Sequence record: OR885871 | DNA length: 64,000 nt | Direction: 5' to 3' (one strand) | From: Escherichia phage vB_EcoM_JN03 | Part shown: piece by piece, positions 1-64,000 of the stretch | How positions within the stretch are numbered: the first letter of the stretch is position 1 | Layout of the letters: each line of letters opens with the position of its first letter | Program-made: the position numbers and the translations under genes | Notes under the pieces: model-generated | What the model was told of the DNA's origin: nothing | The model's input: only the letters and a program-made list of their open reading frames with translations | Database searches by the model: none

Positions 1-156
1 CTCTAACATTGGCGAAGCAAAAAGATCTTGAGGTCTTTGGAATTGCATTATGGGATGGTTCGTCTACTGGGACGCAAGACATGATCAAGCGCATGAAGAA
101 AGCGGGAATAAATGTCAATATCACTCTCATGGGCAAACCCAAAACCAAACGATTGT

Positions 157-164
157 TATAAATA
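157..164 (+). promoter_or_regulatory. T4-type late promoter candidate (TATAAATA)
   Basis: Exact TATAAATA octamer about 28 nt upstream of the ATG at 192; same spacing as the minus-strand late promoter at 51348-51355. Confidence 0.4.
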
Positions 165-191
165 AATTTGCCACCCATGAGGAGTTATACC

Positions 192-362
192 ATGTTACAA
201 ATACTGTTGGTGCTTTGTGTCGCATTTACCATGTACTTCATGGCGCGCATCTGTTTTATTACTTTAGATGACATGAAGGGTATCCCACGTGACCCCAAAT
301 TCATCTTTCTGAAGAAGTTTGCCAAAAAGTTCTCAGAAAACTTTATTTATCATCTACCATGA
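192..362 (+). CDS. small hydrophobic (membrane) protein, 56 aa
   Basis: ATG at 192 with GAGGAG 7 nt upstream; hydrophobic N-terminus MLQILLVLCVAFTMYF; the longer TTG-initiated ORF in the track lacks an RBS. Confidence 0.4.
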   Translation: MLQILLVLCVAFTMYFMARICFITLDDMKGIPRDPKFIFLKKFAKKFSENFIYHLP

Positions 363-392
363 TTAAATACCCCCAAAATTGGGGGTATTTTT

Positions 393-1121
393 ATGAACGC
401 ACAAATCTACGATGTCCTTTCCTCTGGTAACGCATTTAGCAATCCGCTTCCGTCCCTCTCCGGTCCCTCACAGGATTTAATCACCAGTGGTAGTACCAAT
501 ATACCATTGATAACTGCCAACGCGACTCCGGAAATGCAGGTGGCTATGTCAGCAGGTGGATTAACACCAGATAAACTTACAGCAGCCACAAACATGTATA
601 GCTCTGCCAACACGGGGATAACGACACTGAACACATATGGCGACCAGAGCATAAATGAAGCGTATTCAAGAATTGGGACTTCCGTTTCATATAAATCAGG
701 TTTGAAAAGTATATCACGGGAACCAAACAATTGTGACCTGATCAACAAAGCATTCGGTGTTATTCAGGATCTAGGCCGCCAATGGTTAAACGCTATGGAA
801 GGCGCTCTCCAGACTGTGACTAACAAGATATCGGAATTGTATGACATGATTATGGAAGGTGCCTCAGAAGGGATGGCAAAACTACAGCAATTGGCTGCTG
901 AAGTAACAGGACATATCAATGAGGCAATAACCGCCGTCAATGGAGTTATAAATGATATCACCGATGGGATAGCTGCAGAACTTGCTCATATTGAAAGTAT
1001 GATCAAAGAATGTCTAAACTTCTCTTTTGCGAATGTTCTTGGAGAATGGGCCAAAGATCTCTGTGCTGGAGGCGTTATTGATAAAATAGGGACTCCAGAA
1101 TTAAAAGAGTCCCTGAAATAA
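393..1121 (+). CDS. hypothetical protein, 242 aa
   Basis: Long ORF, ATG with GGGGGT RBS embedded in an upstream hairpin; no recognisable motifs. Confidence 0.55.
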   Translation: MNAQIYDVLSSGNAFSNPLPSLSGPSQDLITSGSTNIPLITANATPEMQVAMSAGGLTPDKLTAATNMYSSANTGITTLNTYGDQSINEAYSRIGTSVSYKSGLKSISREPNNCDLINKAFGVIQDLGRQWLNAMEGALQTVTNKISELYDMIMEGASEGMAKLQQLAAEVTGHINEAITAVNGVINDITDGIAAELAHIESMIKECLNFSFANVLGEWAKDLCAGGVIDKIGTPELKESLK

Positions 1122-1742
1122 TCAATGTCTAGCGGGGAGAACTCCCACTGGTTCGATACCTTCCATCACCAGGGAGTTCACCCCAACATCACTCATTCGA
1201 ATCCATACTTTACCGCCTGGTCTTATTTCATAGATGTTCATTTCATTACCCACAGCAGATCCATTAACGAAAACACCCTGAGTGGCAATTCGGATCGGAG
1301 ATTTGGTGTTATTAACTATCTGAAATGATATTGCAACGTCTCTGGTGATTTCTACGTCCCTTGCTTGAGTATTCCTTCTGAGTTTGTCAAAGAAAGAAGG
1401 GTTGAAAGTCGCTATGATGCTATTATTCTGAGAGTAATAAATACTTGCGGATAGATATGGGATCTTTCCTTCGTCACCTTTCCTCAATAGGGGAATCGTG
1501 GTTTTCCAGTATGGTCTCAGTGACTGGTTGTTATCATCAAAACAACCAACAGCTTGAAGAGTCTGGAAGTTCTGAAAATCAGATACTACTTGATTCAGAA
1601 TATTTTTATTGCATTTATCAATGTCGGCTGAGATGTTAACAGGTATGGTTCTGATTTCAGGATCCCAGAGGTCGGTTACAGAAATGACGGACGTGACAAA
1701 GATACGGCAACTTGTGAGTGCAAGCACCATTATCATCGTCAT
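1122..1742 (-). CDS. putative lipoprotein, about 207 aa
   Basis: Minus-strand ORF; internal ATG gives MTMIMVLALTSC with a lipobox-like LTSC cysteine; no competing plus-strand ORF over 70 aa; RBS weak. Confidence 0.45.
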   Translation of the reverse strand: MTMIMVLALTSCRIFVTSVISVTDLWDPEIRTIPVNISADIDKCNKNILNQVVSDFQNFQTLQAVGCFDDNNQSLRPYWKTTIPLLRKGDEGKIPYLSASIYYSQNNSIIATFNPSFFDKLRRNTQARDVEITRDVAISFQIVNNTKSPIRIATQGVFVNGSAVGNEMNIYEIRPGGKVWIRMSDVGVNSLVMEGIEPVGVLPARH

Positions 1743-1805
1743 GATCCATTTTCTGAATCCGCGTGTCAGGAACACTAAAACGTTCTCCACAGCAAAGGTG
1801 CTAAC

Positions 1806-2303
1806 ATGACAGGTGTACAATTCAAAAACGAAAATCCTAATTTCGCGGCTTCCGATAAATGGCGCTTAACTATCGGAGACCTGATATTGCTTACTCGTTC
1901 AATACATGACTTCAGTATTCCTGGAGTGTATTCTGAAGGTATCGAGGGTCCATCCCCTGGCGATGTGCTCAACTCCATACCTTCAGAACGTCTCACGTAT
2001 GACCCCATCGTATTTACGTTCGTTATCGATGAGAGTTGGTACAACTGGGAACAGATTTACAATTGGATTGCGTCTAATGCTGGATCTGATTTAGCTGTTA
2101 GCCGCGACATCACCATCGACCTTCTTGATAACATGAATCGACCTATTGGTCTACAATTGTTGTTGGAAGAAGCCCGTCCCACAGCTTTGGATAACGTATT
2201 GGTGGATGTGGATGCTGCGGTTCCCCAACTGGTCACGACTGTTACGTTCAAATATTTGAAACTGACTCCGACTCGCGTCACCCGCGAAATTGATAAACAA
2301 TAA
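1806..2303 (+). CDS. hypothetical protein, 165 aa
   Basis: ATG with AAAGGTG RBS; sits upstream of the uvsY-like/uvsW block. Confidence 0.55.
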   Translation: MTGVQFKNENPNFAASDKWRLTIGDLILLTRSIHDFSIPGVYSEGIEGPSPGDVLNSIPSERLTYDPIVFTFVIDESWYNWEQIYNWIASNAGSDLAVSRDITIDLLDNMNRPIGLQLLLEEARPTALDNVLVDVDAAVPQLVTTVTFKYLKLTPTRVTREIDKQ

Positions 2304-2341
2304 GTTATAATACAGAGAGTTGAAACAGCAGGGAATAAATC

Positions 2342-2797
2342 ATGAGCGAAACAAAACTTGAAACGATGAAAACCGAAGATATAATGGCAGAATTGGAACC
2401 TCTTATTTCGGTAAATCCTGAAGACATGAACTTGGACCAAATGTCATTGAAAATTGGTCGTTCGTGGATGACTGTGCAACGCCATTATATTCGTGAAGGA
2501 AGATATCTGGAGTATCTAACTGGCAAATTCCGCCAAATAGATCTCTATTTACGCCGATTTTATGCAGGGGAATTGCCGCCCAACGTTTATGTTGAACGCC
2601 CATTAAAAGTTCGACCCCTGAAATCTGATATAGATGTATGGGTAAAAGCAGATGATGATTATATCGAATTGTCTAGCATGCTTCAAGAGCAGAAAGCCAA
2701 AGTCAAGTTCATCGAAAGTTGCTTAGATCGTTTGAACAAACTCGGATATGAAGTGAAGAATGCTATTGATTGGCGAAAATATTTGGATGGGATGTAA
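2342..2797 (+). CDS. putative recombination mediator (UvsY-like)
   Basis: 151-aa protein whose C-terminal half loosely matches the T4 UvsY pattern as recalled from memory; positioned two genes upstream of uvsW, as in T4. Confidence 0.4.
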   Translation: MSETKLETMKTEDIMAELEPLISVNPEDMNLDQMSLKIGRSWMTVQRHYIREGRYLEYLTGKFRQIDLYLRRFYAGELPPNVYVERPLKVRPLKSDIDVWVKADDDYIELSSMLQEQKAKVKFIESCLDRLNKLGYEVKNAIDWRKYLDGM

Positions 2798-3543
2798 TGG
2801 TTTCTCTACAGGCTTTGCGCAAACTTAATGACTTTGAAAATCGTCATCATACATTTCAGCAATATTCCTTGCCGTTTAAGGAACTGACTTGCGTAACTAC
2901 CGAAAATGGTCGTCACTATGTTTCTCCCACTGGAGTCAAACTGACTTCAGTGACGACCATGTTAGGGCGTACTGGTGACCACACATGGTTAGAAGCCTGG
3001 CGGGACAAGTTGGGGCATGAAGCTGCTGATATAGAAACGCATCGTTGCGCAGACCGTGGGGAAAAACTTCATTTGGCTTGTGAGTTGTATCTCAAAAACA
3101 GACCAATGAAAGAAGTTCTGGAAGCTGCAGGGGAATACGTGTTTATGTTCAAACAGGTTTTCCCCTACCTTAACAAAATGAGCAAGATATATGCACAAGA
3201 GATTCCATTATATAGCGAAGTCCTGGGTCTTGCTGGTCGTGTTGACCTCATCGGGGTTTACGAAGGAATTCCAAGCATAATCGATTTCAAAACATCCAAC
3301 ACCCTAAAAACTCGAAGCATGATAGAAGATTATAGTATTCAATTGTGTCTATACTCAGTCATGTTTCAACAAATGTTTAATGTCAAGATAGAGCGTTTAA
3401 TCAATATTATATCCAACGAAAATGCCCTTGTTCCCACCATAATCGAATTCGATCGCAAAGACGTTATTTCTAAAATGTTTGACCGTGTCCGTCTGTATCA
3501 CAAAATGGACAAAGAACAGAAAGGAATCTGGGCGGATCGCTAA
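2797..3543 (+). CDS. PD-(D/E)xK-type nuclease-like protein
   Basis: TAATG overlap with the upstream gene; motifs GRVDLIGV and IIDFKTS resemble D...(D/E)xK nuclease signatures. Confidence 0.4.
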   Translation: MVSLQALRKLNDFENRHHTFQQYSLPFKELTCVTTENGRHYVSPTGVKLTSVTTMLGRTGDHTWLEAWRDKLGHEAADIETHRCADRGEKLHLACELYLKNRPMKEVLEAAGEYVFMFKQVFPYLNKMSKIYAQEIPLYSEVLGLAGRVDLIGVYEGIPSIIDFKTSNTLKTRSMIEDYSIQLCLYSVMFQQMFNVKIERLINIISNENALVPTIIEFDRKDVISKMFDRVRLYHKMDKEQKGIWADR

Positions 3544-3572
3544 ATACTCCATAATATTGGGGGAAATTAGTG

Positions 3573-5072
3573 ATGTCTGAGATCCAAATAGTCAAAGTGA
3601 ACGAAGTTAGAATGCGGATCCTTGCCGAGGATTATATCCGTGAAGAACTCAACGATTACTTCAAATTTGAAGATCCTAATTTCCAACCGAATCCGTTCAG
3701 TAAATGGGACGGCGTAGTGCGGTTGTTCACAAAGAGTTCTGGGCTTATCGACATCGGCCTGTTATTTGAGGTGTTCAAATTCTGTAAGATGAACGGTTAC
3801 ACCATCAAATTAGATCCGGCCTTAAAATATATTCAAGATATTCCGGATGAAGAAATTCATGCGTTCATCGATACATTGAATGCGGTGTACCGAGACGAAA
3901 ACAAACAATATCAAAAAGCGATTGTCCGCGATTATCAATTTGATTCTGTTGCCACAGCAATACGCCAAAGCAGATGTGTCCTCGAAGCTGCCACGAGTGC
4001 TGGCAAATCCTTTATTTTGTACATCATGGCGCGTTACTACAGGCAACGCAGAGATGCCCTCGAAAGTAATCTGAGGACGTTAATCGTTGTACCATCCATT
4101 CATTTGGTGACTCAGTTGTATGACAACTTCGAAGAATATAGCCACGGGACAGAATGGAAACCATTGATGAATGTCCAGACAATATACGAAGGGGCAACGA
4201 AAGAGATTTTCAAACCCATAGTTATTTCAACTTGGCAAGGTATCCAGAACCAACCCAAAGAGTGGTTCCATCAATTTGGAGATATCGTCGTCGACGAAGT
4301 ACATACATCAAAATCAGATAAATTGTCTTACATCTTGAATAACTGTATTAACGCTGATCAACGTTTGGGAGTAACCGGAACCCTGGCGAATACAAAGGTC
4401 GCAGGGTTACAAGTCGTTGCTCACTTTGGCGCATATCATAAAATTATTACAGCGCGCGATTTAATCGATCTAGGATTTGCGGCGGACATCAATGTTAATA
4501 TGATTGAAGTCATACATCCTATGGCAGACTGTATTGAAATGCACGGTGCTGAGTATCAAAAGGAAATAGAATTCCTCATTGCTAACGAACGCCGCAATGA
4601 ATTGATAGCTCGAATGGCTCTATCTTTGAAAGGGAACGTCGCAGTAATGTTCGAACGTATCGATGCACACATGATGTTGGTTTATGAAATGCTATCGGCA
4701 GTCAAGAAAAACGTATTCGTCATCAACGGGGAAGTCAAGACAGAAGTTCGTAAACAGATTCAGGCTGCTATGGAAGAAGGGGAAGATATAACACTGTTAG
4801 CATCATATGGCACTATGCAACAGGGCGTATCTATCAAAAAACTCCATCATCTGATTTTGGCCCATCCCAGCAAATCTTATATCCGTGTTATACAGACATT
4901 GGGGCGTTTGATGCGTCAGCATTCCTCTAAGGATGTTGCGCGAATCTGGGACCTGGTAGACAACCTGCGCTACAACGGTTCTTACAACCATGCTCTCAGG
5001 CATTCTCATGAGAGATATAAATTTTATCTTATGGAGCGCCACCCTGTTAAAATGAAAAAAGTGGCGCTCTAA
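3573..5072 (+). CDS. uvsW: UvsW-like SF2 DNA helicase
   Basis: Walker A ATSAGKS, DEVH-type box VVDEVHT, C-terminal HPSKSYIRVIQTLGRLMR; blocks recalled from T4 UvsW (VISTWQGIQNQPKEW, ARIWDLVDN) are present. Confidence 0.85.
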   Translation: MSEIQIVKVNEVRMRILAEDYIREELNDYFKFEDPNFQPNPFSKWDGVVRLFTKSSGLIDIGLLFEVFKFCKMNGYTIKLDPALKYIQDIPDEEIHAFIDTLNAVYRDENKQYQKAIVRDYQFDSVATAIRQSRCVLEAATSAGKSFILYIMARYYRQRRDALESNLRTLIVVPSIHLVTQLYDNFEEYSHGTEWKPLMNVQTIYEGATKEIFKPIVISTWQGIQNQPKEWFHQFGDIVVDEVHTSKSDKLSYILNNCINADQRLGVTGTLANTKVAGLQVVAHFGAYHKIITARDLIDLGFAADINVNMIEVIHPMADCIEMHGAEYQKEIEFLIANERRNELIARMALSLKGNVAVMFERIDAHMMLVYEMLSAVKKNVFVINGEVKTEVRKQIQAAMEEGEDITLLASYGTMQQGVSIKKLHHLILAHPSKSYIRVIQTLGRLMRQHSSKDVARIWDLVDNLRYNGSYNHALRHSHERYKFYLMERHPVKMKKVAL

Positions 5073-5077
5073 CTATT

Positions 5078-5443
5078 TCAAAGATCTTGGTTCACATAGG
5101 CGGGGGTTGCCTCGCCTTCTTTGTTGGAACCAAATAAACAGTCGATCGTGCCAATACATTGTTGTAGCACTTTCGGCTCAAGAATCTGAGAAAACAATTC
5201 TTCATTAGATGCCAGCAATGGAACAACTTTCACTTCCCGCGCCTGGCCTTGTTGAATAATGCCAACATACAGACCTTTGTTATTTGGGAGTAATGGTATC
5301 ACCATCATCGGTGTCACAACAAACCCCGATGTACAGAAAAGGCTTTGTAAATAAACGCCTTTTAATGACGAACGTTGTTCTGATATGGAAAGAATTGCTT
5401 CTTGGTCTTCCCCTACTGCGTATAAACCAACAAATTGCTTCAT
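5078..5443 (-). CDS. hypothetical protein, 121 aa
   Basis: Minus-strand ORF convergent with uvsW; ATG start with weak GAGAAA RBS. Confidence 0.4.
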   Translation of the reverse strand: MKQFVGLYAVGEDQEAILSISEQRSSLKGVYLQSLFCTSGFVVTPMMVIPLLPNNKGLYVGIIQQGQAREVKVVPLLASNEELFSQILEPKVLQQCIGTIDCLFGSNKEGEATPAYVNQDL

Positions 5444-5781
5444 ATGTATTTCTCGCGTGTTAGCAAACTTGGCTACATAATAATGTCATGCTCTGTTTAG
5501 ACCAAATAAAATATTTTACTTGTTGAATAAAAATCGCTTTCTTGTTGAACAATCCGTGCGTAATATACGAGTTGTGAGCTTTGCGAGCAACGAGTATTAT
5601 CACGAGCGAAGCGAGTAGACTGATAAAGAAAGGTTTTATTAAAACAGAATATTATAAATGCCGTCAGGCATTTATTTATCGCGCGTAGGGCAATTTATCA
5701 CTTGTTCTATAACTACAAACACGCGATACTAATTTGCGTCAAATATGACTTGAACCCCACTATATTTTGAGGATACAACTA

Positions 5782-6450
5782 ATGCAAGAGATCACTCTCT
5801 CCGAACGCACTTTACAACTGCTGGCTAACTTTGAAACCATCTGCCCCTCTATCGTTCTGGCACCTGGTAAAAAGTTGCGCACTGTTAACGATTCCAGTAC
5901 AGTTATCGCTATTGCCGACATTGACGAAGACTTCCCGTTCGAATTCCCGATTCTGGATCTGACCAAATTGCTGGCAATCCAGCGTCTGCCGAGTTTTAAA
6001 GGCGGTAAAATTGAAATGTCGGAAGACCACATTTTGCTGAAAGGTGAAAACTCCCAACTGCAATTCTGGCGTTCCGCTAAAGAACTGACTGTCGTTCCAG
6101 CAGACAGCATCGATCTTCCGTCTGTAGAATTTGAAGCAACAGTCACTCCTGAAAAAATGAAAGAGCTGACTCGCGCCTGTTCTACTCTGGGCCACAAAAC
6201 TGTACGCCTGGTGGCCAGCGGCGGTAAAACTCGTCTGGTGGGCACGACCACTACTATCGACAATTCCAACGATTACACTGTTGAGTTGGGTGAAACAACT
6301 CTGGGTGATTTTGCTATGCCTGTTGATGTGGTCAACCTGAAAATGATCGAAGGCAACTACGTGATCCGCGCCTGTGCCGAAATGCAACTGGTTAACTTCC
6401 AATCCGCAGACGGCACCATCAACTATTACGTCGGCATGCAGCTGGATTAA
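5782..6450 (+). CDS. 45: DNA polymerase sliding clamp (gp45-like)
   Basis: About 222 aa, GAGGA RBS, highly biased codon usage; loose similarity to T4 gp45 and immediately upstream of clamp-loader genes. Confidence 0.75.
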   Translation: MQEITLSERTLQLLANFETICPSIVLAPGKKLRTVNDSSTVIAIADIDEDFPFEFPILDLTKLLAIQRLPSFKGGKIEMSEDHILLKGENSQLQFWRSAKELTVVPADSIDLPSVEFEATVTPEKMKELTRACSTLGHKTVRLVASGGKTRLVGTTTTIDNSNDYTVELGETTLGDFAMPVDVVNLKMIEGNYVIRACAEMQLVNFQSADGTINYYVGMQLD

Positions 6451-6480
6451 TCAATAACGATTCGGCGCTTTATTATCGGT

Positions 6481-6505
6481 GGCGGGGGTTTCCCCGCCCT
6501 TTGAA
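6481..6505 (+). terminator. weak hairpin/attenuator between gp45 and gp44
   Basis: GGCGGGG-gttt-CCCCGCC stem-loop followed by a short T run. Confidence 0.35.
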
Positions 6506-6528
6506 ACGTTTTATCTAAAGAGGCTGCA

Positions 6529-7518
6529 ATGTCTAACATCACTATCGTCACAGATCAATACGCGTGGGAAAACAAATATCGTCCTGACAATCTGGATGAG
6601 ATCGTCCTCCCTTCAGACGTCCGTGCAAAAATCCATGGCTATGTTACATCAGGCAATGGAAACATCCCCTCAATGCTGTTCTATTCCCCTCAGCCTGGCA
6701 CGGGCAAGACTACTTCTGCTCTGGCTGTGTGCAACGAAATCGGTTGTATCAAACCGTTGATGATCAATGCGTCACTGGATAACAGCATTGATGTCATCCG
6801 TGACCGTGTTATTCAATACGCAACTGGCGTCAGTGTTTTCGGTGGCCGCAAAGTCGTTATCCTCGATGAAGTTGAGCGACTTTCCATGGCGGCGCAGGAA
6901 TCCCTGAAAGGCATCGTAGAGAAAGTCTCCAAAAACTGCTCCTTCATCCTGACGACTAATGCGAAACAGCGCGTTAACGAACCTCTGCGTTCCCGCTGTC
7001 GTGAAATTGATTTTATCTGGTCCGAAAAGGAAGCAGATGAAGTTAAACTCCAATTCATGCGTCGTTGCGCAACTATCCTGACAGAGGAAGGTATTCCGTA
7101 TGAAGCTGGTGTAATTGCTTCCATTGTGAAAGCATATTTCCCAGATAATCGCAAAATTATGGGAACTCTTCAGGATAATGCCACCACGTTTGGTAAAATC
7201 GATGAACGCGCTCTGGCACAGGTTAAAGCAGGGGAATTCCAAGCGCTGGTTGATTTCCTGAAAACCAATGATTGGGCTGGGATGAAGCAGTGGGTGACCG
7301 ACAACCAAAACTACATCACTGAAGATTTTTATTCCCGTTTCTTCCATTTCTGCGTTCCCCAGAACAAGGAAAAGACTCCTTTGATTCAAAAAGAGTCAAT
7401 CCCTGATCTGGTATGTGTCTGTGGTCAGTCTCAGATTGAACATCGTTCCGTCGGCGACGTCTGGTTACACGGCGTTTACTTCTTGACTAACGTCATGCTC
7501 AACATCAAATGGAAGTAA
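6529..7518 (+). CDS. 44: clamp loader large subunit (gp44-like AAA+ ATPase)
   Basis: Walker A PQPGTGKTT, Walker B ILDEVE, SRC-like arginine motif; AAAGAGG RBS. Confidence 0.9.
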   Translation: MSNITIVTDQYAWENKYRPDNLDEIVLPSDVRAKIHGYVTSGNGNIPSMLFYSPQPGTGKTTSALAVCNEIGCIKPLMINASLDNSIDVIRDRVIQYATGVSVFGGRKVVILDEVERLSMAAQESLKGIVEKVSKNCSFILTTNAKQRVNEPLRSRCREIDFIWSEKEADEVKLQFMRRCATILTEEGIPYEAGVIASIVKAYFPDNRKIMGTLQDNATTFGKIDERALAQVKAGEFQALVDFLKTNDWAGMKQWVTDNQNYITEDFYSRFFHFCVPQNKEKTPLIQKESIPDLVCVCGQSQIEHRSVGDVWLHGVYFLTNVMLNIKWK

Positions 7519-7522
7519 TATT

Positions 7523-7945
7523 ATGGCCGCTCCGTCACTGTTCGATTACCTCGGTGCGTTGAATAGCACCAAAGAGAATCTGTTGATGACCGAAGACCCC
7601 GAAATCAGAAAGGCATTTGATCCTTTCATGACTCGGCGCGGCCTTGCTCAGAGTAAAGACACGCTTGTGGTTGCTGAACAAATGAACCGCTTCCATGCCA
7701 TTACTCCTTGGATGCAATGGAACCTGGCGTTTCATAGCATTCCGGCAAAACGTCGCTATGACAAGTGGTCTAAGAAGGGAGCTATGGATCCTGATGTAAA
7801 ATTGATTTCTGAGTATTATTACATCAGTCCTGAAAAGGCTTCAGAATATGTTCGATTCCTGCCGAAAGAAGTCCTGGCTGAAATCAAGGCGAAGGTCGAA
7901 CGTTCCAACAGCAACGAAAAAGCCAAACCGCGCAAGGCTAAGTAA
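7523..7945 (+). CDS. 62: clamp loader small subunit (gp62-like)
   Basis: Follows gp44 with a 4-nt gap; IPAKRRYDKWSKK resembles the T4 gp62 segment as recalled. Confidence 0.65.
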   Translation: MAAPSLFDYLGALNSTKENLLMTEDPEIRKAFDPFMTRRGLAQSKDTLVVAEQMNRFHAITPWMQWNLAFHSIPAKRRYDKWSKKGAMDPDVKLISEYYYISPEKASEYVRFLPKEVLAEIKAKVERSNSNEKAKPRKAK

Positions 7946-7974
7946 TTCAAATAATTGTTAAAGGGGTATGAGTC

Positions 7975-8439
7975 ATGGCGCGTAATACGCTGGACATCTT
8001 AAAACTTTCAGCTGTCAACGATGAGGCCAGCATTGTTGACTGTATGGTTGAAGTTCAATTGAACCAAGACAAACCAGGGATTTTCCTGGGTATCAAGGAA
8101 ACGCTGAGTCGGATAGGGGTTAACACTCGTCAAGAGCCTAACACCTTGTATCAAACGTGCCATATTCTGCATAAATTTGGCAGATATCACATCGTGCATT
8201 TCAAGCATTTGTTCATGCTAGATGGGCACTACAACGGCTTTACGCGTGAAGATGTCCTGCGTATGAATCGGATTATACGGCTTCTGGAGCAATGGAATAT
8301 GGTTAAGATCTTGCATCCGGAACAAATAACCGAAGTGGCTGACATGTCTCGGATCAAAGTTGTAAAACATGACCAAGTTTCTGAGTGGAAATTGGTTCCA
8401 AAATACACCATTCGCCCAAGTCGGGCAAAAAGCGAATAA
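7975..8439 (+). CDS. regA: translational repressor RegA
   Basis: ETLSRIGV...LYQTCHILHKFGRYHIVHFKHLFMLDGH...WKLVPKYTI matches the T4 RegA pattern; conserved position after gp62. Confidence 0.8.
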   Translation: MARNTLDILKLSAVNDEASIVDCMVEVQLNQDKPGIFLGIKETLSRIGVNTRQEPNTLYQTCHILHKFGRYHIVHFKHLFMLDGHYNGFTREDVLRMNRIIRLLEQWNMVKILHPEQITEVADMSRIKVVKHDQVSEWKLVPKYTIRPSRAKSE

Positions 8440-8455
8440 CTGGAGTCGCTATATT

Positions 8456-9319
8456 ATGACAACTACATTTAATAAAAACGTGAGATTGAATTTGGCTTTT
8501 GGTAATGCGGCTGGAGATATTACAGCCCCTGACTTCGGTAAAATTCGCAATCAGGCCAAACTGGTTCTGGAAGAGACCCGCGAATTACTGGAAGCGGCTT
8601 ATTTCGATCATGACATCAAACTTGAGCTGGTGGCAACTCCAAAAGAAGACACCGATGATGTTGATATGGATAAAATCCTGAAAGCCATCATGGACGCTCA
8701 GGGTGATATCACAACTGTTAATGACGGCGTGGCCCATATCGCTGGGTTTAATGGTGATGAATGTTTACAACGCGTGTTTGCCTCTAACATGAGCAAATTT
8801 ATTCGCTCAGAAGATGAAGTCGGTCCGGCACTGGAATATTATTATTCACGCGGTTTCCCAGATGGCCAGTTACGCGTTGAAGGTGAATTCCCTCAGGCAT
8901 GCATCAAAGTGAATGAGACTGTGATGTGGAATGGCAAAGAATATCCGAAAGGAAAATTCCTGAAAAACATGGCTGTGTTCAAAGAGCCTGATTTCTCTGA
9001 TATGCTGACGAATACCCCTTCCCGTCAGATCAATGACATCGTTGCCAGCATGGCAATTGAAGAAGGTCAGGTATTTATTGATGATCTGAACGGCGTGGCG
9101 TTGGTATCTCCAAAAACGTTGGAAGTAATTCTTTCTATGGCAGTTGAAAAATCTTCTCGACCCGTAGATGTTAACGGCCAAATTGAAAGTTATGTGCCAG
9201 CGTATATCATTAACGATACCAATATGCCTAAGCTGTGTGGGGTGTGGGGTGCTAATGTTCGTGTATACGCGTGCGCACCTGTTCAAAACACTGTGACACA
9301 CCTCTCTCGCTTCGATTAA
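8456..9319 (+). CDS. MazG-like all-alpha NTP pyrophosphohydrolase domain protein (N-terminal) with unknown C-terminal domain
   Basis: N-terminal AKLVLEETRELLEAAYFDHD and NMSKFIRSE resemble MazG/HisE EExxE/D motifs; 287 aa. Confidence 0.35.
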   Translation: MTTTFNKNVRLNLAFGNAAGDITAPDFGKIRNQAKLVLEETRELLEAAYFDHDIKLELVATPKEDTDDVDMDKILKAIMDAQGDITTVNDGVAHIAGFNGDECLQRVFASNMSKFIRSEDEVGPALEYYYSRGFPDGQLRVEGEFPQACIKVNETVMWNGKEYPKGKFLKNMAVFKEPDFSDMLTNTPSRQINDIVASMAIEEGQVFIDDLNGVALVSPKTLEVILSMAVEKSSRPVDVNGQIESYVPAYIINDTNMPKLCGVWGANVRVYACAPVQNTVTHLSRFD

Positions 9320-9342
9320 TATAATCCGTTATTCACTAAACA

Positions 9343-9369
9343 ACAGAGGCTATAATGGCCTCTGTTTTT
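9343..9369 (+). terminator. rho-independent terminator
   Basis: ACAGAGGC-tataatg-GCCTCTGT hairpin followed by TTTTTG. Confidence 0.6.
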
Positions 9370-9388
9370 GTATTCTAGAGAGGATACC

Positions 9389-10612
9389 ATGAAAGATAAA
9401 CCATATGACATCCCATATTGCGGTGTCCGTGAAACCAAAATCAAATCAGCCCATCCTATGTTAAGTTCATTCCACCGCCAGCTGGCATATGAATGGATGA
9501 GGGATCGTTATGCGATACATGTCAAGAAGGACGTGCAATGCCTTCCAGCGCCATGGACGGATAATCCGGTATTACGCCAAGTCAAGTTTTGTAACGTGCG
9601 GAGAGAGCACGATAGGCAGTCTCGAAATTTGATCAATAATATCATCCTCGATCAGGATCTCACGCTATCTGACAAAATGTTCAACTGTGTATTGTTCCGC
9701 ATGTACAACATGTGGGAACCTATACAGGCTTTGGGTGGTCCATGGACGATCGAAGAATTCGGAAACATAAATCTTGAATGGTGTCGAGATGTTCTTCAGG
9801 AATTCGAATCTAAAGGTGGCAAAGTTTTCACCAATGCGTTTAATACAGGCGGTCTGAAACAATGCCTGGCTTTCCCTGAACTAGTTGTCAACCACAAGGA
9901 GCAACGCTTTGGCGGCATGAAAGTAAAAGTCCATCGGGTTGGCGGTGTTATAGATGAAATGGATTACAAGGTTGCCAAGAAGCTGGCCGAAGATAATCCT
10001 GGTGAATACAAAATAGAAGGCTGGGAACCATACATGCCGATGCGAGTCATCCGCTCTTTGAAGGCATTCGTCAACAAACACCCTCATTACTTTGATCGCC
10101 TCAGGGAATTTAGCCGTCCCGACTCTGTTTACCAGGCGATGTATGACGACATTGAGGGGCTTGGACCATTCTTGGCATACCAGATTTGGGTTGATTTTAC
10201 ATACATCGATGAATATCCATTCAGTGAAAACCACTTCACTATCGCTGGTCCAGGTTGCCGTGCTGGTATCGATCTGTTATTTTTGGACAAGGACGGCATG
10301 ACGCATGAAGAATGCATATTCTGGGTTCGTGATCATCAAGATCAATTGTTCGCTCAGTATGGGTATAAACGTAATGAATTTTGGTCGGCAGAAGAACCGG
10401 AAGATCGTTGCATGAATGTTATGCAGCTGGAGAACATGTTCTGTGAACTTCAGAAATATACCCGCTGCGTTGAGGCGGTGATGCGCGGGGAGAAACCTCG
10501 AGGAAAGGTGGGGTATGACGGGAATGGCAGTGCGTATAAGCAACGTTGTGATGAAGTCGTCCTCAAACGTGGTTCCGTGAATCTTTTAGAACGTTTGAAG
10601 AAACCTGAATAA
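9389..10612 (+). CDS. hypothetical enzyme-sized protein, 407 aa (candidate nucleotide/base-modification enzyme)
   Basis: ATG with GAGAGGA RBS; no P-loop; no family recognisable by eye; occupies the position where T4 has DNA polymerase. Confidence 0.55.
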   Translation: MKDKPYDIPYCGVRETKIKSAHPMLSSFHRQLAYEWMRDRYAIHVKKDVQCLPAPWTDNPVLRQVKFCNVRREHDRQSRNLINNIILDQDLTLSDKMFNCVLFRMYNMWEPIQALGGPWTIEEFGNINLEWCRDVLQEFESKGGKVFTNAFNTGGLKQCLAFPELVVNHKEQRFGGMKVKVHRVGGVIDEMDYKVAKKLAEDNPGEYKIEGWEPYMPMRVIRSLKAFVNKHPHYFDRLREFSRPDSVYQAMYDDIEGLGPFLAYQIWVDFTYIDEYPFSENHFTIAGPGCRAGIDLLFLDKDGMTHEECIFWVRDHQDQLFAQYGYKRNEFWSAEEPEDRCMNVMQLENMFCELQKYTRCVEAVMRGEKPRGKVGYDGNGSAYKQRCDEVVLKRGSVNLLERLKKPE

Positions 10613-10727
10613 AGATTCCCTTTACTTCATTCTTCAATAACTCTTTTCAACGTATTATTGACCTCACTTAAACGAAGCGCCCTGGCAAACGGGGCGCACA
10701 TTTGAACTGAAACAGGAAGACTATACC

Positions 10728-12746
10728 ATGGCAGAATTCAAACCCTTCGCAACGGCAGTTAATAACAACGTGCTGGCGATGTCCGCAACTGGTCTGTTCA
10801 TGACCAATATCGATAAAGATGCTCTTTGGGATCTGTATCTGGAATCTTTCCCTGCTGGTACCAACCCGCTCTACCGTGAGCGTACCGAGCACGACTGTAC
10901 CTGCTGTAAACAATTCATCCGTAACATCGGCGGTGTGGTCACCATCGACTCCGACCTGAACGTGATTTCCATCTGGGACAACATTGATCTGGGTAATGAA
11001 TATGACGTGGTGGCTGCGGCGCTGTCGGCGTATGTCAAACAACACGCAATCGTCGATGTTTATTTTAACGATTCTGCCAAAGTCGGCCTGTCTCACAATC
11101 ACGAATCTGGTGAAGATGGCAAAATCCGTACTTATAATCATTTCCATACCCAATTACTTGGTAGCTATGTTCTGCGTCCGGACGCAATCGCTTCGAAAAA
11201 AGGTGAAATCCGCCAGGCTATTGAATTGTTTGAACGCGGTCTGCGTGAAATTACTCTGGAATCAGCTGAAATCGTTCTGGAACTGATTGACCAGAATTCT
11301 CTGTATCGCGGCGCAGAACACAAAGCAGCAGTGAAGGGATTTGTTGAAACCAAAAAGGCATATGAACAAGTCCCCGAATCAGCCCGTTCTCTTTGGGCAT
11401 GGCATACTGGATACCGTTCAAACAATCATGTTCCACACGGCATCCGTAACACAGTTATCGGCACTCTGCTGACAGATATCAGCGAAGGCGTGGAACTGGA
11501 AAAGGCTGTTAAATCGTTTGAATCCAAAGTTGCTCCGGCGAACTACAAACGTCCGACAGCGCTGGTTTCAAAATCCATGATCGAAAACGCTCAGAAAGAA
11601 GTTATTGCTCTGGGTTTGGAAGACTCACTGGCGCGTCGTTATGCGGTTTATGATGATCTGACAATCAACAACGTTCTGTTCGCAGATCTGGCTGCTCAGA
11701 AAGCGATGGATCCGTTTGCACAGCTGGCCGCCGAAGTGAAAACTCCGACCAAGTCCCTGGAAAAAGTTGAAGAGATCAGCGTTGATGATTTCCTGAGCAA
11801 TGTTCTGCCAAAAGCGCATTCAATGGAAGTGCTTGTAGAGAATTCTCATACTAGCAACCTGATGTCCCTGGTTGCTCCGGCGAACCCAGATGCGCCTAAC
11901 TTGTTCAAGTGGAACAACGGTTTCTCCTGGTCTTACAATGGTGAAGTGGCCGATTCCATTAAAGAACGTGTAAAGGCTGCTGGCGGTAAAGTTGACGGGT
12001 ATCTGCGCGTTTCCTTGGCGTGGCACAATAACGACGACCTCGATCTGCATATGTTCAACAACATGGAGCACGTTTACTTCCGCGATCGCCGCTCTATGAC
12101 AGGTGCCCATCTGGATATCGATATGAACGGTATGGATGGTATTGATCCAAACCGCGCTCCGGTGGAAAATATCATCTTTACAGATGAAAGCAAGCTGCGC
12201 GATGGTGAATACCGTTTCGAAATCCACAACTACAATCAACGTGAAAAAATCGACGAAGGGTTTGAAGTAGAAGTAGAATACAAAGGCGCAACGCATCGTT
12301 TCAGCCATCCTGGCCTGAAAGATCAGGGGCGTATCACTGCAGTCATCCTGACTGTTAAAGACAAACAAGTTGTTGGCATTAAGTCCGAACTGGCTAATGT
12401 TGATAAGTCTAAAGAAGTTTGGGGTATCAAGACTGCGACCTTCCAGAAAGTACAGCTGGTCCTGAACTCACCAAACCATTGGGATGGCGAGCAGACAGGC
12501 AACAAGCACGTGTTCTTCATCCTGGAAGGTTGTGCTAATCCTGAAGGTACTCGTGGTTTCTACAACGAATATCTGAAGCCAGAACTGGATAAACATCGTA
12601 AGGTTTTTGAAATGTTGGGTAGTAAAATGAAAGTCCAGCCGAATGAAAACCAACTGTCCGGTCTGGGATTCTCGACGACGCAACGCAACCACGTGTTCGT
12701 CAAAGTGTCCGGCGCGTTTAACCGTACTGTAAAAGTCATTTTCTAA
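10728..12746 (+). CDS. large hypothetical protein, 672 aa, codon-optimised
   Basis: AGGAAG RBS; strongly host-optimal codons; Cys cluster HDCTCCKQF; acidic segments WHNNDDLDLH and HLDIDMNGMDGID; no Walker motifs. Confidence 0.7.
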   Translation: MAEFKPFATAVNNNVLAMSATGLFMTNIDKDALWDLYLESFPAGTNPLYRERTEHDCTCCKQFIRNIGGVVTIDSDLNVISIWDNIDLGNEYDVVAAALSAYVKQHAIVDVYFNDSAKVGLSHNHESGEDGKIRTYNHFHTQLLGSYVLRPDAIASKKGEIRQAIELFERGLREITLESAEIVLELIDQNSLYRGAEHKAAVKGFVETKKAYEQVPESARSLWAWHTGYRSNNHVPHGIRNTVIGTLLTDISEGVELEKAVKSFESKVAPANYKRPTALVSKSMIENAQKEVIALGLEDSLARRYAVYDDLTINNVLFADLAAQKAMDPFAQLAAEVKTPTKSLEKVEEISVDDFLSNVLPKAHSMEVLVENSHTSNLMSLVAPANPDAPNLFKWNNGFSWSYNGEVADSIKERVKAAGGKVDGYLRVSLAWHNNDDLDLHMFNNMEHVYFRDRRSMTGAHLDIDMNGMDGIDPNRAPVENIIFTDESKLRDGEYRFEIHNYNQREKIDEGFEVEVEYKGATHRFSHPGLKDQGRITAVILTVKDKQVVGIKSELANVDKSKEVWGIKTATFQKVQLVLNSPNHWDGEQTGNKHVFFILEGCANPEGTRGFYNEYLKPELDKHRKVFEMLGSKMKVQPNENQLSGLGFSTTQRNHVFVKVSGAFNRTVKVIF

Positions 12747-12784
12747 TTGATTTTGACCACAAATTCGTAATAAGGAACAATGAA

Positions 12785-13156
12785 ATGTTTGATCAAGCAA
12801 CCCGTTTAAAACTGCGTTTCAACTCTAACAAAGGTCTGCTGTCTGTTGAGCAGGTTTGGGATCTGAACCTGAATGCCCTAAACGAACTGGCGAAAGACCT
12901 CAGCCGTCAGGTGAAGGAAGCCGCCAGCGATGAAGAAGATTTCATCGGCGTGAAAAGCGCAGTCGACTCTCAGTTACAACTGCGTTTCGATATCGTGAAA
13001 GCTATCATCGGTGTTAAACTGAAAGAACGTGACGAAAGCGCAACCGCCGCCGAACGTAAAGCGAATAACCAGGCGATCATGGAACTGATCCAGCGTAAGA
13101 AACAGCAGGAACTGGAAGGTCTCTCTGTTGAAGAACTGGAAAAACTCCTGAAATAA
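12785..13156 (+). CDS. hypothetical protein, 123 aa, charged and probably helical
   Basis: AAGGAA RBS; followed by the terminator at 13180. Confidence 0.55.
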   Translation: MFDQATRLKLRFNSNKGLLSVEQVWDLNLNALNELAKDLSRQVKEAASDEEDFIGVKSAVDSQLQLRFDIVKAIIGVKLKERDESATAAERKANNQAIMELIQRKKQQELEGLSVEELEKLLK

Positions 13157-13179
13157 TCTGTCGGCTCCGGCCTGAGCAA

Positions 13180-13205
13180 CCCCGCCGTGTGCGGGGTTTC
13201 TTTTG
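13180..13205 (+). terminator. rho-independent terminator
   Basis: CCCCGC-cgtgt-GCGGGG hairpin followed by TTTCTTTTGG. Confidence 0.6.
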
Positions 13206-13215
13206 GACAAAGAAT

Positions 13216-13452
13216 ATGAAACAAATTACTAAGACAGTACAAATCACCCAATATCAAACGGATGACGGCAGAGTGTTCGATACTCTTGGTCAGGCCGAAC
13301 ATTATGAGAAGATGAAGTCCGGTATTCGCAAGGTATGCCCTTCTTGTGATGGCAAAGGTCGCGACTCTCCGTCTGGCGACGGGCGTGATATGACGACTTG
13401 TCATTATTGTGGTGGTAAAGGCTGGGTAGAAAAGAAAGAGATATGGGGTTAA
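13216..13452 (+). CDS. small zinc-ribbon protein (CxxC...CxxC), 78 aa
   Basis: CPSCDGKG and CHYCGGKG motifs (DnaJ-type CxxCxGxG zinc finger). Confidence 0.5.
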   Translation: MKQITKTVQITQYQTDDGRVFDTLGQAEHYEKMKSGIRKVCPSCDGKGRDSPSGDGRDMTTCHYCGGKGWVEKKEIWG

Positions 13453-13862
13453 TGAAACCTGTCATCTGTGATTACTGCGGCCTTCCTGCCAAATACGTCA
13501 GTGGTGATGTACTCTACCCTCATCGCCCAGATCTACACAAACTGAAGTTCTGGGTATGCTCGCCATGCGACGCTCGTGTGGGTTGCCATACCCATGGGGA
13601 TGGTAGACAACCTCTGGGAAGGATGGCGAATGCCGCTCTCCGTGCTGCTAAGCAGGAAGCTCATAGGTCGTATGACCCTATCTGGAAAAGTGGGCAGAGG
13701 AGCAGGAGTGATGCTTACAGCTGGCTGGCTCATAATCTGGGGATCAAGAAGCGCGATTGCCATATCGGCTTGTTCGATATCGATATGTGCCGTAAAGTAG
13801 TCGCTGTGTGTAATCAACTAGAGGTGTCAAACGATGTCAAAGGAAATACAAGAATCTTTTGA
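13452..13862 (+). CDS. Cys-rich zinc-binding protein, 136 aa
   Basis: TAATG coupling to the upstream gene; CDYCG...CSPCD cysteine pairs. Confidence 0.5.
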   Translation: MKPVICDYCGLPAKYVSGDVLYPHRPDLHKLKFWVCSPCDARVGCHTHGDGRQPLGRMANAALRAAKQEAHRSYDPIWKSGQRSRSDAYSWLAHNLGIKKRDCHIGLFDIDMCRKVVAVCNQLEVSNDVKGNTRIF

Positions 13863-14085
13863 AAAGTTATCTCAGGTAATGACCGACTGCAACCGCCGAA
13901 ATTATTGCGATGAAGCGTATACGCAATTGAAAACCGTCGTCGAATCTGAGTTGAATAACCTTTCAACTTTTAAAGATATTCAGACCGAAGTGCTATATCT
14001 GTCGGATGAAGATTTAAGGCGTTGTCCCCGCAAGATTTACCAATTACTGGATCGTTTGGTGAAAGTGGGGGTGGATAATGGGTAA
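13834..14085 (+). CDS. hypothetical protein, 83 aa
   Basis: GAGGTG RBS 7 nt upstream. Confidence 0.45.
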   Translation: MSKEIQESFEKLSQVMTDCNRRNYCDEAYTQLKTVVESELNNLSTFKDIQTEVLYLSDEDLRRCPRKIYQLLDRLVKVGVDNG

Positions 14086-14803
14086 TCGTGAAGGGATTAA
14101 ACTCACACAAGAACTTCTGAAGTCACATATTGCTGAAGTGATTTATGAAGACCGTGAAGTCGGTGGCCATCGTGTCATTACATGCCACTTCAAGATGGAC
14201 AATGGCTTCGTCGTCTGGGGGAAGAATAGTTCAACTTCTATCGACCCAGCCAACTTTGATGAAGAGTTGGGTAAGAAACTGGCCTATGAAAAGACCTTCT
14301 CCCAGCTGTGGGAACTGGAAGCATATCGCGCGATGGTAGAAAGGCAGATTATCGATGTGTCCGTCAAAGATGCTAAGATCAACATTGATGAATATGTGTC
14401 AGAAAGGGAAGCGATACATGAGATGGGTGGTTCTGAATTCCTTAAGGGTAAAGGACAATCCGTCGTGTTTCGTCATCCCAAGGATCCAAGTCGGGGATTT
14501 CGAGTTGAATTTGTTCGCACCGATAATGAACGTTATAACGAACGGCGTAATGGTGAAGCAAGATCTTTGGTGGAAGCGTATCTTCGCTCATTCATGACTT
14601 CTGAAGAACTAAATTCTGAACTTGTCTTGCGTTTGGCGAAAACGTGTAATGCTGCTTCAGGGGATTATCCGTGGTGTGACCTGTCAGAAGACAAACGCCA
14701 AGCAGCTTGTGATCGTGTTAAGAAATTCTTGTTAGATCCGAAAGCCCAACCTGGTGATTCCGTGGGGGCGCTGTATAGAGCCATCGTGGTGTCCTACTTG
14801 TGA
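14078..14803 (+). CDS. hypothetical protein, 241 aa
   Basis: GGGGGTGG RBS; overlaps the upstream stop. Confidence 0.55.
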   Translation: MGNREGIKLTQELLKSHIAEVIYEDREVGGHRVITCHFKMDNGFVVWGKNSSTSIDPANFDEELGKKLAYEKTFSQLWELEAYRAMVERQIIDVSVKDAKINIDEYVSEREAIHEMGGSEFLKGKGQSVVFRHPKDPSRGFRVEFVRTDNERYNERRNGEARSLVEAYLRSFMTSEELNSELVLRLAKTCNAASGDYPWCDLSEDKRQAACDRVKKFLLDPKAQPGDSVGALYRAIVVSYL

Positions 14804-14848
14804 TTTTCAAAAGTCTTTCAAAATCAATAACGTCCGGCAAATTGCTGG

Positions 14849-14877
14849 GCGTTTCAATTAACAAGCCAAGGTATAAT
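14849..14877 (+). promoter_or_regulatory. sigma70-type early promoter candidate
   Basis: GTTTCA -35-like element and perfect TATAAT, about 25 nt upstream of the ATG at 14903. Confidence 0.4.
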
Positions 14878-14902
14878 GGTCTAATTGTAAAGCGAGGAAA
14901 TC

Positions 14903-15097
14903 ATGTCCGTAAAAATGAAAATTGATATGACCAAACCATTTTTGCGTTCAGGAGTTGACTCTCTTGACTCACAGTTTAAACCCAGCGAAGTTTTAATCCA
15001 ACAGATTGAGACTAATCGCGAATTCATAGAACACATGCTGGTGAAGCCGGAAGGTGAAGCCGTCCATACCACTAAAGAAGGTAATAACGATGATTGA
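14903..15097 (+). CDS. small protein, 64 aa, translationally coupled to the vWA gene
   Basis: GAGGAA RBS; stop overlaps the vWA ATG by 8 nt. Confidence 0.45.
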   Translation: MSVKMKIDMTKPFLRSGVDSLDSQFKPSEVLIQQIETNREFIEHMLVKPEGEAVHTTKEGNNDD

Positions 15098-17306
15098 ATC
15101 ATTAACATTTAAGAATGCGGTTGCGACCGTCGCGCCGTCTAACCATGTAATCGTTGTGGATATCTCCGGTTCCATGTATCGTTCACTTCCAGAAGTCCGT
15201 AAGCATCTGAAGGAGAACCTGCCTTCCCTGGTGAAACCGGAAGATACTGTGAGCATCCTTTACTTTTCATCTCGCGGTGATTTCGGAACGGTATTTGCCG
15301 GACGTCAGATTAACAGTGCAACTGACCTCAGTGAGATCAATAATCTAATTGACCGTTTCCTGAAGCCTTCTGGTTGTACTGGTTTTGTTGAGCCGCTGAA
15401 ACTGGCTGCGGAAACTGCCATTAGCCTGAATAAACCTGGTTATGTTAACAACCTGGCATTCATGACCGACGGGTATGACAACTGCTGGCGTTCTAATGAA
15501 ATCCTGGATGCCGCTGAAGTACTGCCCAAAGCGTTTGATAACATTACCTTCATCGAATACGGTTGGTATTGTAATCGCGAACTGCTGGGGCTAATGGCAG
15601 AACGTTCTGGTGCGACCCACGTATTCGCCGAAGGACAGAATGAATATCAGACCGAATTGGAAAACGTGCTGAAAACTTCTTCACCGAAAGTTGTAGTCGA
15701 TGTTCCTCTGGTTTATACCCATGCCATTTATGTTGAAAATGGCGTGGCGACTGTTTTAGCTGTGCATCCTGATGAAGAGCACCCTATTGGCCACGTCAGC
15801 ATCCCTGAAAGCGTTTCTCAGCTGTGGGTTGTAAACCCCAACATGATCGACCAGCTGGATAATCTGGCAGACATCCAAGCGGCATACGTGCTGGCATTTT
15901 ACGGCGTGTATACCATGGACGCAGATTTGGTTTGGGCTGCGCTGAAGAAAACGGGAGATGTTCGTTTCATCAAACAATACAGCAACTGTTTCACCAAGCA
16001 GGACTATTCCAACATCAAAGTCGATCTGACCCAGGCTATCGTGGATGAAACTCTGCGCGGCGTAGATGGCATCGATTACAATATGGTTCCGGCTGAAGAC
16101 GCCACCACCATTGTTGATGTTCTGACGTATTTGGCTGAAGCAGATGTCTCTATCGTCACCAAGCATCCGCTATTCTCTTACAAGAGCATTGGGCGCGGTA
16201 CTATACAAAAAGTTGACGACACCGAAGACAAGTTGGCCGAAGAGATTGCGAATGCGACTTCTAAAGAAGAGCGTAAAGCCCTGGCGCTCAAACTGGCCGA
16301 GCACGAAGATTGGACGCCGGAATTCAATCCAGCAGATGATAAAGGGATTGTCCCGATCAGCAATTTGGTCTATAATTCAGAACGTCCTAACATCAGTGTG
16401 CAGACAGTTCAACACGGAACGGTTATTGTGCCTGAGTTTGTACAGAAGAAATATGAACTTCCTGAAGAGCTGGGAACCTGGCGTTATCGCAATTACACCA
16501 TTGTCAAGGATGGTATCATCAACCTGAAAACAATGCCTATCACTGCAGATTCTCCGATTGTTCGGGCTAAGGTGGCACAGGATTTGACTGCCATGGGTGT
16601 TCATGTGTTTGGTGGGCCGGAAGTCTTCATTGTAAATCTGGAAAGTGTCCCAATGGTTAACCGCGCCATGACAAAGAATATCAGTGCTGCTGAATTCTTT
16701 GCAGACAATGTGCGCCGTGAAGCATTGAAGGCAAAGCAAAAAGTTCTGAAATTCTACCGTGATGAACTGGTTGGCAAAGGCAACGCTACTGGTCTGGCTT
16801 CAAAATATGGCAAAGAAGCGGCTGATTTCCTGTCAGCAAACGGCATTCGCGACTATGGATTTTCACCGAAGACTTCTTCTGTAGAATCAACCGATGTCTA
16901 TATGAGTCGTGAATTGAATGTGAAAATCAAAGGCGCATCTTCACTGCCGAGCATCGCGTCTGTTATCAAAAAACAGACGGACGGTAAAAAACTGAATGTC
17001 GCTGATCAGCTGATCGCTAATGCCCTGGCCGAATACAATGCGTTTGTTAAATCGCCGATGATCACCAGCGTACCGGAAGAGACTCAGAAAAAGCTGATCG
17101 AAAGTTGGATTGGTGATGCAGCAAAAGCAGCTATCAACGAAGTTCGATCTCTGAACAAAACGCTGTCCAAGGTAGTTTATGGGATTGTTGCAGGCCATGG
17201 TTGGTTTACCGACCTGGATTTGGAAGAATCCACTATGGATGTGGAAGTTGATGGGGTGAAATACACTGTCACTGCCGAACTGGCTGAAAAAGAAGTCAAA
17301 ATCTAA
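15090..17306 (+). CDS. von Willebrand factor A (vWA) domain protein with MIDAS motif, 738 aa
   Basis: N-terminal VVVDISGSM (DxSxS MIDAS) followed by T and D motifs typical of vWA folds; long C-terminal region of unknown function; optimised codons. Confidence 0.75.
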   Translation: MIESLTFKNAVATVAPSNHVIVVDISGSMYRSLPEVRKHLKENLPSLVKPEDTVSILYFSSRGDFGTVFAGRQINSATDLSEINNLIDRFLKPSGCTGFVEPLKLAAETAISLNKPGYVNNLAFMTDGYDNCWRSNEILDAAEVLPKAFDNITFIEYGWYCNRELLGLMAERSGATHVFAEGQNEYQTELENVLKTSSPKVVVDVPLVYTHAIYVENGVATVLAVHPDEEHPIGHVSIPESVSQLWVVNPNMIDQLDNLADIQAAYVLAFYGVYTMDADLVWAALKKTGDVRFIKQYSNCFTKQDYSNIKVDLTQAIVDETLRGVDGIDYNMVPAEDATTIVDVLTYLAEADVSIVTKHPLFSYKSIGRGTIQKVDDTEDKLAEEIANATSKEERKALALKLAEHEDWTPEFNPADDKGIVPISNLVYNSERPNISVQTVQHGTVIVPEFVQKKYELPEELGTWRYRNYTIVKDGIINLKTMPITADSPIVRAKVAQDLTAMGVHVFGGPEVFIVNLESVPMVNRAMTKNISAAEFFADNVRREALKAKQKVLKFYRDELVGKGNATGLASKYGKEAADFLSANGIRDYGFSPKTSSVESTDVYMSRELNVKIKGASSLPSIASVIKKQTDGKKLNVADQLIANALAEYNAFVKSPMITSVPEETQKKLIESWIGDAAKAAINEVRSLNKTLSKVVYGIVAGHGWFTDLDLEESTMDVEVDGVKYTVTAELAEKEVKI

Positions 17307-17314
17307 ATTCAACT

Positions 17315-17339
17315 GGCGGGGAAACCCGCCTTCATTTTG
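17315..17339 (+). terminator. rho-independent terminator
   Basis: GGCGGG-gaaa-CCCGCC hairpin followed by TTCATTTTG. Confidence 0.6.
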
Positions 17340-17343
17340 AGAT

Positions 17344-17661
17344 ATGCTTATGTCAAACAAACCAACTTATGTTGAAGTAATGCGTGTTCTGGCTCAGTAC
17401 GCTTGTGACAACCTGAACATGGAAACTTGGCGCAACGGGGATCACAAGGACAAGTTTGATAACATTGATGATAATATCGATGCTTTAGCGCCGTTACGGG
17501 TTAAGAATGATCTCGGCGGTGACGATCTTGACATGATTGAGCTGGTCATGGAAATCGAAGAAGAGTACGATGTAGAAATTAGTGACGAGTGGGTGGGTAA
17601 ACATGGAGATGATCCTACCCTCGGAGAGTTAGCTGAACTCGTCGTTGCCCTGCGCAAGTAA
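17344..17661 (+). CDS. acyl-carrier-protein-like protein lacking the phosphopantetheine-attachment serine
   Basis: DLGGDDLDMIELVMEIEEEYDVEISDE aligns with the ACP core [27 protein letters not shown], but the DSL serine is replaced by Asp. Confidence 0.6.
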   Translation: MLMSNKPTYVEVMRVLAQYACDNLNMETWRNGDHKDKFDNIDDNIDALAPLRVKNDLGGDDLDMIELVMEIEEEYDVEISDEWVGKHGDDPTLGELAELVVALRK

Positions 17662-17667
17662 CTGAAG

Positions 17668-17696
17668 ATCCCCAACGTTTGTTGGGGATTTTTACT
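17668..17696 (+). terminator. terminator hairpin (repeat A, copy 1)
   Basis: ATCCCCAAC-gttt-GTTGGGGAT 9-bp stem followed by TTTTTACTTTT. Confidence 0.6.
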
Positions 17697-17704
17697 TTTA
17701 GGGG

Positions 17705-17733
17705 TTTACTTCTATAAGGCAAATGCGTATTAT
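17705..17733 (+). promoter_or_regulatory. T4-type early promoter (GTTTAC -35, 17-bp spacer, TATTAT -10)
   Basis: GTTTACT at 17704-17710, 17-nt spacer, TATTAT; copy 1 of a repeated cassette. Confidence 0.55.
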
Positions 17734-17782
17734 TGAATTCATCGGGCGGGGCGTTCCCGTTCATTGAAAGAAGGTATATATT

Positions 17783-18013
17783 ATGTCTGCTGTATCACGC
17801 GTTGTTGACCTCACCCCATTTTGCCTGAACAATATTGCTAACCCTAAATTGGTATTGTTTAAAGATCCCTCTAATTTCTGCTGGCTGGCAAGTTGTGATA
17901 CCCACAACGGACGTCGTGCTGTTTGGGAGTTTCCCGCAACTGATGAAGGTAGAATTTCCGCTATAAGAAAATTAGAACTGGAAAATTCAAGCCGAGAAAT
18001 TAAACAGGCATAA
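17783..18013 (+). CDS. small protein, 76 aa
   Basis: AAGGT RBS; bracketed by repeated terminator-promoter cassettes. Confidence 0.45.
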   Translation: MSAVSRVVDLTPFCLNNIANPKLVLFKDPSNFCWLASCDTHNGRRAVWEFPATDEGRISAIRKLELENSSREIKQA

Positions 18014-18023
18014 CTTTTATTAA

Positions 18024-18088
18024 ATCCCAACAAACGTTGGGGATTTTTACTTTTAGGGGTTTACTTCTATAAGGCAAATGCGTATTAT
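18024..18088 (+). repeat. repeat A copy 2: terminator hairpin plus early promoter cassette
   Basis: About 65 bp nearly identical to 17668-17733; stem 18024-18044 with loop gttt flipped to aaac; TTTACT 18060-18065, TATTAT 18083-18088. Confidence 0.6.
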
Positions 18089-18139
18089 TCAATAACTGGC
18101 GAACGATGGGTTCACCAGGTTGAAAGGTAAGATTATATC

Positions 18140-18379
18140 ATGAAGAACAAAATGGTAGAAACTTCAGTGGAGATTGATCGTAATTGGGGCTTGCTCCGCG
18201 CTAAAGGGTTCCGTCGTGTGTATGCGACCAAAGAAGTATATGCCCAGCGCCGCGATGTTATCATCAGCAAGAAGGGAAAAGATTGGGTTGCCGAAGAAGT
18301 CGATGTCGAAACAGGCGTCGTCGGAAAGGTGAAAGCCAAGGCCGCGATCCTCTTCGCTCTTCTGAAGCACATCAGTTAA
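18140..18379 (+). CDS. small basic protein, 79 aa
   Basis: AAAGGTAAG RBS; own promoter from repeat A copy 2. Confidence 0.45.
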   Translation: MKNKMVETSVEIDRNWGLLRAKGFRRVYATKEVYAQRRDVIISKKGKDWVAEEVDVETGVVGKVKAKAAILFALLKHIS

Positions 18380-18399
18380 TTCTATAACTTAGGGTGGGG

Positions 18400-18438
18400 T
18401 ATGATTACCCCGCCTATTTGAAATGCAGGAACTATACC
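18400..18438 (+). repeat. repeat B copy 1: hairpin plus conserved translation-initiation region
   Basis: GGGGTA-tgat-TACCCC hairpin then CCGCCTATTTGAAATGCAGGAACTA immediately before the ATG; a second copy lies at 18958-18998. Confidence 0.5.
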
Positions 18439-18945
18439 ATGACCGATCAACAAATTCAAGATTTATTTTACCTCGTCCATGATAAGTCCCATATTATGCG
18501 CCCTGGCACTGTTTCTCCTGTCGTCCGTGATCTGGTGCAAGAATTACGCGAACCGCAGATGACCACACTTTATCGTGGGTTGCCTAAAGAGGACGTTGTG
18601 CGTTTAGAGATGATGTTTGAACGAGGCGACATGTTCCAGACATGGGATTCTTGTCTTAGCTTCAGTGAATTGAAGCATGTGGCCAAAAAATTTTCTAAAT
18701 CGTATGGAACCAGAGCTGTTGCTCGCATTTGTTACAAACATCGAAACGGACTCCCAGAGGGGCTTAATGTCTTTGGTTCTCTAGAAAAATTTGTGAACAA
18801 AGACGATGAATCAGAAATGGATATGCTGGACTTGGCGTCCATGGAGAAAGAATGGATATTCTGCCAGCCTCGCGTCTTCCCAGTTTCAAGAAAAATGGCA
18901 ACAGATGGGACGATGGTTTTTACCGTATCACTTATTACTCTATAA
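18439..18945 (+). CDS. hypothetical protein, 168 aa
   Basis: ATG preceded by AGGAA within repeat B; N-terminus MTDQ shared with the next gene. Confidence 0.5.
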   Translation: MTDQQIQDLFYLVHDKSHIMRPGTVSPVVRDLVQELREPQMTTLYRGLPKEDVVRLEMMFERGDMFQTWDSCLSFSELKHVAKKFSKSYGTRAVARICYKHRNGLPEGLNVFGSLEKFVNKDDESEMDMLDLASMEKEWIFCQPRVFPVSRKMATDGTMVFTVSLITL

Positions 18946-18957
18946 ACCCACGGCGGG

Positions 18958-18998
18958 GTATCTTTGCCCCGCCTATTTGAAATGCAGGAACTAATATC
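18958..18998 (+). repeat. repeat B copy 2
   Basis: GGCGGGG-tatcttt-CCCCGCC hairpin then CTATTTGAAATGCAGGAACTA before the ATG at 18999. Confidence 0.5.
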
Positions 18999-19277
18999 AT
19001 GACAGATCAAAGAAGTATTGCTCGTTCGGAAATCAAAGATATTATACAGAGCAAAACCAACGAAACTCATGCTCAATCCAGAATGCTATCTCGATTTGTT
19101 GAAATTAAGTTTGACATTGAAGAGAATAACAATCGGAGAGCGCTGGAGGGAATGTTGGCGATTATCTTGGGCCATGTCACCAATTCAGCATACGACATGG
19201 ATGATTTAACTCGTTTGTTGAACGCCCAGAATAACGTTGGGACTTCTGTTCGCGAATTGCTGTTTAAGTCCGAATGA
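18999..19277 (+). CDS. hypothetical protein, 92 aa
   Basis: Starts MTDQ like the upstream paralogous 5' end; RBS lies within repeat B. Confidence 0.45.
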   Translation: MTDQRSIARSEIKDIIQSKTNETHAQSRMLSRFVEIKFDIEENNNRRALEGMLAIILGHVTNSAYDMDDLTRLLNAQNNVGTSVRELLFKSE

Positions 19278-19314
19278 ACTAACTAAGGGATAACCCTATA
19301 TCCCGAGGTGTGTC

Positions 19315-19764
19315 ATGTTCCTTACATCCTTTATTGACTGGATGAATATCATAAATGGTCTGAGGATCCCTGTTGGGAACCTCGGGCTTTCTCGTTCTTC
19401 TATGCCGCAAATCGATGCCGACAAACAAGAAGATTTTCACAAATATCTTGAAGACAACGGCGTGTCCATAGATGCTGCGCAAGTACCCATCAAAATGCTT
19501 CGTCTTACCCAGAACGAAATCAATAAAATGAAGGTCTGGAAGATTATGAAGCAGATCAGAAATAAGAAGCCCATGGGTCGAGTTTGGGTGTCTTCTGACA
19601 ATTACGTTGTTGACGGGTCTCACCGATTTGTCGCTGCGTTGAACATGGACGGCAAACAGCGCATGAAGGTCTACAAAGTTGATTTGCCAGCGATGGAATT
19701 TGTTAAACTCGCTAAACAGTTTCAGGGTGTGCGATACAGAACGGTCAGCGATACCCGTTTCTGA
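19315..19764 (+). CDS. ParB/Srx-fold (ParB-like nuclease domain) protein
   Basis: LRLTQNEINKM...VVDGSHRFVAA resembles the ParB N-terminal DGxHR motif. Confidence 0.5.
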   Translation: MFLTSFIDWMNIINGLRIPVGNLGLSRSSMPQIDADKQEDFHKYLEDNGVSIDAAQVPIKMLRLTQNEINKMKVWKIMKQIRNKKPMGRVWVSSDNYVVDGSHRFVAALNMDGKQRMKVYKVDLPAMEFVKLAKQFQGVRYRTVSDTRF

Positions 19765-19843
19765 ATACGATAGTTTATTGAAACCCTTTACTCAACATGG
19801 TGACATCCCTATCATTTTATCCAATGAAATAAGGAGAATCACC

Positions 19844-20533
19844 ATGAAACGTTTAATCATCGGGGTTGTGCTGGCTGGTCTGGCACTTCCTGCCACCGCC
19901 AAGCTGAACTCCACAGGTGAAAAACTGTGGTCTGATCTTTCCTACTGTGCTGGGTTCTCCCAAGCTGTTGCTATAGACAAAACTGGTTCCATAGAGAACT
20001 TTGCTGAACTCTGGGCCACAGGTAACGTCACAGATGCCGTTGTAAACGCTGGTATTGAGTTTAATCGATATAAGCAAGGCGCGTTCAACCTGAAAGGATA
20101 TATGAACGACGAAGCATTTAACCGAGGAGGCATGGAGGCGAGCGATCTTATTATGACTGGTCGTATGGACACACAAGGACGAATGACCGTAAGACAGTGC
20201 CGTTCTCTCCCTTCTCCAGCATTACAAAAAGGTGTGCAGGTTGGCCGACGTCAGCTGGACCTCATCAATGATGGAAACCAATGTATCCGAGTATTTGAAT
20301 ATAGCGCTGATCAAGAATCTGATCGAAGACTGAAAAAGGAATGGCGGACTCGCGCCCTTGGCCTGAGAGCATGGCTGGTGGAAAATGATCATTATTATGA
20401 AGACCGTGTTCAGAATGGTTTGAAAGATCTTTCCACTAATTTGTCTGTCAATCTTGATGATCCCAGGCTTGCCCGTGAACTCAAGCAAACAAGAATTGAC
20501 TGTGATAATATGATGAAGGAGAACGAAAGATGA
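19844..20533 (+). CDS. secreted/periplasmic protein with signal peptide, 229 aa
   Basis: AAGGAG RBS; N-terminus MKRLIIGVVLAGLALPATA is a classic signal peptide. Confidence 0.55.
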   Translation: MKRLIIGVVLAGLALPATAKLNSTGEKLWSDLSYCAGFSQAVAIDKTGSIENFAELWATGNVTDAVVNAGIEFNRYKQGAFNLKGYMNDEAFNRGGMEASDLIMTGRMDTQGRMTVRQCRSLPSPALQKGVQVGRRQLDLINDGNQCIRVFEYSADQESDRRLKKEWRTRALGLRAWLVENDHYYEDRVQNGLKDLSTNLSVNLDDPRLARELKQTRIDCDNMMKENER

Positions 20534-20850
20534 AAATCAAAATCTTATTGTTATTCCTGTACACTTTCATGTCTTCCCAAGTATTGGCAGCTCCGGCCAG
20601 TAAGTTGAATATTTGTGCTGCTTGGTTGTCTACATATCAACAATTCCATCCGGATGATAAGGATACATCAATCCTTTTATCTGATTATGAAGGTGAATTG
20701 AAACGCCTTGATCTCTATAGTGTGGACCAGATAGAGAATGCGCTTGATTTACCCATGATGGAATCTGCTGCAGACAACAGCAAACAGACTATTAAAGATT
20801 TGACCATGTGCCGTGAAATTGCAACTAATTTCGTTGGAAATCAAAGATAG
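20530..20850 (+). CDS. small secreted protein with signal peptide, 106 aa
   Basis: ATGA overlap with the upstream gene, GAAGGAG RBS; N-terminus MKIKILLLFLYTFMSSQVLA. Confidence 0.5.
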   Translation: MKIKILLLFLYTFMSSQVLAAPASKLNICAAWLSTYQQFHPDDKDTSILLSDYEGELKRLDLYSVDQIENALDLPMMESAADNSKQTIKDLTMCREIATNFVGNQR

Positions 20851-20899
20851 TTTCAGGTTAAAATTTTATTCCCCATTGAACTGAAAGGTGTATTTCGTG

Positions 20900-21691
20900 A
20901 TGATCATTACCAAAAAGATCGCTGAGGCGATCGTTGAAAAGAATAAAATGTTCGCACCTAGCAAAGCAAAGGTTATTCTGATCCATGATGATGGTCGCGT
21001 GGTCTTCGCTGAAAAATTTGAGCAAGGGTGCGCTTTCTGGTTTGCAGACACTATGCGTGAAAGCAAGCTACAGGGCATCATTTACAAATTAACTCTGGTT
21101 GCCAAGCGCAACGATCAGGGTGACTGGGTTACGGTTTGTGATTTCAGCTCCAAGGTTGATACTCGACCAAAATCTCGCCAAGAGAGAATTCTGGAAGCTC
21201 AGGAAAAACTTGTTGCTGCTCGTACTTCACCAGTCATTAAGCCAGCAGTCATCTCCCCTTCTATTGATCTGCCGCCTGTCAGCCAAAAGGCTGTTGAGCA
21301 ATATGCAGAAAAACGAAAAGAAGAACCCGTGAAGTCTCCAGTTGAGAATAAAGAAGAATCTGAATTTATTTCAATCAGGCAGTTATGTCCGCAAGAAAGA
21401 CGATTTTCTTCACCAAATGATTTATTCGTGTCTTTCCGGTCTAATGGGAAGATTATATTGTGCAAAACCCTACGGGAACAATTGCAGTGGACTAACATCA
21501 ATATGATGGTGAGTCGGAACTTCAAACGATTCGCAATCGGTGAAGGTAAAGATTATCCTGTTAATAAGAGCGGAACATATGCAAATCGTCATATGTGCGA
21601 CAAATTGTCTTTCCCAAACGATTCCGGAACCATCCGCGTTCGTTTAGAATGGGATGAAAGTTTGAACATGTATGTCGGTGATATAAAATAA
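20900..21691 (+). CDS. hypothetical protein, 263 aa
   Basis: ATG with AAAGGTG RBS; no recognisable motifs. Confidence 0.5.
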   Translation: MIITKKIAEAIVEKNKMFAPSKAKVILIHDDGRVVFAEKFEQGCAFWFADTMRESKLQGIIYKLTLVAKRNDQGDWVTVCDFSSKVDTRPKSRQERILEAQEKLVAARTSPVIKPAVISPSIDLPPVSQKAVEQYAEKRKEEPVKSPVENKEESEFISIRQLCPQERRFSSPNDLFVSFRSNGKIILCKTLREQLQWTNINMMVSRNFKRFAIGEGKDYPVNKSGTYANRHMCDKLSFPNDSGTIRVRLEWDESLNMYVGDIK

Positions 21692-21704
21692 TTCAATAAC
21701 ATTA

Positions 21705-21735
21705 GGGCGGTTATTATTAAACCGCCTTTTATTTG
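21705..21735 (+). terminator. rho-independent terminator
   Basis: GGCGGT-loop-ACCGCC hairpin followed by TTTTATTTG. Confidence 0.55.
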
Positions 21736-21748
21736 AGAGATCTATATT

Positions 21749-22417
21749 ATGAACAACAAGAGCCGTATTATCATCGGGGCTGACCAGGGTAATTTATATT
21801 TTGAAAGATCTGGTGTTGTCGCCCACGCTATCCTTCCCACTGGAATTTCCGTTTATTGTGTGGAACATCCTGACCCTGCAGTTAAACGTCTTTGCTATGT
21901 CTCCCGTGAAAATGGACTAATTGTATTGCCAGAAGGCGCGATTATGCGCGCTCGTTTTTGGCCGATCGATTTTAATTCCATGAGCAATAGGGAGATCGAC
22001 GCCCGTTTCTTCGTACATAATATGAACCGGACTCTGAAAAATGAAACTCAGAGAGTTGTTCATTTCGACAATGAAACTCATGGAGTGACGTTAGAATTCA
22101 GAACTCGTGGTGAAGCTCTTCAGGTGAAGAAATCAAGCTGGAAAACTGAAGGGACGTTCACATATGATTATGCGTTAATCGACAAATTGTGTAATCAGTT
22201 TCGCATTAGCCTGACTGCCAACGACGATTTAGGTCAGTATGTTGTATGGACAGCCCGTTCACCACATATGAACGGTATCATGATGGAGAGTGAAACTCGT
22301 AATCGCGCTGTGCTCCAACTGCTGCTGTTAGACGCGTATTCTCGCAACCCGTTGGAATATCTGTCTCGGGAACAGATTGATAACGCGCTTTCTCATTGTA
22401 ACCGTCTGGAGGTGTAA
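21749..22417 (+). CDS. hypothetical protein, 222 aa
   Basis: Long ORF with ATG start; first gene of an overlapping/coupled operon. Confidence 0.5.
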   Translation: MNNKSRIIIGADQGNLYFERSGVVAHAILPTGISVYCVEHPDPAVKRLCYVSRENGLIVLPEGAIMRARFWPIDFNSMSNREIDARFFVHNMNRTLKNETQRVVHFDNETHGVTLEFRTRGEALQVKKSSWKTEGTFTYDYALIDKLCNQFRISLTANDDLGQYVVWTARSPHMNGIMMESETRNRAVLQLLLLDAYSRNPLEYLSREQIDNALSHCNRLEV

Positions 22418-22418
22418 T

Positions 22419-22706
22419 ATGTCCGGCGTATGGTGTGATGTATTGTTGGTAAGATTTTCAAACGGGATGGATAATCAGATCATTTCATTCTTTTATCCTG
22501 TTCCCTTTTCTTCTATGGGTCTGACTGTCAAGCGCGTTCTTGACATAGAAGAAAAACTCAACACGATGCCGTATATGGCGCGACCACACGTGCTGGGTTG
22601 TGAACTGTTAAACGAAATGATGATTGACGAGAATCTTGTTGAAACAATTATCACGCGTGAACAGATGAAAACCATACTGTCTCAGGGAGAACCCCATGTC
22701 GAATAA
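22419..22706 (+). CDS. hypothetical protein, 95 aa
   Basis: GGAGGTG RBS; overlaps the next gene by 11 nt. Confidence 0.4.
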   Translation: MSGVWCDVLLVRFSNGMDNQIISFFYPVPFSSMGLTVKRVLDIEEKLNTMPYMARPHVLGCELLNEMMIDENLVETIITREQMKTILSQGEPHVE

Positions 22707-23016
22707 ACCGTTTGAACTTAAATTTCGCGTTTGGCATATTCCCCAGGTTCCTGGGATCGCTTTTCATGTTGAGGTTCCAACATTTGAAGAAGCGCAGCGC
22801 CTGAAGAATACTCTGGCTGATTACGACCTGTTTCAGTATAACAATAACATCAAGCCGGATTATTGTAATGCTTCCGGCGTTCAAATATACCAACATGATC
22901 TGACTGAAGAAGATCTAAATGATATGGGTCTGGATGATCGTTGGGTTGATATCGAAGATATTGACGAACTCAACGATTATTTTGATCATCTGCGTAGCAC
23001 AGGGTGGGAAATATGA
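22696..23016 (+). CDS. hypothetical acidic protein, 106 aa
   Basis: AGGGAG RBS; ATGA overlap with the downstream membrane-protein gene. Confidence 0.45.
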   Translation: MSNKPFELKFRVWHIPQVPGIAFHVEVPTFEEAQRLKNTLADYDLFQYNNNIKPDYCNASGVQIYQHDLTEEDLNDMGLDDRWVDIEDIDELNDYFDHLRSTGWEI

Positions 23017-23222
23017 TCGGGTTAATCCGTTATCTGTTCATATTCGTAATTTCAACATTCATTTTATTTTTCTTTTTCAAATACTTGAAAGAGACTAAAA
23101 TCTACCGAAGTAAACGTTGGCGTAAACGGGTGAGGGTAACTTTCCTGCTGCTGATTTCTTCGGTTACAATAACTGCACTCACATTGGGTGCTTATATTTA
23201 CATTTTTGAAGGAGTACATTGA
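23013..23222 (+). CDS. small two-helix membrane protein (NfeD-like partner candidate), 69 aa
   Basis: Two hydrophobic segments separated by a basic loop (RSKRWRKRVR); TGATG coupling to the SPFH gene. Confidence 0.5.
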   Translation: MIGLIRYLFIFVISTFILFFFFKYLKETKIYRSKRWRKRVRVTFLLLISSVTITALTLGAYIYIFEGVH

Positions 23223-24013
23223 TGTTCAAGAAACTGGTATTTGGCGCAATTATGGTCCTAGCAGCAAGCATTCTTTCGGGCTGCGGCGGTGTTATCGATG
23301 AAGGAAACGTCGGTGTTCGAACCCAATGGGGTGAAGTGGACATGAACCCTGTAACCGCAGGTATCTACACCAGTTTCGTTTCAAGTGTAGATGTCTATAC
23401 GACTAAAGAAGCCGTCGTGAGTCTGACGAAAATGACGCCAAAGGCCAAAGACAACCTGACCTTGGAAGATCTGGATGTGGATGTTTATTACACACCGAAC
23501 GTCGCAAAGGTTCCGTGGTTCCATACCAAATTTGCAGGTCAGAGCGCTGAACTCGGTGACGGCACGATAGCGGTGGGATTCAACCTGGTTAAAACCGCCG
23601 CAGCATCCTCAACGATGGACGCCGTTTCCTCTTTGGATTCTATGACAATTCACACCCAACGGGCTGAGTTAGAAAAGATGATCAAGGAACGCACCCAGCA
23701 GCAATTGGAAACTGCTGCGCCTGGCATGTTCACAATCACACGTGTGTTGGTGAAAAAGGCGCTGACAGATCCTTCGATTGAGCAATCTATCCGTGATAAT
23801 GTCATGGCCGACAAACGTTTGGATACAGCAAGAAAGAACGTTGAAATTCGCGACCAAGAAGCCAGGGCGAATCAGAAACTGACGACATCTCTGACACCTG
23901 AATATTTACAACACGAATATAACATGGTGTTGCAATCTTGCGCCAACAGCGGGAAATGTACTCTGATTGTTGATGGTTCTGGCTCAAGTAAAATGCTAAA
24001 CGTCGGCAAATAA
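23222..24013 (+). CDS. SPFH/Band-7 (stomatin/prohibitin-like) lipoprotein
   Basis: Signal peptide with lipobox LSGCGG, then GNVGVRTQWGEV and a coiled region typical of the SPFH family. Confidence 0.6.
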   Translation: MFKKLVFGAIMVLAASILSGCGGVIDEGNVGVRTQWGEVDMNPVTAGIYTSFVSSVDVYTTKEAVVSLTKMTPKAKDNLTLEDLDVDVYYTPNVAKVPWFHTKFAGQSAELGDGTIAVGFNLVKTAAASSTMDAVSSLDSMTIHTQRAELEKMIKERTQQQLETAAPGMFTITRVLVKKALTDPSIEQSIRDNVMADKRLDTARKNVEIRDQEARANQKLTTSLTPEYLQHEYNMVLQSCANSGKCTLIVDGSGSSKMLNVGK

Positions 24014-24096
24014 ACGCTTTATTCAATAGTATTTGTTAGGTAAGCTGTAGTCCTCTTGTAGTGAAACATCGTAAACAACCAACTGGAGTAATCCGA

Positions 24097-24375
24097 ATGA
24101 ACCGTACTGATTTTATCGCCCACATCGCCCAAACCCAGGGTATGACCAAAGGCGAAGCAGAGAAGATCGTGGCATCCTTTATCAACGGCGTGAAAACTGC
24201 AGTCGCAGCTGGCCAATCTGTCCAATTCGTAGGCTTCGGCGCGTTCGAAGTTAAACATCAGGAAGCGCGCACTGGCCGCAACCCGCTGAACGGACAACAG
24301 ATCCAGATCGAAGCGAAAAATGTAGTTAAATTCAAAGTCGGTGAAGGTCTGAAAGCTGCTGCCAACGGCCAGTAA
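24097..24375 (+). CDS. HU/IHF-family DNA-binding protein
   Basis: MNRTDFIAHIAQ...FVGFGAFEVKHQEARTGRNPLNGQQIQIEAKNVVKFKVGEGLK matches the HU fold including the GRNP arm motif; GGAG RBS. Confidence 0.8.
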   Translation: MNRTDFIAHIAQTQGMTKGEAEKIVASFINGVKTAVAAGQSVQFVGFGAFEVKHQEARTGRNPLNGQQIQIEAKNVVKFKVGEGLKAAANGQ

Positions 24376-24424
24376 TCACATCCAGAGCGGTCGCGCCTAG
24401 CACAGCGTGTTAGGCTAAAAGAGA

Positions 24425-24453
24425 AAGCCGAGGTTAATGCCTCGGCTTTTTCG
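24425..24453 (+). terminator. rho-independent terminator
   Basis: AAGCCGAGG-ttaatg-CCTCGGCTT hairpin followed by TTTTCG. Confidence 0.6.
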
Positions 24454-24500
24454 TTGTTGGGATTCGGGTAAACTATAACAGAATCCAAAGGAGGAACAAC

Positions 24501-26222
24501 GTGACAGCATTTAATCAACACCGAAAGGCGATTGACGCCATAGGCCGTAAGGTTCCTATGGAAGAAATACAACGCCTTGCCAAAGATGAATTCCCATATG
24601 ACAAAGCGAACCCAGGCCAGATGGAATGCATCGTCGAAGCCATAGATGCGCTTATCAACAAAAAGGTTAAACATGTCATCATTGAAGCTCCGACAGGCGT
24701 CGGTAAATCTTTGATTGGCACTACCATTCATAAAGTGATTCGTCATCTGGTTTTACAGGCTGATCCTTATGGGCAATTTCGCACTTCTATCAGCACCCCG
24801 ACCAAAGGTCTGCAAGATCAGTATGCTGCTGAAAAAGCAGTATCGATCGATATCCTGAAAGGCAAGAAGAATTATCGTTGCCACGTACATCCAGATGTGT
24901 ATTACAATGCTGTCCAATGCCGTATAGCATGCCGTGACGGGCATTGTAGCAAACGCCGCTGTCCTTATGTACAGGCGCGTAATTTGTGGACGGATATTTC
25001 ATCATTGCGTTGTACTAATGCTGCCATGATGATCGAAATGTGTACAACAATCTGCATGAAGCCCGAAAACCGTTCCGATATGCTGATCCTTGACGAGTGC
25101 CATAAAATGCCCTCTACGCTCCTAGAGCACACGATCATGGAATACAATACAAAGGCCGTGGAGGGGCTGCGTTCTATCCCTGAGGGCAAGGAGATCGTCT
25201 CTACCATTGGTGATATCGTAGAACGCACCAAGGACTATGTCCTGGGCAAGTTATATTCTTTGTCTGGTGAACTACATTCAATGTTTGAAGACCTCCATCT
25301 CAAAGTAGAAAATTTGTTGGAAGTCCTTGAAGAATTGGTCGAAGATGATCGCTTGAGTGAAAGCCAAGTGATGAAACTCGCAGACATTATAGATGTCTTG
25401 CATAACTTGAGTGATTATTGCGGTATTATGTCACAAACCCAAGCAAGTACATTTATTGTGCAAGAAAAGGGGGAAGATTTTATCCGGTTTAAACCTGTTA
25501 TGCCTTCTGATGTAAGTGAATTCGGGTTATTCCGAAAAGCCGATTATCACGTTCATATGTCAGCAACGATCTGTGGTATAGATTCTTATGCTCGTTCATT
25601 GGGTATTCGACAGGGGGATTATCATTCCATTCAGATCGGCAACCCTATCCCAATTGAAAACAGAAAAGTCAACTATATGCCCATAGTGAAGATGACTAAC
25701 AATATGGGCGACTATGAAATGAAAAGGTTGACGGAATATATTGATGAAATAATCGCGTTCCACCCAGGTCAGTCCGGCATTATCCATACAGTGAGTTATG
25801 ATCGCGCCTTGGCAATACAAAAATTTAGTAAATATCAGAATTTTATCCATGTTCCGCGCACCCGAAAGGCGTTGATGGATATTATGGAAAATGCTTTTAG
25901 AACAAAGTCCCCATGTGTCATTGCCAGTCCGGCTATGGAAGAAGGTTATGATTTCAAAGGGGATTACAGCCGTTTCCAAATACTGATCAAAGTCCCTTAT
26001 GATTATCTGGGTGATCCACTGATAGCACATATCAATTCAGTGGATCCGTCGGCATACTTCCGCAACGCAGTACTGCGCATTGTTCAAATGTGTGGGCGTT
26101 CGGTCAGGGGTGTTGATGACTGGGCTGCGACATACATCATTGATTCATCCTTTGAATCTCTTATGATGCGCAACCCAGAATTCTTCCCAACCTGGTTCAC
26201 CGATGCAGTGTTTGAGGTTTAA
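24501..26222 (+). CDS. DinG/XPD-like SF2 helicase with Fe-S cluster cysteines
   Basis: GTG start with AAAGGAGG RBS; Walker A APTGVGKS, DECH box LILDECH, and four cysteines between them (CHVH...CRIACRDGHCSKRRCPY) typical of Rad3/XPD/DinG. Confidence 0.7.
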   Translation: MTAFNQHRKAIDAIGRKVPMEEIQRLAKDEFPYDKANPGQMECIVEAIDALINKKVKHVIIEAPTGVGKSLIGTTIHKVIRHLVLQADPYGQFRTSISTPTKGLQDQYAAEKAVSIDILKGKKNYRCHVHPDVYYNAVQCRIACRDGHCSKRRCPYVQARNLWTDISSLRCTNAAMMIEMCTTICMKPENRSDMLILDECHKMPSTLLEHTIMEYNTKAVEGLRSIPEGKEIVSTIGDIVERTKDYVLGKLYSLSGELHSMFEDLHLKVENLLEVLEELVEDDRLSESQVMKLADIIDVLHNLSDYCGIMSQTQASTFIVQEKGEDFIRFKPVMPSDVSEFGLFRKADYHVHMSATICGIDSYARSLGIRQGDYHSIQIGNPIPIENRKVNYMPIVKMTNNMGDYEMKRLTEYIDEIIAFHPGQSGIIHTVSYDRALAIQKFSKYQNFIHVPRTRKALMDIMENAFRTKSPCVIASPAMEEGYDFKGDYSRFQILIKVPYDYLGDPLIAHINSVDPSAYFRNAVLRIVQMCGRSVRGVDDWAATYIIDSSFESLMMRNPEFFPTWFTDAVFEV

Positions 26223-26986
26223 TAACCCGCAATAAACGATAAATGGCACTTGATATTTGGTTCAAGTGTCGTTATCGTGATAATCATATTGTCCACATCT
26301 TGGCTGAAAGATATATTTGCGATCGGTTTGGTTTGAACATGATTATACAGGCTATAAATCAGATCTTCACCACGATAACCGATTTTGCCATCAGTGTCCT
26401 GCCAATGACCGAGGGTAGACTCTCGAGCGTGTACTCGGAATTCGACCATATGAAACAATGCTTTTGGGATGGTCTTCAGTATGCTGGTCCCAACAACCGG
26501 AATATCAATAGAAGAGTCGTTGGAGTTTCCTTCATAAACAGATTCCCAACCAAATATTGGATCACCTCCTGCCACAGGAGTTCTTTTCCAGTATTGGAAT
26601 TCTGGGTTGCCCGAAGCGTTCTTTTGTAGGAGGATTACTTCACCGCCTTCAAAATTGGAAGTGTCTATATCGTCCCTTGCTAATAAATCTGCCGGAGAAC
26701 CAATAAATTTCCAAGTTTCGCGATCTAAAATAGACTTATAATAATCGGTGAATACGTTGCTGTCGTTAGCTGCATTGATTGCGTCTTTAAGACCTTCACC
26801 TGTGACCATCTCATTAAGTTTTAGCCACATGTTTTTGACAGCTGACGCAGCTGCGACTTGACCTTCAGTCCCACCCGCCGTGTAGTCATAAATGATGTCC
26901 AGCTTTTGTATGGAATCATTTATAGACAAGAGCAAACGCTCAATTTCTGGGGCGGTCAGACTGAAACGATATGCGCGTTCTGACAT
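26219..26986 (-). CDS. hypothetical protein, 255 aa
   Basis: Minus-strand ORF with GAGGAA RBS; convergent with the DinG-like gene; TATAAGTA near-late-promoter upstream. Confidence 0.55.
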   Translation of the reverse strand: MSERAYRFSLTAPEIERLLLSINDSIQKLDIIYDYTAGGTEGQVAAASAVKNMWLKLNEMVTGEGLKDAINAANDSNVFTDYYKSILDRETWKFIGSPADLLARDDIDTSNFEGGEVILLQKNASGNPEFQYWKRTPVAGGDPIFGWESVYEGNSNDSSIDIPVVGTSILKTIPKALFHMVEFRVHARESTLGHWQDTDGKIGYRGEDLIYSLYNHVQTKPIANISFSQDVDNMIITITTLEPNIKCHLSFIAGY

Positions 26987-27028
26987 GATTCGTTCCTCAT
27001 CGATAAAACCAGTTTGGGATACTTATAC

Positions 27029-27556
27029 ATGATTGAAATATACACTGACGGGGCATCGTCCCCTCAGAAGACACGAGCCGCTGGTTGGGCATTTGCCATC
27101 AGTCCAATCACTGGAGAGCAATGGAAAGTGTTTTATGGGTATTTACCCCCGCCGTCAACGAACAATATAGCTGAGTTACTCGGGGTTATAAACGCAATGA
27201 AGATCCTATGGAAATTCTCTAATTGCGGTGAACGCTGCATTCCCCCAGCCCGCATCATATCCGACAGCCAATATGTTATCAATAGCGTTTTGGAGTGGCG
27301 TCGTAAATGGGAATATGAAGGAATGCCGCCTAAGAACACAGAACTTCTGCTCGAGTTGTTCGATTATTATGACAAAGTTTGTTCAATTTGTGAACTTGAA
27401 TTAAAATGGGTGAAAGGTCATGCAGGAACGATGGGCAACGAAATTGCGGATCAGTGGAGCGTTAGAGCCAAAGAAGATAGTTCAATGGTTCTTGAAAATA
27501 ACCGTTTCTCGGTCAAGAAAGTCGTTGGTTCTTTCAATGAATTCATTGGTATTTGA
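27029..27556 (+). CDS. RNase H (type 1)
   Basis: IYTDGAS, TNNIAEL, IISDSQYVIN and KWVKGHAGTMGNEIADQ match RNase HI catalytic motifs. Confidence 0.8.
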   Translation: MIEIYTDGASSPQKTRAAGWAFAISPITGEQWKVFYGYLPPPSTNNIAELLGVINAMKILWKFSNCGERCIPPARIISDSQYVINSVLEWRRKWEYEGMPPKNTELLLELFDYYDKVCSICELELKWVKGHAGTMGNEIADQWSVRAKEDSSMVLENNRFSVKKVVGSFNEFIGI

Positions 27557-27567
27557 GGATTATCACG

Positions 27568-28359
27568 ATGGGTATGAATTTTGTAGACAGGGGTGATAAC
27601 GTCACCAAATATTTCACAGACGAAGATAATGACCGTGTTGTTGGAATATTGAGAGATTGGATTCCGGCTCGCAAAAAGGCTTTGGCCGAAGGAACACCCC
27701 TACCAAGAATCCCCAATTATGTGGCCATGAATGTTCAGATGATTATTAAGAACATGAGTATGCGCTACAACTATCGTGATTATCCATACCGCGAAGACAT
27801 GGTCAGTGAGGCCGTTGTCAACATCCTTCGTTACCTCCATACATTTGACGTCAGTCATATCGGCAAGAAAGGAAAAATCAATTTCTTCTCTTGGGTAACG
27901 ATGTGCGCCGACCGTTCATTCGCCAAGAAACTCACCAGTGAAGAAGAACACAATTATATCAAGTTGCGTTCATTTGAAGAAGCAGGTGGTTTCGCTGCAT
28001 TATCAGATGACCCAGACTTCCAGCAACAGACATTCGTAGACAGCACTGGTATAACAATGGACTTCCGTGAGCGTATCGGAAATTTTGAAACTAAGAAAGA
28101 AGCCCAGCGCGAAAAGGAACGCCAAAAGCAAATCGCCATCAAAGAAGAGGAAAAGAATAAGAAAATTCCTCGCGGTATACTTCAATGTCTCACAAAGAGT
28201 GAAAATACCATTACCGCCGACGCCGAAGATAATTCAGACTATGACTTCGGCTCTACTCAATTCAATCTGGAAGACGAAATATGTTCTATGGAACCAGATT
28301 GGGAAGAAGCAAAGAAACGAGCATTAGAACGGGAGCAACAAAATAATGGCGATTGCTAA
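27568..28359 (+). CDS. 55: late-promoter sigma factor (gp55-like) with extended charged C-terminus
   Basis: N-terminal about 150 aa resembles T4 gp55 as recalled (NYVAMNVQMII...AVVNILRYLHTFD...FFSWVTMCADRSFAKK); TATAAATA motifs upstream of minus-strand structural genes are consistent. Confidence 0.6.
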   Translation: MGMNFVDRGDNVTKYFTDEDNDRVVGILRDWIPARKKALAEGTPLPRIPNYVAMNVQMIIKNMSMRYNYRDYPYREDMVSEAVVNILRYLHTFDVSHIGKKGKINFFSWVTMCADRSFAKKLTSEEEHNYIKLRSFEEAGGFAALSDDPDFQQQTFVDSTGITMDFRERIGNFETKKEAQREKERQKQIAIKEEEKNKKIPRGILQCLTKSENTITADAEDNSDYDFGSTQFNLEDEICSMEPDWEEAKKRALEREQQNNGDC

Positions 28360-29461
28360 AATTGGCGATTTACATATCGGGAGCCGTAATGGTTCCCGTT
28401 ACGTTCGAGAATTCATAAAGAATTATCTCATCAATTATTTTATTCCAGAATTGGTTGACGCCGATATTAAAGAAGTGTGGCAATTTGGTGATACGTTTGA
28501 TGTTCGCAAATTCATGTATGGTCGTGATAAAGATTGGTTGAAAGATGAATTGACGCCAGCGCTGCGCAAAGCAGGTATTAAATGGAATGGCATCGTAGGC
28601 AACCATGATATCACGTTAGAAGAGTCCAATCGCATTAACTGGCCTTCTTATCTTAATGAATTGGCACCAGATGTTTATCATTATTACAGTGAACCAACTG
28701 AAGTAATGATTGAAGGTGTCAAGACCCTCCTACTGCCGTGGATTAACAAAGAGAACTATGATGCGTCCATTAAAGCGATACAAGATACAGACGCCAAGTA
28801 CTGTTTTGCGCATCTGGAGTTGGCAGGGTTCAAAATGTACCAGTCCTCTGTATGTGATAAAGGTCAGATCGACTTGGCGCTCCTTTCGAAATTCGAGCGC
28901 GTGGATACCGGACATTTCCATACCCGTTCGATGGAAGGTAACATTCAGTATATTGGGACTCCTTATCATCTTACCTGGGAAGACCACAAAGACGGGACGA
29001 ACCGAGGATTCTATGTAGACGACATGAATGGCGGGGAATTGTTTATCCCCAACAACGAACAACAAACGTTGTTCCGGTTCGTGGAATACGACTACACACA
29101 AATGTCTTCTGATACTGAAGGTAATTGGATCGACCCCGATTGGTTAAACAATGTTTTGGGCATTGAAGGGCAAATCGTTAAGGTGATTGTACAGAACCGT
29201 GACAATGCCAAGCATTATGAAAAGTTCTGTGACGCATTGAAGCGCTGTAAATGCATCGATTACAACTTCATCGATCGGACGATTACTGTTGCTTCCGAGA
29301 AGGTAGAAGTCACTGAAGAGATGGTGGCCACTGATGCTGTGGAAGTCCTGAAGAAAGATATCCGCGCCGCCAATAATATCCAGCGCCCTGAAAATGTTTG
29401 CAAATTAGCAGAACAATTCTATAATGCTGCCCAACAACGCCTGAACACATTGGATGCATAA
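28346..29461 (+). CDS. 47: Mre11/SbcD-like recombination nuclease (gp47-like)
   Basis: Phosphoesterase motifs GDLH, GDTFD, GNHD and GHFH in the canonical order. Confidence 0.85.
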   Translation: MAIAKIGDLHIGSRNGSRYVREFIKNYLINYFIPELVDADIKEVWQFGDTFDVRKFMYGRDKDWLKDELTPALRKAGIKWNGIVGNHDITLEESNRINWPSYLNELAPDVYHYYSEPTEVMIEGVKTLLLPWINKENYDASIKAIQDTDAKYCFAHLELAGFKMYQSSVCDKGQIDLALLSKFERVDTGHFHTRSMEGNIQYIGTPYHLTWEDHKDGTNRGFYVDDMNGGELFIPNNEQQTLFRFVEYDYTQMSSDTEGNWIDPDWLNNVLGIEGQIVKVIVQNRDNAKHYEKFCDALKRCKCIDYNFIDRTITVASEKVEVTEEMVATDAVEVLKKDIRAANNIQRPENVCKLAEQFYNAAQQRLNTLDA

Positions 29462-29463
29462 TA

Positions 29464-31797
29464 ATGAGCAATGTAGACCTATTATCAAAATTTGGTTCGC
29501 TGTTGAAAGAAGCGGACACTCCTGTTTCTGTTGAAGCACCATTTGAAATCCGTGGGGAAATTACCCACAAACTGACTTTCCATCGCGGTCGCGCTAAAAA
29601 CTTCCGTTCCATCGGTAATGAATTCATGGAAATTGATTACCAACGCAATTCGGCAACCTTGGTTACATCCGATGACAATGGGGCGGGCAAATCTACAATG
29701 CTTGTTTGGCTGTTGTTCTTCGTTCTGTATAATGACACATACAGCAAGAAAGAAAAGAAAGCCGGATTAGTCAATTCCCAAAACAAAAAGGAATGCGTGG
29801 GTGAAGTTGAGTTCTCTACTCGCGGAAGTGAATGGAAAGTCCGTCGTGGTATCAAACCTGATTTCGTAGAAGTCTATCAGATGGTAGACGGTGAGTGGAA
29901 GAAGGTCGTGAATGATGCGGCCAAAGCCGACATGAACAAATATATCGTGAACCTGATTGGCGTAGACCAGAAGATGTTTGAGAACTCCCTGGTTCTGGGC
30001 AAAGAGAAGTTCATCCCATTCACGGAAATGTACACTGCCGACCGTCGCGCTATGGTAGAGACAATCTGGGATTTGGGGTTCTTCAGTCTGATGAATGAAG
30101 ATGTAAAAGCATCTATCAAGACAGTAACGAATGAACTCACGACGGTCACCAATGATTACGCCTTTCATGATGTGAATCTAAAAGGCCAGCAAGCGCAGTT
30201 GGAACAGATCAATAATTCCAATGCGATGATCCAGCAACAATCTGCGGATATTCTTGTCCAAGAGAAGGAACGTCTGAATAGCCTGAATTCAGATATCGGC
30301 GCAGTGCAGGAACAACTGACAGAGTCCCGTGCTCAAGACTCTAAATTGGAATCAGAATTATCAGATGTTCGAAATAGACTGAATGCCGAAATGAAAGGGG
30401 ATATCGATGCCATCAATGAAGAGTATGCGGCCAAAATCCAAGCGGTTCAGGATGAGGCTGATACCAAGGCTGAAGACTATGAGCGTATCGAGGTGTCTGA
30501 TGGCGAACGTTCATTACAAGAAATTCGGGAGAGAATGGCGGTAGTCGCGGAACGTAAAAATGATCTGGTCAGCCAACGGAATGCTAACCTGGATGAACTG
30601 AACAAAGCATTAGCGCGGCGTCAGCAGGGTGAGAACTTCCGTATCAAATTCGTAACAGAAATGGAAGGACATGAATCTGCCATCAAACGTTTCCACGATA
30701 TGGGCACTTGCCCTACGTGTACGCAATTAGTGTCGGACGATACCAAATCACGCATTGAAAGTCAATATTATCCACAAATCAGTGAACTGACTGACAAGAT
30801 TCTTCAGGTTGATACAGCCCTAGAAGAAGTGAATTCCCTGATTGAGAATTACAATGTCAGAGATTCAGAATTATCTTCTCAGATTTCGGTTATTGACAAA
30901 GAACTGGATGCTTTGCGCAATGAAATCCGAGAAGCGGAATCAGCGATCGCTACATTAAAACGCGACATCCAAGGATTCTATGATGTCGCTGCTGTTGAGA
31001 AAACATCTTTACAGCGGGAACAACAGTCCAAAATTAACGACGTCCTCAAGGCCGTAGACACCCGTTACGAAGATATCACGACGTCAATCCGTCAAGCGCG
31101 TGAGCAGCTCTCTAAGAGTATCAACGACACGGCTGATAAACTCACCAGCCTGAAATCACGCCGTGCCCCTCTGGAGGCATCCATTGCCGATTTAGAGCGT
31201 AAATTGGCGGTTAAGCCGACACCAACTGACGCCCTGGAAGGAGAGATCGCTCGCATCACGGCATTAATGGAAGATCTGAATGCGCGGCGCGTAGAGTTGG
31301 ATGAGAAATTGCAAGACCTGAACCATCTTCTGTTCTTCCTAAAAGATGATCAGACCAAGGCTCGAATTATCAGCCTGTATTTGCCTTTCCTCAATAGTAA
31401 AATAAACGAGTATCTTGAAGCACTCAATATGTTCTTGGATATTGCTGTTGATGATACATTTGAAATCACCATGAGCGCTGCAGGTCGTAAAGGGCAAAGC
31501 ATCTTCTCGTTATCTACTGGTCAGCGTAGTCGCCTGAACCTGGCTGTGACATTAGCTTTACGAGATGTTGCAAACCTCAAGGCGTCGGTGCAATGTAACC
31601 TGTTTGTGCTAGATGAAATCCTTGAGAACATGAGCGAGCGCGGCGTACAAGAATCGGTTGAGATGCTGAAGCATAAATTTGGCGGGAACAATCTGTTCGT
31701 TATCAGTCAACGCGAGCAGGAATTCCAAGAGTATTTCCAACACAACATCCGTTATGGTCTGCGTAATGGCATGACTGAAGTGATTAAGAAGGATTGA
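29464..31797 (+). CDS. 46: Rad50/SbcC-like ATPase (gp46-like)
   Basis: N-terminal Walker A DDNGAGKST, long coiled-coil middle with a CPTC zinc hook, C-terminal signature LSTGQRSRL and Walker B LFVLDE. Confidence 0.85.
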   Translation: MSNVDLLSKFGSLLKEADTPVSVEAPFEIRGEITHKLTFHRGRAKNFRSIGNEFMEIDYQRNSATLVTSDDNGAGKSTMLVWLLFFVLYNDTYSKKEKKAGLVNSQNKKECVGEVEFSTRGSEWKVRRGIKPDFVEVYQMVDGEWKKVVNDAAKADMNKYIVNLIGVDQKMFENSLVLGKEKFIPFTEMYTADRRAMVETIWDLGFFSLMNEDVKASIKTVTNELTTVTNDYAFHDVNLKGQQAQLEQINNSNAMIQQQSADILVQEKERLNSLNSDIGAVQEQLTESRAQDSKLESELSDVRNRLNAEMKGDIDAINEEYAAKIQAVQDEADTKAEDYERIEVSDGERSLQEIRERMAVVAERKNDLVSQRNANLDELNKALARRQQGENFRIKFVTEMEGHESAIKRFHDMGTCPTCTQLVSDDTKSRIESQYYPQISELTDKILQVDTALEEVNSLIENYNVRDSELSSQISVIDKELDALRNEIREAESAIATLKRDIQGFYDVAAVEKTSLQREQQSKINDVLKAVDTRYEDITTSIRQAREQLSKSINDTADKLTSLKSRRAPLEASIADLERKLAVKPTPTDALEGEIARITALMEDLNARRVELDEKLQDLNHLLFFLKDDQTKARIISLYLPFLNSKINEYLEALNMFLDIAVDDTFEITMSAAGRKGQSIFSLSTGQRSRLNLAVTLALRDVANLKASVQCNLFVLDEILENMSERGVQESVEMLKHKFGGNNLFVISQREQEFQEYFQHNIRYGLRNGMTEVIKKD

Positions 31798-31799
31798 AC

Positions 31800-31973
31800 A
31801 TGAACTGGGATCATCTGTGGTTGGCTATCAGTGTCTTTATGTTCTTTGATGCGTTGTTGGGAACGTACGAGATGAGTAGGGAGTCCAGAGTCGGGGTGAT
31901 GGTTTGTTGTTCCCTTATCGGCGTGGTATCCCTTTATTTCGCTATTGGGTTTGCCGCAGAGATCTTCAAATGA
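31800..31973 (+). CDS. small membrane protein, about 57 aa (absent from the ORF track)
   Basis: ATG 3 nt after the gp46 stop with AAGAAGGA RBS; hydrophobic MNWDHLWLAISVFMFF...GVMVCCSLIGVVSLYFAIGF; stop overlaps the next ATG (ATGA). Confidence 0.35.
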   Translation: MNWDHLWLAISVFMFFDALLGTYEMSRESRVGVMVCCSLIGVVSLYFAIGFAAEIFK

Positions 31974-32299
31974 AAGTTGTCCACTTCAAGAAGGAACCAT
32001 ACGACGTCTACATTGGCCGTCCTGGCAAATGGGGAAACCCGTTCGAGGTCAAAGACCACGGGCGGGGAAACTGTATTGAGTTGTTTGAAGACGACTTGTA
32101 TGTGCGCCTGATTGAAGGGGATATCACCGAAGATGAACTCCTTGAATTAGATGGAAAGACCTTGGGATGCTGGTGTAAGCCGCGCCCATGTCATGGAGAT
32201 GTTTATGTCAAAGTGATCGGTCGTATTAAACTATTCCGTAAGTTGGGTAAATCTTTTACTGAATATTTGAGACAAACATATGTCAGAAGAGAAAGATGA
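31970..32299 (+). CDS. DUF4326-like protein
   Basis: GRPGKWGNPF near the N-terminus and GCWCKPRPCHGDV match what I recall as the DUF4326 signature. Confidence 0.45.
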   Translation: MKVVHFKKEPYDVYIGRPGKWGNPFEVKDHGRGNCIELFEDDLYVRLIEGDITEDELLELDGKTLGCWCKPRPCHGDVYVKVIGRIKLFRKLGKSFTEYLRQTYVRRER

Positions 32300-32564
32300 A
32301 ATTCAGATTGCTTGTGATATCGCTGTCGAGTTATGGAATCAGCGAAACAAACATTATCAGGTGACGTTGACCCCAAAGCGTTATCTAGAGCAAGGTGGCT
32401 TAATAGTCGTTGATGCCGTGTTAGGTTTCAACAAATATACTGACATGCAAATCTTGGACGGGGATTTCACTATTGCTTCCAATACAGCTTGGGATGATCC
32501 TATGGAATTTGTCTACGGTTGGTTGGAATGCATAGAGGAATCATACCATCTGATCTACGAATAA
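32280..32564 (+). CDS. hypothetical protein, 94 aa
   Basis: ATG start overlapping the upstream gene; terminator follows. Confidence 0.45.
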   Translation: MSEEKDEIQIACDIAVELWNQRNKHYQVTLTPKRYLEQGGLIVVDAVLGFNKYTDMQILDGDFTIASNTAWDDPMEFVYGWLECIEESYHLIYE

Positions 32565-32566
32565 GG

Positions 32567-32600
32567 TGAAGGGCACTAAATATCACGTGCCCTTTATCTT
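32567..32600 (+). terminator. rho-independent terminator
   Basis: GGGCAC-loop-GTGCCC hairpin followed by TTTATCTTTT. Confidence 0.6.
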
Positions 32601-32661
32601 TTAACCCTGTCAGGAGGCTCCAGCGAGCTGCAAGTCGACAAACCACATAAGGAACGCCATC

Positions 32662-33276
32662 ATGACGATGACAACGTTGAAGGCCATGGCCTTGTCCGTG
32701 ACCTTTACCATTGCCAGCGGGAATGTGCACGCTTCCCAAAATACAAGTCAATGTGTTTATGATTTCTCTGAGCAACAACTTAATACGCTGGCAACTGCCT
32801 ATCACATAGGCAAGACGCAAGACCTTGGTTATACTCTGGCCGCCATATCTTGGCGAGAGAGCCGCGCTGGTGAAGATGTAGTGTCAATGCGATACGGTCT
32901 CAAGGCGGCCAACATGGGAGCCTTTCAGAACAAGGTGAAGACAGTTGGTGATCGCGAGGGTTGTAAGAATCGCAAGTGCTATGCCAATGTCGCCATCAAG
33001 TTGTTGACCGACCAAGAATATGCCGCGCAAGCCGCCCTCGATGAGATGCAGTTCTGGCTGACCTATCACAAGCAGAATGTACGCAAGTCTCTTTCCTCTT
33101 ACAATGCTGGCTTCGCCCGTAATCCCGCATCGAACGCCTATGCCGCCGACGTCGTGAAGAAAGCTAAATATCTTCAGAAATGTGTGTCCTTCAAAGGGCG
33201 TTCCATCTCTGAGGTGGATCCTCAGGTGATCGCCATGAACAAGCGCACGATAGAGAAACTGAAGAGGACAAGATAA
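32662..33276 (+). CDS. secreted lytic transglycosylase-like protein (SLT motifs)
   Basis: Signal peptide MTMTTLKAMALSVTFTIASGNVHA; family-1 LT-like motifs ES (ISWRESRAGE), GxxQ (MGAFQ) and YNAG; elevated GC and different codon preference from neighbours. Confidence 0.55.
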   Translation: MTMTTLKAMALSVTFTIASGNVHASQNTSQCVYDFSEQQLNTLATAYHIGKTQDLGYTLAAISWRESRAGEDVVSMRYGLKAANMGAFQNKVKTVGDREGCKNRKCYANVAIKLLTDQEYAAQAALDEMQFWLTYHKQNVRKSLSSYNAGFARNPASNAYAADVVKKAKYLQKCVSFKGRSISEVDPQVIAMNKRTIEKLKRTR

Positions 33277-33914
33277 TGAACATCACTCCATCCCAGACCG
33301 GATATGAACATATCTTGGTCTTCATTGCCCTACAGGGTGCGAAGGAAGGCATCATCGTATCCGAGTATTCAGGTACGGTTCGCCTTGCTGACTACGTCGC
33401 GCCGGAGGCATTCATTAAGAAGTGCATTGATGCATGGTGCCTCTATGCCCTCGGCACGTATCCTGCTCCTCCTGATGGCGAGCTGTTGTTTACCGTACCG
33501 ACTCCGGCTGCTGGCGATACAGACGCGATCTTTGCCGATATGCTGGCCAAGGGGTATCTGGTGTATGACATAACTCACGATGTCTATTCCTTCACCTCCC
33601 TGAACACTGTGTTTGGGTTCACCATAACCTCTGAAGCCAACATCCCTGACTGGGGTATCTTGGCCTGGGGTGTTGACGGCCTGGGCGCAACCTACGCAAC
33701 GTCTGATGTTGGTCCTGTTCTGATTGATGAGGGTGTAACCATGGAGCAGTACCTTGCTCAGTTCCCCCAACACAACATCACGGGTAGCGATATCATTTTG
33801 GTCCAGCCTGGCGCTGTTGCCCTCCCCCGCCTCGTGGACGGATGGAAGCCTCAGCTGAAGGACATCATTGCAGGGATCAGGTCCCATATTCCTGTGGTGA
33901 ACCCAACACCGTAA
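33276..33914 (+). CDS. hypothetical protein, 212 aa (GC-rich islet)
   Basis: TAATG coupling to the transglycosylase gene; shares its GC-rich composition. Confidence 0.5.
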   Translation: MNITPSQTGYEHILVFIALQGAKEGIIVSEYSGTVRLADYVAPEAFIKKCIDAWCLYALGTYPAPPDGELLFTVPTPAAGDTDAIFADMLAKGYLVYDITHDVYSFTSLNTVFGFTITSEANIPDWGILAWGVDGLGATYATSDVGPVLIDEGVTMEQYLAQFPQHNITGSDIILVQPGAVALPRLVDGWKPQLKDIIAGIRSHIPVVNPTP

Positions 33915-33928
33915 AATAATTCAATAAA

Positions 33929-33972
33929 AGGGGCTTTCGCCCCTTTACTTCTTCAATATCCTTCCCTATACT
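33929..33972 (+). promoter_or_regulatory. terminator hairpin fused to early promoter (CTTTAC, N17, TATACT)
   Basis: AGGGGC-tttc-GCCCCT hairpin then TTTACT 33944-33949, 17-nt spacer, TATACT 33967-33972. Confidence 0.55.
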
Positions 33973-34020
33973 TCATTCCATAAGCAGTACGACACCAACT
34001 TGAAACGAAGGAACTATATT

Positions 34021-34380
34021 ATGGCTATCACCACAAAAACTGAATTGAACGCGATCCTGAAAGAAGCTGGCTTCGGTAGTATCAAACGCCAGGGCAAGGT
34101 TTTACGCGATGGCGGTAAAATCGTAAAGGGTATCATGTTGGGAAGTACTGGCCCGTTGAGCATCAGCTCCCCTCAGTATGACAATCTTCGTAAACTGGCG
34201 CGTGAACTTCTCCAAGAAGACCTCCATATCACGACGCAAGAAACCAATTATGTGGTTTTGGAATGCAACAAATTCATCGTCAGCCTTTACATCTGCAGCA
34301 CCCGCTCATATCCGGTGTCTGAAGGTTATGACCCAATGTATCTGACCCATTATGCTCAGGTTACTGTCAAAGTAAAATAA
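34021..34380 (+). CDS. hypothetical protein, 119 aa
   Basis: GAAGGAA RBS; terminator-like hairpin downstream. Confidence 0.45.
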   Translation: MAITTKTELNAILKEAGFGSIKRQGKVLRDGGKIVKGIMLGSTGPLSISSPQYDNLRKLARELLQEDLHITTQETNYVVLECNKFIVSLYICSTRSYPVSEGYDPMYLTHYAQVTVKVK

Positions 34381-34464
34381 TCAAATTCAACGGGGGGCTT
34401 CGGCTCCTCTTTTGTTTTCGCTAATTAAGGAAAACCGCACCGATTTATTATCAGGAGAATTACA

Positions 34465-36852
34465 ATGGCCATCCCATCTTTCTTGAACTTTCTTGAAGAG
34501 TCTAAACAATTAGACGAAGCGTTTAACTCATCCCCGTATGAATTGACATTCGGCAAGAAGAACGCTGGTGACATTTTCTTCACATTTGTTGATGAAGACG
34601 AAAAAGAATTCCGTATTCAATTCTATACCCCACAAGGTCTAGGCAAGAATGTTCGCCAAGTCTTTATCGGTCAGAAGCGTGGTTCCACATATCCCGATGC
34701 CATCGGTCGTTTCAAGAATCCAATGCGTGTTATCGCATCCATGATTGAAGCAACAAAGCAATTCATGGCGACGCCTTTGGGGAAAACCATTGACGGCTTT
34801 GCAATTAACTTCTCCAAGAAAGCATTGGAGCGTGGTGTTACCCTCCTGCCGAAGATTATCCGTCAGTCCGGCCTGAAGCAAAAGCTCAATGTCATGGACC
34901 TGACGTATACCCCTATCCCTGATCGTGCATTCGTATGGGTTGTGCGTAAAGGCAAGGATCCTGCTCAGGTATTCGATGGTCCGAAAATGAAAGGTGTCAC
35001 ATGGGATGATCCGGACAAAGTCGGTGACGTCCCGGTTCAGAACAATACTCCGGATGTGGGAGTTGTGGCTGGTTCTTCTGAAATCGAAGTCAACCGCGAT
35101 GACAACGGTTGGAAACTCACCAAAGCTAGTCGTACTCAGCCTATGCTGGTCTGGTCTGGTAAAGAACGTGGGCGGACTATTACCGCCAATATCGCACCTC
35201 ACGCGGATATACCTGGGGTGTATGCTGGTAGTATCATGAACGAGAAACGGATCCGCGCTCAATCTCCAGACGCTATTGTACGCCAACTGGGATTACCGCA
35301 GATCCCTGTGAATATTCTGAATGATTTCACCAAGCAGTCGTCCATCTTCTGGAAAGAGATGACGGGGGATTCTGGAAAAATAGACATGCAGAATTTGCCA
35401 AAAACAGGATCTGTGGATGACTTACGAAATCAGGGTTATATTGCTCGCCTTCTGGGGATTGTAGACACATATGCTCCACAACAGGTCGGTATGTATGCAG
35501 GTGAAAAACTAACACGAATCGGCGCGGGCAAATATCGTACTTCGGGTGGTCTGGACATTCAGGTTTATTTCTGGGGAATTGTCAACGGAAAACTTTCTGT
35601 AGAAGTAGTATCAGATTTGTCTGGTCATGACCAACTTATGCTGGAAGGAGATGTGAAAAACGCCGCTTATGAAATAGTGGGCGCAATCTCCCGTGCAGCC
35701 GATTCTCAATTTGCTGGAGAAGTAGAATGCCGTGTGGTTCCGATCAATGGTGCCCCATATCCGATTCAAAAAATTTCCCGTTCTCAGGGATATTCTTACG
35801 TTGATTGTGGTTCTTTCACATTGAAGATCGCTGACGCTCTGCTGAATCGGTTTACCTTGGGCAAGGCGGTCAAACTTGATCTGATGAAAGAGTTTCCTCG
35901 TACAACATTCAAAGTCCGCTATGATTGGCGTGGAAAAGATACTCTGTTGGTTCAATCTTCCGACGAGCGTACTATCTTTGGTGAAATCAACACCAATTCC
36001 AGTGAAAATGCAGTGATCACTGCAAACATCAAAGTGCCAAGCAATGCTAAATTTTTTGGTGAAACCGTTCATGGCTTCTCTGTAGCGTGGGATTTCCAGT
36101 TCCCTGCTGGTAGCAAGTTGCAAGCCGCAAGATTCGTTACCAACGTAACTTACGATTTTGATCGAAACAAAGCCAACATCACCACCATGTTGGCTGAAAA
36201 TGGTCGAAATGTAGTAGACAGCAATGGATATGATATTTCGTTGTCTGTCAAATCAGTGCAAGATGCATTGGATGAGATTTCTCGACGCCTGAAAGACGCG
36301 GCTTCGCAACTGAGCCACCTCAGTTCATCAAACTATAACCCTAACAATCTATTCCTGAATGACATCACTGTCAGTAAATTTGGCGCAATTATGTTCCAAG
36401 ACAAAGATTTGGCACAGTCCAGGAACCGCACGGCAGTCATTGATGCTCTGGCTCGGGCTAAAGATCAGGCTGCTGGAGGTAAGAATGCAGGTGATCTGGC
36501 CACCTATGCCGAATCCATTCGTGACAGCGCTCCTAATGGACGAGATCTGGATTGGCAGGTATACACAGCCAGTAATGGTACAGTTCTGAATGTTGCTTGG
36601 GATATCACTTTCCGTCGCAATACGACCGAAGGAGCATATCGTGAATTCAAGGATCAGATCAACCGTGCCAACCAATACCTGCAAACGGTATACAACGACG
36701 CGAAATCTAAAGGCTATAATCCTACCGTGCCAAATCTCATGACTCTTGAACGCGCTCGCCAATCCGACGAATGGGCTATGAGTAATGGCGATAGTGCATA
36801 CAGTGAATATGAACAATCGCTGGGCGGTAATCTTCAGATTAGTCTGAAATAA
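34465..36852 (+). CDS. large hypothetical protein, 795 aa
   Basis: AGGAGA RBS; contains LGLPQIPVNILNDF, echoed at the C-terminus of the next-but-one protein. Confidence 0.65.
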   Translation: MAIPSFLNFLEESKQLDEAFNSSPYELTFGKKNAGDIFFTFVDEDEKEFRIQFYTPQGLGKNVRQVFIGQKRGSTYPDAIGRFKNPMRVIASMIEATKQFMATPLGKTIDGFAINFSKKALERGVTLLPKIIRQSGLKQKLNVMDLTYTPIPDRAFVWVVRKGKDPAQVFDGPKMKGVTWDDPDKVGDVPVQNNTPDVGVVAGSSEIEVNRDDNGWKLTKASRTQPMLVWSGKERGRTITANIAPHADIPGVYAGSIMNEKRIRAQSPDAIVRQLGLPQIPVNILNDFTKQSSIFWKEMTGDSGKIDMQNLPKTGSVDDLRNQGYIARLLGIVDTYAPQQVGMYAGEKLTRIGAGKYRTSGGLDIQVYFWGIVNGKLSVEVVSDLSGHDQLMLEGDVKNAAYEIVGAISRAADSQFAGEVECRVVPINGAPYPIQKISRSQGYSYVDCGSFTLKIADALLNRFTLGKAVKLDLMKEFPRTTFKVRYDWRGKDTLLVQSSDERTIFGEINTNSSENAVITANIKVPSNAKFFGETVHGFSVAWDFQFPAGSKLQAARFVTNVTYDFDRNKANITTMLAENGRNVVDSNGYDISLSVKSVQDALDEISRRLKDAASQLSHLSSSNYNPNNLFLNDITVSKFGAIMFQDKDLAQSRNRTAVIDALARAKDQAAGGKNAGDLATYAESIRDSAPNGRDLDWQVYTASNGTVLNVAWDITFRRNTTEGAYREFKDQINRANQYLQTVYNDAKSKGYNPTVPNLMTLERARQSDEWAMSNGDSAYSEYEQSLGGNLQISLK

Positions 36853-36903
36853 GTCATAGCCCCTTCGGGGGCTAAATACATCAAAATCCTTAGGAGATCC
36901 ACG

Positions 36904-37449
36904 ATGAAACCGTTTATCGAATATTTTAAAGAACAAGCTCAACAACCGCAAACACATGGCGGCATACAAGGCAAAAGTGTAACCATCACCAAACAGGCCG
37001 ACGGAACCCAATGGTGTACTGGTGCCACCGTAACCCAGATCACTCCAGATAATCAGGCCGACATCTATAATCTGGAATTGACTAATGGCAACACCATCAA
37101 AGTGAAGCTAACTCCAGACCAGACCCACGGCATTACCCAAGGCCAAGAAGTCGTTGCCGTCCATGATGGGTTTGAATTCTTCTTCGGCAAGTCGGCTGAC
37201 AAAGGTCAGGTTACTGAAACGGAAGGCTGGCGTTTCGTCGGTGACCGTGGCGCTCATATTCTGATGTATGACGCAAAAGTTGGCGGTGCCTCCACTATCC
37301 TTCGCAGTCCAACAGATCGAACCAAATTTGTTGGTGGTCTCATCAACGGCAGAAAAATTTTGGGTAATTCCCCAGAAGAACTGGCGGCAAAATTAGGTCT
37401 TCCAAAAATTCCTGATAATTTATTAAAATCATTTTTTGGTAAAAAGTGA
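36904..37449 (+). CDS. hypothetical protein, 181 aa
   Basis: AGGAGA RBS; C-terminal LGLPKIPDNLLKSF motif. Confidence 0.5.
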   Translation: MKPFIEYFKEQAQQPQTHGGIQGKSVTITKQADGTQWCTGATVTQITPDNQADIYNLELTNGNTIKVKLTPDQTHGITQGQEVVAVHDGFEFFFGKSADKGQVTETEGWRFVGDRGAHILMYDAKVGGASTILRSPTDRTKFVGGLINGRKILGNSPEELAAKLGLPKIPDNLLKSFFGKK

Positions 37450-37504
37450 TTACAAAATACAATCCCCCTAAATACAGGGGGATTTTCTTTTAGGGGTAAA
37501 TATC

Positions 37505-37858
37505 ATGGTCAATGCGAGTATATTCATCAACCGTGGACTGCTTGCTATAGCCCACTCTCATGCCCTCCACTTCGTTACAACGTCCTATGCCAAGCACAAG
37601 GCGCTCGGGGAGTTCTACGGGGAACTGGAGGACTTGCTGGACACCTTTACGGAAGCGTATATTGGTGCGGGAGGTATATACATTCCAGGATTCGAGAACA
37701 TCAAATTGTACAATCCTGAACCGATATCGTATATCAACAGCGTGGTCATCGACGTTAATGGGATCTACAATCAGTGTGATAGTCATCTTCAAAATACGCT
37801 TGACGAAATCAAGACTCTGTGCTATCAAACGATTTACAAACTGAAGCAATTGTCTTAA
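37505..37858 (+). CDS. hypothetical protein, 117 aa
   Basis: ATG after a terminator-like hairpin with AGGGGT RBS. Confidence 0.45.
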   Translation: MVNASIFINRGLLAIAHSHALHFVTTSYAKHKALGEFYGELEDLLDTFTEAYIGAGGIYIPGFENIKLYNPEPISYINSVVIDVNGIYNQCDSHLQNTLDEIKTLCYQTIYKLKQLS

Positions 37859-37921
37859 CTCAATAGAACATCCTTCAGGTTATAATTTTGCCCATTCGTC
37901 ATCAATAGGATACAGATAACA

Positions 37922-38539
37922 ATGGGCAAAATATTCATACCTTCGCATTCAGAAGGTTGTCAAATCGCTGCAAAATTTCTACACAAACAAATGAATTGTG
38001 GTGCTGTGTTCGTAGAACCAAATTCATTCGATAATCGTGAATCCCCTGACGCCATCGGGTTCAGACCTGGGGGTTGTTCTATATTAATGGAAGTTAAAGT
38101 CTCCCGCGCCGACTTCCTGACAGACAAAAAGAAACCTCATCGCATGAATCCTTCCATAGGCATGGGAGCATATCGTTTCTATGTTTGCCCAGCAGATGTT
38201 ATTAAAATTGAAGACCTCCCTCCCAAATGGGGTTTGTTGTACTTCACCCCTAGAAAATCTTTGAAGCCCGTTCACGTTCCGAATATGCAATATTCCTCTT
38301 TGTCTTCACCGGAACATTATGCATCATATTTGTCTAAATCTTTGGGCAAAAGAAGACATACAGATATCCCTCCTTATCTATTAGGGTACAAACAGATGCT
38401 GGAAGAATTCGCCCACTTTGAACGCAATCAGGTTGCGGAACAAAATATTCTGTATGGGGCTTGGCGACAGCTTTGCATAGCTCAAAGTCGCGGGGTGGAT
38501 TATAATGTGACAGAAGTGTTCCAGAGGCCAAATATCTAA
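37922..38539 (+). CDS. PD-(D/E)xK-like nuclease-fold protein (tentative)
   Basis: SPDAIGF...ILMEVKV spacing resembles a PD...ExK catalytic core; TAATG coupling to the primase gene. Confidence 0.35.
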   Translation: MGKIFIPSHSEGCQIAAKFLHKQMNCGAVFVEPNSFDNRESPDAIGFRPGGCSILMEVKVSRADFLTDKKKPHRMNPSIGMGAYRFYVCPADVIKIEDLPPKWGLLYFTPRKSLKPVHVPNMQYSSLSSPEHYASYLSKSLGKRRHTDIPPYLLGYKQMLEEFAHFERNQVAEQNILYGAWRQLCIAQSRGVDYNVTEVFQRPNI

Positions 38540-39603
38540 TGAAATTCTTGGACGAACAATACATCAATTTTCTCGCCCCCCGACTTGATAAATTCAGTTG
38601 GGAACGTGTTGGCGCTGTCGCCAAATTTCGTTGCCCATTATGTGGGGATTCTAAGAAGAGTGCCAACAAGCGTCGTGGTCACTTCTTTTATGATCGTGAT
38701 GACGATGTGTTTCGTTTCAAGTGCCACAACTGTAATGAAATGAGCGGTTGGGCGTTTGAATTCTGGTTGAAGAAGTTTGACGAGCGTCTGTATAATGAAT
38801 ACAACCTTGAAAAATTCAGGATCATGGGGGATACCAGTTCCCGCCCGTTACAAAAACTCAAACCACTACAGCGCCTGACCCAGACAGCACGTATCGGTTC
38901 TCAGGTCGCCAAACGGGATGAAGAGCACCTTGGGAATATGATACGCCTTGATCTTCTTGACCGTGATCATATCGCCCGTCGTTATGTTGAAGGCAGGGGT
39001 ATGCCGGAGAGCACGTTATCTTTGTTGTATTACAGCAGGAATTTTCGTCAAGATCTTCTGAGTTTCGAAACGGATGTTGAGAAGCAGAAGAAGATACCCG
39101 AAGATGAGCGGCTGGTAATCCCATTCTGGACCCAAGACGGGCGCATGAAGATAGTTCAGGGGCGCGCATTCGGCGATAACCTTCCTGATGGGGTATTACG
39201 GTATGCCACTGTCAAGCCTAAGAACGAAGATACTAAGATCTACGGGGAAGAGCGCATCATTTGGAACAAAACAAAGTTGGTAGTAGAAGGTCCAATTGAT
39301 AGCTTGTTTCTACCCAATTGTCTTGCGACTGCCGATGCCGACTTATTAAGTGCTAAGGGAGACATCTATATCCCCGATAACCAATACAGGAACAAACAAG
39401 TTTGTGACGGTATACAGAAGATGATAGACAGCGGAGTCAAAGTCGTTCTGTTTCCACCGGAAATACCGTGGAAGGATATCAATGATATGGTTCACCCCGA
39501 TAAGGGAAATATCCCGATACGTGATCTGCTTCAGATCATAGCCAAGAACGTATATCAGGGACTGTCGGCGTCCTTACGATTTTCTGACTTGAGGAAGATA
39601 TGA
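38539..39603 (+). CDS. 61: DNA primase (gp61-like)
   Basis: N-terminal zinc ribbon CPLCGD...CHNC followed by a Toprim-like region (EGPIDSLFL, DAD); size matches T4 gp61. Confidence 0.7.
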   Translation: MKFLDEQYINFLAPRLDKFSWERVGAVAKFRCPLCGDSKKSANKRRGHFFYDRDDDVFRFKCHNCNEMSGWAFEFWLKKFDERLYNEYNLEKFRIMGDTSSRPLQKLKPLQRLTQTARIGSQVAKRDEEHLGNMIRLDLLDRDHIARRYVEGRGMPESTLSLLYYSRNFRQDLLSFETDVEKQKKIPEDERLVIPFWTQDGRMKIVQGRAFGDNLPDGVLRYATVKPKNEDTKIYGEERIIWNKTKLVVEGPIDSLFLPNCLATADADLLSAKGDIYIPDNQYRNKQVCDGIQKMIDSGVKVVLFPPEIPWKDINDMVHPDKGNIPIRDLLQIIAKNVYQGLSASLRFSDLRKI

Positions 39604-39809
39604 TGGATTTGAAAGAACTGAATAGTATGGACGATGAAGAGATTCTTCGCGGGTATATGCAAGCCCGTGAAGGATATGTCCTATCTGGCTTAGAATCTAA
39701 GAGTTTCATCCATGGTTGGAGGAATGGAATGGTGGACTTCGGCGGTTGTCCTATCACTGAAGAACAAATGGATTTGGCTCGCCAGTATTTGAAAAAGAAG
39801 CCGACCTAA
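39600..39809 (+). CDS. small protein, 69 aa
   Basis: ATGA overlap with the primase stop. Confidence 0.4.
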   Translation: MMDLKELNSMDDEEILRGYMQAREGYVLSGLESKSFIHGWRNGMVDFGGCPITEEQMDLARQYLKKKPT

Positions 39810-39837
39810 AACTTTTTAACTCAAAAACCTTCTCTCT

Positions 39838-39865
39838 AGGCCTCATTCTACGAGGCCTTTTAAAA
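39838..39865 (+). terminator. rho-independent terminator
   Basis: AGGCCTC-loop-GAGGCCT hairpin followed by TTTTAAAA. Confidence 0.6.
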
Positions 39866-39902
39866 TACTTCAAAAATAATTTAAAAATTTATTGAAAAAG
39901 AC

Positions 39903-39931
39903 TTTACTCTTCAATAATCATGCACTATTAT
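39903..39931 (+). promoter_or_regulatory. T4-type early promoter (CTTTAC, N17, TATTAT)
   Basis: TTTACT 39903-39908, 17-nt spacer, TATTAT 39926-39931, about 80 nt upstream of the codon-optimised gene at 40009. Confidence 0.55.
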
Positions 39932-40008
39932 AGTTCACATAGGGCGGTACACAACACCCCGCCGAATGAAAAGTGAAACGACCCAACTACATTATGAGGA
40001 ATTACATC

Positions 40009-40497
40009 ATGGCTACTACCAAAACTCTGATCACCAACGGCACCATCTCTTTTGAACTGAACACCGAAGTTGCAAAAGTTGAAATGTTCCGCATCGCTCA
40101 GGCAGCTGGCTTCACTGGTGGCAAAACTTCCTTCATGAATCTGCTGAACGGCAAAGTGAAAGCGACCAACGGCTTCACCCTGGTAGAGCAGGTTGTCGTA
40201 GACAAAGCCGTGGTTGCCAAGACTGCTGACAAGGTTGGCATGCTGAAAGACCTGGGCCATGACATCCACGTTGTCGAAGCGAACACCGAAACTTACGGCA
40301 CCATCGTAGTCGGTAAAGGTCGCATTCAGCTGAACCCGCTGAACAACGGAACCTTCTCCGTGATGGTATTCCCGAAAAAGGGTTATGACAACAGCGATAT
40401 CGTGAAAGCCGCTGGCGGTGAAGCGAAATCCCAGTATGTCAAAATGGGTAAACTGAGCGCCGACGCAGTAGAAACTCTGGTGAACAAACTGGCTTAA
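40009..40497 (+). CDS. abundant-type hypothetical protein, 162 aa (strongly optimised codons)
   Basis: GAGGAA RBS 7 nt upstream; own early promoter; codon usage like gp32 and gp45; no recognisable domain. Confidence 0.6.
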   Translation: MATTKTLITNGTISFELNTEVAKVEMFRIAQAAGFTGGKTSFMNLLNGKVKATNGFTLVEQVVVDKAVVAKTADKVGMLKDLGHDIHVVEANTETYGTIVVGKGRIQLNPLNNGTFSVMVFPKKGYDNSDIVKAAGGEAKSQYVKMGKLSADAVETLVNKLA

Positions 40498-40547
40498 CCG
40501 CAAGGGGGAAACCTCCCCCTTTCAAAGTTTTGGTAGGAGAATGAGAC

Positions 40548-40736
40548 ATGAGTAGAGCAATTATCCAAGCCTCTCCTGGCGCTCTATGGGTTGCCGACCG
40601 AATTCCCAACGCGCACTTTCCTCAGTTCCAAGAGGAACTGGAACAAGCGATGTTGAAAATATTTGAAAAATATGGGTATGATTCCGAAGTTAGGACTTCC
40701 TTCAAAGAAATCATGCCTATCGTCGTAGTCAGATAA
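40548..40736 (+). CDS. small protein, 62 aa
   Basis: AGGAGA RBS; preceded by a GGGGG-aaacct-CCCCC hairpin. Confidence 0.4.
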   Translation: MSRAIIQASPGALWVADRIPNAHFPQFQEELEQAMLKIFEKYGYDSEVRTSFKEIMPIVVVR

Positions 40737-40805
40737 TCGACACTAAATCCTCAAGTTCGACTTTCACTTTAAATACCTTCGCATACATTGCGGAGGTATT
40801 TTCTT

Positions 40806-41600
40806 ATGGCCATTCTAAAACTTGGCAACCGAGGTTCTGAAGTCAAAGCACTTCAACAAAGCCTCAACAAAATCGGTTTCTCCCTTACAGCCGATGGCAT
40901 ATTTGGTAAGGCAACAGAGAATGCTGTCAAATCCGTTCAGGCAGGTGCTGGATTGGTTATTGATGGTATTGCTGGGCCAAAGACCTTCTATGCTATCCGC
41001 AACGCTGGAGACGCTCATCAGGAACATCTGACCGAAGCGGACTTGGTTGACGCAGCACGTGAACTTGGTGTTGAGCTGGCCAGTATGAAAGCTGTGAATC
41101 AGGTAGAATCCCGTGGCACAGGTTTTACCAAAACTGGCAAGATCAAAACTCTGTTTGAGCGCCACATCATGTACAAAAAGGTGACGGCCAAATTCGGGCA
41201 AGCAAGAGCCAATGCTCTGTACCAACTCTACCCAACATTGGTTAACCCCAATTCTGGCGGGTATATCGGCGGAGACGCGGAGTTGGAACGCCTTCAGGGT
41301 GCAATCGCCCTTGACGAGGACTGCGCTTACGAGAGTGCTTCCTACGGCCTATTCCAGATCATGGGGTTCAACTGCCAAATCTGTGGCTATTCAAATGCCA
41401 AAGAGATGTTCACTGATTTCCTGACTGGTGAACGCGCTCATCTTCTGGCATTTGTGAAATTCATCAAAGCTGACGCCAATATGTGGAAAGCCCTGAAGAA
41501 TAAGAATTGGGCCGAGTTTGCTCGTCGGTACAATGGTCCGGCATATGCGAAAAACCAGTATGATACTAAACTGGCGGCAGCATACAAGAGTTTCTGCTAA
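40806..41600 (+). CDS. endolysin: peptidoglycan-binding domain plus muramidase-like catalytic domain
   Basis: N-terminal PG_binding_1-like LKLGNRGSEVKALQQSLNKIGF...DGIFGKATENAVKSVQ; C-terminal domain with GLFQIMGFN resembles DUF3380/GH108-type muramidases. Confidence 0.7.
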   Translation: MAILKLGNRGSEVKALQQSLNKIGFSLTADGIFGKATENAVKSVQAGAGLVIDGIAGPKTFYAIRNAGDAHQEHLTEADLVDAARELGVELASMKAVNQVESRGTGFTKTGKIKTLFERHIMYKKVTAKFGQARANALYQLYPTLVNPNSGGYIGGDAELERLQGAIALDEDCAYESASYGLFQIMGFNCQICGYSNAKEMFTDFLTGERAHLLAFVKFIKADANMWKALKNKNWAEFARRYNGPAYAKNQYDTKLAAAYKSFC

Positions 41601-41606
41601 TTCTCA

Positions 41607-41631
41607 AGGCCGGAAACGGCCTTTTTCTTTA
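41607..41631 (+). terminator. rho-independent terminator
   Basis: AGGCCG-gaaa-CGGCCT hairpin followed by TTTTTCTTT. Confidence 0.65.
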
Positions 41632-41707
41632 TCTGATATACAGGTATGCTGGGCGTGTCGCTTAATTAAAGGTGTCGACAACCCCTGTAGATATAGGAAG
41701 GTTCAAC

Positions 41708-42547
41708 ATGCAATCTGCGTCTAAAGTTGTATCCATGAAGCCAGCGAAGACAAAATCTGCTCGTAAGAAAGACACCATCCAGAAGGAAGAAGACTGGATG
41801 AAGTTTTCCAAAGGCGATTTCAAAATTGCTCCGTTCAATGGCCTCTCAGAAAATCAGAACCTCGCATATCAATCCGCACTCAATGAACATCTCACTATCG
41901 CTATCGGTCCGGCAGGTACAGGCAAATCCTATTGTGGTGCATCTGCTGCAGCAAAACATCTGATTGACAAAACCATCAACAAGATTATCATCACGCGTTC
42001 TCCCCTTCCAACTGGCACCACAGCAGGGTTCCGGCCTGGTGACACATATGAAAAGCTGATGCCTTATTTGATGCCGCTCATACAGACATTCAAAAAGGTT
42101 CTCAAAACAGATACGGGTTCCGACGGTTTCTTCAACTATCTGTGGGAGAAACGCATCATAGAAATTCAAGACCTTGAAACTGTAAAGGGGATGACTTTCG
42201 ATGATTGTTTCCTGATTATCGAAGAAGCGCAGGAATGCGATATGGAGCAGCTGAAAAACTTGTTGACTCGTGCTTCAGATTCTTCGTACATCTTCGTGAA
42301 TGGAGATATCAAACAGTCTAACAAGCGATTGCGTGATAGTGCGTTACAGACGTATGTAGATTCCTTTAAAGACTTCAACAATAAGCTGGAAACAGGTTCC
42401 TTGCAAATTGACGGTGTAGAAATCGGAGATGAATATCCAGAGTGGGTTCAACCATTCAGCATCATCGAATTCGATAAGTCTGATCGTAATGGTCGCGGCA
42501 ACTTCACCCGCCTGATGTTAGAAATTAACGACCTGTACAACATTTAA
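41708..42547 (+). CDS. phoH: PhoH-like ATPase
   Basis: Walker A GPAGTGKS, ITRSP motif and DE box (IIEEAQE) in PhoH order; AGGAAGG RBS. Confidence 0.8.
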   Translation: MQSASKVVSMKPAKTKSARKKDTIQKEEDWMKFSKGDFKIAPFNGLSENQNLAYQSALNEHLTIAIGPAGTGKSYCGASAAAKHLIDKTINKIIITRSPLPTGTTAGFRPGDTYEKLMPYLMPLIQTFKKVLKTDTGSDGFFNYLWEKRIIEIQDLETVKGMTFDDCFLIIEEAQECDMEQLKNLLTRASDSSYIFVNGDIKQSNKRLRDSALQTYVDSFKDFNNKLETGSLQIDGVEIGDEYPEWVQPFSIIEFDKSDRNGRGNFTRLMLEINDLYNI

Positions 42548-42629
42548 GTAACTCACCAACTTCCCCGCCGCCTTCAATCCACGAGGGCGGCGTATAATAA
42601 AACCTGCGTAAACAAACCCGAGGAACACC

Positions 42630-44906
42630 ATGATTAACGTTATTAAACGTGACGGATCTTCTGTCCCCTTTGATATTGAAAGACCCCACACTGTTCTGGA
42701 ACGCGCATGCGACGGATTGACGGGCGTCTCAATGTCAGAAGTGATTGCTGCATCGAAGATTCAGTTCACCGACAACATGAGAACAGATCGCATTCAGGAT
42801 ATCATTATCCAAGCTGCGGCCACCTTAATTTCTGTTGATAAACCCAATTATCAATATGTTGCTGCCCGCCTGAAGTCGTATGACCTGCGAAAGGTTGTCT
42901 ATGGTCAATACAAGCCACCTCATTTGCTGGATATCTTTGCAAAGAACACCAAGCTGGGTGTTTATGACCGCGAATTCCTCGAACTTTACTCTAAAGAAGA
43001 ATTCGAAGAACTTAACACAGTCATCAACCACAAACGCGACAAGAATTTCACTTGGGCAGCAATGGGCCAGCTGACTCAAAAATATCTTTTGCGTGATCGT
43101 TCTTCTGACAGCAAAGTGTATTATGAAACCCCTCAAGTCATGTACATGGCAATCGCTATGGCATTATTCTCAGCGTGGGATAAAGAAAGCAGACTGACAA
43201 TGGTGAAGAAGTTCTATGAATACGCCAGTACAGGCAAATTCAGTCTTCCAACACCTATTATGTCCGGCGTCCGCACCCCGACCCGACAGTTCAGCTCTTG
43301 TGTATTGATCAAAACTGGTGATACATTGGACTCAATTAATGCCACTGCGAAAAGCATCGTGGATTATGTTTCCAAACGTGCTGGCATCGGATTCGATGTT
43401 GGGGCAATTCGTGGCATCGGTAGCCCTATCCGTAAAGGGGAAATGGTCCATACAGGTCTGGTTCCATTCATCAAGTATTTGACTGGTGCCCTGAAGTCTT
43501 GCTCTCAAGGCGGTATCCGTGGTGGATCGGCAACATGCTATGTTCCCATCTGGCATTATCAATTTGATGATGTCGTTGTTCTCAAAAACAACCGTGGATT
43601 GGAAGAGAACCGTGAACGCCGTATCGACTATGGGATTCAGATTAACCGCGTCATGTTCGAGCGCCTGGTGAACAAACAGCCTCTATACCTGTTTGATCCA
43701 AAAGACAACCGCGAAATGTATGAAGCATTTTTCGCAGACGTCAATAAATTCCGCGAAATGTACGACAATATGATCAAGGCCGCCGACGCCGGATTATGTC
43801 GTTCCAAAAAGCTGCAAGCTGAAGAAGTGTTCCAAATGCTACTAGACCAGCGTTCTGACACTGGACGGATCTACATCGCATTCGTTGATCACATGAACGA
43901 GTATAGTCCGTTCAATTTGGACACGATTTATAGCTCTAATCTGTGTTTAGAAATCGCGCTTCCGACTCGTGAGTTCCAACAGTATGATGATGAAGATGGT
44001 CGCATTGCCCTGTGTACACTCGCATCATTTAACCTGACGGCATTTGAAGATCCAACAGAAATGGAAGATGTTGCTTTCGTTCTGGTTTCAGCTTTGGATA
44101 TGTTGTTGGAATATCAGGACTATCCAGCTCGCCAAGCCCGTTTGGCCGTAGAAGAATATCGTCCTCTGGGTATCGGTATCGTCAACGTCGCACATTTCCT
44201 GGCCAAGAATTTCACGGGTTATGGATCGCCTATCGGATTAGAACTTCTAGACAAGTGGATGGCGCATCTTCATTTCTACTTGGTCAAAGCGTCCAACCGT
44301 CTGGCCATGCGTTTCGGATCTTGTAAGAAATCAACTATCCATGATTCCGGATTTGTAACAGCCGACCTTCAGCCTCTCCCGCTGGACATCCTACCCAATG
44401 GCAAAAAGCCTGTTGGGCAAGCCTATGGTCTTGACTGGGAAGGTCTTAAGCAGAACCTATCCGAGTATGGGATCCGTAACGCCACGTTGTTAGCCGTAGC
44501 ACCAACTGAAAGCTCCTCTCAGGTGCTGAACGCAACGAACGGTATAGAGCCACCAAAAGGTCTCATCAGCATCAAAGGCAGCAAGGACGGCGTCTATAAA
44601 CAGATCGTTCCGGATGTAGAAGCCCTTGGTCCTCTATATGACCTGAAATGGAATCTGGATTGTATTGAATACCTGAAGACGGCTGCGGTCATACAACGTT
44701 GGGTAGATCAATCTATCAGTACCAACACATGGTATGACCCAGAGAAATATCCAGAAGGCAAGATCCCGCGCTCTCTTATGATGCAGGATATTCTGTCTTT
44801 CTACATGTGGGGTGGTAAAACTCTGTATTACAACACCAACAAAGACTCCAAGGAAGATGAAGAGTTGAAACAAGTTGAAGAAATTTGTGATACCTGTGTT
44901 GTTTGA
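42630..44906 (+). CDS. nrdA: ribonucleotide reductase class Ia large subunit
   Basis: N-terminal ATP-cone (VIKRDGS...), catalytic Cys/Asn/Glu blocks (SNLCLEI, PTESSS) and a C-terminal CxxC tail. Confidence 0.9.
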   Translation: MINVIKRDGSSVPFDIERPHTVLERACDGLTGVSMSEVIAASKIQFTDNMRTDRIQDIIIQAAATLISVDKPNYQYVAARLKSYDLRKVVYGQYKPPHLLDIFAKNTKLGVYDREFLELYSKEEFEELNTVINHKRDKNFTWAAMGQLTQKYLLRDRSSDSKVYYETPQVMYMAIAMALFSAWDKESRLTMVKKFYEYASTGKFSLPTPIMSGVRTPTRQFSSCVLIKTGDTLDSINATAKSIVDYVSKRAGIGFDVGAIRGIGSPIRKGEMVHTGLVPFIKYLTGALKSCSQGGIRGGSATCYVPIWHYQFDDVVVLKNNRGLEENRERRIDYGIQINRVMFERLVNKQPLYLFDPKDNREMYEAFFADVNKFREMYDNMIKAADAGLCRSKKLQAEEVFQMLLDQRSDTGRIYIAFVDHMNEYSPFNLDTIYSSNLCLEIALPTREFQQYDDEDGRIALCTLASFNLTAFEDPTEMEDVAFVLVSALDMLLEYQDYPARQARLAVEEYRPLGIGIVNVAHFLAKNFTGYGSPIGLELLDKWMAHLHFYLVKASNRLAMRFGSCKKSTIHDSGFVTADLQPLPLDILPNGKKPVGQAYGLDWEGLKQNLSEYGIRNATLLAVAPTESSSQVLNATNGIEPPKGLISIKGSKDGVYKQIVPDVEALGPLYDLKWNLDCIEYLKTAAVIQRWVDQSISTNTWYDPEKYPEGKIPRSLMMQDILSFYMWGGKTLYYNTNKDSKEDEELKQVEEICDTCVV

Positions 44907-44926
44907 TTAGGTCTATACAACACAAA

Positions 44927-44952
44927 CGTTTAATATCAGGGGTGATTCGTCA
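44927..44952 (+). terminator. hairpin/attenuator between nrdA and nrdB
   Basis: AGGGGTGA-ttcg-TCACCCCT hairpin; weak T tract. Confidence 0.4.
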
Positions 44953-44976
44953 CCCCTTATTCATCAGGAAAGAAAC

Positions 44977-46080
44977 ATGAACGAACAAAAGAAATTTTCA
45001 GTATTTGACCCATCTTCAGATAATACAGGTTTGCCGTTCTTTGGCGACCCTGTGAGCATTCAGCGCTATGACAAAGTCGCATGGCCTTTTGTACAGAAAT
45101 GGTATGAAAAAGGTCTTAGTCAATTCTGGCGTCCGGAAGAAGTAGACGTGACCAAAGACAAAGCCGACTTCGCCACCCTGACTGAAGCCGAGAAGCACAT
45201 CTACTTCTCCAACCTGAAACGTCAGGTCATGTTGGACTCTATTCAGGGTGCCGCCCCCGACGAGGCGTTTAAGGTGTGGACTTCAACGCCTGAAATACAG
45301 TTCGCTGTACAGGAATGGTGTCGACAGGAATCTATTCACTCCCTGTCGTACACGCACATCCTGCGCAATACGGTGAACGACCCTGGTATCGTGTTTGACC
45401 ACCTCTTGGACGTTGCCGAAATCGTAGACTGTGCCAAGCAGATCAGCACCTACTACGACGACATGATCACGTACAGCGGCATGCGTATGGCTGGACGCGC
45501 GTTCACCCGTGAAGACATCATGAACGCCAAGCGTGCATTCTGGCGTGCTCTGTTTGCTGCTAACTCCCTCGAAGGCGTCCGTTTCTATGTTTCATTTGCG
45601 TGTTCTTGGGCTTTCATGCAATTCCTCAACAAAATGGAAGGCAACGCTAAAATCATTCGTCAGATTGCTCGTGATGAGCAAGATCACCTCATCCTGACCC
45701 AGACTTTCCTGAACCGTCTGCCACTGATGGACCCTGATTTTGCCATTATTAGAGAAGAACTGCGCGGCGAAATGACCCAGATGTATGTCGACGTTGTCAA
45801 CCAAGAAAAAGAATGGGCGAATTATCTGTTCAAAGACGGCTCAATGCTGGGACTGAATGCCAATATCCTTCATCAAATGGTGGACTGGTTGGCAACACAC
45901 CGTATGGGAGCCATTGGCCACCCATATCCAGGACAAGCCCGTAAAGACAATCCGGTGCCATGGATAAATGAGTGGCTAGATAATAAAACAATGCAATATG
46001 CATTACAGGAAGCGGAAGCCCCTGATTATCTGACTGGTGTCCTTACTGGATCAGTCTCCGACGGTCTGAAATTTGCCTAA
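44977..46080 (+). CDS. nrdB: ribonucleotide reductase small subunit
   Basis: Di-iron carboxylate ligand pattern (ExxH twice) and a tyrosyl radical region; size 367 aa. Confidence 0.85.
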   Translation: MNEQKKFSVFDPSSDNTGLPFFGDPVSIQRYDKVAWPFVQKWYEKGLSQFWRPEEVDVTKDKADFATLTEAEKHIYFSNLKRQVMLDSIQGAAPDEAFKVWTSTPEIQFAVQEWCRQESIHSLSYTHILRNTVNDPGIVFDHLLDVAEIVDCAKQISTYYDDMITYSGMRMAGRAFTREDIMNAKRAFWRALFAANSLEGVRFYVSFACSWAFMQFLNKMEGNAKIIRQIARDEQDHLILTQTFLNRLPLMDPDFAIIREELRGEMTQMYVDVVNQEKEWANYLFKDGSMLGLNANILHQMVDWLATHRMGAIGHPYPGQARKDNPVPWINEWLDNKTMQYALQEAEAPDYLTGVLTGSVSDGLKFA

Positions 46081-46089
46081 AGGTGAGAA

Positions 46090-46314
46090 ATGATTACGAT
46101 TTATTCCAAACAAGGTTGTGCGCAATGTTTACAAGCTGAAAACATCTGTCGCATTCGCGGTATTGAACACCAAATTCTGAAGCTAGACAAAGACTACAAG
46201 CTGGAAGAATTACAGAAAATCACTGGTAAGCAACGCATGTCTATGCCCGTGATTGTTCTGGCTGACCAAACCGTGACCGACGTTACTGGACTCGCCGCAA
46301 GTTTGAAACGCTGA
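46090..46314 (+). CDS. glutaredoxin/NrdH-like redoxin
   Basis: 74 aa with CAQC active-site motif directly after nrdB. Confidence 0.55.
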   Translation: MITIYSKQGCAQCLQAENICRIRGIEHQILKLDKDYKLEELQKITGKQRMSMPVIVLADQTVTDVTGLAASLKR

Positions 46315-46323
46315 TCTTTCAAA

Positions 46324-46368
46324 GCCCCTAACCCAGGGGCTTTACTTTTCAAAAACCTGGTTTATAGT
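46324..46368 (+). promoter_or_regulatory. terminator hairpin fused to early promoter (CTTTAC, N16, TATAGT)
   Basis: GCCCCT-aaccc-AGGGGC hairpin then TTTACT 46341-46346 and TATAGT 46363-46368. Confidence 0.5.
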
Positions 46369-46416
46369 ATTCTAGGTCACGGCAACAACGCCACATTTGA
46401 CCAGAAGGACTATATC

Positions 46417-46803
46417 ATGTATCTGAACACACCAGCCGTATTAGAAGCCACCATCTCTTTCCCTATCCAAGGCCTGGCGAAGTCCAGAGCGTTCCTTAAA
46501 CAAGTCCCCTTTGCGTTTAACGTCCACGGGGAGAGATACCCGCGCTCTATCCTGCGTGCCCTGCGTGATGCCCTGCGTAACGGGGCGGCGCTGACCAAGG
46601 AAGAGTTGCGATCTAAAGAAGTGCACATGATCGACCCGGAACTGTTATCTGAAGAACCAGAACTGTACCAAGATTTCCAAAACGACGCCCGTAAAGCTCA
46701 GCTGATGTACGAGAACGACCAGCTGATGTTCAAGAAGGGCGATGACGCTCTGTACGTGGTAGACAAGGGCACAAACCTGCCTCTGGTACTCTTCATCAAG
46801 TAA
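46417..46803 (+). CDS. hypothetical protein, 128 aa
   Basis: GAAGGA RBS. Confidence 0.5.
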   Translation: MYLNTPAVLEATISFPIQGLAKSRAFLKQVPFAFNVHGERYPRSILRALRDALRNGAALTKEELRSKEVHMIDPELLSEEPELYQDFQNDARKAQLMYENDQLMFKKGDDALYVVDKGTNLPLVLFIK

Positions 46804-46811
46804 CCCGACCA

Positions 46812-46857
46812 GCCCCTCATCGAGGGGCTTTACTTCTATAAATCCTGCGCTTATACT
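46812..46857 (+). promoter_or_regulatory. terminator hairpin fused to early promoter (CTTTAC, N17, TATACT)
   Basis: GCCCCTC-atc-GAGGGGC hairpin then TTTACT 46829-46834, 17-nt spacer, TATACT 46852-46857. Confidence 0.55.
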
Positions 46858-46907
46858 TCCCAGTAATTCATTGGCCAACGCCACAAATTGAAAGCGGGTA
46901 CTACATC

Positions 46908-56167: not shown

Positions 56168-56872
56168 ATGGCTAAGAACGCTATGGGTGAAGAAGACCCG
56201 TTGTTGCTTCCCGCCGAGATGGACGCCCCAGAACTGGTCAAGCGTTACATCCGCAAATATCGTCAACATTTTGGGCCGGAAGCGAAGCGTAATATCCGTC
56301 GTTCTCATGTGTGGTTTATGGAGCGCGTATCGAAAGATGCGAACTTATCTCCGAATCACATGATGAAAGCATTCGCTGAAAATAAACGTCCTGTTCAGGG
56401 TGTGCGTTATATTGTTGGTCGCATGTATTATTTCAAATATGATGCGCTGACTAAAGATGAACTCCCGTATTGGGATATGTATCCTCTGGTGTTCTTCTTC
56501 AATTTTGTGAAGGGGGATGGGGTGAAATTCGGTGAACGTGGTGTAACCTATCTTTATGGCCTAAACCTCCATTATTTACCGCCTAAACTCAGATTGTTGG
56601 TATTTGAAGATCTCATTAAATTGAGAAATGAACGGGCATATCGTTCTAAAACACGTTTGAGACTTACCTGGGATGCGCTAAAGCGGTTTGCGAATCACCC
56701 TTTGTACAATCATTGTGTGAAATTATACCGTGCAGATCAATTTCGTTCACAACTTTATGAAATTGAACCGCAATATTGGGAGGTCGTTTTGTTTATGCGT
56801 ACTGCTCGATTCCAGAAACAGAGTCAGATGTCTGTTTGGAAGGACGCACGTCGTAAACACAAAAATGGTTAG
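56168..56872 (+). CDS. hypothetical protein, 234 aa
   Basis: AAGGAG RBS 8 nt upstream; no family recognised; hairpin downstream. Confidence 0.55.
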   Translation: MAKNAMGEEDPLLLPAEMDAPELVKRYIRKYRQHFGPEAKRNIRRSHVWFMERVSKDANLSPNHMMKAFAENKRPVQGVRYIVGRMYYFKYDALTKDELPYWDMYPLVFFFNFVKGDGVKFGERGVTYLYGLNLHYLPPKLRLLVFEDLIKLRNERAYRSKTRLRLTWDALKRFANHPLYNHCVKLYRADQFRSQLYEIEPQYWEVVLFMRTARFQKQSQMSVWKDARRKHKNG

Positions 56873-56933
56873 TTCTAAAAGCCGTTCTACGTGATAATTC
56901 GCGAACGGCTTTCTATAAACATGAGGTTATGAT

Positions 56934-57680
56934 ATGTCACAGCTACATCGTATTTTTGGTATTGAATTCAGTTCTAATTGCGTTCGCTATGATCGCACCC
57001 ATAAAGATTCGGGTGGTAAAACCGGATATGAACTCGGTAGCCAGTTGGGATATTCCAAGGAACAATTGTTTAATCAGCACAGGCTGAATGAAACGGATCT
57101 TCTTAAGGTTATGGGTATTGAACTTGATTCCGAAGCCAGCTTGGATCTGGGCGACGAAATTCGTTTTGGCAAACCAGAAGCATTGGAATTCATTGAAGAC
57201 TTCGTTTCTGGTTATACCCAGGCCGCTACGAACCGCCGCGCTGCTAATGATGCAGTGGGTAAATTCTACTTTGCGGCGAAATATCTTGCCGACAAACGTA
57301 TACAGATGGAAGCGGAATTCAGTAAAGAAAATCTGAAAGCGGTTTTCGGCGAAGAAGGCGATTTCCGTTTAATGCCAGAATCTGGCACTGATTCAGCTCG
57401 TGATTTCTTTGAAAAACCATTTGTGGTCAAAGGCTGTAAAATTCTTACCGACGAAGACCACGCTTTCGCAATCCATACTGAAGTCGTTTACAATGAAGAG
57501 AATTGCCTTGTTATTTCCAGATTGTTCAACAGTCTGTCATATACAGCGTATTCTTTGATTGAACGTTGTATGGAAGAAGAGCATCGTCAGGTAGTGGTGA
57601 ACAAAATTCGCTTACATGTTGAGCAGAATTTTAACGGGTTTGGTTGTGAATCCGGCGAAATTCCTAATTTCTATCTGTAG
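56934..57680 (+). CDS. hypothetical protein, 248 aa
   Basis: ATG start after a hairpin. Confidence 0.5.
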   Translation: MSQLHRIFGIEFSSNCVRYDRTHKDSGGKTGYELGSQLGYSKEQLFNQHRLNETDLLKVMGIELDSEASLDLGDEIRFGKPEALEFIEDFVSGYTQAATNRRAANDAVGKFYFAAKYLADKRIQMEAEFSKENLKAVFGEEGDFRLMPESGTDSARDFFEKPFVVKGCKILTDEDHAFAIHTEVVYNEENCLVISRLFNSLSYTAYSLIERCMEEEHRQVVVNKIRLHVEQNFNGFGCESGEIPNFYL

Positions 57681-57697
57681 CACAAGCAGGGGGCTGT

Positions 57698-57985
57698 ATG
57701 AAGAAATATGTTCGCCTGAACACGGTACTGGAATCTGTAATCGAATATTTCATAATGCAGCACCTGAGAGCAGAAAATGATCATGTGAGCGATGCTTTGA
57801 CTTATGACCACCGGATAGTGGTTCATTCCGTCGAAATAGTGGACGACGAATTGTTGATTGCTAACATAGAACATGCTCTCTGGGATGAAGTGTTAGATCA
57901 GTATGTTCAACCGAAGTTCACACAGATCGAGTTGTCTGCCATGTGGCCACCTGAAACAGTTTTCAATATTGATATACAAAGTTAA
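57698..57985 (+). CDS. hypothetical protein, 95 aa
   Basis: ATG start. Confidence 0.4.
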   Translation: MKKYVRLNTVLESVIEYFIMQHLRAENDHVSDALTYDHRIVVHSVEIVDDELLIANIEHALWDEVLDQYVQPKFTQIELSAMWPPETVFNIDIQS

Positions 57986-58062
57986 TATTCACGCCAGTCC
58001 GCGCTGATACAGCGTTCCGTTGTCTAACACAGAAGTGTTAACCAACTTTTCAATAAAAAGTG

Positions 58063-58091
58063 GTTTACATCTTCTAAAAAGGCAGTATATT
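58063..58091 (+). promoter_or_regulatory. T4-type early promoter (GTTTAC, N17, TATATT)
   Basis: GTTTAC 58063-58068, 17-nt spacer, TATATT 58086-58091, about 70 nt upstream of the ATG at 58159. Confidence 0.5.
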
Positions 58092-58158
58092 AATGTTCCA
58101 GACGCACAGTTGAACATTAGACTGCCAAAGAAGGTTACTACACAAAAGGGTTTTTATT

Positions 58159-59118
58159 ATGTCCTATATTCTTCATATCGAGTCCGGCCTGAAATTTGAA
58201 ATTGATGGTAAAACCGCTGCTGATCTTCAAGCAGAAATCAAAGGTGCAGACCTTATCATTGGCAATGTAACATTACGCCGTATGATGGAAGGCGTCCTCC
58301 AGTCAGCCAACGGCTTTGAACTCATTGAAGGTCTGAGCCAGGAAGAGAAAGAAGAAACTCTCGAAGCTCTTGACCGCGCTGAAGCCGAAAAAGTTAAACC
58401 GACCGAAGATGCGGGGGTTAAACAGGGCGACGGTGAATCAAATCCGGTGATTGACGCCGAAGAAACGGTTGGGCAACCTGTCGGTGATCAAAATTCCCAG
58501 ACCGTCGAAGACGGTTCTCTTGAAGTCAACAAAGACGGTTCCATTTCCCTGGTAGTTGAAGGCGAAGAAGTTCTTGACGAAGAAGCGCAAGCCCGTGCTG
58601 AAGAAGTTCGCCGTCGCATGCTGGGCACAACCGTTGCTGAAGCAATCGCCGACGTTGAAAATCCGAAGGATGATCAGGCTTTAGCGAACGCGAAGGCGGT
58701 TCTGGCCAAGAAATCTTCTGAAATGCGCCCTGCATCTTCTACCGAAGAACGCAAGCGTCGTCATAACAAGCGTGAAGAAATGGTTGAAGCGGCTCGCGCA
58801 TCCAATTATGGTCCTATCCTGGCTGCGGTTGAATCGGGGGTTGTGCCTGGGGTTTATTTGAGCTATGTGAATCCGGATATGCGCTGGTTCCAGTTCCCTG
58901 TTACCGAATTGGCAGATGAAGCCAATCCACACGCCCGCACCAATACTTATGTTGATCTGGCGCCGATCGTTTCCGGCGGCTGGGGGTTCAGTCTGTATGT
59001 GAATGGTAAATCATTCACCAAACGCCAGAAAATCAAAGAAACTGATGCCGAATCTCTGGTGAAAGCAATCAATGAATGGTTACCACAGGCGTTGGCCGAA
59101 GCGAAAGCTGCTGCGTAA
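58159..59118 (+). CDS. acidic hypothetical protein, 319 aa, codon-optimised
   Basis: Own early promoter and downstream terminator; central region very rich in Glu/Asp. Confidence 0.55.
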   Translation: MSYILHIESGLKFEIDGKTAADLQAEIKGADLIIGNVTLRRMMEGVLQSANGFELIEGLSQEEKEETLEALDRAEAEKVKPTEDAGVKQGDGESNPVIDAEETVGQPVGDQNSQTVEDGSLEVNKDGSISLVVEGEEVLDEEAQARAEEVRRRMLGTTVAEAIADVENPKDDQALANAKAVLAKKSSEMRPASSTEERKRRHNKREEMVEAARASNYGPILAAVESGVVPGVYLSYVNPDMRWFQFPVTELADEANPHARTNTYVDLAPIVSGGWGFSLYVNGKSFTKRQKIKETDAESLVKAINEWLPQALAEAKAAA

Positions 59119-59145
59119 TTTAATTCAGAAGCGTTCAATAGATAA

Positions 59146-59175
59146 AGGGGCTGCTATAATAGCAGCTCCTTTTGT
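59146..59175 (+). terminator. rho-independent terminator
   Basis: AGGGGCTGCT-ataat-AGCAGCTCCT hairpin followed by TTTTGTTT. Confidence 0.6.
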
Positions 59176-59190
59176 TTATTGGAGCATGTC

Positions 59191-59853
59191 ATGTCTTATT
59201 CGCTCAAAGGGCTGTTGAAGCGCCCTGTGCATTTGTTTGTCAAACCACCTGCTGTAGAAGGGGAATATTCGGCACGAGGAGAGTTGTATTACATTAAAGG
59301 CTCCAATGGTAGTGGTAAGTCTACTGTGCCTTCTTATTTGGCGGAGAATGATCCTCAGGCGTATGTCGTAACCCATAACAGTAAGATCATGCTCACGGTT
59401 TGTCCATCTTACAATATTGTCTGTGTCGGTAAATATGACAAGTCTAAGTCCAAAGGGGTTGATTCTCTGAAGGATACTGAGCAGATGTTGTTCGCGTTGT
59501 CTATTGCTGACCAACCAGAATACCTGAAATATGATGTGATTTTTGAAGGCATCATTCCGTCTACATTATTGAGTTCTTGGATTCCCCGCCTGACACGCCC
59601 ACCACGTGAATTGGTCGTCCTCTTTATGGATACCCCTCTTGAAACCTGTATTGCCCGTGTTAAATCGCGTAACGGTGGCGCAGACTTCAATGAAAGTCTG
59701 GTGGTCGAGAAGTGGGAGAGAGTTCATGATCACCGTCAACGGCATAAAGGCTTGTTCCCTACCGTTCCCGCAGGTATGATGAAGTCCGATGGCCTGACTG
59801 TAGAGCAGGCTGTTTTTGCGTTTCTCAATCGTGATTTTGGGAGTATTGATTGA
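59191..59853 (+). CDS. P-loop kinase (candidate nucleotide or DNA-base kinase)
   Basis: Classical Walker A GSNGSGKST near the N-terminus; about 220 aa; first gene of the nucleotide-metabolism block. Confidence 0.6.
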   Translation: MSYSLKGLLKRPVHLFVKPPAVEGEYSARGELYYIKGSNGSGKSTVPSYLAENDPQAYVVTHNSKIMLTVCPSYNIVCVGKYDKSKSKGVDSLKDTEQMLFALSIADQPEYLKYDVIFEGIIPSTLLSSWIPRLTRPPRELVVLFMDTPLETCIARVKSRNGGADFNESLVVEKWERVHDHRQRHKGLFPTVPAGMMKSDGLTVEQAVFAFLNRDFGSID

Positions 59854-60893
59854 TGGAAATTTTTGCTCTAAATAATAATGACATGCTTAAGAAAGCTGTG
59901 TTGGCTATCCGTGAACACGGGATTGAGTCAGATCCTGGCAACGCAGAGATTAACACTGACGGCACTCGTTTTATTGATGGCGTGACGATTACGGTGGCTG
60001 ACCCTCGAGATCGTTGGTTATCTGTTGAAGGTCGTAATTCATCTGCGCTTGCTGCGATTGGTGAAACATTCTGGGTTCTGTCAGGCCGCAATGACATCCG
60101 TTTCCTTTCCCGAGTCCTCCCTCGTGCGGTCAACTTCTCGGATGATGGCGTAACGTGGCGTGGTGCTTACGGACCACGTCTGTACAACTATGGCCAGCTG
60201 GATAGTGTCATCAACCGTTTGCGCAATAACCCCAACACCCGTCAGGCGTATCTCACCATCTATGATCCAGCTCTGGACTCAGATGAAAGTTTGGCCGCGC
60301 ATAGTGAAACAGGAGAAGCCAAGACTAAAGACATGATCTGTAATCTGGCTTTATTGTTCAGTATAACAGAAGGGCGGTTGAACATCACGGTCATCAATCG
60401 AAGTCAGGATGTCCTCTGGGGTATGAGTTCAATCAACTTCATTGAATTCTCCATTTTGCAGGAAGTATTGGCGAAGGTGCTGAACGTGGAAGTCGGGAAT
60501 TATAAACTGTTCTCGAATAACCTTCACTATTATAACAACGAAGTCAGTCGGAAGCAACTCGGGAACATAACCAACAAGACCCGAACTTCTATTGGTATGT
60601 ACAATTCTTTGTTGGAATTCTCTTCGGAAAAGGTGAAATGTCAAGAAAACATCCAAAATCTGTTCCTCGGTGTACTTCATCGCTGTGACATTGGCAGTGA
60701 ATTTGGTAAAATCAGAGAGCATTTGAAGGAATATAACGCAGATACAGGTTTGATGATGGATATGTCATATTGTCTGTGGTGTCGCCTTAATGATACTAAA
60801 ATTGATAAACGTCGGATTGCTGATGATGGTCTTCGTAATGCGTTGTTGCAATCACCCGTTGACCGTAAACACATGTGGGGGTATGGGGAATGA
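59853..60893 (+). CDS. thymidylate-synthase-family pyrimidine hydroxymethylase (dUMP/dCMP hydroxymethylase-like)
   Basis: NPNTRQAYLTIYDP...C...RSQDVLWGM parallels T4 gp42 NPDSRRGIMIYTRP...C...RSNDVVFGF; an Asn lies near the base-specificity position (tentative). Confidence 0.7.
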   Translation: MEIFALNNNDMLKKAVLAIREHGIESDPGNAEINTDGTRFIDGVTITVADPRDRWLSVEGRNSSALAAIGETFWVLSGRNDIRFLSRVLPRAVNFSDDGVTWRGAYGPRLYNYGQLDSVINRLRNNPNTRQAYLTIYDPALDSDESLAAHSETGEAKTKDMICNLALLFSITEGRLNITVINRSQDVLWGMSSINFIEFSILQEVLAKVLNVEVGNYKLFSNNLHYYNNEVSRKQLGNITNKTRTSIGMYNSLLEFSSEKVKCQENIQNLFLGVLHRCDIGSEFGKIREHLKEYNADTGLMMDMSYCLWCRLNDTKIDKRRIADDGLRNALLQSPVDRKHMWGYGE

Positions 60894-61459
60894 AATACCC
60901 TAATCTAGAATTTTTTACGGGGCGCAAGCGCTCCGGCAAGGACTTCTGTTTGGAGTCCCTCATCAGCTTTCACCATTTACAGGGTGATATGGACATCCAG
61001 CGCTTATCTTTCTCAGACGAGTTGCGTCGGGTGGCTCATTACATCTATCCTTGGTTGCCAGAGGAAGTAGAGGACGACATCAAGGACTTGCCATATGTTC
61101 ACCCAGATAACCCCAAGGGATTAACCCCAAGGCAGATCTGGCTTCATCTCGGCAGCGATACGGGCTTGCGTTACGTACAACCAGACCTGTTTCTGTCATT
61201 CTTTAAACGATATCAACTTCCTTTGGTGGAACAGAACCCACACGTTCATTATATCGTGAGTGATTTGCGCACCCCTCAGGAATATGAATGGGCGCTGAGC
61301 ACTAAATGTCCCATCACCCGCATTTCAAAGGCGGATCGCGGTGGTATCATAGAGGATGACATTGAGGCTTTCATTGATAAGATGGAAGTTGATTATGAAT
61401 TTGTCAATCCGTTTGAAGGTTGGCAACCGTTCGTCAAATTTTATAGGGATCGGAAATGA
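60890..61459 (+). CDS. 1: deoxynucleoside monophosphate kinase (gp1-like)
   Basis: Unusual P-loop FFTGRKRSGKD matches T4 gp1 FLSGVKRSGKD; ATGA coupling to the hydroxymethylase. Confidence 0.7.
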   Translation: MKYPNLEFFTGRKRSGKDFCLESLISFHHLQGDMDIQRLSFSDELRRVAHYIYPWLPEEVEDDIKDLPYVHPDNPKGLTPRQIWLHLGSDTGLRYVQPDLFLSFFKRYQLPLVEQNPHVHYIVSDLRTPQEYEWALSTKCPITRISKADRGGIIEDDIEAFIDKMEVDYEFVNPFEGWQPFVKFYRDRK

Positions 61460-62001
61460 TCACAGCAGAGCATATTAAAAGTCTGCTCGAACTTCAAAAG
61501 GCCACCAACGTGGCCTATTTTGGGGAAGAGTGGAAGAAGCGCTGGACCGAAGTGGCGATAGCAAACTCCATCTATCGTGAGTGGGCAGAGTTTCTAGACG
61601 AAACAACCATAGACTGGAAGATCTATGGGGGTGGTAAGCATTGGCGACAAGTGGATGCCATATACGAGTTGGTGGACGTTGTTCACTTCATGCTCTGTGC
61701 TGTCCTGCAGGAGGAAGACAAACCACACGATATTCCAGAAATGGTGAGATTCGTTCAGGCGCAGCCAATTCAAACCCCTCACGACCTCAGGAAAGTGACT
61801 GAACTGTTCACGTATTTCATGTCACACCCTCTTCGGAATGTTTTGGCTACCTTCTTGGCAGCGGCTTGCGGATATTTGGGGCTGGATGCTGAGACCTACA
61901 TGCTGGCCCACAAGCGCAAGAACGATCGCAATCGTCTACGTGCTGCTGGCGGTGCGAACTATGATAAGTCCGCGGAAACCCCTTTGACTCTGGAGTTCTA
62001 A
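61456..62001 (+). CDS. all-alpha nucleotide pyrophosphatase candidate (gp56/dimeric-dUTPase-like)
   Basis: Position and size match T4 dCTPase; acidic helical segments (WAEFLDETTIDW...VDVVHFMLCAVLQEED); assignment tentative. Confidence 0.4.
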   Translation: MITAEHIKSLLELQKATNVAYFGEEWKKRWTEVAIANSIYREWAEFLDETTIDWKIYGGGKHWRQVDAIYELVDVVHFMLCAVLQEEDKPHDIPEMVRFVQAQPIQTPHDLRKVTELFTYFMSHPLRNVLATFLAAACGYLGLDAETYMLAHKRKNDRNRLRAAGGANYDKSAETPLTLEF

Positions 62002-62531
62002 TGTTTACAGTCGTCGTATCATATTACGCGGAACACGCCCCGCAAATGGCACAGAACTTTGCTGAGTTTATTAAACCTGGCAGACATGTCGTTATCGCGA
62101 CCAAATTCAACAAAGAACCAGATGGTGCGGCTACTGTAACGCAACATATTACAACACCAGAGCCGGAAACACTTTTTAAACGCATTGAAGATTTTGCTTT
62201 TGGCGGGGAAGAAATTCCAGAGTCATTACAGCATATCTATTTTGAAGATGCGATATATTATGTTCATGCTATTCCAAAGGATGTTACAACTGAACAAATG
62301 ATGTATATCCTGAATATCGCATTGAATGTTTCTTGTGTCAACAGGGCACAGCACAATCGTCTGCGTAATATGTATTTAACAGAACGCGGGGGTTCCGAAA
62401 TTAACGATGAAAAACTCCCGTCAATAATGGCGATTCATGAAGCAATCAATATATTGTCCAAGAAAGTCTTGGGCACCGATTTATTAATTACGATCAACAA
62501 GCAAGAGGAAACGAAATGGCCGATTCATTGA
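62001..62531 (+). CDS. hypothetical protein, 176 aa
   Basis: TAATG coupling to the upstream gene. Confidence 0.45.
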   Translation: MFTVVVSYYAEHAPQMAQNFAEFIKPGRHVVIATKFNKEPDGAATVTQHITTPEPETLFKRIEDFAFGGEEIPESLQHIYFEDAIYYVHAIPKDVTTEQMMYILNIALNVSCVNRAQHNRLRNMYLTERGGSEINDEKLPSIMAIHEAINILSKKVLGTDLLITINKQEETKWPIH

Positions 62532-63601
62532 TGGCTCGCATGCTCAAGACAGCAAAGAAACTGGACCCGAATGCCGAAGTGCTGTCAAAGACCGATGCGC
62601 TGAAGCCTGACATTATTTGCAGTACGGGTATTCCTATTCTGAATTTGGCCTGGTCCGGTCGTATTGATGGTGGTCTGATATCAGGCATCAAACAGTTGGT
62701 GGGGGATTCTCGTACATTCAAAACCATGTTTGGGCTGGTGGATGTTAAGGCTTACATGGATAAGTTTCCTGATGCAATTTGTATCTTCGCGGATTCAGAA
62801 GGCGGTGCGAATGAAAACTACTGGACATCTATGGGTATTGACATGGACCGTGTCTTGTATCTGCCGATTGAAAACGTTGAAAAGACGAAGATCAAGCTGA
62901 CACAGCTTCTGAACGATGCACAGAAAGGTGACAAGATCATCGTATTCATTGACTCAATCAGCCAGTTGCCGTCTACCAAAGAAGTTGATGATGCCATCGC
63001 GGGCAAAGACACGCAAGATATGACCCGCGCTCGCGCTCTCAATAGTTTTTGGCGTGTTATCACCCCGTTGGTCACTGAAAAGAAATTCGTTTTGGTATGG
63101 ATCAACTCGTACTATGATGAAATCGGGAACCAATACGCCGAGCCGAACATCAAAGGCGGTAAACAGGGGTTCCTGTCTTCTAACCAATTGTGGTTCATCA
63201 CGCGTTCTCAAGTTAAAGAAGACAAAGACCTTTTGGGATGGCAGTTTACAGTCAACATTATGAAAGGCCGCTTTGTCCGTGAAAAAGCCAAGTTCCCTGT
63301 CACTGTGTTGTATGAAGGCGGTATTGACCGTTGGTCCGGTATGTTAGAAATTGCGCGCATGCTGGGGTATGTGGATTTGGTGAGTGGTTCTTGGTATCAA
63401 CGCACTGCCAAAGGCGGGTTTGATCCAGAAAAAGAAAAGAAATATCGTAAGGCAGAGCTGGGGGATGACTTCTGGTATCCGCTGCTGGAAAACCCAGACT
63501 TTGTTGACGATGTGAACAACATGTTCGGTATCTCTCAGAGTTCGGTTATGCCTGCAGATATGCTGGAGCGCCTCGATAATGTCATCAAAACAACCGAGTA
63601 A
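62516..63601 (+). CDS. uvsX: RecA-like recombinase UvsX
   Basis: Walker A GDSRTFKT, DAICIFADSE and IIVFIDSISQL blocks, DMTRARAL and GIDRWSGMLE parallel T4 UvsX. Confidence 0.85.
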   Translation: MADSLMARMLKTAKKLDPNAEVLSKTDALKPDIICSTGIPILNLAWSGRIDGGLISGIKQLVGDSRTFKTMFGLVDVKAYMDKFPDAICIFADSEGGANENYWTSMGIDMDRVLYLPIENVEKTKIKLTQLLNDAQKGDKIIVFIDSISQLPSTKEVDDAIAGKDTQDMTRARALNSFWRVITPLVTEKKFVLVWINSYYDEIGNQYAEPNIKGGKQGFLSSNQLWFITRSQVKEDKDLLGWQFTVNIMKGRFVREKAKFPVTVLYEGGIDRWSGMLEIARMLGYVDLVSGSWYQRTAKGGFDPEKEKKYRKAELGDDFWYPLLENPDFVDDVNNMFGISQSSVMPADMLERLDNVIKTTE

Positions 63602-63908
63602 TATTGCAGGGGGAGGAGACTCCCCCGTTAATTACAAAATCATCGACCCTGGTTCTGATCAGTTAGCAATAATCGAAATAACGGAAGGCAAATTCCGTGG
63701 CGTTCAATTTCGTATAGGGAAAGTGGGTGTCCATTTAGATAATGGAGAGCCTCGGTTATCCTTTACAACAGATATATTGAAGAAACCATGGCGTTTGTTA
63801 TTTGTTAATTTGAAAGAAAATGACTTGTTCACTGTGGTGTCTGGGGATATCTTAGTTGATCTGATACAGCAAAATGCTCAGGATTACAACAAAATTTTGG
63901 TGGGGTAG
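63579..63908 (+). CDS. hypothetical protein, 109 aa
   Basis: ATG overlapping the uvsX 3' end. Confidence 0.4.
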   Translation: MSSKQPSNIAGGGDSPVNYKIIDPGSDQLAIIEITEGKFRGVQFRIGKVGVHLDNGEPRLSFTTDILKKPWRLLFVNLKENDLFTVVSGDILVDLIQQNAQDYNKILVG

Positions 63909-64000
63909 TTGCCAATGTTACTCGAATCTGTCGTGCTTTCCCAATTAATCTATAACGAAGAATATCAAAGAAAGATCCAGCCGTATTTGAAAGCCGATTA

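What the first reader, a model, noticed from the sequence alone, without database searches (positions are those of the whole stretch)
31800..32299. Unannotated small membrane ORF and a DUF4326-like protein coupled to the gp46/gp47 operon
An approximately 57-aa hydrophobic ORF, missing from the ORF track because it is under 60 aa, starts 3 nt after the gp46 stop with a good RBS and overlaps the start (ATGA) of a protein with GNPF and CWC-x-PRPCHGD motifs that I associate with DUF4326. Translational coupling to the recombination-nuclease operon suggests a co-regulated function of unknown biochemistry.
Basis: partly seen in the sequence, partly recalled or inferred. Interest (0 to 1): 0.4.

Follow-up and report, generated by a model that had tools for sequence, protein, structure and literature searches.

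The report
Known phage membrane and DUF4326 genes
Just after the recombination-nuclease genes of this Salmonella phage lie a real 57-residue membrane-protein gene and a homologue of phage T4 NrdA.1 (DUF4326); both are already annotated in public phage genomes and neither has a tested function, so the finding is correct but ordinary.

Summary
The window is a Kuttervirus (Ackermannviridae) and is 100% identical here to Salmonella phage SPTD1.

- **Small ORF (31800-31973).** It encodes 57 aa with two hydrophobic segments. It starts 2 nt after the gp46 stop, behind an AAGGA Shine-Dalgarno site, and overlaps the next gene by ATGA.
- **DUF4326 gene (31970-32299).** It matches Pfam DUF4326 (E 3e-24) and is the homologue of T4 NrdA.1.
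- **Annotation.** Both genes are already annotated in GenBank as ORF119/ORF120, "putative membrane protein" and "NrdA.1/DUF4326".
- **The small ORF is a real gene.** dN/dS is 0.075 at dS about 1, and synteny holds down to 37% identity. It is also optional: the gp46-DUF4326 slot holds interchangeable cassettes (DUF7175, four small hydrophobic ORF types) or nothing.
- **DUF4326 is very conserved.** It keeps 89-95% identity across genera, against 60-73% for gp46, yet it is deleted in PhaxI and phiDP10.3. In other phages it sits among varied DNA and nucleotide-metabolism genes.
- **Fold.** The model is confident (pLDDT 95) but has no significant match among solved structures. Weak hits to DUF488-N3a fit its published, untested placement in the rhodanese-phosphatase superfamily.

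Function remains inferred. Novelty: already known. Interest is low.

The parts
28346..29461 (+). gp47-like Mre11/SbcD nuclease subunit, an upstream member of the gene string
   Evidence: phrog_100 SbcD-like, E 1.8e-109. Annotated as gp47 in SPTD1.
29464..31797 (+). gp46-like Rad50/SbcC ATPase subunit
   Evidence: phrog_77 SbcC-like, E 1.1e-169. Rad50/SMC NCBIfam hits below their cut-offs. Annotated as gp46.
31789..31793 (+). AAGGA Shine-Dalgarno site, 6 nt before the ATG of the small ORF and inside the end of gp46
   Evidence: Read directly from the sequence. The same joint precedes whichever gene follows gp46 in relatives.
31800..31973 (+). Type-A small membrane protein gene (57 aa, two predicted transmembrane segments, Asp17 inside the first)
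   Evidence: dN/dS 0.075. Syntenic homologues at 81, 63 and 37% identity. Annotated as ORF119 in SPTD1. Hydropathy.
31970..31973 (+). ATGA start/stop overlap between the small ORF and the DUF4326 gene
   Evidence: Read directly. ATGA-type joints recur at cassette boundaries in relatives.
31970..32299 (+). DUF4326 protein (109 aa), homologue of T4 NrdA.1
   Evidence: Pfam PF14216, E 3.2e-24. phrog_464, E 2.4e-46. 41% identical to T4 NrdA.1, E 6e-13. AF2 pLDDT 95.2.
32015..32044 (+). Conserved N-terminal loop motif GRPGKWGNPF (residues 16-25); R17, G22 and N23 are invariant
   Evidence: Alignment of 54 homologues.
32162..32200 (+). Conserved strand-loop-helix motif LGCWCKPRPCHGD (residues 65-77); C67, C69, P71, C74, H75 and G76 are invariant. 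This is the candidate active or metal site.
   Evidence: Alignment. Strand 64-67 and helix from residue 75 in the model. This part gives the weak DUF488-N3a matches.
32280..32564 (+). ORF121 (94 aa, phrog_4165), overlapping the DUF4326 gene by 20 nt; last gene of the string
   Evidence: phrog_4165, E 3.2e-52. Found only in Ackermannviridae-like sequences. Model pLDDT 91.8.
32563..32600 (+). 14-bp hairpin running into a T-rich tract; probable terminator of the gene string
   Evidence: dG -21.4 kcal/mol, z -4.5, 0 of 200 shuffles as stable. A terminator is annotated at the homologous spot in phage Menlow.

Best explanation
The region is the distal end of a tightly packed early/middle-type gene string (gp55, gp47, gp46, small ORF, DUF4326, ORF121, hairpin) of a Kuttervirus.

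(1) 31800-31973 encodes a genuine 57-aa two-pass inner-membrane protein.
- It is one of at least four small hydrophobic ORF types (A, B, C, D) that occupy an accessory slot between gp46 and DUF4326, together with a 102-aa DUF7175 gene.
- Different phages carry none, one or two of these. Each cassette is spliced in with the same TGAnnATG or ATGA joints, so whatever sits there is translated along with the operon.
- Inferred: by the positive-inside rule, clearest in types B and C, the charged loop faces the cytoplasm.
- Inferred: the presence/absence pattern, combined with strong purifying selection within a type, is what one expects of a dispensable host-interaction gene (superinfection exclusion, or modulation of a host membrane or defence protein) rather than of a partner of the nuclease.

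(2) 31970-32299 encodes the Ackermannviridae orthologue of T4 NrdA.1.
- It is a small soluble DUF4326 protein. Its invariant residues form a strand-loop-helix element (C67-W-C69-x-P-x-x-C74-H75-G-D) plus an N-terminal GRPxxWGNPF loop.
- Inferred: the spacing C69-x5-H75 at the N-terminus of a helix resembles the Cys-x5-Arg phosphate-binding loop of phosphatases. Together with the published classification, this suggests a cysteine-dependent enzyme acting on a phosphate or sugar-phosphate of a nucleotide, an ADP-ribose derivative or a nucleic-acid end.

Shown: gene reality, family membership, synteny, conservation, dispensability. Inferred: topology, catalytic residues, substrate class, biological role.

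Confidence is about 0.9 for the identities and architecture, about 0.3 for the DUF4326 chemistry, and about 0.25 for the role of the membrane protein. The single figure below is a blend.
For: - **Identity of the phage.** 100% identical to SPTD1 over 1401 nt; annotations.
- **DUF4326.** Pfam; PHROG; T4 NrdA.1 homology; labelled NrdA.1 in the 2011 PhiSH19 paper (PMC3220722).
- **Small ORF is real.** dN/dS 0.075; only three true 50%-identity clusters among 1.84 billion representatives, and the two looked up (63% and 37% identity) both lie between gp46 and DUF4326.
- **Cassette slot.** Architectures of 39 loci; junction sequences; types A and B on one contig, L103.
- **DUF4326 conservation.** 89-95% aa identity across genera against 60-73% for gp46; dN/dS 0.045.
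- **Dispensability.** Truncated in PhaxI and phiDP10.3, broken in Serratia phage 2050H1.
- **Motifs and secondary structure.**
- **Link to DUF488.** 14 of 54 homologues weakly match Pfam PF22751 DUF488-N3a (best E 0.0056), always through the Cys/His region.
[quoted passage not shown] SLOG-DUF4326 fusions occur in amoeba viruses (bioRxiv 10.1101/2025.06.06.658234).
- **Context.** Neighbours in 60 diverse viral loci are DNA and nucleotide-metabolism genes.
Against: - No experiment on any DUF4326 protein or on any of the small ORFs was found in the searched literature.
- The DUF488 hits are all below threshold.
- The position that holds Arg in phosphatase loops is His here, and no Arg in the loop is conserved.
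- Four invariant Cys/His residues within nine positions could bind zinc instead of catalysing a reaction.
- For the type-A protein the charge distribution is ambiguous, so its topology is uncertain.
- Types A and B are only 28% identical (pairwise E 6.5e-4 without composition correction), so common ancestry is unproven.
- Expression timing was not measured. 'Early/middle' is an analogy with T4 genes 55, 47 and 46 (own knowledge).
Confidence: 0.6

Rival explanations
1. DUF4326 is a dedicated accessory factor of the gp46/gp47 (Rad50/Mre11-like) nuclease. It would remove a blocking phosphate, sugar-phosphate or adduct from DNA ends so that the nuclease or recombination can proceed.
For: - gp47, gp46 and DUF4326 stay linked across all sampled Ackermannviridae, including relatives whose DUF4326 is only 54% identical (L032-L034).
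- In Taipeivirus the DUF4326 gene starts 3 nt after gp46.
- 3 of 144 neighbour proteins in unrelated viral loci are SMC_N/AAA_23 (SbcC-like) and 2 are Metallophos_2.
- From memory, not read here: Burroughs and Aravind 2023 (citation seen) predict DNA-end processing roles for some members of this clade.
Against: - In T4 the homologue lies in the nrdA region beside nrdA.2, not with genes 46/47.
- Across 60 diverse loci there is no dominant partner.
- Viable phages keep gp46/gp47 but have lost DUF4326: PhaxI, phiDP10.3.
- One to three unrelated cassettes can separate the two genes.
Confidence: 0.15
2. DUF4326 is a miniature NADAR-like N-glycosidase that removes ADP-ribose from nucleic-acid bases or cleaves ADP-ribose derivatives.
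For: - The WGNPF loop looks superficially like the FSNF motif of NADAR (A4 consensus).
- DUF4326 is reported fused to NADAR, Macro and SLOG domains.
Against: - The profile-profile comparison of DUF4326 with a 29-sequence NADAR alignment found nothing: probability 0.4%, and the 18 aligned columns do not include the motifs.
- Foldseek found no NADAR hit.
- Fusion to NADAR argues that the two are different domains.
Confidence: 0.06
3. DUF4326 is not an enzyme. It is a small zinc-binding (Cys3-His) protein that binds nucleic acid or another protein.
For: C67, C69, C74 and H75 are invariant within nine residues. No conserved Arg sits in the loop.
Against: - Adjacent C74 and H75 are unlikely to ligate the same ion.
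- Other invariant polar residues (D12, R17, N23, D77) suggest a substrate pocket.
- The repeated fusions to ADP-ribose and nucleotide-processing enzymes in the literature fit an enzymatic partner better.
Confidence: 0.12
4. The 57-aa protein, and its sister small ORFs, are holin or antiholin-like lysis proteins.
For: - Size and two transmembrane segments match class II holins (own knowledge).
- A fourth small ORF type in the same slot (L101 1499-1654) matches phrog_35473, labelled holin, with E 4e-7.
- A secreted SLT-like muramidase-type gene lies 700 nt downstream.
Against: - The type-A protein itself matches no PHROG family, and types B and C match one of unknown function.
- The gene sits in the string with the late sigma factor and recombination genes and is separated from the SLT-like gene by a hairpin.
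- It is absent from many viable relatives.
- A different protein carrying a peptidoglycan-binding domain and DUF3380 is annotated elsewhere in PhiSH19. Reading that protein as the endolysin is my own knowledge of DUF3380, not a statement of the paper.
Confidence: 0.1
5. The small ORF is a chance open frame or an untranslated spacer.
For: - Short ORFs are frequent in this sequence.
- The antisense frame is also open.
- The ORF is frameshifted in RA148 and altered in Phi_10.
Against: - dN/dS is 0.075 at saturating dS.
- Length, start joint and ATGA stop joint are kept at 37% identity.
- The hydrophobic pattern and the FFD motif are conserved.
Confidence: 0.02

Closest known systems
Phage T4 NrdA.1 (Pfam PF14216, DUF4326; phrog_464)
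   Same: Same single-domain family, 41% identity over residues 2-86 (E 6e-13). Both conserved motifs are present. Both are small stand-alone proteins in the DNA and nucleotide-metabolism part of a large lytic phage genome.
   Different: It is placed after gp46 rather than in the nrdA region. It has a 25-residue C-terminal helical extension beyond the Pfam domain (the domain covers residues 3-79; helix 96-108). It is unusually conserved within the Ackermannviridae.
[quoted passage not shown]
   Same: A strand followed by a Cys-containing loop and a helix. There are recurrent weak matches of that region to Pfam DUF488-N3a.
NADAR / YbiA (Pfam PF08719)
   Different: No profile-level sequence similarity. 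NADAR is about 150 residues and has different invariant residues.
Small two-pass phage membrane proteins such as T4 Imm (superinfection immunity) and class II holins (own knowledge)
   Same: About 50-80 residues, two hydrophobic segments, encoded among non-structural genes, often dispensable.
   Different: No sequence similarity was detected to any named family. Function is untested. The type-A family is confined to Ackermannviridae-like phages.
phrog_34593 (types B and C small ORFs of Ackermannviridae; 'hypothetical membrane protein' orf00117 of Shigella phage Ag3)
   Same: Same slot, same length class, same two-segment hydropathy, an Asp in the first segment, and the same ATGA joint to DUF4326.
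   Different: Only 28% identical to type A, and not matched by HMM. The two types can coexist in one genome, so they are distinct genes and not alleles.

Membership tests
Pfam DUF4326 (PF14216) / T4 NrdA.1 | Match to the family HMM above the gathering threshold | tested here: met
   E 3.2e-24, 85.8 bits against a cut-off of 25, covering profile positions 3-80 of 82.
Pfam DUF4326 (PF14216) / T4 NrdA.1 | Conserved motifs YDVYIGRPxxWGNPF and LGCWCxPxxCHGD | tested here: met
   Both are present. D12, R17, G22, N23, C67, C69, P71, C74, H75 and G76 are invariant in 54 homologues.
Pfam DUF4326 (PF14216) / T4 NrdA.1 | Detectable homology to T4 NrdA.1 itself | tested here: met
   tblastn gives 41% identity and E 6e-13 to T4. 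The hit lies on the CDS annotated as NrdA.1.
Rhodanese-phosphatase superfamily (RapZ-C/DUF488/DUF4326 clade) | Sequence-profile link to another member family | tested here: inconclusive
   14 of 54 homologues match PF22751 DUF488-N3a below threshold (best E 0.0056), always through the Cys/His region. The RapZ alignment could not be made diverse enough, since all loci were at least 95% identical. Single-sequence hhalign against RapZ was negative.
Rhodanese-phosphatase superfamily (RapZ-C/DUF488/DUF4326 clade) | Rossmann-like fold that superposes on rhodanese, PTP or RapZ-C structures | tested here: not met
   [not shown]
Rhodanese-phosphatase superfamily (RapZ-C/DUF488/DUF4326 clade) | Catalytic Cys at the end of a strand, followed by a phosphate-binding loop and a helix | tested here: inconclusive
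   The secondary structure and the C69-x5-H75 spacing fit, but Arg is replaced by His.
Rhodanese-phosphatase superfamily (RapZ-C/DUF488/DUF4326 clade) | Phosphotransfer or thiotransfer activity | not testable with these tools
   This needs biochemistry.
NADAR (PF08719) | Profile similarity and the conserved NADAR motifs | tested here: not met
   hhalign probability 0.4%. No Pfam hit to PF08719 among the 54 homologues, even at E <= 5.
Holins (class II) | Membership of a known holin family, or adjacency to the endolysin in a late lysis cassette | tested here: not met
   The type-A ORF has no Pfam, PHROG or NCBIfam match. It sits in the gp55-gp47-gp46 string, upstream of a hairpin.
Holins (class II) | Two transmembrane segments in a protein of about 50-70 aa | tested here: met
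   Hydropathy windows above 1.6 at residues 5-22 and 29-56. This feature is not specific to holins.
Translationally coupled operon with gp47/gp46 | Same strand, minimal or overlapping intergenic distances, and no terminator until the end | tested here: met
   Gaps of -14, +2, +2, -4 and -20 nt. The only strong hairpin is at 32563-32600. No terminator-like site on the + strand between 27000 and 32560.
Translationally coupled operon with gp47/gp46 | Demonstrated co-transcription or coupling | not testable with these tools
   No transcriptome of an Ackermannviridae phage was found in the library.

The most novel reading that the evidence does not exclude
DUF4326 is a previously uncharacterised cysteine/histidine enzyme that repairs or unblocks nucleic-acid ends or nucleotides. 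One example would be removing a host-defence-installed phosphate or ADP-ribose-derived group. It would act alongside the Mre11/Rad50-like gp47/gp46 nuclease. The neighbouring swappable small membrane proteins would be a rapidly exchanged set of superinfection-exclusion or anti-defence factors that ride on the same operon. This would give T4 NrdA.1, an orphan since the T4 genome was sequenced, a biochemical function and define a new phage counter-defence activity.
Probability: 0.1. Interest if true: 0.6.

Novelty: already known. Interest (0 to 1): 0.2.

Why it matters
As it stands, the result mainly confirms that public annotation is right: both genes are known hypothetical genes.

The open question concerns DUF4326/NrdA.1. 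It occurs in more than 2,000 phage records, has no solved structure, and no experiment on it turned up in the searched literature. It is under very strong purifying selection here, yet some phages have lost it naturally. That pattern marks it as a conditionally useful enzyme, and PhaxI offers a natural knockout for comparison.

The cassette slot, with its fixed translational joints, is a tidy small example of how phages swap accessory genes without disturbing operon expression.

Tried and rejected
- **PDB sequence-profile search with the DUF4326 alignment.** No match at E <= 10.
- **Foldseek against PDB.** Nothing below E 4.7.
- **Foldseek against AFDB50.** The library was not available.
- **hhalign, DUF4326 against single YbiA and RapZ sequences.** Negative.
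- **RapZ profile from genome contigs.** All 80 loci were at least 95% identical, so it was useless for a profile.
- **Burroughs and Aravind 2023.** The paper could not be read. Only its citation was seen, so its content is quoted from memory.
- **Rfam scan of 31000-33500.** No credible RNA family.
- **Literature search for Ackermannviridae transcriptomes.** Nothing usable.
- **Longer DUF4326 ORFs in IMG/VR loci.** I looked at their translations only and ran no domain search. L062 looks like my crude ORF caller merging in a neighbouring gene, and L046 looks like a GC-rich extension. None is an evident fusion to Macro, SLOG or NADAR.
- **Thymidine hypermodification.** I considered and set aside a link to the hypermodification typical of this family, because DUF4326 is also common in phages such as T4 that lack it (own knowledge).

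Full report
**Source and observation**

The window belongs to a Kuttervirus (family Ackermannviridae). The stretch 31300-32700 is 100% identical to Salmonella phage SPTD1 (OP991882.2), and about 290 phage records share similar DNA.

- gp46 ends in TGA at 31795-31797.
- After two bases, an ATG at 31800 opens a 57-codon ORF. It is preceded by AAGGA at 31789-31793 and ends in TGA at 31971-31973.
- The ATG of the next gene is at 31970, which gives the ATGA overlap.
- That gene (31970-32299, 109 aa) carries WGNPF and GCWCKPRPCHGD.
- It matches Pfam DUF4326 with E 3.2e-24, well above the gathering score, and phrog_464 with E 2.4e-46.

**Both genes are already annotated**

- In SPTD1 they are ORF119 and ORF120.
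- In phage SilasIsHot the equivalent genes are called "putative membrane protein" and "putative DUF4326 domain-containing protein".
- In KFSST3, Ag3, PhiSH19 and others the second gene is called NrdA.1.
- The Ag3 record already notes two transmembrane domains for its small ORF.
- T4 NrdA.1 is a true homologue: 41% identity, E 6e-13, and the hit falls on the CDS annotated NrdA.1.

**Is the small ORF a gene?**

An open frame of 57 codons is not remarkable in itself. Comparative evidence settles the matter.
- Against the Agtrevirus orthologues (ChubbyThor, P46FS4) there are 17-18 synonymous and 8-9 non-synonymous codon changes. dN/dS is 0.075 at dS of about 1. DUF4326 gives 0.045 and the end of gp46 gives 0.05-0.06.
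- A search of 1.84 billion representative proteins found only three genuine clusters, at 81%, 63% and 37% identity. The two looked up (63% and 37%) both lie between gp46 and DUF4326 and keep the ATGA joint.
- The protein is hydrophobic (GRAVY 0.99), with two segments at about residues 6-21 and 31-51. It has a conserved FFD in the first segment and a conserved YF...F...IF[KR] pattern in the second.
- It matches no Pfam, PHROG or NCBIfam family.

**The small ORF is one occupant of a variable slot**

I compared 39 loci, drawn from GenBank phages, IMG/VR and metagenome contigs. The order is gp46, then optionally DUF7175 (102 aa; Pfam PF23799), then optionally small hydrophobic ORFs of types D, A and B/C, then DUF4326, then optionally a 122-aa HExxH protein, then ORF121.

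| Slot content | Example loci |
|---|---|
| Type A | This window, SPTD1, KFSST3, PLL1, BPS7, maane, Det7 and others (39 records by tblastn) |
| Type B (54 aa) | SilasIsHot, Ag3, RPN242 |
| Type C (54 aa) | BPS6, Kamild |
| Nothing | Taipeivirus; DUF4326 starts 3 nt after gp46 |
| Types A and B together | Contig L103 |

- Because types A and B sit together on L103, they are separate genes and not alleles.
- B and C are clear homologues (52% identity). A against B is only 28% identical, with a shared LAI..F...D pattern.
- Whatever follows gp46 uses the same GATTGAnCATG joint, and cassette boundaries use ATGA-type overlaps. Translational coupling is therefore a property of the slot. It is not evidence that a given occupant works with the nuclease.
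- Type A is frameshifted in RA148 and altered in Phi_10.

**The DUF4326 gene**

It is present after gp46 throughout the family, including relatives only 54% identical (L032-L034). It is much better conserved than its neighbours.

| Protein | aa identity to Agtrevirus, Limestonevirus and Taipeivirus |
|---|---|
| DUF4326 | 89-95% |
| gp46 C-terminus | 60-73% |
| ORF121 | 42-84% |

Even so, it has been lost in some phages. PhaxI keeps only codons 67-109, phiDP10.3 keeps codons of about 21-109 without a proper start, and the copy in Serratia phage 2050H1 is broken. The protein is therefore useful but not essential.

Outside the family the gene is very common: 2,180 phage records by tblastn. In 60 diverse IMG/VR loci its neighbours are DNA and nucleotide-metabolism genes. 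These include anaerobic ribonucleotide reductase and its activase, SbcC/SbcD-like proteins, 5'-3' exonuclease, dUTPase, RecA, a YqaJ recombinase and methylases. No partner recurs in more than 3 of the 144 neighbour proteins.

**What DUF4326 may do**

- In 54 homologues the invariant residues are D12, R17, G22, N23, C67, C69, P71, C74, H75 and G76.
- The AlphaFold model is confident (pLDDT 95.2). It places LGCW on a strand (64-67), the KPRPC loop after it, and H75-G-D at the start of a helix.
- The spacing C69-x5-H75 is that of the Cys-x5-Arg loop of cysteine phosphatases, with His in place of Arg. This is my inference.
[quoted passage not shown] - A 2025 preprint notes SLOG-like anti-Avs homologues fused to DUF4326 in amoeba viruses.
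- The later paper that defines a RapZ-C/DUF488/DUF4326 clade was not available to read. I cite its content from memory; its citation was seen.

My own tests give only weak support for that placement.
- 14 of 54 homologues hit Pfam DUF488-N3a below threshold, always through the Cys/His region.
- No rhodanese, phosphatase or RapZ structure scored above noise.
- No solved structure matches by sequence.
- A structural zinc site formed by the Cys3-His cluster remains possible.

**What the small protein may do**

Nothing links it to a known family. Three features fit a dispensable host-interaction function, such as superinfection exclusion or interference with a host membrane or defence protein:
- its confinement to one phage family;
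- its presence/absence polymorphism among near-identical genomes;
- strong purifying selection within a type, alongside paralogue-like sister genes.

A lysis role is less likely.
- The gene lies in the string with the late sigma factor and recombination genes.
- A hairpin (32563-32600, dG -21.4, z -4.5) separates that string from the downstream secreted SLT-like gene.
- The only holin-labelled match belongs to a different small ORF type (type D, phrog_35473).

**Verdict**

The genes are already known and annotated, so this is not a discovery. The suggestion of a function shared with the nuclease is not supported for the small ORF and is only weakly supported for DUF4326. The remaining value lies in DUF4326/NrdA.1 as a widespread, strongly conserved and biochemically untested phage protein, and in the tidy cassette slot upstream of it.

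Noticed in passing
[not shown]
   Followed up: partly
window 32662-33276: This protein has a hydrophobic N-terminus that looks like a signal peptide (judged by eye, no predictor run) and a sub-threshold SLT lytic-transglycosylase match (PF01464, E 3.7e-4; phrog_600). Related GenBank records label it inconsistently as RegB endoribonuclease, lytic transglycosylase, Vs.1, lysozyme, cell wall-associated hydrolase and even ECA polymerase. The RegB label looks like a propagated error.
   Followed up: no
L006 2077-2445, L007 1784-2152, L014 1611-1979 (absent from the window): Some relatives carry a 122-aa ORF with an HELSH (HExxH) motif (phrog_1365, unknown function) between DUF4326 and ORF121. Where it is present, the last residues of DUF4326 change from ...VRRER to ...AKSSCKT.
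   Followed up: no
window 31795-31802 and 31970-31973; the same joints in L002-L018, L101 and L103: Whatever gene follows gp46 (DUF7175, small ORF A or B, or DUF4326) starts at a conserved GATTGAnCATG joint. Successive cassettes are joined by ATGA-type overlaps. This pattern suggests cassette exchange by recombination at the joints.
   Followed up: partly
L008 (PhaxI) 1610-1745; L011 (phiDP10.3) 1278-1547; L075 (Serratia phage 2050H1) 4001-4223: These are natural truncations or disruptions of the DUF4326 gene in otherwise intact, viable phages. They could serve as natural knockouts.
   Followed up: partly
L020 (RA148) 1479-1653; L007 (Phi_10) 1301-1477: The type-A small ORF carries a 1-nt insertion in a G run in RA148, which is a frameshift. 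In Phi_10 a short stretch is frame-shifted and then restored. These are either sequencing errors or decay of the gene.
   Followed up: no
window 32563-32600: A strong 14-bp hairpin (dG -21.4 kcal/mol) lies here, and its loop contains TAAATA. The SPTD1 record annotates a 'Kuttervirus late gene promoter' at about this place. A terminator and a late promoter may therefore overlap.
   Followed up: partly
window 33276-33914: This protein is a full-length match to Pfam DUF7270 (E 1e-112) and phrog_3923. Its function is unknown, and its start shares one base with the stop codon of the SLT-like gene (33276).
   Followed up: no
L101 1499-1654: A fourth kind of small hydrophobic ORF (51 aa) sits in the same slot on a metagenome contig. 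It matches phrog_35473, labelled holin (E 4e-7). A 41%-identical relative occurs in L025 and L026.
   Followed up: no

Follow-up and report, generated by a model that had tools for sequence, protein, structure and literature searches.

Allele replacement between phage subfamilies accounts for a GC-rich gene pair encoding a predicted exported transglycosylase-like protein and a DUF7270 protein in a Kuttervirus genome

In a Kuttervirus (Ackermannviridae) genome, two overlapping genes, termed here gene 1 and gene 2, stand out from their neighbors by base composition and codon usage, which raises the question of whether the phage has newly gained them. A previous sequence-only reading of the window (the whole 64,000-nucleotide stretch of DNA analyzed) had taken them for a recent horizontal acquisition and had assigned a secreted lytic-transglycosylase-like protein to gene 1. 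We found both open reading frames (ORFs) as described, with the stop codon of gene 1 and the start codon of gene 2 overlapping in TAATG; gene 2 is translationally coupled to gene 1. At this locus, the genome is 99.9% identical to that of Salmonella phage SPTD1. The GC-rich patch is real and can be accounted for: it is an ordinary mosaic, mostly known already, and carries no newly gained function. The features of the locus are listed in Table 1.

Table 1. Features of the two-gene islet and its surroundings, with positions in the window.
Feature	Position	Strand	Description
Strong hairpin	32563-32600	+	Between the upstream genes and gene 1; RNA fold -20.4 kcal/mol, z = -6.25
CTAAATA late-promoter core	32576-32582	+	In the loop of the strong hairpin
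5' leader of gene 1	32587-32661	+	Nearly invariant across four genera
Gene 1	32662-33276	+	204 aa, pI 9.6; predicted exported SLT/GH23-like peptidoglycan lytic transglycosylase; T4 Vs.1 orthologue (phrog_600)
Recombinant segment	32723-34008	+	Aglimvirinae-type allele within Kuttervirus backbone, from informative sites
Second CTAAATA motif	33164-33170	+	Within the 3' part of gene 1, 106 nt upstream of gene 2
Gene 2	33276-33914	+	212 aa, pI 4.3; DUF7270 protein, virion protein
Intrinsic-terminator-like hairpin	33927-33946	+	RNA fold -13.5 kcal/mol, z = -5.35; closes the two-gene unit

Windowed GC and codon calculations confirmed the GC excess of the pair and its preference for AAG, GAG and GCC. 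The GC content is 0.501 for gene 1, 0.537 for gene 2 and 0.520 for the pair, against 0.447 for the window. Among sliding windows of the same length, the value of the pair (z = 3.3) is reached by 0.1%, all of which overlap the pair, and the islet forms the highest GC peak of the window. Gene 2 lies above every sliding window (z = 3.2), whereas gene 1 alone is milder (z = 1.9), its value being reached by 3.9% of windows. In genes 1 and 2, respectively, AAG accounts for 0.72 and 1.00 of AAA plus AAG, GAG for 0.75 and 0.63 of GAA plus GAG, and GCC for 0.69 and 0.33 of the Ala codons; these shares rank at or near the top among 75 ORFs. The GC content at third codon positions (GC3) is 0.59 for gene 1 and 0.61 for gene 2, compared with an expected 0.466 ± 0.033 (p ≤ 2e-4) upon resampling, in which the protein sequence was kept and codons were drawn from the window's own usage. 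Two further ORFs (39994-40497 and 46417-46803) have a GC3 equal to or above that of the pair, which is thus extreme but not unique.

Comparison with related phages revealed the origin of this anomaly. The gene pair of the window shares only 76%-77% nucleotide identity with the typical Kutterviruses EP75 and Vi01, against 91%-95% for the flanking gp46 and 85%-91% for the primase gene. In contrast, the Aglimvirinae phages Coodle and MK-13 are 70%-71% identical in the flanks, but 94%-97% in gene 1 and 90.5%-91% in gene 2. The islet allele is thus 90%-97% identical to Aglimvirinae phages (Limestonevirus and Agtrevirus), and the flanks show the reverse affinity. Subfamily-informative sites gave the same picture, with 167 Aglimvirinae-type versus 12 Kuttervirus-type sites in the islet (185 sites in all are given for the window allele), against 12 versus 420 in gp46 (Fisher p = 1e-118). 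Islet identity is bimodal among 283 matching phage records, 265 of which cover at least 80% of the islet. The affinity of the segment is opposite to that of both flanks, with breakpoints within 32553-32722 and at about 34008, and the allele type switches abruptly, where the base composition also steps. Such opposite affinity points to allele replacement by homologous recombination: the resident allele gave way to that of a related, GC-richer phage subfamily (about 50% GC), and hence the anomaly in GC and codon usage. We found no mention of an exchange at this locus in the literature searched.

The exchange did not bring a new gene. The pair occupies the same position in Kuttervirus, Taipeivirus, Limestonevirus, Agtrevirus and Yersinia phage CAU_YEP3, and both its synteny and the TAATG overlap are kept across all four enterobacterial Ackermannviridae genera examined, which speaks against a new acquisition. 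Moreover, the segment is 3%-10% diverged at the nucleotide level from the sampled Aglimvirinae, so the exchange is not very recent. Of the proposed recent horizontal acquisition, the horizontal exchange of DNA therefore stands, whereas the novelty of the genes and the recent date do not. A moron, that is, an independently acquired promoter-gene-terminator insertion, was also considered and rejected, as the pair is not absent from relatives and lies at the same site in all those examined.

Judging from composition and allele distribution, we infer that the transfer ran from Aglimvirinae to Kuttervirus. The donor would have been an Aglimvirinae-type phage, Limestonevirus- or Agtrevirus-like, with a genome GC of about 50%, and the imported allele would have retained the donor composition, giving rise to the GC and AAG/GAG excess. 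Aglimvirinae alleles of the pair have a GC of 0.50-0.54 on a background of 0.50, and Kuttervirus-type alleles one of 0.466-0.485 on 0.445-0.452; gene 2 of the window fits the Aglimvirinae codon model, and gene 1 is intermediate. The slight excess of even the Kuttervirus-type alleles over their background, together with the late-promoter motif upstream of the pair and the further ORFs of high GC3, would suit selection without any exchange, for example codon optimization of late genes to host usage. However, GC3 of the same two genes is only 0.46-0.55 in typical Kutterviruses, convergence upon the Aglimvirinae type at 167 of the 185 informative sites is implausible, and the sharp boundaries match the compositional step. 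We thus regard selection as a very improbable source of the anomaly.

A bacterial origin fares even worse. The promoter-gene-terminator architecture and a GC of about 0.52 against 0.447, as if from a GC-richer donor, might suggest a moron-like cassette newly gained from a bacterial genome, adding a periplasmic transglycosylase new to the phage. But every relative examined has the pair at this site, the nearest neighbors are all phages, and close homologues all reside in phage records or phage-sized contigs. A motif scan of 185,579 bacterial and archaeal species, with one genome per species, returned a single relative, 35% identical, on a 178-kb contig; its neighborhood there resembles a T4-like phage, and it is probably phage-derived. 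Such a cassette is exceedingly improbable, and replacement by a phage allele remains our reading of the locus.

The borders of the exchanged segment coincide with conserved non-coding elements. The strong hairpin upstream of the pair probably terminates transcription from the preceding genes and, with the motif in its loop, forms the start of a late transcription unit; putative late promoters are annotated at the orthologous positions in the SPTD1 and LIMEstone1 records. In Taipeivirus, the stem is kept via a G-T wobble and the loop reads CTAATTA. Given that CTAAATA is not enriched in the window (7 found versus 6.6 expected), the motif alone proves nothing, and the promoter calls rest on position and on the annotations of others. 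The second copy, which the SPTD1 record lists as a late promoter, does not differ between the two allele types; it could serve as an internal late promoter or be a by-product of conserved Ala-Lys-Tyr codons. The T4 late-promoter core TATAAATA has three sites in the window, none of them close to the islet.

In a 16-kb Kuttervirus-Limestonevirus comparison, the leader of gene 1 ranks in the top three 100-nt windows for conservation (0.97 versus a mean of 0.76). RNA folding of the leader gave no stable structure beyond shuffled controls (z = +0.96), an Rfam search of 32300-34500 returned chance-level matches only and none for the leader, and no repeats of its sequence were found elsewhere in the window. 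The leader and the first 60 nt or so of gene 1 make up the block 32553-32722, which contains no subfamily-informative sites; the 5' crossover must therefore fall there. The 3' crossover lies at or just past the terminator hairpin, of which the stem is invariant and the loop variable among 8 phages, and the equivalent of which is annotated as a factor-independent terminator in the LIMEstone1 record. Recombination would thus have used the near-invariant leader/signal-peptide block on one side and the vicinity of the conserved terminator (about 34008) on the other. Altogether, the islet is likely a conserved Ackermannviridae transcription unit, running from the hairpin with its late-promoter motif through gene 1 and gene 2 to the terminator, a grading that we give to the mosaic and exported-enzyme explanation as a whole.

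Sequence and structure comparisons identify the gene 1 product as a divergent SLT/GH23 lytic-transglycosylase-like protein and the orthologue of T4 Vs.1, with which it shares 31% identity over 165 residues (BLASTP E = 8e-19). The phrog_600 profile covers it over 173 of 178 profile positions (E = 1e-58). As the sequence-only reading had pointed out, the ES, GxxQ and YNAG motifs of family-1 lytic transglycosylases are present, as E66-S67, G86-A-F-Q89 and Y147-N148-A-G150, the last preceded by S146. E66, Y147, G150 and Y160 are invariant in 88 diverse homologues, among which E66 is the sole invariant acidic residue; it is also invariant in alignments of 16 and 12. In homologue alignments, S67 and G86 are each at least 90% conserved, and Q89 is variable. 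The Pfam SLT profile (PF01464) matches gene 1 at 20.5 bits (E = 3.7e-4), below its gathering score of 21.3; nevertheless, both the family profiles and the fold support an SLT domain. All 16 close homologues match PF01464 at E ≤ 0.1, and 46 of the 88 family members at E ≤ 0.01, the best at 2.8e-12. An AlphaFold2 model (pLDDT 86.8) was compared with the PDB via Foldseek: the best 29 matches are all lysozyme-like, and the first 24 comprise a GH23 chitinase and the lytic transglycosylases MltD, MltE and Slt. The ten best have probabilities of 0.99-1.0 and target-normalized TM scores of up to 0.62, although their E-values are weak, starting from 1.3e-2. Among solved structures, the type III secretion transglycosylase EtgA (8urn) comes closest by sequence profile, at E = 3.7e-7 with the 88-sequence family profile. 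E66 aligns with the Glu-Ser of the EtgA AIAWNES motif, the Glu of which is catalytic, and Glu66 is the predicted catalytic residue of gene 1. NCBIfam gave no useful match for gene 1, gene 2 or their neighbors.

In many Ackermannviridae records, the orthologues of gene 1 are called RegB endoribonuclease. We rejected this identity, as BLASTP against T4 RegB gave E = 0.19 and no meaningful alignment; moreover, at E ≤ 0.1, Pfam yields only SLT and a weak DUF3836 on gene 1. The T4 regB gene adjoins vs.1, and the two genes are both labeled RegB in phage kaaroe; on the gene 1 orthologues, this label is most likely a transfer error. These should be annotated as Vs.1-like SLT-domain proteins.

The N-terminus of gene 1 is compatible with the secretion signal proposed earlier. 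Reading by eye, we found K7, a hydrophobic stretch at residues 8-19 (AMALSVTFTIAS; Kyte-Doolittle 1.63 over 12 residues, moderately hydrophobic) and V-H-A preceding S25, so that residues 1-24 are probably a signal peptide; residues 1-28 of the model have a pLDDT below 50. A signal-like N-terminus occurs in every aligned homologue, including T4 Vs.1 (A-H-S), and four cysteines are conserved within the Ackermannviridae proteins, which fits an extracytoplasmic protein. Gene 1 would accordingly be exported via the Sec pathway and released by signal peptidase after V-H-A. Once in the periplasm, the enzyme would cut the glycan strands of peptidoglycan with E66 as its single glutamate, in the lytic-transglycosylase manner of GH23 family 1 enzymes, as deduced from fold, motifs and family knowledge. 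Its most likely role would be local or auxiliary wall remodeling of the infected cell rather than that of the main endolysin. Indeed, gene 1 is, as claimed, distinct from the endolysin, which is encoded by ORF 40806-41600 (phrog_1224, E = 2.9e-137). That it lies outside the lysis cassette carries little weight, since the lysis genes form no cassette in the phage records compared.

Alternatively, gene 1 might be a signal-anchor-release (SAR) muralytic enzyme, kept inactive in the inner membrane until depolarization frees it to act as a second endolysin. Its N-terminal stretch is weakly hydrophobic and rich in Ala, Ser, Thr and Gly, and the Felixounavirus homologue, annotated as a putative lysin, adjoins rIIA/rIIB a few genes from the spanins. 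Nevertheless, the stretch is short (about 12-17 residues), a conserved V-x-A of the kind usual at signal peptidase I sites comes after it, and the phage possesses the dedicated endolysin at 40806. A SAR enzyme is therefore decidedly unlikely, and a cleaved, exported protein is the likelier reading.

Gene 2 is a plain member of DUF7270 (PF23934), with no difference from the family; the profile matches at 375 bits against a threshold of 27 (E = 1.1e-112), over positions 1-212 of 212. Its product is 97% identical to LIMEstone1 ORF085, an "unknown structural protein" of this family found in virions by mass spectrometry, and would thus be acidic, reside in the cytoplasm and finally become part of the virion. 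The N-terminal 80 residues or so resemble a winged-helix fold. A profile search against PDB sequences gave no match with E < 1, and a BFVD fold search returned the protein's own family only.

For gene 1, the virion mass-spectrometry data are in conflict, as the orthologue was found in Sajous1 and not in LIMEstone1. Given this conflict and the early-to-middle synthesis of T4 Vs.1, the roles suggested in the sequence-only reading, namely DNA injection, exclusion or envelope remodeling, stay candidates. CsCl-purified Sajous1 virions yielded 31 spectra for the orthologue gp211, a poor fit with a purely periplasmic protein. The protein could be a virion-carried, wall-piercing enzyme for DNA injection, loaded with DUF7270 rather than periplasmic. 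The gp211 spectra are comparable to those of neighboring confirmed structural proteins, gene 1, behind a late-promoter motif, shares a transcript and translational coupling with the gene of a confirmed virion protein, and the two products carry opposite charges (pI 9.6 and 4.3). On the other hand, the cleavable-signal-like N-terminus and the four cysteines point to export, at odds with cytoplasmic virion assembly; the protein went undetected in LIMEstone1 virions; and the Sajous1 list includes clear contaminants, for example SSB and thymidylate synthase, to which a very basic secreted protein sticking to particles or debris could be added. Furthermore, T4 Vs.1 belongs to the early/middle products, its RNA being classed as early and its protein as middle in a 2022 study, and these phages already have a gp5-type tail lysozyme. 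We thus consider a virion-borne enzyme unlikely. In the enterobacterial Ackermannviridae examined, the two genes are always adjacent and translationally coupled, and they were exchanged between subfamilies as one unit. A bolder proposal is that the basic Vs.1-like enzyme and the acidic DUF7270 protein form a co-adapted functional pair, in which DUF7270 may escort, inhibit or load the enzyme, providing a second, virion-associated wall-opening activity, at which the Sajous1 data hint. We give this proposal little credence; if true, it would be the first function for the Vs.1 family, whose members are found in over 2,000 phage genomes, T4 among them. A mosaic origin, a Vs.1-like exported enzyme from gene 1 and a virion protein from gene 2 are together the best explanation of the locus, and likely the correct one.

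In summary, these findings leave the current understanding unchanged, but they indicate that a local GC and codon anomaly in a virulent phage can mark replacement by a sister-lineage allele and not gene gain. The Vs.1 family, large, apparently exported and probably catalytic, is a reasonable target for knockout and enzymology. As in phage modular exchange generally, a discrete module of genes with conserved non-coding blocks at either end was swapped between genera. Kuttervirus-Agtrevirus recombination has been documented for tailspike genes (PMC11721090); the module described here is not a host-range determinant. Inter-subfamily exchange in Ackermannviridae extends beyond tailspikes, at conserved non-coding boundaries. 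The Limestonevirus papers PMC4372400 (phiPD10.3 and phiPD23.1) and PMC6336734 (PP35) contain no usable entry for the pair.

The SLT similarity of T4 Vs.1 was noted in 2006 (PMC1524935), and apart from this domain note and the 2022 expression class we found no function for it in the literature. Vs.1 homologues occur in 2,140 phage records, and the family comprises 819 clusters at 50% identity. Gene 1 and T4 Vs.1 have in common their size, the signal-like N-terminus and the E-S, G-x-F-Q, S-Y-N-x-G and Y motifs. The Ackermannviridae proteins are extended at the C-terminus by about 30 residues and contain the four cysteines, both absent from T4 Vs.1; the context differs as well, in that vs.1 lies between regB and vs, and gene 1 follows gp46/gp47 behind a late-promoter motif, coupled to DUF7270. 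With the Pfam SLT/GH23 family, gene 1 shares the predicted lysozyme-like fold and the family 1 motifs, but it represents a divergent branch of the family, as the sub-threshold Pfam score and the limited matching within its own family indicate. EtgA, which is exported via a Sec signal peptide, is likewise a small single-domain enzyme and aligns with gene 1 through Glu-Ser, G-x-x-Q and Y-N-A-G. However, the two are only about 13% identical in structural alignment, and gene 1 has no secretion-system partner here. We thus make no claim of membership in the EtgA subfamily and regard the phage-borne proteins as a separate family.

The window at this locus is essentially the same as deposited records: 32000-34500 shares 99.9% identity with Salmonella phage SPTD1 (Ackermannviridae, Kuttervirus) in a database nucleotide match, and 271 other phage records match it at lower identity. 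The arrangement follows the usual Vi01-like order, running from the late sigma factor gp55 through the recombination nucleases gp47 and gp46, three small ORFs, gene 1, gene 2, a small variable ORF, a 795-aa protein and more small proteins to DNA primase and endolysin. The gene 1 stop and gene 2 start overlap as TAATG. As the sequence-only reading had claimed, the pair is elevated in GC and shifted in synonymous codons. It forms the top GC peak of the 64 kb (sliding-window z about 3.3; gene 1 by itself is less extreme, z = 1.9), with GC of 0.501 for gene 1 and 0.537 for gene 2 against 0.447 for the window, and the AAG, GAG and GCC fractions of both genes are top or near-top among 75 long ORFs. 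Their GC3 is 0.59 and 0.61, respectively, compared with 0.466 +/- 0.033 (p <= 2e-4) expected from resampling codons of the window's own usage with the protein sequence fixed. Given that two other ORFs equal or exceed these GC3 values, the pair is extreme, not alone.

Coordinates of the features at and around the gene pair
Feature	Position	Strand	Details
ORF named 'holin' elsewhere	31794-31973		59 aa
Conserved leader block	32553-32722		gene 1 leader and first 60 nt
14-bp hairpin, CTAAATA in loop	32563-32600	+	-20.4 kcal/mol, z = -6.25
Gene 1	32662-33276	+	204 aa
Gene 2	33276-33914	+	212 aa
GC-rich hairpin, then T-rich tract	33927-33946	+	closes the unit
Small ORF in variable slot	34021-34380		phrog_13016
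Downstream genes	34465-37858		795, 181 and 117 aa
ORF	39994-40497		phrog_3764
ORF adjoining glutaredoxin	46417-46803		128 aa, phrog_32429

The anomaly had been ascribed to recent horizontal acquisition. However, the pair occupies the same position in every relative examined, namely Kuttervirus (EP75, Vi01, Sajous1 and allotria), Taipeivirus (0507-KN2-1), Limestonevirus (Coodle and LIMEstone1), Agtrevirus (MK-13) and the unclassified Yersinia phage CAU_YEP3, and is therefore not an insertion. The exchange itself is upheld by nucleotide identity, in which the affinity of the window flips at the islet from typical Kuttervirus to Aglimvirinae.

Nucleotide identity of the window to Kuttervirus (EP75, Vi01) and Aglimvirinae (Coodle, MK-13)
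Gene	EP75	Vi01	Coodle	MK-13
Flanking gp46	91%	95%	70%	70%
Gene 1	77%	76%	94%	97%
Gene 2	76.5%	77%	90.5%	91%
Flanking primase	91%	85%	71%	71%

At informative sites, which tell the two subfamilies apart, gp46 is Kuttervirus-type at 420 and Aglimvirinae-type at 12, whereas 32723-34008 is Aglimvirinae-type at 167, with just 12 of the Kuttervirus type (Fisher p = 1e-118). The leader block holds zero informative sites, because it is identical in both subfamilies; it must contain the 5' crossover. The 3' crossover lies at or just past the conserved terminator, near 34008. Composition splits along the same line: GC of genes 1 and 2 is 0.466-0.479 and 0.476-0.485 in Kuttervirus-type alleles (local background 0.445-0.452) and 0.50-0.51 and 0.53-0.54 in Aglimvirinae alleles (background about 0.50), while the local background of the present allele is 0.447. 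In Aglimvirinae background codons, AAG is preferred (62%) and GAG is far commoner (42% vs 22%). Islet identity is bimodal across 283 matching phage records. The class with at least 90% identity comprises 65 records, covering all Dickeya and Shigella phages, several Escherichia phages and a minority of Salmonella Kutterviruses (allotria, SW16-7, Se-H/J and SS9 among them); another 212, most Kutterviruses plus Taipeivirus, fall at 60-80%. In the simplest reading, an Aglimvirinae-type allele would have replaced the resident allele in one Kuttervirus sublineage, a direction we infer from composition and allele distribution. Such a transfer would postdate the subfamily split, and the 3-10% of nucleotide divergence that is left shows that it did not happen very recently. 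The GC and codon anomaly is explained by the replacement of one phage subfamily's allele by that of another, with conserved sequence at the boundaries.

In the variable slot that separates the terminator from the 795-aa gene, the phrog_13016 ORF shares 99-100% identity with Yersinia phage CAU_YEP3 and SPTD1; EP75, Vi01, Coodle, MK-13 and allotria have unrelated sequence there, and this seems to be a second exchange adjoining the islet, later than the first. The phrog_32429 ORF (GC 0.52; GC3 0.65, the window's highest) occurs as a full-length copy in only about 20 of the 219 phage records that match. This ORF is a genuine accessory insertion, and fits the idea of a horizontally acquired islet better than the gene pair does. 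The phrog_3764 ORF has a GC3 of 0.62, and no other ORF of the window comes closer to Aglimvirinae in codon usage. It is 87% identical to EP75 (94% for its flanks) and only 77% to Coodle, and could be a further segment that is variable or mosaic.

The leader block, which takes in the start of gene 1 that codes for the predicted signal peptide, is near-invariant in Kuttervirus, Limestonevirus, Agtrevirus and Taipeivirus, between which neighbouring genes share only 65-75% identity. It matched no Rfam family, and no stable RNA fold was found in the conserved leader; two further 100-nt patches are equally conserved in a 16-kb Kuttervirus-Limestonevirus comparison. Across phages, the closing hairpin keeps an invariant stem while its loop varies, a pattern that speaks for a real structure. 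Other annotators' records call the orthologous sites late promoter and terminator. CTAAATA, the putative late-promoter core, is by itself not enriched in the window; it lies in strong-hairpin loops at 32576 and 37468, and directly after a hairpin at 36872. At these hairpins, a terminator and a late promoter appear to be fused as one putative element.

Gene 2 is a full-length member of the known family DUF7270 (E = 1.1e-112). Its source-named homologues are all from phages, most others lie on phage-sized contigs, and one more member, from a Serratia phage, came out of a fold search. Gene 2 shares 97% identity with LIMEstone1 ORF085 (22.75 kDa), which was detected in virions by mass spectrometry (4 peptides, 17% coverage) and belongs to the cluster ORF78-85 of structural proteins of unknown role (PMC3296691). 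Together with gene 2, the downstream genes, the 117-aa one labelled 'starvation-inducible regulator', are the counterpart of this mass-spectrometry-confirmed cluster, which is also abundant in Sajous1 (gp214, 196 spectra). The cluster sits amid DNA-metabolism genes.

The proposed transglycosylase likeness of gene 1 was borne out. It matches phrog_600 (E = 1e-58) and scores 20.5 bits against Pfam SLT, just below the threshold of 21.3. In its AlphaFold2 model (pLDDT 86.8; residues 1-28 disordered), the 29 best PDB fold matches are all lysozyme-like, ranks 1-24 being a GH23 chitinase and the lytic transglycosylases MltD, MltE and Slt; EtgA, a type III secretion transglycosylase, ranks 32. An exhaustive profile search gave 819 clusters, mostly of 160-200 aa proteins. 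A profile built from 88 of these matches EtgA (E = 3.7e-7), and 46 of the 88 members match Pfam SLT (best 2.8e-12). E66, Y147, G150 and Y160 are invariant in all 88; E66 is the sole invariant acidic residue, the pattern expected of the single-glutamate mechanism of lytic transglycosylases. In all homologues, T4 Vs.1 included, a short charged segment at the N-terminus leads into a hydrophobic stretch and then a small-x-small motif, and four cysteines are conserved among the Ackermannviridae proteins; export is therefore likely.

For the role of gene 1, the evidence from virions, timing and context conflicts; we favour periplasmic wall remodelling or an auxiliary muralytic role. A virion-associated role, the main rival, draws on 31 spectra for the orthologue in CsCl-purified Sajous1 virions; however, the same list includes obvious contaminants, and the orthologue is missing from LIMEstone1 virions by mass spectrometry. 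T4 Vs.1 is expressed early as RNA and in the middle class as protein, and the Felixounavirus homologue lies beside rIIA/rIIB, close to spanins. Upstream, the 59-aa ORF has two hydrophobic segments, and the records of EP75 and MK-13 name it 'holin'; it matched no PHROG or NCBIfam family, and the content of its slot differs among relatives.

Many Ackermannviridae orthologues of gene 1 carry the name "RegB". Since gene 1 shows no similarity to RegB (E = 0.19), that identity was rejected; in some T4-like records both regB and the Vs.1 relative bear the label, and the name is thus most likely an annotation-transfer error. In a motif scan of one genome per species (185,579 bacterial and archaeal species), the sole relative was at 3797-4465 of Flagellimonas marina contig NZ_JBHSCL010000010.1. 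A macro-domain ORF resembling T4 Tk.4 is among its neighbours, and at 178 kb the contig is on the scale of T4-like phage genomes; the locus is probably phage DNA inside the assembly. By translated search, 2,140 phage records carry a relative, with T4, T2, T6 and Felixounavirus among them. Gene 1 is a member of the known Vs.1-like SLT family, whose remaining interest is that it is very widespread yet has no assigned function. The T4 relative is Vs.1 itself, adjoining regB (31% identity, E = 8e-19), and its resemblance to SLT was pointed out in 2006 (PMC1524935).

What the first reader, a model, noticed from the sequence alone, without database searches (positions are those of the whole stretch)
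40009..40497. Two codon-optimised proteins of unknown function with dedicated early promoters (40009-40497 and 58159-59118)
Both genes use very host-optimal codons, like gp32 and gp45, and each has its own GTTTAC/CTTTAC-type promoter and a terminator, implying very high early expression. Neither matches a family I recognise; the 319-aa protein has a strongly acidic central region and could be a DNA-mimic or chaperone-like factor.
Basis: partly seen in the sequence, partly recalled or inferred. Interest (0 to 1): 0.45.

Follow-up and report, generated by a model that had tools for sequence, protein, structure and literature searches.

The report
Paralogous early phage proteins, function unknown
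Two strongly expressed, stand-alone early genes of a Vi1-like (Kuttervirus) phage encode related two-domain proteins from a phage-specific family with no characterised relative, so they are real and conserved but their role can only be guessed.

Summary
The window is a Kuttervirus (Ackermannviridae) replication and nucleotide-metabolism region. P1 (40009-40497, 162 aa) has the highest codon adaptation in the window (CAI 0.67; median 0.26). P2 (58159-59118, 319 aa) scores 0.43, level with gp32 and gp45. Each has its own T4-early-like sigma-70 promoter, (C/G)TTTAC-N17/18-TAT(T/A)(A/T)T. These promoters are conserved across genera, and their position is kept in a distant Vibrio relative. P2 ends in a strong terminator. 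P1 ends in a conserved hairpin with a weak U-tract.

New here: P1 and P2 are paralogs. Both have a small N-terminal module (two strands, two helices, one strand), a linker of very different length, and a C-terminal alpha/beta sandwich. Metagenomic relatives combine a P1-type N-domain with a P2-type C-half. P2's acidic region is a disordered, length-variable linker followed by an invariant basic helix, not a rigid DNA mimic.

Best guess, at low confidence: abundant pre-replicative adaptor proteins that tether a nucleic-acid or polymerase-associated target to a partner. Moderately interesting. Function remains open.

The parts
39838..39858 (+). Intrinsic-terminator hairpin that closes the upstream primase operon (AGGCCTC-loop-GAGGCCT followed by TTTT)
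   Evidence: Fold of -12.1 kcal/mol, z -4.3. Annotated as a terminator in Mutine and LIMEstone1. The stem is kept and the loop varies across genera.
39875..39931 (+). P1 promoter: an A/T-rich UP-like tract, a -35 element TTTACT (39903-39908; CTTTAC when read from 39902), a 17-nt spacer, and a -10 element TATTAT (39926-39931)
   Evidence: upstream A+T 0.88. It is 87-92% identical in Limestonevirus and Taipeivirus. The Vibrio phage has TTGCGC-17-TATAAT in register.
39938..40008 (+). Putative 71-nt 5' UTR of P1, with a small 5' stem-loop (GGCGG/CCGCC) and a GAGGA Shine-Dalgarno sequence
   Evidence: It is 89-92% identical across three genera, which is more conserved than the coding sequence against Klebsiella phage May. 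The fold is not significant on its own (z -1.0). No Rfam match. The transcription start is inferred, not mapped.
40009..40497 (+). P1 CDS, 162 aa, pI 9.25. N-domain is aa 1-64 (40009-40200), a short linker follows, and the C-domain is aa 82-162 (40252-40494)
   Evidence: PHROG 3764 at E 5.5e-93. 61 homologs. AF2 mean pLDDT 84.9. CAI 0.666. dN/dS 0.10-0.40.
40502..40521 (+). Conserved G/C hairpin immediately after the P1 stop codon. Likely a partial terminator or 3' stabiliser, because the U-tract is weak
   Evidence: a 7-8 bp stem in the window, LIMEstone1, Klebsiella May and Vibrio 207E48.1, with different arm sequences.
40548..40736 (+). 62-aa ORF (PHROG 3594, unknown function), probably co-transcribed with P1
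   Evidence: It has its own ribosome-binding site and no promoter of its own.
40773..40805 (+). Hairpin plus T-run that ends the P1 unit. It overlaps the ribosome-binding site of the endolysin gene
   Evidence: Sequence read. Annotated as a terminator at the homologous place in Mutine, May and LIMEstone1.
58064..58091 (+). P2 promoter: -35 TTTACA (GTTTAC when read from 58063), a 16-nt spacer, -10 TATATT, preceded by AATAAAAAGTG
   Evidence: Conserved in LIMEstone1 and Klebsiella Menlow. Annotated as 'putative early promoter' in LIMEstone1.
58159..59118 (+). P2 CDS, 319 aa, pI 4.6. N-domain is aa 1-58 (58159-58332). The acidic disordered linker is aa 59-190 (58333-58728). The invariant basic helix ERKRRHNKRE and helical neck are aa 191-228 (58729-58842). 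The C-domain is aa 229-319 (58843-59115)
   Evidence: PHROG 3905 at E 3.5e-176. 225 homologs. Alignment. AF2 result. Charge. Linker statistics.
59144..59172 (+). Strong intrinsic terminator of the P2 unit
   Evidence: -30.2 kcal/mol, z -6.6. Annotated in Maynard, Menlow and LIMEstone1.
59191..59853 (+). Neighbouring gene, not part of the unit: 5-hmdU DNA kinase. It is followed by the dUMP hydroxymethylase-type 'thymidylate synthase'. Its adjacency to P2 is conserved as far as the Vibrio relatives
   Evidence: Pfam PF18748 at E 2.4e-113. Synteny and plus 102 (Vibrio K471).

Best explanation
P1 and P2 are real, conserved genes found in nearly all Ackermannviridae. Each sits in its own transcription unit behind a strong host-sigma-70 promoter of the T4-early type, so both are probably made in large amounts before replication. 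This expression level and timing are inferred, not measured.

They are paralogs of one phage-specific two-domain family. Each has a roughly 60-aa N-terminal module (two strands, two helices, one strand) with a conserved helix-turn-helix-like G-x-x-G-(K/N)-(T/V)-(S/T) turn. A flexible linker follows, and then a roughly 85-aa C-terminal alpha/beta sandwich. P1 is the compact, basic form. P2 carries a 100-170 aa polyanionic disordered linker and an invariant basic helix in front of the C-domain.

Most likely mechanism, inferred only: they are stoichiometric adaptor or tether proteins of the pre-replicative period. One domain would contact nucleic acid or the transcription/replication machinery. 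The other would hold a protein partner. In P2, the acidic linker would modulate or auto-inhibit the basic helix.
For: Shown:
- Identity of the phage and conservation of the two genes.
- Codon adaptation.
- Promoter, terminator and their cross-genus conservation.
- N-domain homology between the families by profile-profile comparison without any bridging sequences: E 1.5e-5, probability 80%. An earlier comparison with narrower alignments gave E 7e-4.
- Bridging proteins P0205, P0206 and P0211 match the P1 profile at E 1e-15 to 1e-18 over profile positions 4-123/135. The C-half of P0205 aligns to P2 residues 185-293 at E 1e-7. It also hits P2-type loci in Aeromonas and Vibrio phages at E down to 2e-15.

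Pointers toward a nucleic-acid or polymerase-associated role:
- P1 has pI 9.25, and the RKRRHxKRE helix of P2 is invariant.
- In relatives the N-domain is fused to a DUF3489-type winged-helix-like domain (E 3.2e-5, below Pfam's cut-off) or to short HTH-looking tails.
- Linker length ranges from about 15 to about 170 aa across the family, as expected for a tether.
- The genes are embedded among replication genes. P1-type genes sit next to the primase gene in Ackermannviridae and in Pseudomonas phage Cygsa01.
- P2 was seen at low level in virion preparations together with other DNA-associated proteins (PMC10892097).
Against: - There is no experimental expression or binding data.
- MotA is absent from the top 60 hits for P2.
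- The HTH-like reading of the N-domain is by eye. No Pfam HTH model matches it.
- The AF2 alignments are shallow (38-43 sequences from one phage family).
- C-domain homology between P1 and P2 is only transitive. The direct profile comparison gives E 0.014.
- The CAI weights were recalled from memory.
- P2 is not needed for in-vitro thymidine hypermodification (PMC5889632), so its synteny with the kinase may be historical only.
Confidence: 0.35

Rival explanations
1. P1 and P2 are abundant protein-binding inhibitors or chaperones of a host factor, acting in host takeover or anti-SOS/anti-defence. They would work like PsiB, T7 gp1.2 or secretion chaperones. The C-domain would clamp a host protein and no nucleic acid would be involved.
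Confidence: 0.25
2. P1, and perhaps P2, is the missing activator of early-to-middle transcription in Vi1-like phages. It would be a functional analogue of T4 MotA: the N-domain contacts RNA polymerase or sigma-70, and the C-domain binds a promoter element.
Confidence: 0.12
3. P2 is a virion-associated protein, either packaged or ejected. The shared N-domain would be a targeting or assembly module.
For: Sajous1 gp29, the P2 homolog, gave 10 spectra in CsCl-purified virions (PMC10892097). Virion proteins are scattered through this genome region: Sajous1 gp214-217 and LIMEstone1 ORF78-85.
Against: Ten spectra compare with 924 for the major capsid protein. The same data set also lists replication, lysis and terminase proteins. 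Neither homolog (ORF047, ORF073) is in the LIMEstone1 virion list. P1 was not detected in Sajous1. The promoters are of sigma-70 early type, and no TATAAATA-type late motif lies nearby.
Confidence: 0.08
4. P2 is a DNA-mimic anti-restriction or anti-nucleoid protein.
For: The linker has a net charge of -13 to -30 in all 120 homologs examined. Expression is early.
Against: The acidic stretch is predicted disordered (pLDDT 31-39). It varies in length and sequence, unlike what I recall of the rigid acidic surfaces of Ocr and ArdA. No family match was found. The conserved parts of the protein are the two flanking domains and a basic helix, not the acidic part.
Confidence: 0.07

Closest known systems
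PHROG families 3764 (P1) and 3905 (P2), 'unknown function'
   Same: Full-length matches at E 5.5e-93 and 3.5e-176. These are the same proteins that are annotated as 'hypothetical' in roughly 260-280 Ackermannviridae genomes.
   Different: The two PHROGs are kept as separate families. Here they are shown to be paralogs of one two-domain family. That family also reaches Vibrio phages YC and Kuja, Erwinia phiEa2809 and Pseudomonas phage Cygsa01.
T4 MotA (middle-transcription activator)
   Different: There is no sequence similarity. The N-domain fold differs. No AsiA partner is reported in these phages (PMC3184105). P2 does not retrieve MotA. Membership is not supported.
Type III secretion class I chaperones, the YbjN family and PsiB (secretion-chaperone-like alpha/beta sandwich)
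   Different: There are no sequence matches. P1 and P2 carry an extra N-domain and linker. P1 is basic, whereas those chaperones are, to my knowledge, acidic homodimers encoded next to their effectors. The context here is a phage, with no secretion system.
T4 early promoters (the GTTTAC-type -35 class)
   Same: A (G/C)TTTAC -35 hexamer, a 17-18 nt spacer (counted from that hexamer), a TATAAT-like -10 and an A-rich upstream tract. In the window, the genes behind the best intergenic examples are small proteins of unknown function.
   Different: Timing has not been measured in any Ackermannviridae phage. LIMEstone1's authors labelled the P1 promoter 'middle'.
Ocr and ArdA DNA mimics
   Same: Early expression and a strong negative charge in P2.
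   Different: In P2 the charge lies in a disordered, length-variable linker, not on a folded DNA-shaped surface. There is no homology.

Membership tests
T4 MotA family | N-terminal MotA_activ domain (Pfam PF09114; all-alpha and sigma-70-binding, as I recall it) | tested here: not met
   No Pfam hit at E up to 1-10 for P1, P2 or 39 relatives. AF2 predicts a module of two strands, two helices and one strand.
T4 MotA family | C-terminal double-wing DNA-binding domain (Pfam MotCF PF09158) | tested here: inconclusive
T4 MotA family | Works with the co-activator AsiA at promoters that carry a MotA box near -30 | not tested
   Kutter et al. report no AsiA or MotA homolog in CBA120, ViI or AG3 (PMC3184105). 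I did not search for a promoter box.
Type III secretion class I chaperones / YbjN-like | Secretion-chaperone-like alpha/beta sandwich fold | tested here: inconclusive
Type III secretion class I chaperones / YbjN-like | Sequence membership (CesT, YbjN or related Pfam models) | tested here: not met
   No hit in Pfam or NCBIfam.
Type III secretion class I chaperones / YbjN-like | Small, single-domain acidic protein encoded beside its effector or secretion system | tested here: not met
   Both proteins have two domains. P1 has pI 9.25. The neighbours are primase and endolysin for P1, and hmdU kinase for P2.
DNA-mimic anti-restriction proteins (Ocr, ArdA) | Folded scaffold that presents acidic side chains in a DNA-like array | tested here: not met
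   The acidic region has pLDDT 31-39. Its length is 99-172 aa, and only its composition is conserved.
T4-type early (host sigma-70) promoter | -35 GTTTAC/TTGACA-like hexamer, a spacer of about 17 nt, -10 TATAAT-like hexamer, A/T-rich upstream tract | tested here: met
   The elements are conserved in register across genera.
T4-type early (host sigma-70) promoter | Transcription immediately after infection without any phage protein | not testable with these tools
   I found no transcriptome for Ackermannviridae.
Rho-independent terminator | G/C-rich stem-loop followed directly by a U-tract | tested here: met
   P2: 59144-59172, met. P1: the hairpin at 40502-40521 is conserved, but its U-tract is interrupted or absent in Klebsiella and Vibrio relatives, so it is only partly met.
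   P2 gave 10 spectra in Sajous1. P1 and P2 homologs are absent from the LIMEstone1 virion list. There is no homology to structural families.

The most novel reading that the evidence does not exclude
P1 and P2 are the long-sought regulators of pre-replicative transcription in Vi1-like phages. Kutter et al. report that these phages lack MotA, AsiA, Alt and ModA. On this reading, P1 and P2 form a new class of polymerase adaptor. A small helix-turn-helix-like N-module and a double-wing/chaperone-like C-module would be tethered by a tunable linker. The compact basic paralog and the acidic long-linker paralog would act as an activator/antagonist pair.
Probability: 0.12. Interest if true: 0.75.

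Novelty: new variant of a known kind. Interest (0 to 1): 0.4.

Why it matters
Ackermannviridae are widely used for phage therapy, biocontrol and typing. Even so, how they switch from host to early and middle phage transcription has been an explicit open question since 2011 (PMC3184105). These two genes are among the most codon-adapted in the replication region. They are conserved from Vibrio to Salmonella phages. They sit behind a recognisable early-promoter class that earlier work on CBA120 could not define. That makes them obvious first candidates for knock-out, pull-down and structural work. Recognising that they are paralogs with a modular domain-linker-domain design narrows the experiments. 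It also merges two 'unknown' PHROG families into one.

Tried and rejected
- Sequence searches against the PDB, with single sequences and with profiles, gave nothing below E 0.09. The best hits were ribosomal P0 and eIF4G, which I take as noise.
- Pfam, NCBIfam and PADLOC gave no credible hit for P1, P2 or 39 relatives.
- A BFVD Foldseek search returned only uncharacterised family members: phiEa2809, Kuja and YC.
- A profile of the N-domain alone against the 5.8-billion-protein set gave one extra short protein.
- The search for related loci with the bridging protein P0205 gave nothing.
- An Rfam scan of the whole window returned 0 matches.
- Three literature searches for an Ackermannviridae transcriptome or infected-cell proteome found nothing. 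One badly chosen ORF-number search was wasted.
- I considered that P2 belongs to the thymidine-hypermodification pathway because of its conserved adjacency to the 5-hmdU DNA kinase. I rejected this as a requirement for two reasons. Five other ViI genes suffice in vitro (PMC5889632). The kinase also occurs in M6-like, Bordetella, Rhizobium and Bacillus phages, none of which appeared among the records or proteins that matched the P family in the searches run here.
- I considered a T4 late promoter. TATAAATA occurs only 3 times in the window and none is near these genes.
- I considered the alternative GTG start at 39973 for P1. I rejected it because homologs start at the ATG and the upstream stretch behaves as a conserved non-coding leader.
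- The antisense 191-aa ORF at 39928-40503 is a shadow of the biased P1 frame.

Full report
**What the window is.** The DNA around both genes is 99-100% identical to Kuttervirus phages of the Ackermannviridae: E. coli phages 4HA11, CBA120 and PhaxI, and Salmonella phages BPS3 and Mutine. The Mutine annotation shows that the window covers the replication, recombination and nucleotide-metabolism region. It includes gp45, gp44/62, RegA, UvsW, the gp55-like sigma factor, gp46/47, primase, endolysin, PhoH, NrdAB, baseplate genes, gp32 and gp2.

The gene I call P1 (40009-40497) is CBA120 orf104, Sajous1 gp1 and LIMEstone1 ORF073. The gene I call P2 (58159-59118) is CBA120 orf076, Sajous1 gp29 and LIMEstone1 ORF047. 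Both are 'hypothetical protein' in every record inspected.

**Checking the observation: codon usage.** I used the Sharp-Li E. coli relative adaptiveness table, written from memory because the Biopython copy was unavailable. I applied it to 86 greedily chosen non-overlapping ORFs.
- P1 has CAI 0.666, the highest value in the window.
- P2 has 0.428, 5th of the 86 listed ORFs and 6th once P1 is counted (P1 was scored separately).
- The median is 0.263.
- The sliding clamp gp45 scores 0.470, gp32 scores 0.438, and an HU/IHF-like protein scores 0.512.

P1 also shows unusually low synonymous divergence. Against LIMEstone1, dS is 0.42 for P1 but 1.54 for P2 between the same two genomes. Both genes are under purifying selection, with dN/dS between 0.10 and 0.40.

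**Checking the observation: promoters.** The consensus scan finds TTTACT-17-TATTAT at 39903-39931 and TTTACA-16-TATATT at 58064-58091. The pattern TTTAC-N16-18-TAWWWT occurs 5 times in the window against 0.94 expected, and none of 100 shuffles reached 5. Four of the five sites are on the + strand, each in front of a gene.

A looser scan adds sites at 33944, 46341 and 46829. The genes behind the four sites checked (17705, 18060, 33944, 46341) are small proteins with no Pfam match. This resembles the T4 early class.

Conservation is the stronger argument. The 147 nt upstream of P1 are 92% identical in Limestonevirus and 88% in Taipeivirus. Against Taipeivirus that is more conserved than the coding sequence (68% amino-acid identity, pS 0.49). 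In the distant Vibrio phage 207E48.1 the sequence has diverged, but TTGCGC-17-TATAAT lies in register.

The P2 promoter (AAAGTGGTTTACA...TATAtT) is likewise kept in LIMEstone1 and Klebsiella Menlow. The Vibrio P2 ortholog again carries TTGCGC-17-TATAAT. The LIMEstone1 authors annotated a 'putative early promoter' before the P2 homolog and a 'putative middle promoter' before the P1 homolog.

**Checking the observation: terminators.**
- P2 is followed by a 13-bp stem and T-run at 59144-59172 (-30.2 kcal/mol, z -6.6).
- P1 is preceded by a clean terminator at 39838-39858 (z -4.3).
- P1 is followed by a G/C hairpin at 40502-40521. This hairpin exists in four lineages with different arm sequences, but it has a poor U-tract.
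- The P1 unit probably continues through a 62-aa ORF to the hairpin and T-run at 40773-40805.

**What the proteins are.** Neither protein matches Pfam, NCBIfam, PADLOC or any PDB sequence. They match only PHROG 3764 and PHROG 3905, both labelled 'unknown function'. Close homologs are confined to Ackermannviridae-type contigs.

The main new result is that the two are paralogs. By eye they share the N-terminal pattern AG(F/L)xxG(K/N)(T/V)(S/T)(F/L)xx(L/M)(L/M)xG...(N/C)GFx(L/V). The evidence is as follows.
- Profile-profile comparison of the two families gave E 7e-4 with narrow alignments.
- It gave E 1.5e-5 (probability 80%, 51 columns) once the P1 profile was enlarged with distant members and the P2 alignment was left untouched.
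- An exhaustive HMM search of 1.84 billion representative proteins with the P1 family found 38 relatives. Four of them (P0204, P0207, P0210, P0212) are large repetitive proteins that I regard as false positives.
- Some relatives are 190-270 aa long with long Pro/Ala-rich linkers.
- Three relatives (P0205, P0206, P0211) join a P1-type N-domain to a P2-type 'RKRR...AR' helix and C-domain.
- P0205 matches the P1 profile at E 1.5e-15 over profile positions 4-123. Its C-half aligns with P2 residues 185-293 at E 1e-7. That C-half also hits the P2-type loci of Aeromonas and Vibrio phages.
- Direct C-domain similarity between P1 and P2 is weak (E 0.014), so C-domain homology rests on these intermediates and on structure prediction.

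**Predicted structures.** AlphaFold2 with family alignments gave the following.
- P1: mean pLDDT 84.9, with elements E2-9, E14-16, H23-33, H39-46, E56-64, a linker, then E86-89, E96-101, E104-110, E116-122, H128-135, E144-149, H151-161.
- P2: N-domain with the same order of elements at pLDDT about 85; residues 80-140 at pLDDT 31-39; helices through 141-227; and a C-domain at pLDDT about 90 with four to five strands and a long terminal helix.

P1 is basic (pI 9.25). P2 is acidic (pI 4.6), and its linker (residues 59-190) has pI 4.2. In contrast, ERKRRHNKRE at residues 196-205 is invariant across the P2 family. Across 120 P2 homologs the linker is 99-172 aa long and always has a net charge of -13 to -30.

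The C-domain is therefore a generic two-layer alpha/beta sandwich of the secretion-chaperone/YbjN type. No assignment to a functional family is justified. BFVD returns only uncharacterised relatives.

**Context and other evidence.**
- P2 is always followed by the 5-hmdU DNA kinase (Pfam PF18748, E 2e-113) and the dUMP hydroxymethylase-type thymidylate synthase homolog. This holds even in Vibrio phages.
- However, the ViI hypermodification was reconstituted in vitro with five other gene products (PMC5889632). The kinase also occurs in phage groups that did not appear among the P-family matches in my searches.
- P1-type genes lie next to the primase gene both in Ackermannviridae and in the unclassified Pseudomonas phage Cygsa01.
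- In CsCl-purified Sajous1 virions, gp29 (the P2 homolog) gave 10 spectra against 924 for the capsid protein. Replication, lysis and terminase proteins appear in the same list. P1 was not seen (PMC10892097).
- Neither homolog is among the 39 virion proteins of LIMEstone1 (PMC3296691).
- In a few distant relatives the N-domain is joined to a DUF3489-type, winged-helix-like domain instead (P0216; E 3.2e-5, below Pfam's cut-off). In others (P0214, P0217) it is joined to short tails that look like helix-turn-helix motifs by eye.
- Kutter et al. state that Vi1-like phages have no MotA, AsiA, Alt or ModA, and that their early and middle control is unknown (PMC3184105).
- I found no transcriptome for this phage family.

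**Interpretation.** The following points are shown:
- Two conserved, selected, codon-optimised genes.
- Each has a conserved sigma-70-type promoter.
- They are paralogs with a domain, variable linker, domain design.
- The acidic part of P2 is a disordered linker.

High early abundance is inferred.

My preferred mechanism is that both proteins are stoichiometric pre-replicative adaptors. They would tether a nucleic-acid or polymerase-associated target to a protein partner. In P2 the acidic linker would modulate the basic helix. This rests on charge, the invariant basic helix, the tether-like variation in linker length, the fusions to HTH-like domains, the genomic setting and the weak MotA resemblance. 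I give it about 0.35.

The rivals are:
- A pure protein-binding inhibitor or chaperone of a host factor (0.25).
- A true MotA analogue (0.12).
- A virion-associated protein (0.08).
- A DNA mimic (0.07).

**Comparison with the known, and novelty.** The promoters belong to a known kind, the T4-type early promoter. The proteins belong to no characterised family. Membership in the MotA family, the secretion-chaperone families or the DNA-mimic families is either not met or inconclusive (see the membership table).

Existence of the genes is already recorded in hundreds of genomes. What is new is the paralogy, the domain architecture, the extension of the family beyond Ackermannviridae, the definition of the promoter class, and the unusually conserved P1 leader.

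I rate the finding moderately interesting (0.4). It gives well-defined candidates for an acknowledged gap in Ackermannviridae biology, but nothing here demonstrates a function.

Noticed in passing
window 17670-17737 and 18026-18092: A roughly 60-nt cassette is present twice in identical form. It consists of a terminator hairpin (CCCCAACG..GTTGGGG plus T-run) followed by a GTTTAC-N18-TATTAT promoter. Each copy precedes a small ORF of unknown function (17783-18013, 76 aa; 18140-18379, 79 aa). The promoter class is the same as for P1 and P2.
   Followed up: partly
window 33944-33972, 46341-46368, 46829-46857: Three further TTTACT-16/17-TATnnT promoter-like sites lie on the + strand. Two of them precede small ORFs with no Pfam match: 34000-34380 and 46417-46803. 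Together with P1 and P2 they suggest a definable early-promoter class. Kutter et al. (2011) reported being unable to identify one in CBA120.
   Followed up: partly
window 59191-59853: This gene is a 5-hmdU DNA kinase (Pfam HMUDK_HMUD1, E 2e-113; the ViI gp67 class). Many GenBank and RefSeq records annotate it as 'terminase small subunit', 'baseplate hub', 'thymidylate kinase' or 'putative kinase'. The PHROG 800 label appears to propagate the terminase name.
   Followed up: yes
window 24061-24375: An HU/IHF-family DNA-binding protein (PF00216, E 1e-29) has CAI 0.51, the second highest after P1, and its own terminator. It could be an analogue of SPO1 TF1, which as I recall is an HU-type protein preferring hmU DNA. 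That would fit a phage with 5-hmdU-derived DNA.
   Followed up: partly
window 10728-12746: A 672-aa ORF with CAI 0.50, among the most codon-adapted in the window, has no Pfam or NCBIfam match and is 'hypothetical' in Mutine. It does not seem to be in the LIMEstone1 virion list, but I did not map its LIMEstone1 ortholog.
   Followed up: partly
window 39862-40008: The non-coding leader and promoter of P1 are 88-92% identical across three genera. Against Taipeivirus this exceeds the conservation of the coding region. There is no Rfam match, and the leader's predicted fold is not significant. This suggests a regulatory constraint beyond the promoter hexamers, for example a translational operator. 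A RegA homolog is encoded at 7975-8439.
   Followed up: partly
window 40009-40497 compared with L010 and L011: The phylogenetic signals of the two genes disagree. P1 is 93% identical to the Limestonevirus protein but 68% identical to the Taipeivirus protein. P2 is 59% identical to Limestonevirus and 72% identical to Taipeivirus. With a dS of only 0.42, this could mean a recent exchange of the P1 cassette between genera, or extreme codon selection.
   Followed up: partly
window 34465-37858: A cluster inside the 'replication' region corresponds to Sajous1 gp214-217 and probably to the LIMEstone1 ORF78-85 cluster. It includes a 795-aa protein and a ferritin-like 117-aa protein. These are abundant in purified virions: 196, 32, 20 and 10 spectra in Sajous1. 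They are structural proteins of unknown role.
   Followed up: no
window 39928-40503, minus strand: A 191-aa antisense ORF spans the whole of P1 and is longer than P1 itself. A length-based ORF picker chooses it in place of P1. It is most likely an artefact of the strong codon bias of P1.
   Followed up: partly
locus L013 (Pseudomonas phage Cygsa01) 4998-5822: A 274-aa family member with a long Pro/Ala-rich linker lies directly upstream of the primase gene in an unclassified 166-kb phage. That phage's annotation refers to Delftia phage phiW-14. tblastn reports a second matching place in the same genome, which I did not inspect.
   Followed up: no

Follow-up and report, generated by a model that had tools for sequence, protein, structure and literature searches.

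We analysed 64,000 nucleotides of Escherichia phage vB_EcoM_JN03 (record OR885871; hereafter the window), a member of the genus Kuttervirus (Ackermannviridae, ViI-like Salmonella phages). A sequence-only reading had singled out four coupled nucleotide-metabolism genes between positions 59191 and 62001. We recovered these four overlapping open reading frames (ORFs) on the plus strand, at the stated positions and with the motifs cited at the time (Table 1). The block is conserved across 270 phage records, and a chance pattern is therefore excluded. Its counterpart in Salmonella phage BPS3 is 99.9% identical, and synteny with Vi01 extends gene for gene from Vi01_061c to Vi01_056c. In the first 25 kb of the window, the best identity to any record is only about 97% (CBA120, KE30). 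The isolate differs from ViI, and its genome is a mosaic.

Start and stop codons overlap all along the block (TGATG, ATGA, ATGA and TAATG, in this order), and its genes are therefore translationally coupled. The coupling runs on into a gene for an ACT-like protein, and then into uvsX. The ORF of the thymidylate synthase (TS) homologue was listed from a TTG one codon before the ATG, and the dNMP kinase may alternatively start at a GTG at position 60875.

Table 1. Genes and features discussed in the text, in order of their position in the window.
Feature	Position	Strand	Evidence or remark
Sliding clamp, gp45 homologue, proposed tail partner	5782..6450	+	Weak PF09116 match, E = 8e-4; Vi01_133c-135c annotation
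Clamp-loader genes, 3' of the clamp gene	6529-7518, 7523-7945		Clamp-loader Pfam matches; Vi01_133c-135c annotation
MazG-like pyrophosphatase, directly 5' of the gp160 orthologue	8456..9319	+	phrog_2144, E = 1.8e-135; Vi01_131c annotation
HMUDK_hel protein, 407 aa, ViI gp160 orthologue	9389..10612	+	PF18723; identity to gp160
Terminator-like hairpin, 13-bp stem, T-rich tail	59144..59172	+	Separates the preceding gene from the kinase gene
Predicted 5-hmdU DNA kinase (HMUD1 type; ViI gp67 orthologue), 220 aa	59191..59853	+	PF18748; identity to ViI gp67
Predicted dUMP hydroxymethyltransferase, 346 aa from ATG	59853..60893	+	PF00303; Vi01_060c; alignment; SPO1 gp29; PHROG
dNMP kinase, T4 gp1 family, 189 aa from ATG	60890..61459	+	phrog_139; P-loop
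All-alpha NTP pyrophosphatase related to dimeric dUTPases, 181 aa	61456..62001	+	PF08761; phrog_173; 1W2Y
Phage ACT-like domain protein	62001..62531	+	PF24021, E = 2.5e-86; coupled to the block by the TAATG overlap
uvsX	62516-63601

Functions of the four coupled genes

The product of the first gene matches PF18748 (HMUDK_HMUD1) over the whole profile (positions 1-196 of 196; E = 2.4e-113, 376.8 bits for a cut-off of 27) and carries a Walker A motif, GSNGSGKS, at residues 37-44 (59299-59322). It is 95% identical to ViI gp67 (YP_004327432), which occupies the equivalent genomic position and phosphorylates 5-hmdU in DNA (PMC8989533). Kinase activity has also been demonstrated for the orthologous gp37 of PhiW-14 (PMC8989533). 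By orthology to gp67, an assayed enzyme, we assign the product as a 5-hmdU DNA kinase, a role for which the sequence-only reading had made it a candidate. ViI encodes a second kinase, gp243, and this counts against a clear in vivo share for the 59191-type kinase.

Databases give this gene another name. The kinase is matched by phrog_800, 'terminase small subunit' (E = 3.3e-69), and the RefSeq product names of its orthologues in Vi01, MP1412 and PhiW-14 read likewise. That match, however, spans only positions 4-220 of a 511-position profile, and the small terminase subunit has a gene of its own in both PhiW-14 and Vibrio phage D532. With the Walker A P-loop kinase fold, the full-length PF18748 match and the activity of the two orthologues, it is next to inconceivable that the protein is a small terminase subunit, and the published biochemistry refutes the label. 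Such a name would mislead automated pipelines.

The second gene encodes a TS homologue (PF00303, E = 1.8e-15) that is 93% identical to Vi01_060c. Its catalytic set (C163, R183-S184-Q-D186, H225 and Y227) is invariant in the alignment with its relatives; Cys163 is encoded at 60339-60341 and the RSQD motif at 60399-60410. The earlier suggestion that an Asn, rather than the Asp of gp42, lies at the base-specificity position was borne out by the alignment with gp42 and thymidylate synthases then called for, which we ran at the sequence level. Asn195 (60435-60437) occupies the column of Asn177 in E. coli ThyA, of the Asn of SPO1 gp29 and of Asp179 in T4 gp42. This placement, which follows a one-residue insertion, is the same in the MAFFT alignment and in the HMMER alignment to the thymidylate synthase 6auj.

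This Asn, together with published LC-MS, rules out that the block is a T4-like hydroxymethylcytosine pathway with a gp42-type dCMP hydroxymethylase. The roles of its genes do parallel those of T4 gp42, gp1 and gp56, and the nearest solved structure by sequence is the CMP hydroxymethylase MilA (E = 1.8e-17). Yet T4 gp42 is absent from the best 60 PDB matches of the TS homologue, the adjacent gene encodes a kinase of an hmU-specific family, and nucleoside analysis found normal dC and modified T (PMC5889632). We regard the cytosine reading as having practically no chance of being correct.

The homologue is nearer to the dUMP hydroxymethylase SPO1 gp29 than to true thymidylate synthases. The tblastn match to SPO1 gp29 reaches E = 6e-27 vs 2e-6 for E. 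coli ThyA, and phrog_5131 is matched at 1e-60 vs 8e-28 for phrog_160, which holds T4 gp42 and the general TS family. SPO1 gp29 is its nearest characterised relative (35% identity, in the catalytic core), sharing the Asn, the Cys, RSxD and the motif FSDDGV, although the C-terminal halves are unrelated. FSDDGV, which is also found in the M6-like enzyme in the alignment, replaces the folate-binding segment 'WDEW' of ThyA in both proteins. The ViI protein has been termed a dUMP hydroxymethyltransferase in the literature from homology and context, and we likewise predict 5-hmdUMP as the product, from homology and from the hmU-derived base in the DNA of ViI-like phages.

Most GenBank records nevertheless annotate the gene as 'thymidylate synthase' or thyA. 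An ordinary enzyme making dTMP, with hmU arising in another way, would fit the presence of every catalytic residue common with ThyA, and also the finding that ViI DNA retains unmodified thymidine at about 60% of T (PMC5889632). The latter implies either that dTTP is also used or that 5-hmdU is turned back to T. We consider a dTMP-forming enzyme very improbable, given scores of 35-57 bits against all NCBIfam thymidylate-synthase equivalogs, far under their cut-offs (108-405), the replaced WDEW segment and the closer match to gp29. The gene also overlaps that of an hmU-specific DNA kinase, in a phage family whose DNA carries an hmU-derived base. Hence, we retain dUMP hydroxymethylation as the predicted activity.

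The third product had been described as a gp1-type dNMP kinase with an RSGKD P-loop, and its profile match agrees with this: it belongs to phrog_139 (E = 1.6e-48), as does T4 gp1 (PDB 1DEK; 1.8e-65). The P-loop reads GRKRSGKD (60920-60943) vs GVKRSGKD in T4 gp1. A direct BLASTP comparison with gp1 is weak (E = 0.003) and covers the P-loop only, and the protein matched no Pfam or NCBIfam model. Its substrate is presumably 5-hmdUMP, from homology and pathway logic (PMC8989533). PDB sequence searches with this protein, the 5-hmdU DNA kinase and the 407-aa protein discussed below gave nothing significant.

The fourth product, previously considered an all-alpha NTP-pyrophosphatase-like protein, fits that description, as it matches PF08761 (dUTPase_2) above the gathering score (E = 6.4e-9, 36.7 bits for a cut-off of 22.9; profile positions 2-159 of 162). 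It also matches phrog_173 and the dimeric dUTPase of C. jejuni (1W2Y, E = 2e-4), and scores 25 bits with the NCBIfam dUTPase equivalog, whose cut-off is 300. The protein is 89.5% identical to that of ViI and is unusually divergent among Kutterviruses. No T4-like phage is among its listed tblastn matches (E ≤ 1e-5).

Place of the block in thymidine hypermodification

LC-MS of DNA from ViI-like phages, among them ViI and CBA120, revealed 5-(2-aminoethoxy)methyl-dU (5-NeOmdU) at about 40% of T (PMC5889632). Its synthesis from 5-hmdU takes a kinase, the serine:DNA transferase gp247 and the PLP decarboxylase gp226, and the pathway has been reconstituted with purified enzymes (PMC8989533). The sequence-only reading had proposed an hmU-derived genome, and the identity to BPS3, the synteny with Vi01 and the presence of 5-NeOmdU in ViI-like DNA (PMC5889632) all agree with it. 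We conclude that the block very probably covers the nucleotide-pool steps and the first DNA-level step of a ViI-type thymidine hypermodification pathway.

In this pathway, the TS homologue, with Asn195 selecting uracil, would transfer the one-carbon unit of methylene-tetrahydrofolate onto dUMP, and resolution by water would give 5-hmdUMP. The gp1-type kinase would then produce 5-hmdUDP and the host NDP kinase 5-hmdUTP, while the dimeric-dUTPase-like pyrophosphatase most likely clears dUTP, possibly also dTTP, from the pool. Once 5-hmdU is incorporated by the phage polymerase, the 59191 kinase would move the gamma-phosphate of ATP onto the hydroxymethyl group in DNA, yielding 5-PmdU. The side-chain oxygen of serine would displace this phosphate through a covalent Cys-C6 intermediate on the gp247 orthologue (ADDT), and the PLP-dependent gp226 orthologue would decarboxylate the serine adduct to 5-(2-aminoethoxy)methyl-dU.

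The last two enzymes, like gp243, are encoded outside the window: tblastn with ViI gp226, gp243 and gp247 found no orthologues within it, the only match being a weak paralogous one between gp243 and the 59191 kinase (E = 0.42). BPS3 encodes PALP, HMUD2 and ADDT proteins. Published experiments on orthologues 93-95% identical have demonstrated phosphorylation by the kinase, serine transfer, decarboxylation and the presence of the modified base in the virion, and these should hold for JN03 by analogy. The product of the hydroxymethylase and the substrates of the dNMP kinase and the pyrophosphatase are predicted from homology alone.

The closest known system is that of ViI (Vi01), with gp67, the thyA homologue, dnk and the dUTPase in the block and gp160, gp226, gp243 and gp247 elsewhere (Lee et al. 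2018 PNAS; Lee et al. 2021 NAR). It shares the genus, the gene order and the overlapping arrangement, and differs in that the 672-aa ORF following the gp160 gene is two ORFs in the Vi01 annotation. The analogy drawn earlier with the hydroxymethyl-dCTP module of T4 (dCMP hydroxymethylase gp42, gp1 and dCTPase gp56) is valid as far as roles go: the three pool-level functions are the same, and the two dNMP kinases share a PHROG and the P-loop G-x-K-R-S-G-K-D. The T4 module differs in its specificity for cytosine (Asp179) instead of uracil (Asn195), and downstream in glucosylation instead of phosphorylation and amino-acid transfer. SPO1 stops at 5-hmdU, without the kinase and transferase classes (2018 comparison).

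Pseudomonas phages M6 and MP1412 share the kinase, HMUDK_hel, ADDT, PLP and TS-homologue families with Kuttervirus. Their cluster comprises ADDT, PLP, radical SAM, HMUDK, HMUDK_hel, Nmad5, dU-hmt and HD nucleotidase. It is contiguous in M6, whereas the Kuttervirus genes are spread over three loci; M6, which encodes a radical-SAM isomerase, produces 5-NedU. The closest known systems also include PaMx11 gp46 (PUGT, PDB 8z2m), a 5-PmdU glycinyltransferase with E243-T-x-x-C247.

The 407-aa protein and a shared C-terminal tail

The 407-aa protein encoded at 9389 matches PF18723 (HMUDK_hel / aGPT-Pplase-like; E = 1.7e-83, 280.7 bits for a cut-off of 25) and is 82% identical to ViI gp160. It has a helix-hairpin-helix DNA-glycosylase-like fold, with invariant residues in GPGC (from 10247) and E348-N-x-x-C352-E353 (from 10430). 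In the MazG-like ORF directly 5' of it, the phrog_2144 match begins at residue 30. As a gp160 orthologue, the 407-aa protein belongs to the hypermodification system.

The sequence-only reading had listed this protein as a possible group transferase attaching the side chain. Its association with hypermodification stands, whereas the proven transferase is gp247, an ADDT protein encoded outside the window. Purified gp247 by itself moves serine onto 5-PmdU DNA (PMC8989533), and in M6, lysates with gp54 and gp51 alone suffice for the glycine-transfer product, without gp52, gp53 or the HMUDK_hel paralogue gp55. The 407-aa protein matches PF18723 and not ADDT (PF18724), the family of the proven transferases gp247 and M6 gp51. 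In a BLASTP comparison with gp247, similarity was confined to the C-terminal tail; hhalign of HMUDK_hel with a three-sequence ADDT alignment likewise found the tail and no core homology. E348-N-x-x-C352 is a hypothetical equivalent of E243-T-x-x-C247 in PUGT. The HMUDK_hel family profile did not retrieve PUGT from the PDB, and its top match, WDR24, is spurious. Finally, SP10 and P0120 carry HMUDK_hel as a fusion with the kinase, which suggests a kinase-linked role. A transferase function is thus unlikely for the 407-aa protein, which we keep as a hypermodification-associated enzyme.

The tail that it shares with gp247 has a wider distribution. The 407-aa protein bears SVNLLERLKK at 10574-10603 and ends in SVNLLERLKKPE; the Kuttervirus DNA polymerase ends in RVNLLSMMGKKG, which matches this motif. 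The same short C-terminal peptide thus ends the 407-aa protein, gp243, gp247 and the phage's own DNA polymerase. In the 407-aa protein, pLDDT stays below 50 over residues 380-407, with one short helix (399-402), so that an unstructured linker precedes the end peptide. By definition, the clamp-binding peptide of T4-type systems is short, lies at the very C-terminus and follows a linker without structure (PMC2988020). The tail covaries in four lineages, taking the forms VNLL..L.KK (Kuttervirus), K[KR]LW (Vibrio phages), SV.D[FL]F (Cygsa01) and TT..LG.FF (PhiW-14). In PhiW-14, the gp33 coactivator has the same tail as the polymerase and the modification enzymes. The M6-like ADDT (MP1412, 291 aa), unlike gp247, lacks the tail. 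Two other proteins with somewhat similar ends, the product of 36904-37449 (…DNLLKSFFGKK) and UvsX (…DMLERLDNV), were rejected as tail bearers: neither fits the strict motif, and in Vibrio phages their counterparts lack the KLW end.

The covariation suggests docking of these enzymes on the sliding clamp, in the wake of the replication fork. We therefore propose, with somewhat more confidence than doubt, that in phages with a T4-type replisome the HMUD2 kinase, the amino-acid/polyamine:DNA transferase and HMUDK_hel are tethered to the clamp by a C-terminal peptide that would be a copy of the end of their own polymerase and gp33. Such a tether would couple modification physically to the fork, as that of DNMT1 to PCNA, and the gp67-type kinase of the block and the PLP decarboxylase, which have no tail, would act off the clamp. 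We found no mention of tail sharing or clamp tethering in the literature searched, and the observation is apparently unreported.

The four-gene set and its pathway were already known, which the sequence-only reading had not recognised, and their finding here is in itself ordinary: the block adds a further Kuttervirus example of a pathway resolved chemically in 2018-2021. Thymine modified with an amino ether blocks host nucleases, which explains the resistance of such phage DNA to many restriction enzymes, and hypermodification explains why such phages can be awkward to sequence or clone. If the tails bind the clamp, this would bear on the disputed question of clamp-riding by phage DNA-modifying enzymes, and would offer a concrete mechanistic explanation of the long-standing observation that hypermodification is 'coincident with or immediately after replication'.

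The block and its ViI-type counterpart

The four coupled genes that the sequence-only reading had placed at 59191-62001 are all present on the plus strand, with stop/start overlaps along the block of TGATG, ATGA, ATGA and TAATG. The coupled series runs on into an ACT-like gene and then uvsX. The ACT-like protein (62001-62531; PF24021 'phage ACT-like domain', E=2.5e-86) is thus encoded between the pyrophosphatase and uvsX genes, in translational coupling. The usual ligands of ACT domains are small molecules such as amino acids, and the protein might conceivably have a regulatory connection with the serine-dependent pathway.

Features of the block and matched C-terminal tails (window coordinates unless a comparison locus, L, is named; loci have their own numbering)
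Feature	Position	Strand	Match, context or tail
5-hmdU DNA kinase gene	59191-59853	+	PF18748 '5-hmdU DNA kinase', E=2.4e-113
Thymidylate-synthase homologue gene	59853-60893	+	PF00303 thymidylate synthase, E=1.8e-15
dNMP kinase gene	60890-61459	+	phrog_139, E=1.6e-48
NTP pyrophosphatase gene	61456-62001	+	PF08761 dUTPase_2, E=6.4e-9
Strong terminator-like hairpin	59144-59172		5' of first block gene (kinase)
Kuttervirus HMUDK_hel tail	10574-10603		…GSVNLLERLKKPE
Kuttervirus ADDT (gp247) tail			…TSVNLMSLLKR
Kuttervirus HMUD2 (gp243) tail			…SSVSLLGLMRKA
Kuttervirus DNA polymerase tail			…KRRVNLLSMMGKKG
Vi01 tail sites	L006 30080-30125, 32490-32534, 34270-34312
Pseudomonas phage Cygsa01 DNA polymerase tail	L015/L017		…KASVMDFFS
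Pseudomonas phage Cygsa01 HMUD2 tail	L015/L017		…KNVFDLF
Pseudomonas phage Cygsa01 ADDT tail	L015/L017		…NDLMGFFQ
Pseudomonas phage Cygsa01 HMUDK_hel tail	L015/L017		…KSVLDLF
PhiW-14 DNA polymerase tail	L018/L019		…AKLGAFFV
PhiW-14 gp33 tail	L018/L019		…TSLGGFAAT
PhiW-14 kinase gp37 tail	L018/L019		…HGLGGFFKG
PhiW-14 putrescine transferase gp109 tail	L018/L019		…TGLGSFFR
PhiW-14 gp72 tail	L018/L019		…TTLAQFAP

The block has the gene order of Vi01_061c to Vi01_056c in Salmonella phage Vi01 (ViI), to which the window runs antiparallel, from ~98 kb down to ~34 kb of Vi01. Positions 59000-62600 match 270 phage records, nearly all Ackermannviridae, and are 99.9% identical to Salmonella phage vB_SenAc_BPS3. 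However, the best identity of window 1-25000 to any record is only ~97% (top matches CBA120, KE30 and Se-F), and we therefore regard the phage as a mosaic Kuttervirus isolate, not BPS3 itself. The thymidylate-synthase (TS) homologue of CBA120 is merely 76% identical to that of the window, despite the ~97% match of the first 25 kb. For Salmonella phage 38 (KR296692 / NC_029042), the match to 59000-62600 is split in two, with a span ~590 bp longer and an annotated HNH endonuclease, which suggests that in some Kutterviruses a homing endonuclease has inserted into the nucleotide-metabolism block.

The 60890 product has phrog_139 and the P-loop G-x-K-R-S-G-K-D in common with T4 gp1 (sequence confirmed against PDB 1DEK), in agreement with its proposed identity as a gp1-type dNMP kinase; outside the P-loop, direct pairwise similarity is weak. 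The 61456 product, described as NTP-pyrophosphatase-like, indeed scores above the Pfam dUTPase_2 cut-off and has a weak match to the dimeric dUTPase of C. jejuni. Its identity to the proteins of PhiSH19 and pertopsoe is 68-79%, against 97-100% for its four neighbours (kinase, TS homologue, dNMP kinase, ACT-like protein), and it is at least 99% identical in only 9 of 351 records. The protein is a local divergence hotspot, a pattern that points to allelic replacement or diversifying selection.

Base specificity and the 5-hmdU DNA kinase

An Asn rather than the gp42-type Asp had been noticed near the specificity position of the 59853 product, and a structure-guided alignment with T4 gp42 and thymidylate synthases proposed as the check. 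We ran the alignment on sequence, with E. coli ThyA, T4 gp42, SPO1 gp29 and the M6-like MP1412 enzyme as references; the ThyA and gp42 sequences exactly match PDB chains, and SPO1 gp29 is annotated as a dUMP hydroxymethylase. Invariant residues are the nucleophile Cys163, R183-S184-Q-D186, His225 and Tyr227. The column of ThyA Asn177 and gp42 Asp179 holds Asn195 in the window protein, as first noticed, and Asn also in Vi01, SPO1 gp29, MP1412 and ThyA, which leaves T4 gp42 as the sole aligned sequence with Asp. HMMER alignment to a solved thymidylate synthase puts the same Asn there. Mutagenesis of ThyA N177 and gp42 D179 links Asn to uracil specificity. The product, 93% identical to Vi01_060c, has an FSDDGV segment in common with SPO1 gp29 and MP1412 where ThyA has a WDEW segment. 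It is nearer to SPO1 gp29 (tblastn 6e-27; phrog_5131 1e-60) than to ThyA (2e-6) or the gp42 family (phrog_160 8e-28), and lies far under every NCBIfam thymidylate-synthase cut-off. We infer that it would be a dUMP hydroxymethylase with 5-hmdUMP as its product.

Vi01_061c (YP_004327432, 'gp67') and the 59191 product align without gaps at 95% identity. Lee et al. list gp67 as a P-loop 5-hmdU DNA kinase and report that it turns the 5-hmdU of SP8 DNA into a 418-u 5-phosphomethyl nucleotide (PMC8989533). Given this published activity and the 95% identity, the earlier suggestion of a candidate hmU DNA kinase was correct. The alternative name for the family, 'terminase small subunit', is an annotation error in view of the activity of gp67. 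This label is found on Vi01_061c, MP1412_13 and PhiW-14 gene 37 (RefSeq) and on phrog_800: the mis-annotation of a validated 5-hmdU DNA kinase family has propagated. Vibrio phage D532 has no gp67-type kinase, whereas Vibrio phage 207E48.1 carries one (p0102); hence, this HMUD1 kinase is lineage-variable and HMUD2 conserved. Between its HMUDK_hel and TS-homologue genes, D532 encodes VPHD532_0191 (L011 19365-20063), of 232 aa with an HExxH-like motif (HELTHAHQH).

Steps encoded elsewhere and the 407-aa protein

The ViI-type hypermodification system behind the block is already known. Together, ViI gp67, gp160, gp226, gp243 and gp247 reconstitute 5-(2-aminoethoxy)methyl-dU (5-NeOmdU), which stands in place of ~40% of T in ViI, CBA120, CBA6 and Vibrio phage 1.255.O (PMC5889632). 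With purified proteins, the route leads from the kinase to gp247 (serine:DNA transferase) and then gp226 (PLP decarboxylase) (PMC8989533). The kinase 95% identical to gp67, the Asn of the TS homologue and the 5-NeOmdU of ViI-like DNA support the hmU-derived reading of the block. We found no orthologue of gp226, gp243 or gp247 in the window (tblastn, whole 64,000 nt). Vi01 carries them at 140-152 kb, adjoining the DNA polymerase gene, and the equivalent region of BPS3 encodes PALP, HMUD2 (PF18747) and ADDT (PF18724) proteins.

The 407-aa protein (9389-10612) had been named as another candidate for a kinase or transferase role. It is 82% identical to Vi01_130c (orf00160, gp160) and matches PF18723 'HMUDK_hel' (E=1.7e-83); modelled by AlphaFold with 20 homologues, it reaches a mean pLDDT of 85. 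HMUDK_hel is fused to a PF18748 kinase in 1 of 909 homologues (P0120) and likewise to a kinase domain in SP10 gp186, and its gene adjoins a kinase gene in M6-like phages. Invariant residues include GPGC and E348-N-x-x-C352-E353; the latter recalls, as a motif, the active site E243-T244-x-x-C247 of PUGT, the 5-PmdU glycinyltransferase of PaMx11. The 407-aa protein is part of the system, but the demonstrated transferase is gp247, and published reconstitutions work without gp160 (PMC8989533) and without the M6 paralogue gp55.

Two neighbouring genes deserve mention. The gp160 orthologue is preceded, at a distance of 70 bp, by a MazG-like pyrophosphatase gene (8456-9319; phrog_2144), which comes after regA and the clamp-loader genes and encodes a candidate second house-cleaning NTPase for pool editing. 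After the orthologue comes a 672-aa ORF (10728-12746; phrog_1735), a region that the Vi01 annotation splits into Vi01_129c and Vi01_128c, both noted orf00158.

Matched C-terminal tails and a proposed link to the sliding clamp

When the HMUDK_hel and ADDT families are compared by hhalign, only the final 15 residues align. The Kuttervirus pattern, built post hoc from the tails of HMUDK_hel, ADDT, HMUD2 and DNA polymerase themselves, matches those four proteins only, among 353 ORFs in 84 kb. The same four proteins all finish K/R-K/R-L-W in Vibrio phages D532 (L011) and 207E48.1; in D532, only 5 of 235 annotated genes are LW-terminal, the four plus one Cys-rich protein of 99 aa (hypergeometric P ~2e-6). 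The gp33-like coactivator of D532 ends …KTRKLF, near-identical to KLW. Tails are also matched in Delftia phage PhiW-14, outside Ackermannviridae. The HMUDK_hel, HMUD2 and ADDT enzymes thus have their terminal peptide in common with the DNA polymerase of their own phage, and in PhiW-14 also with gp33. The peptide varies among the four phage lineages, yet it is matched within each. Among the C-termini compared in tail-bearing lineages, the gp67-type kinase and the PLP enzyme have no tail. Neither does the ADDT of the M6-like siphovirus, a phage whose annotation shows no clamp gene over the 12.6 kb examined.

T4 gp43, gp33 and gp55 carry highly similar, interchangeable C-terminal clamp-binding motifs after an unstructured linker (PMC2988020). 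In the AlphaFold model, a disordered stretch (residues 380-407) leads into the tail of the 407-aa protein. Some 3 kb upstream of its gene at 9389 are the genes for the clamp (5782-6450) and the clamp loader. The tails are thus predicted to dock the HMUDK_hel, HMUD2 and ADDT enzymes on the sliding clamp. The D532 Cys-rich protein VPHD532_0077 (L010 5591-5890), encoded beside a ligase gene, ends …KTKRLW, and the large terminase TerL of Cygsa01 (L015 1-1710) ends …GGSLDDFFNN; both tails are of the polymerase type of their lineage, and the two proteins are possible further clamp clients. An interaction between T4 alpha-glucosyltransferase and gp45 was proposed earlier and recently disputed. The clamp is not mentioned in the two papers on ViI-type hypermodification (Lee 2018, Lee 2021), and our literature search found no report of clamp-docking tails. 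The tail, as a putative clamp-docking motif, would couple hypermodification to the replisome.
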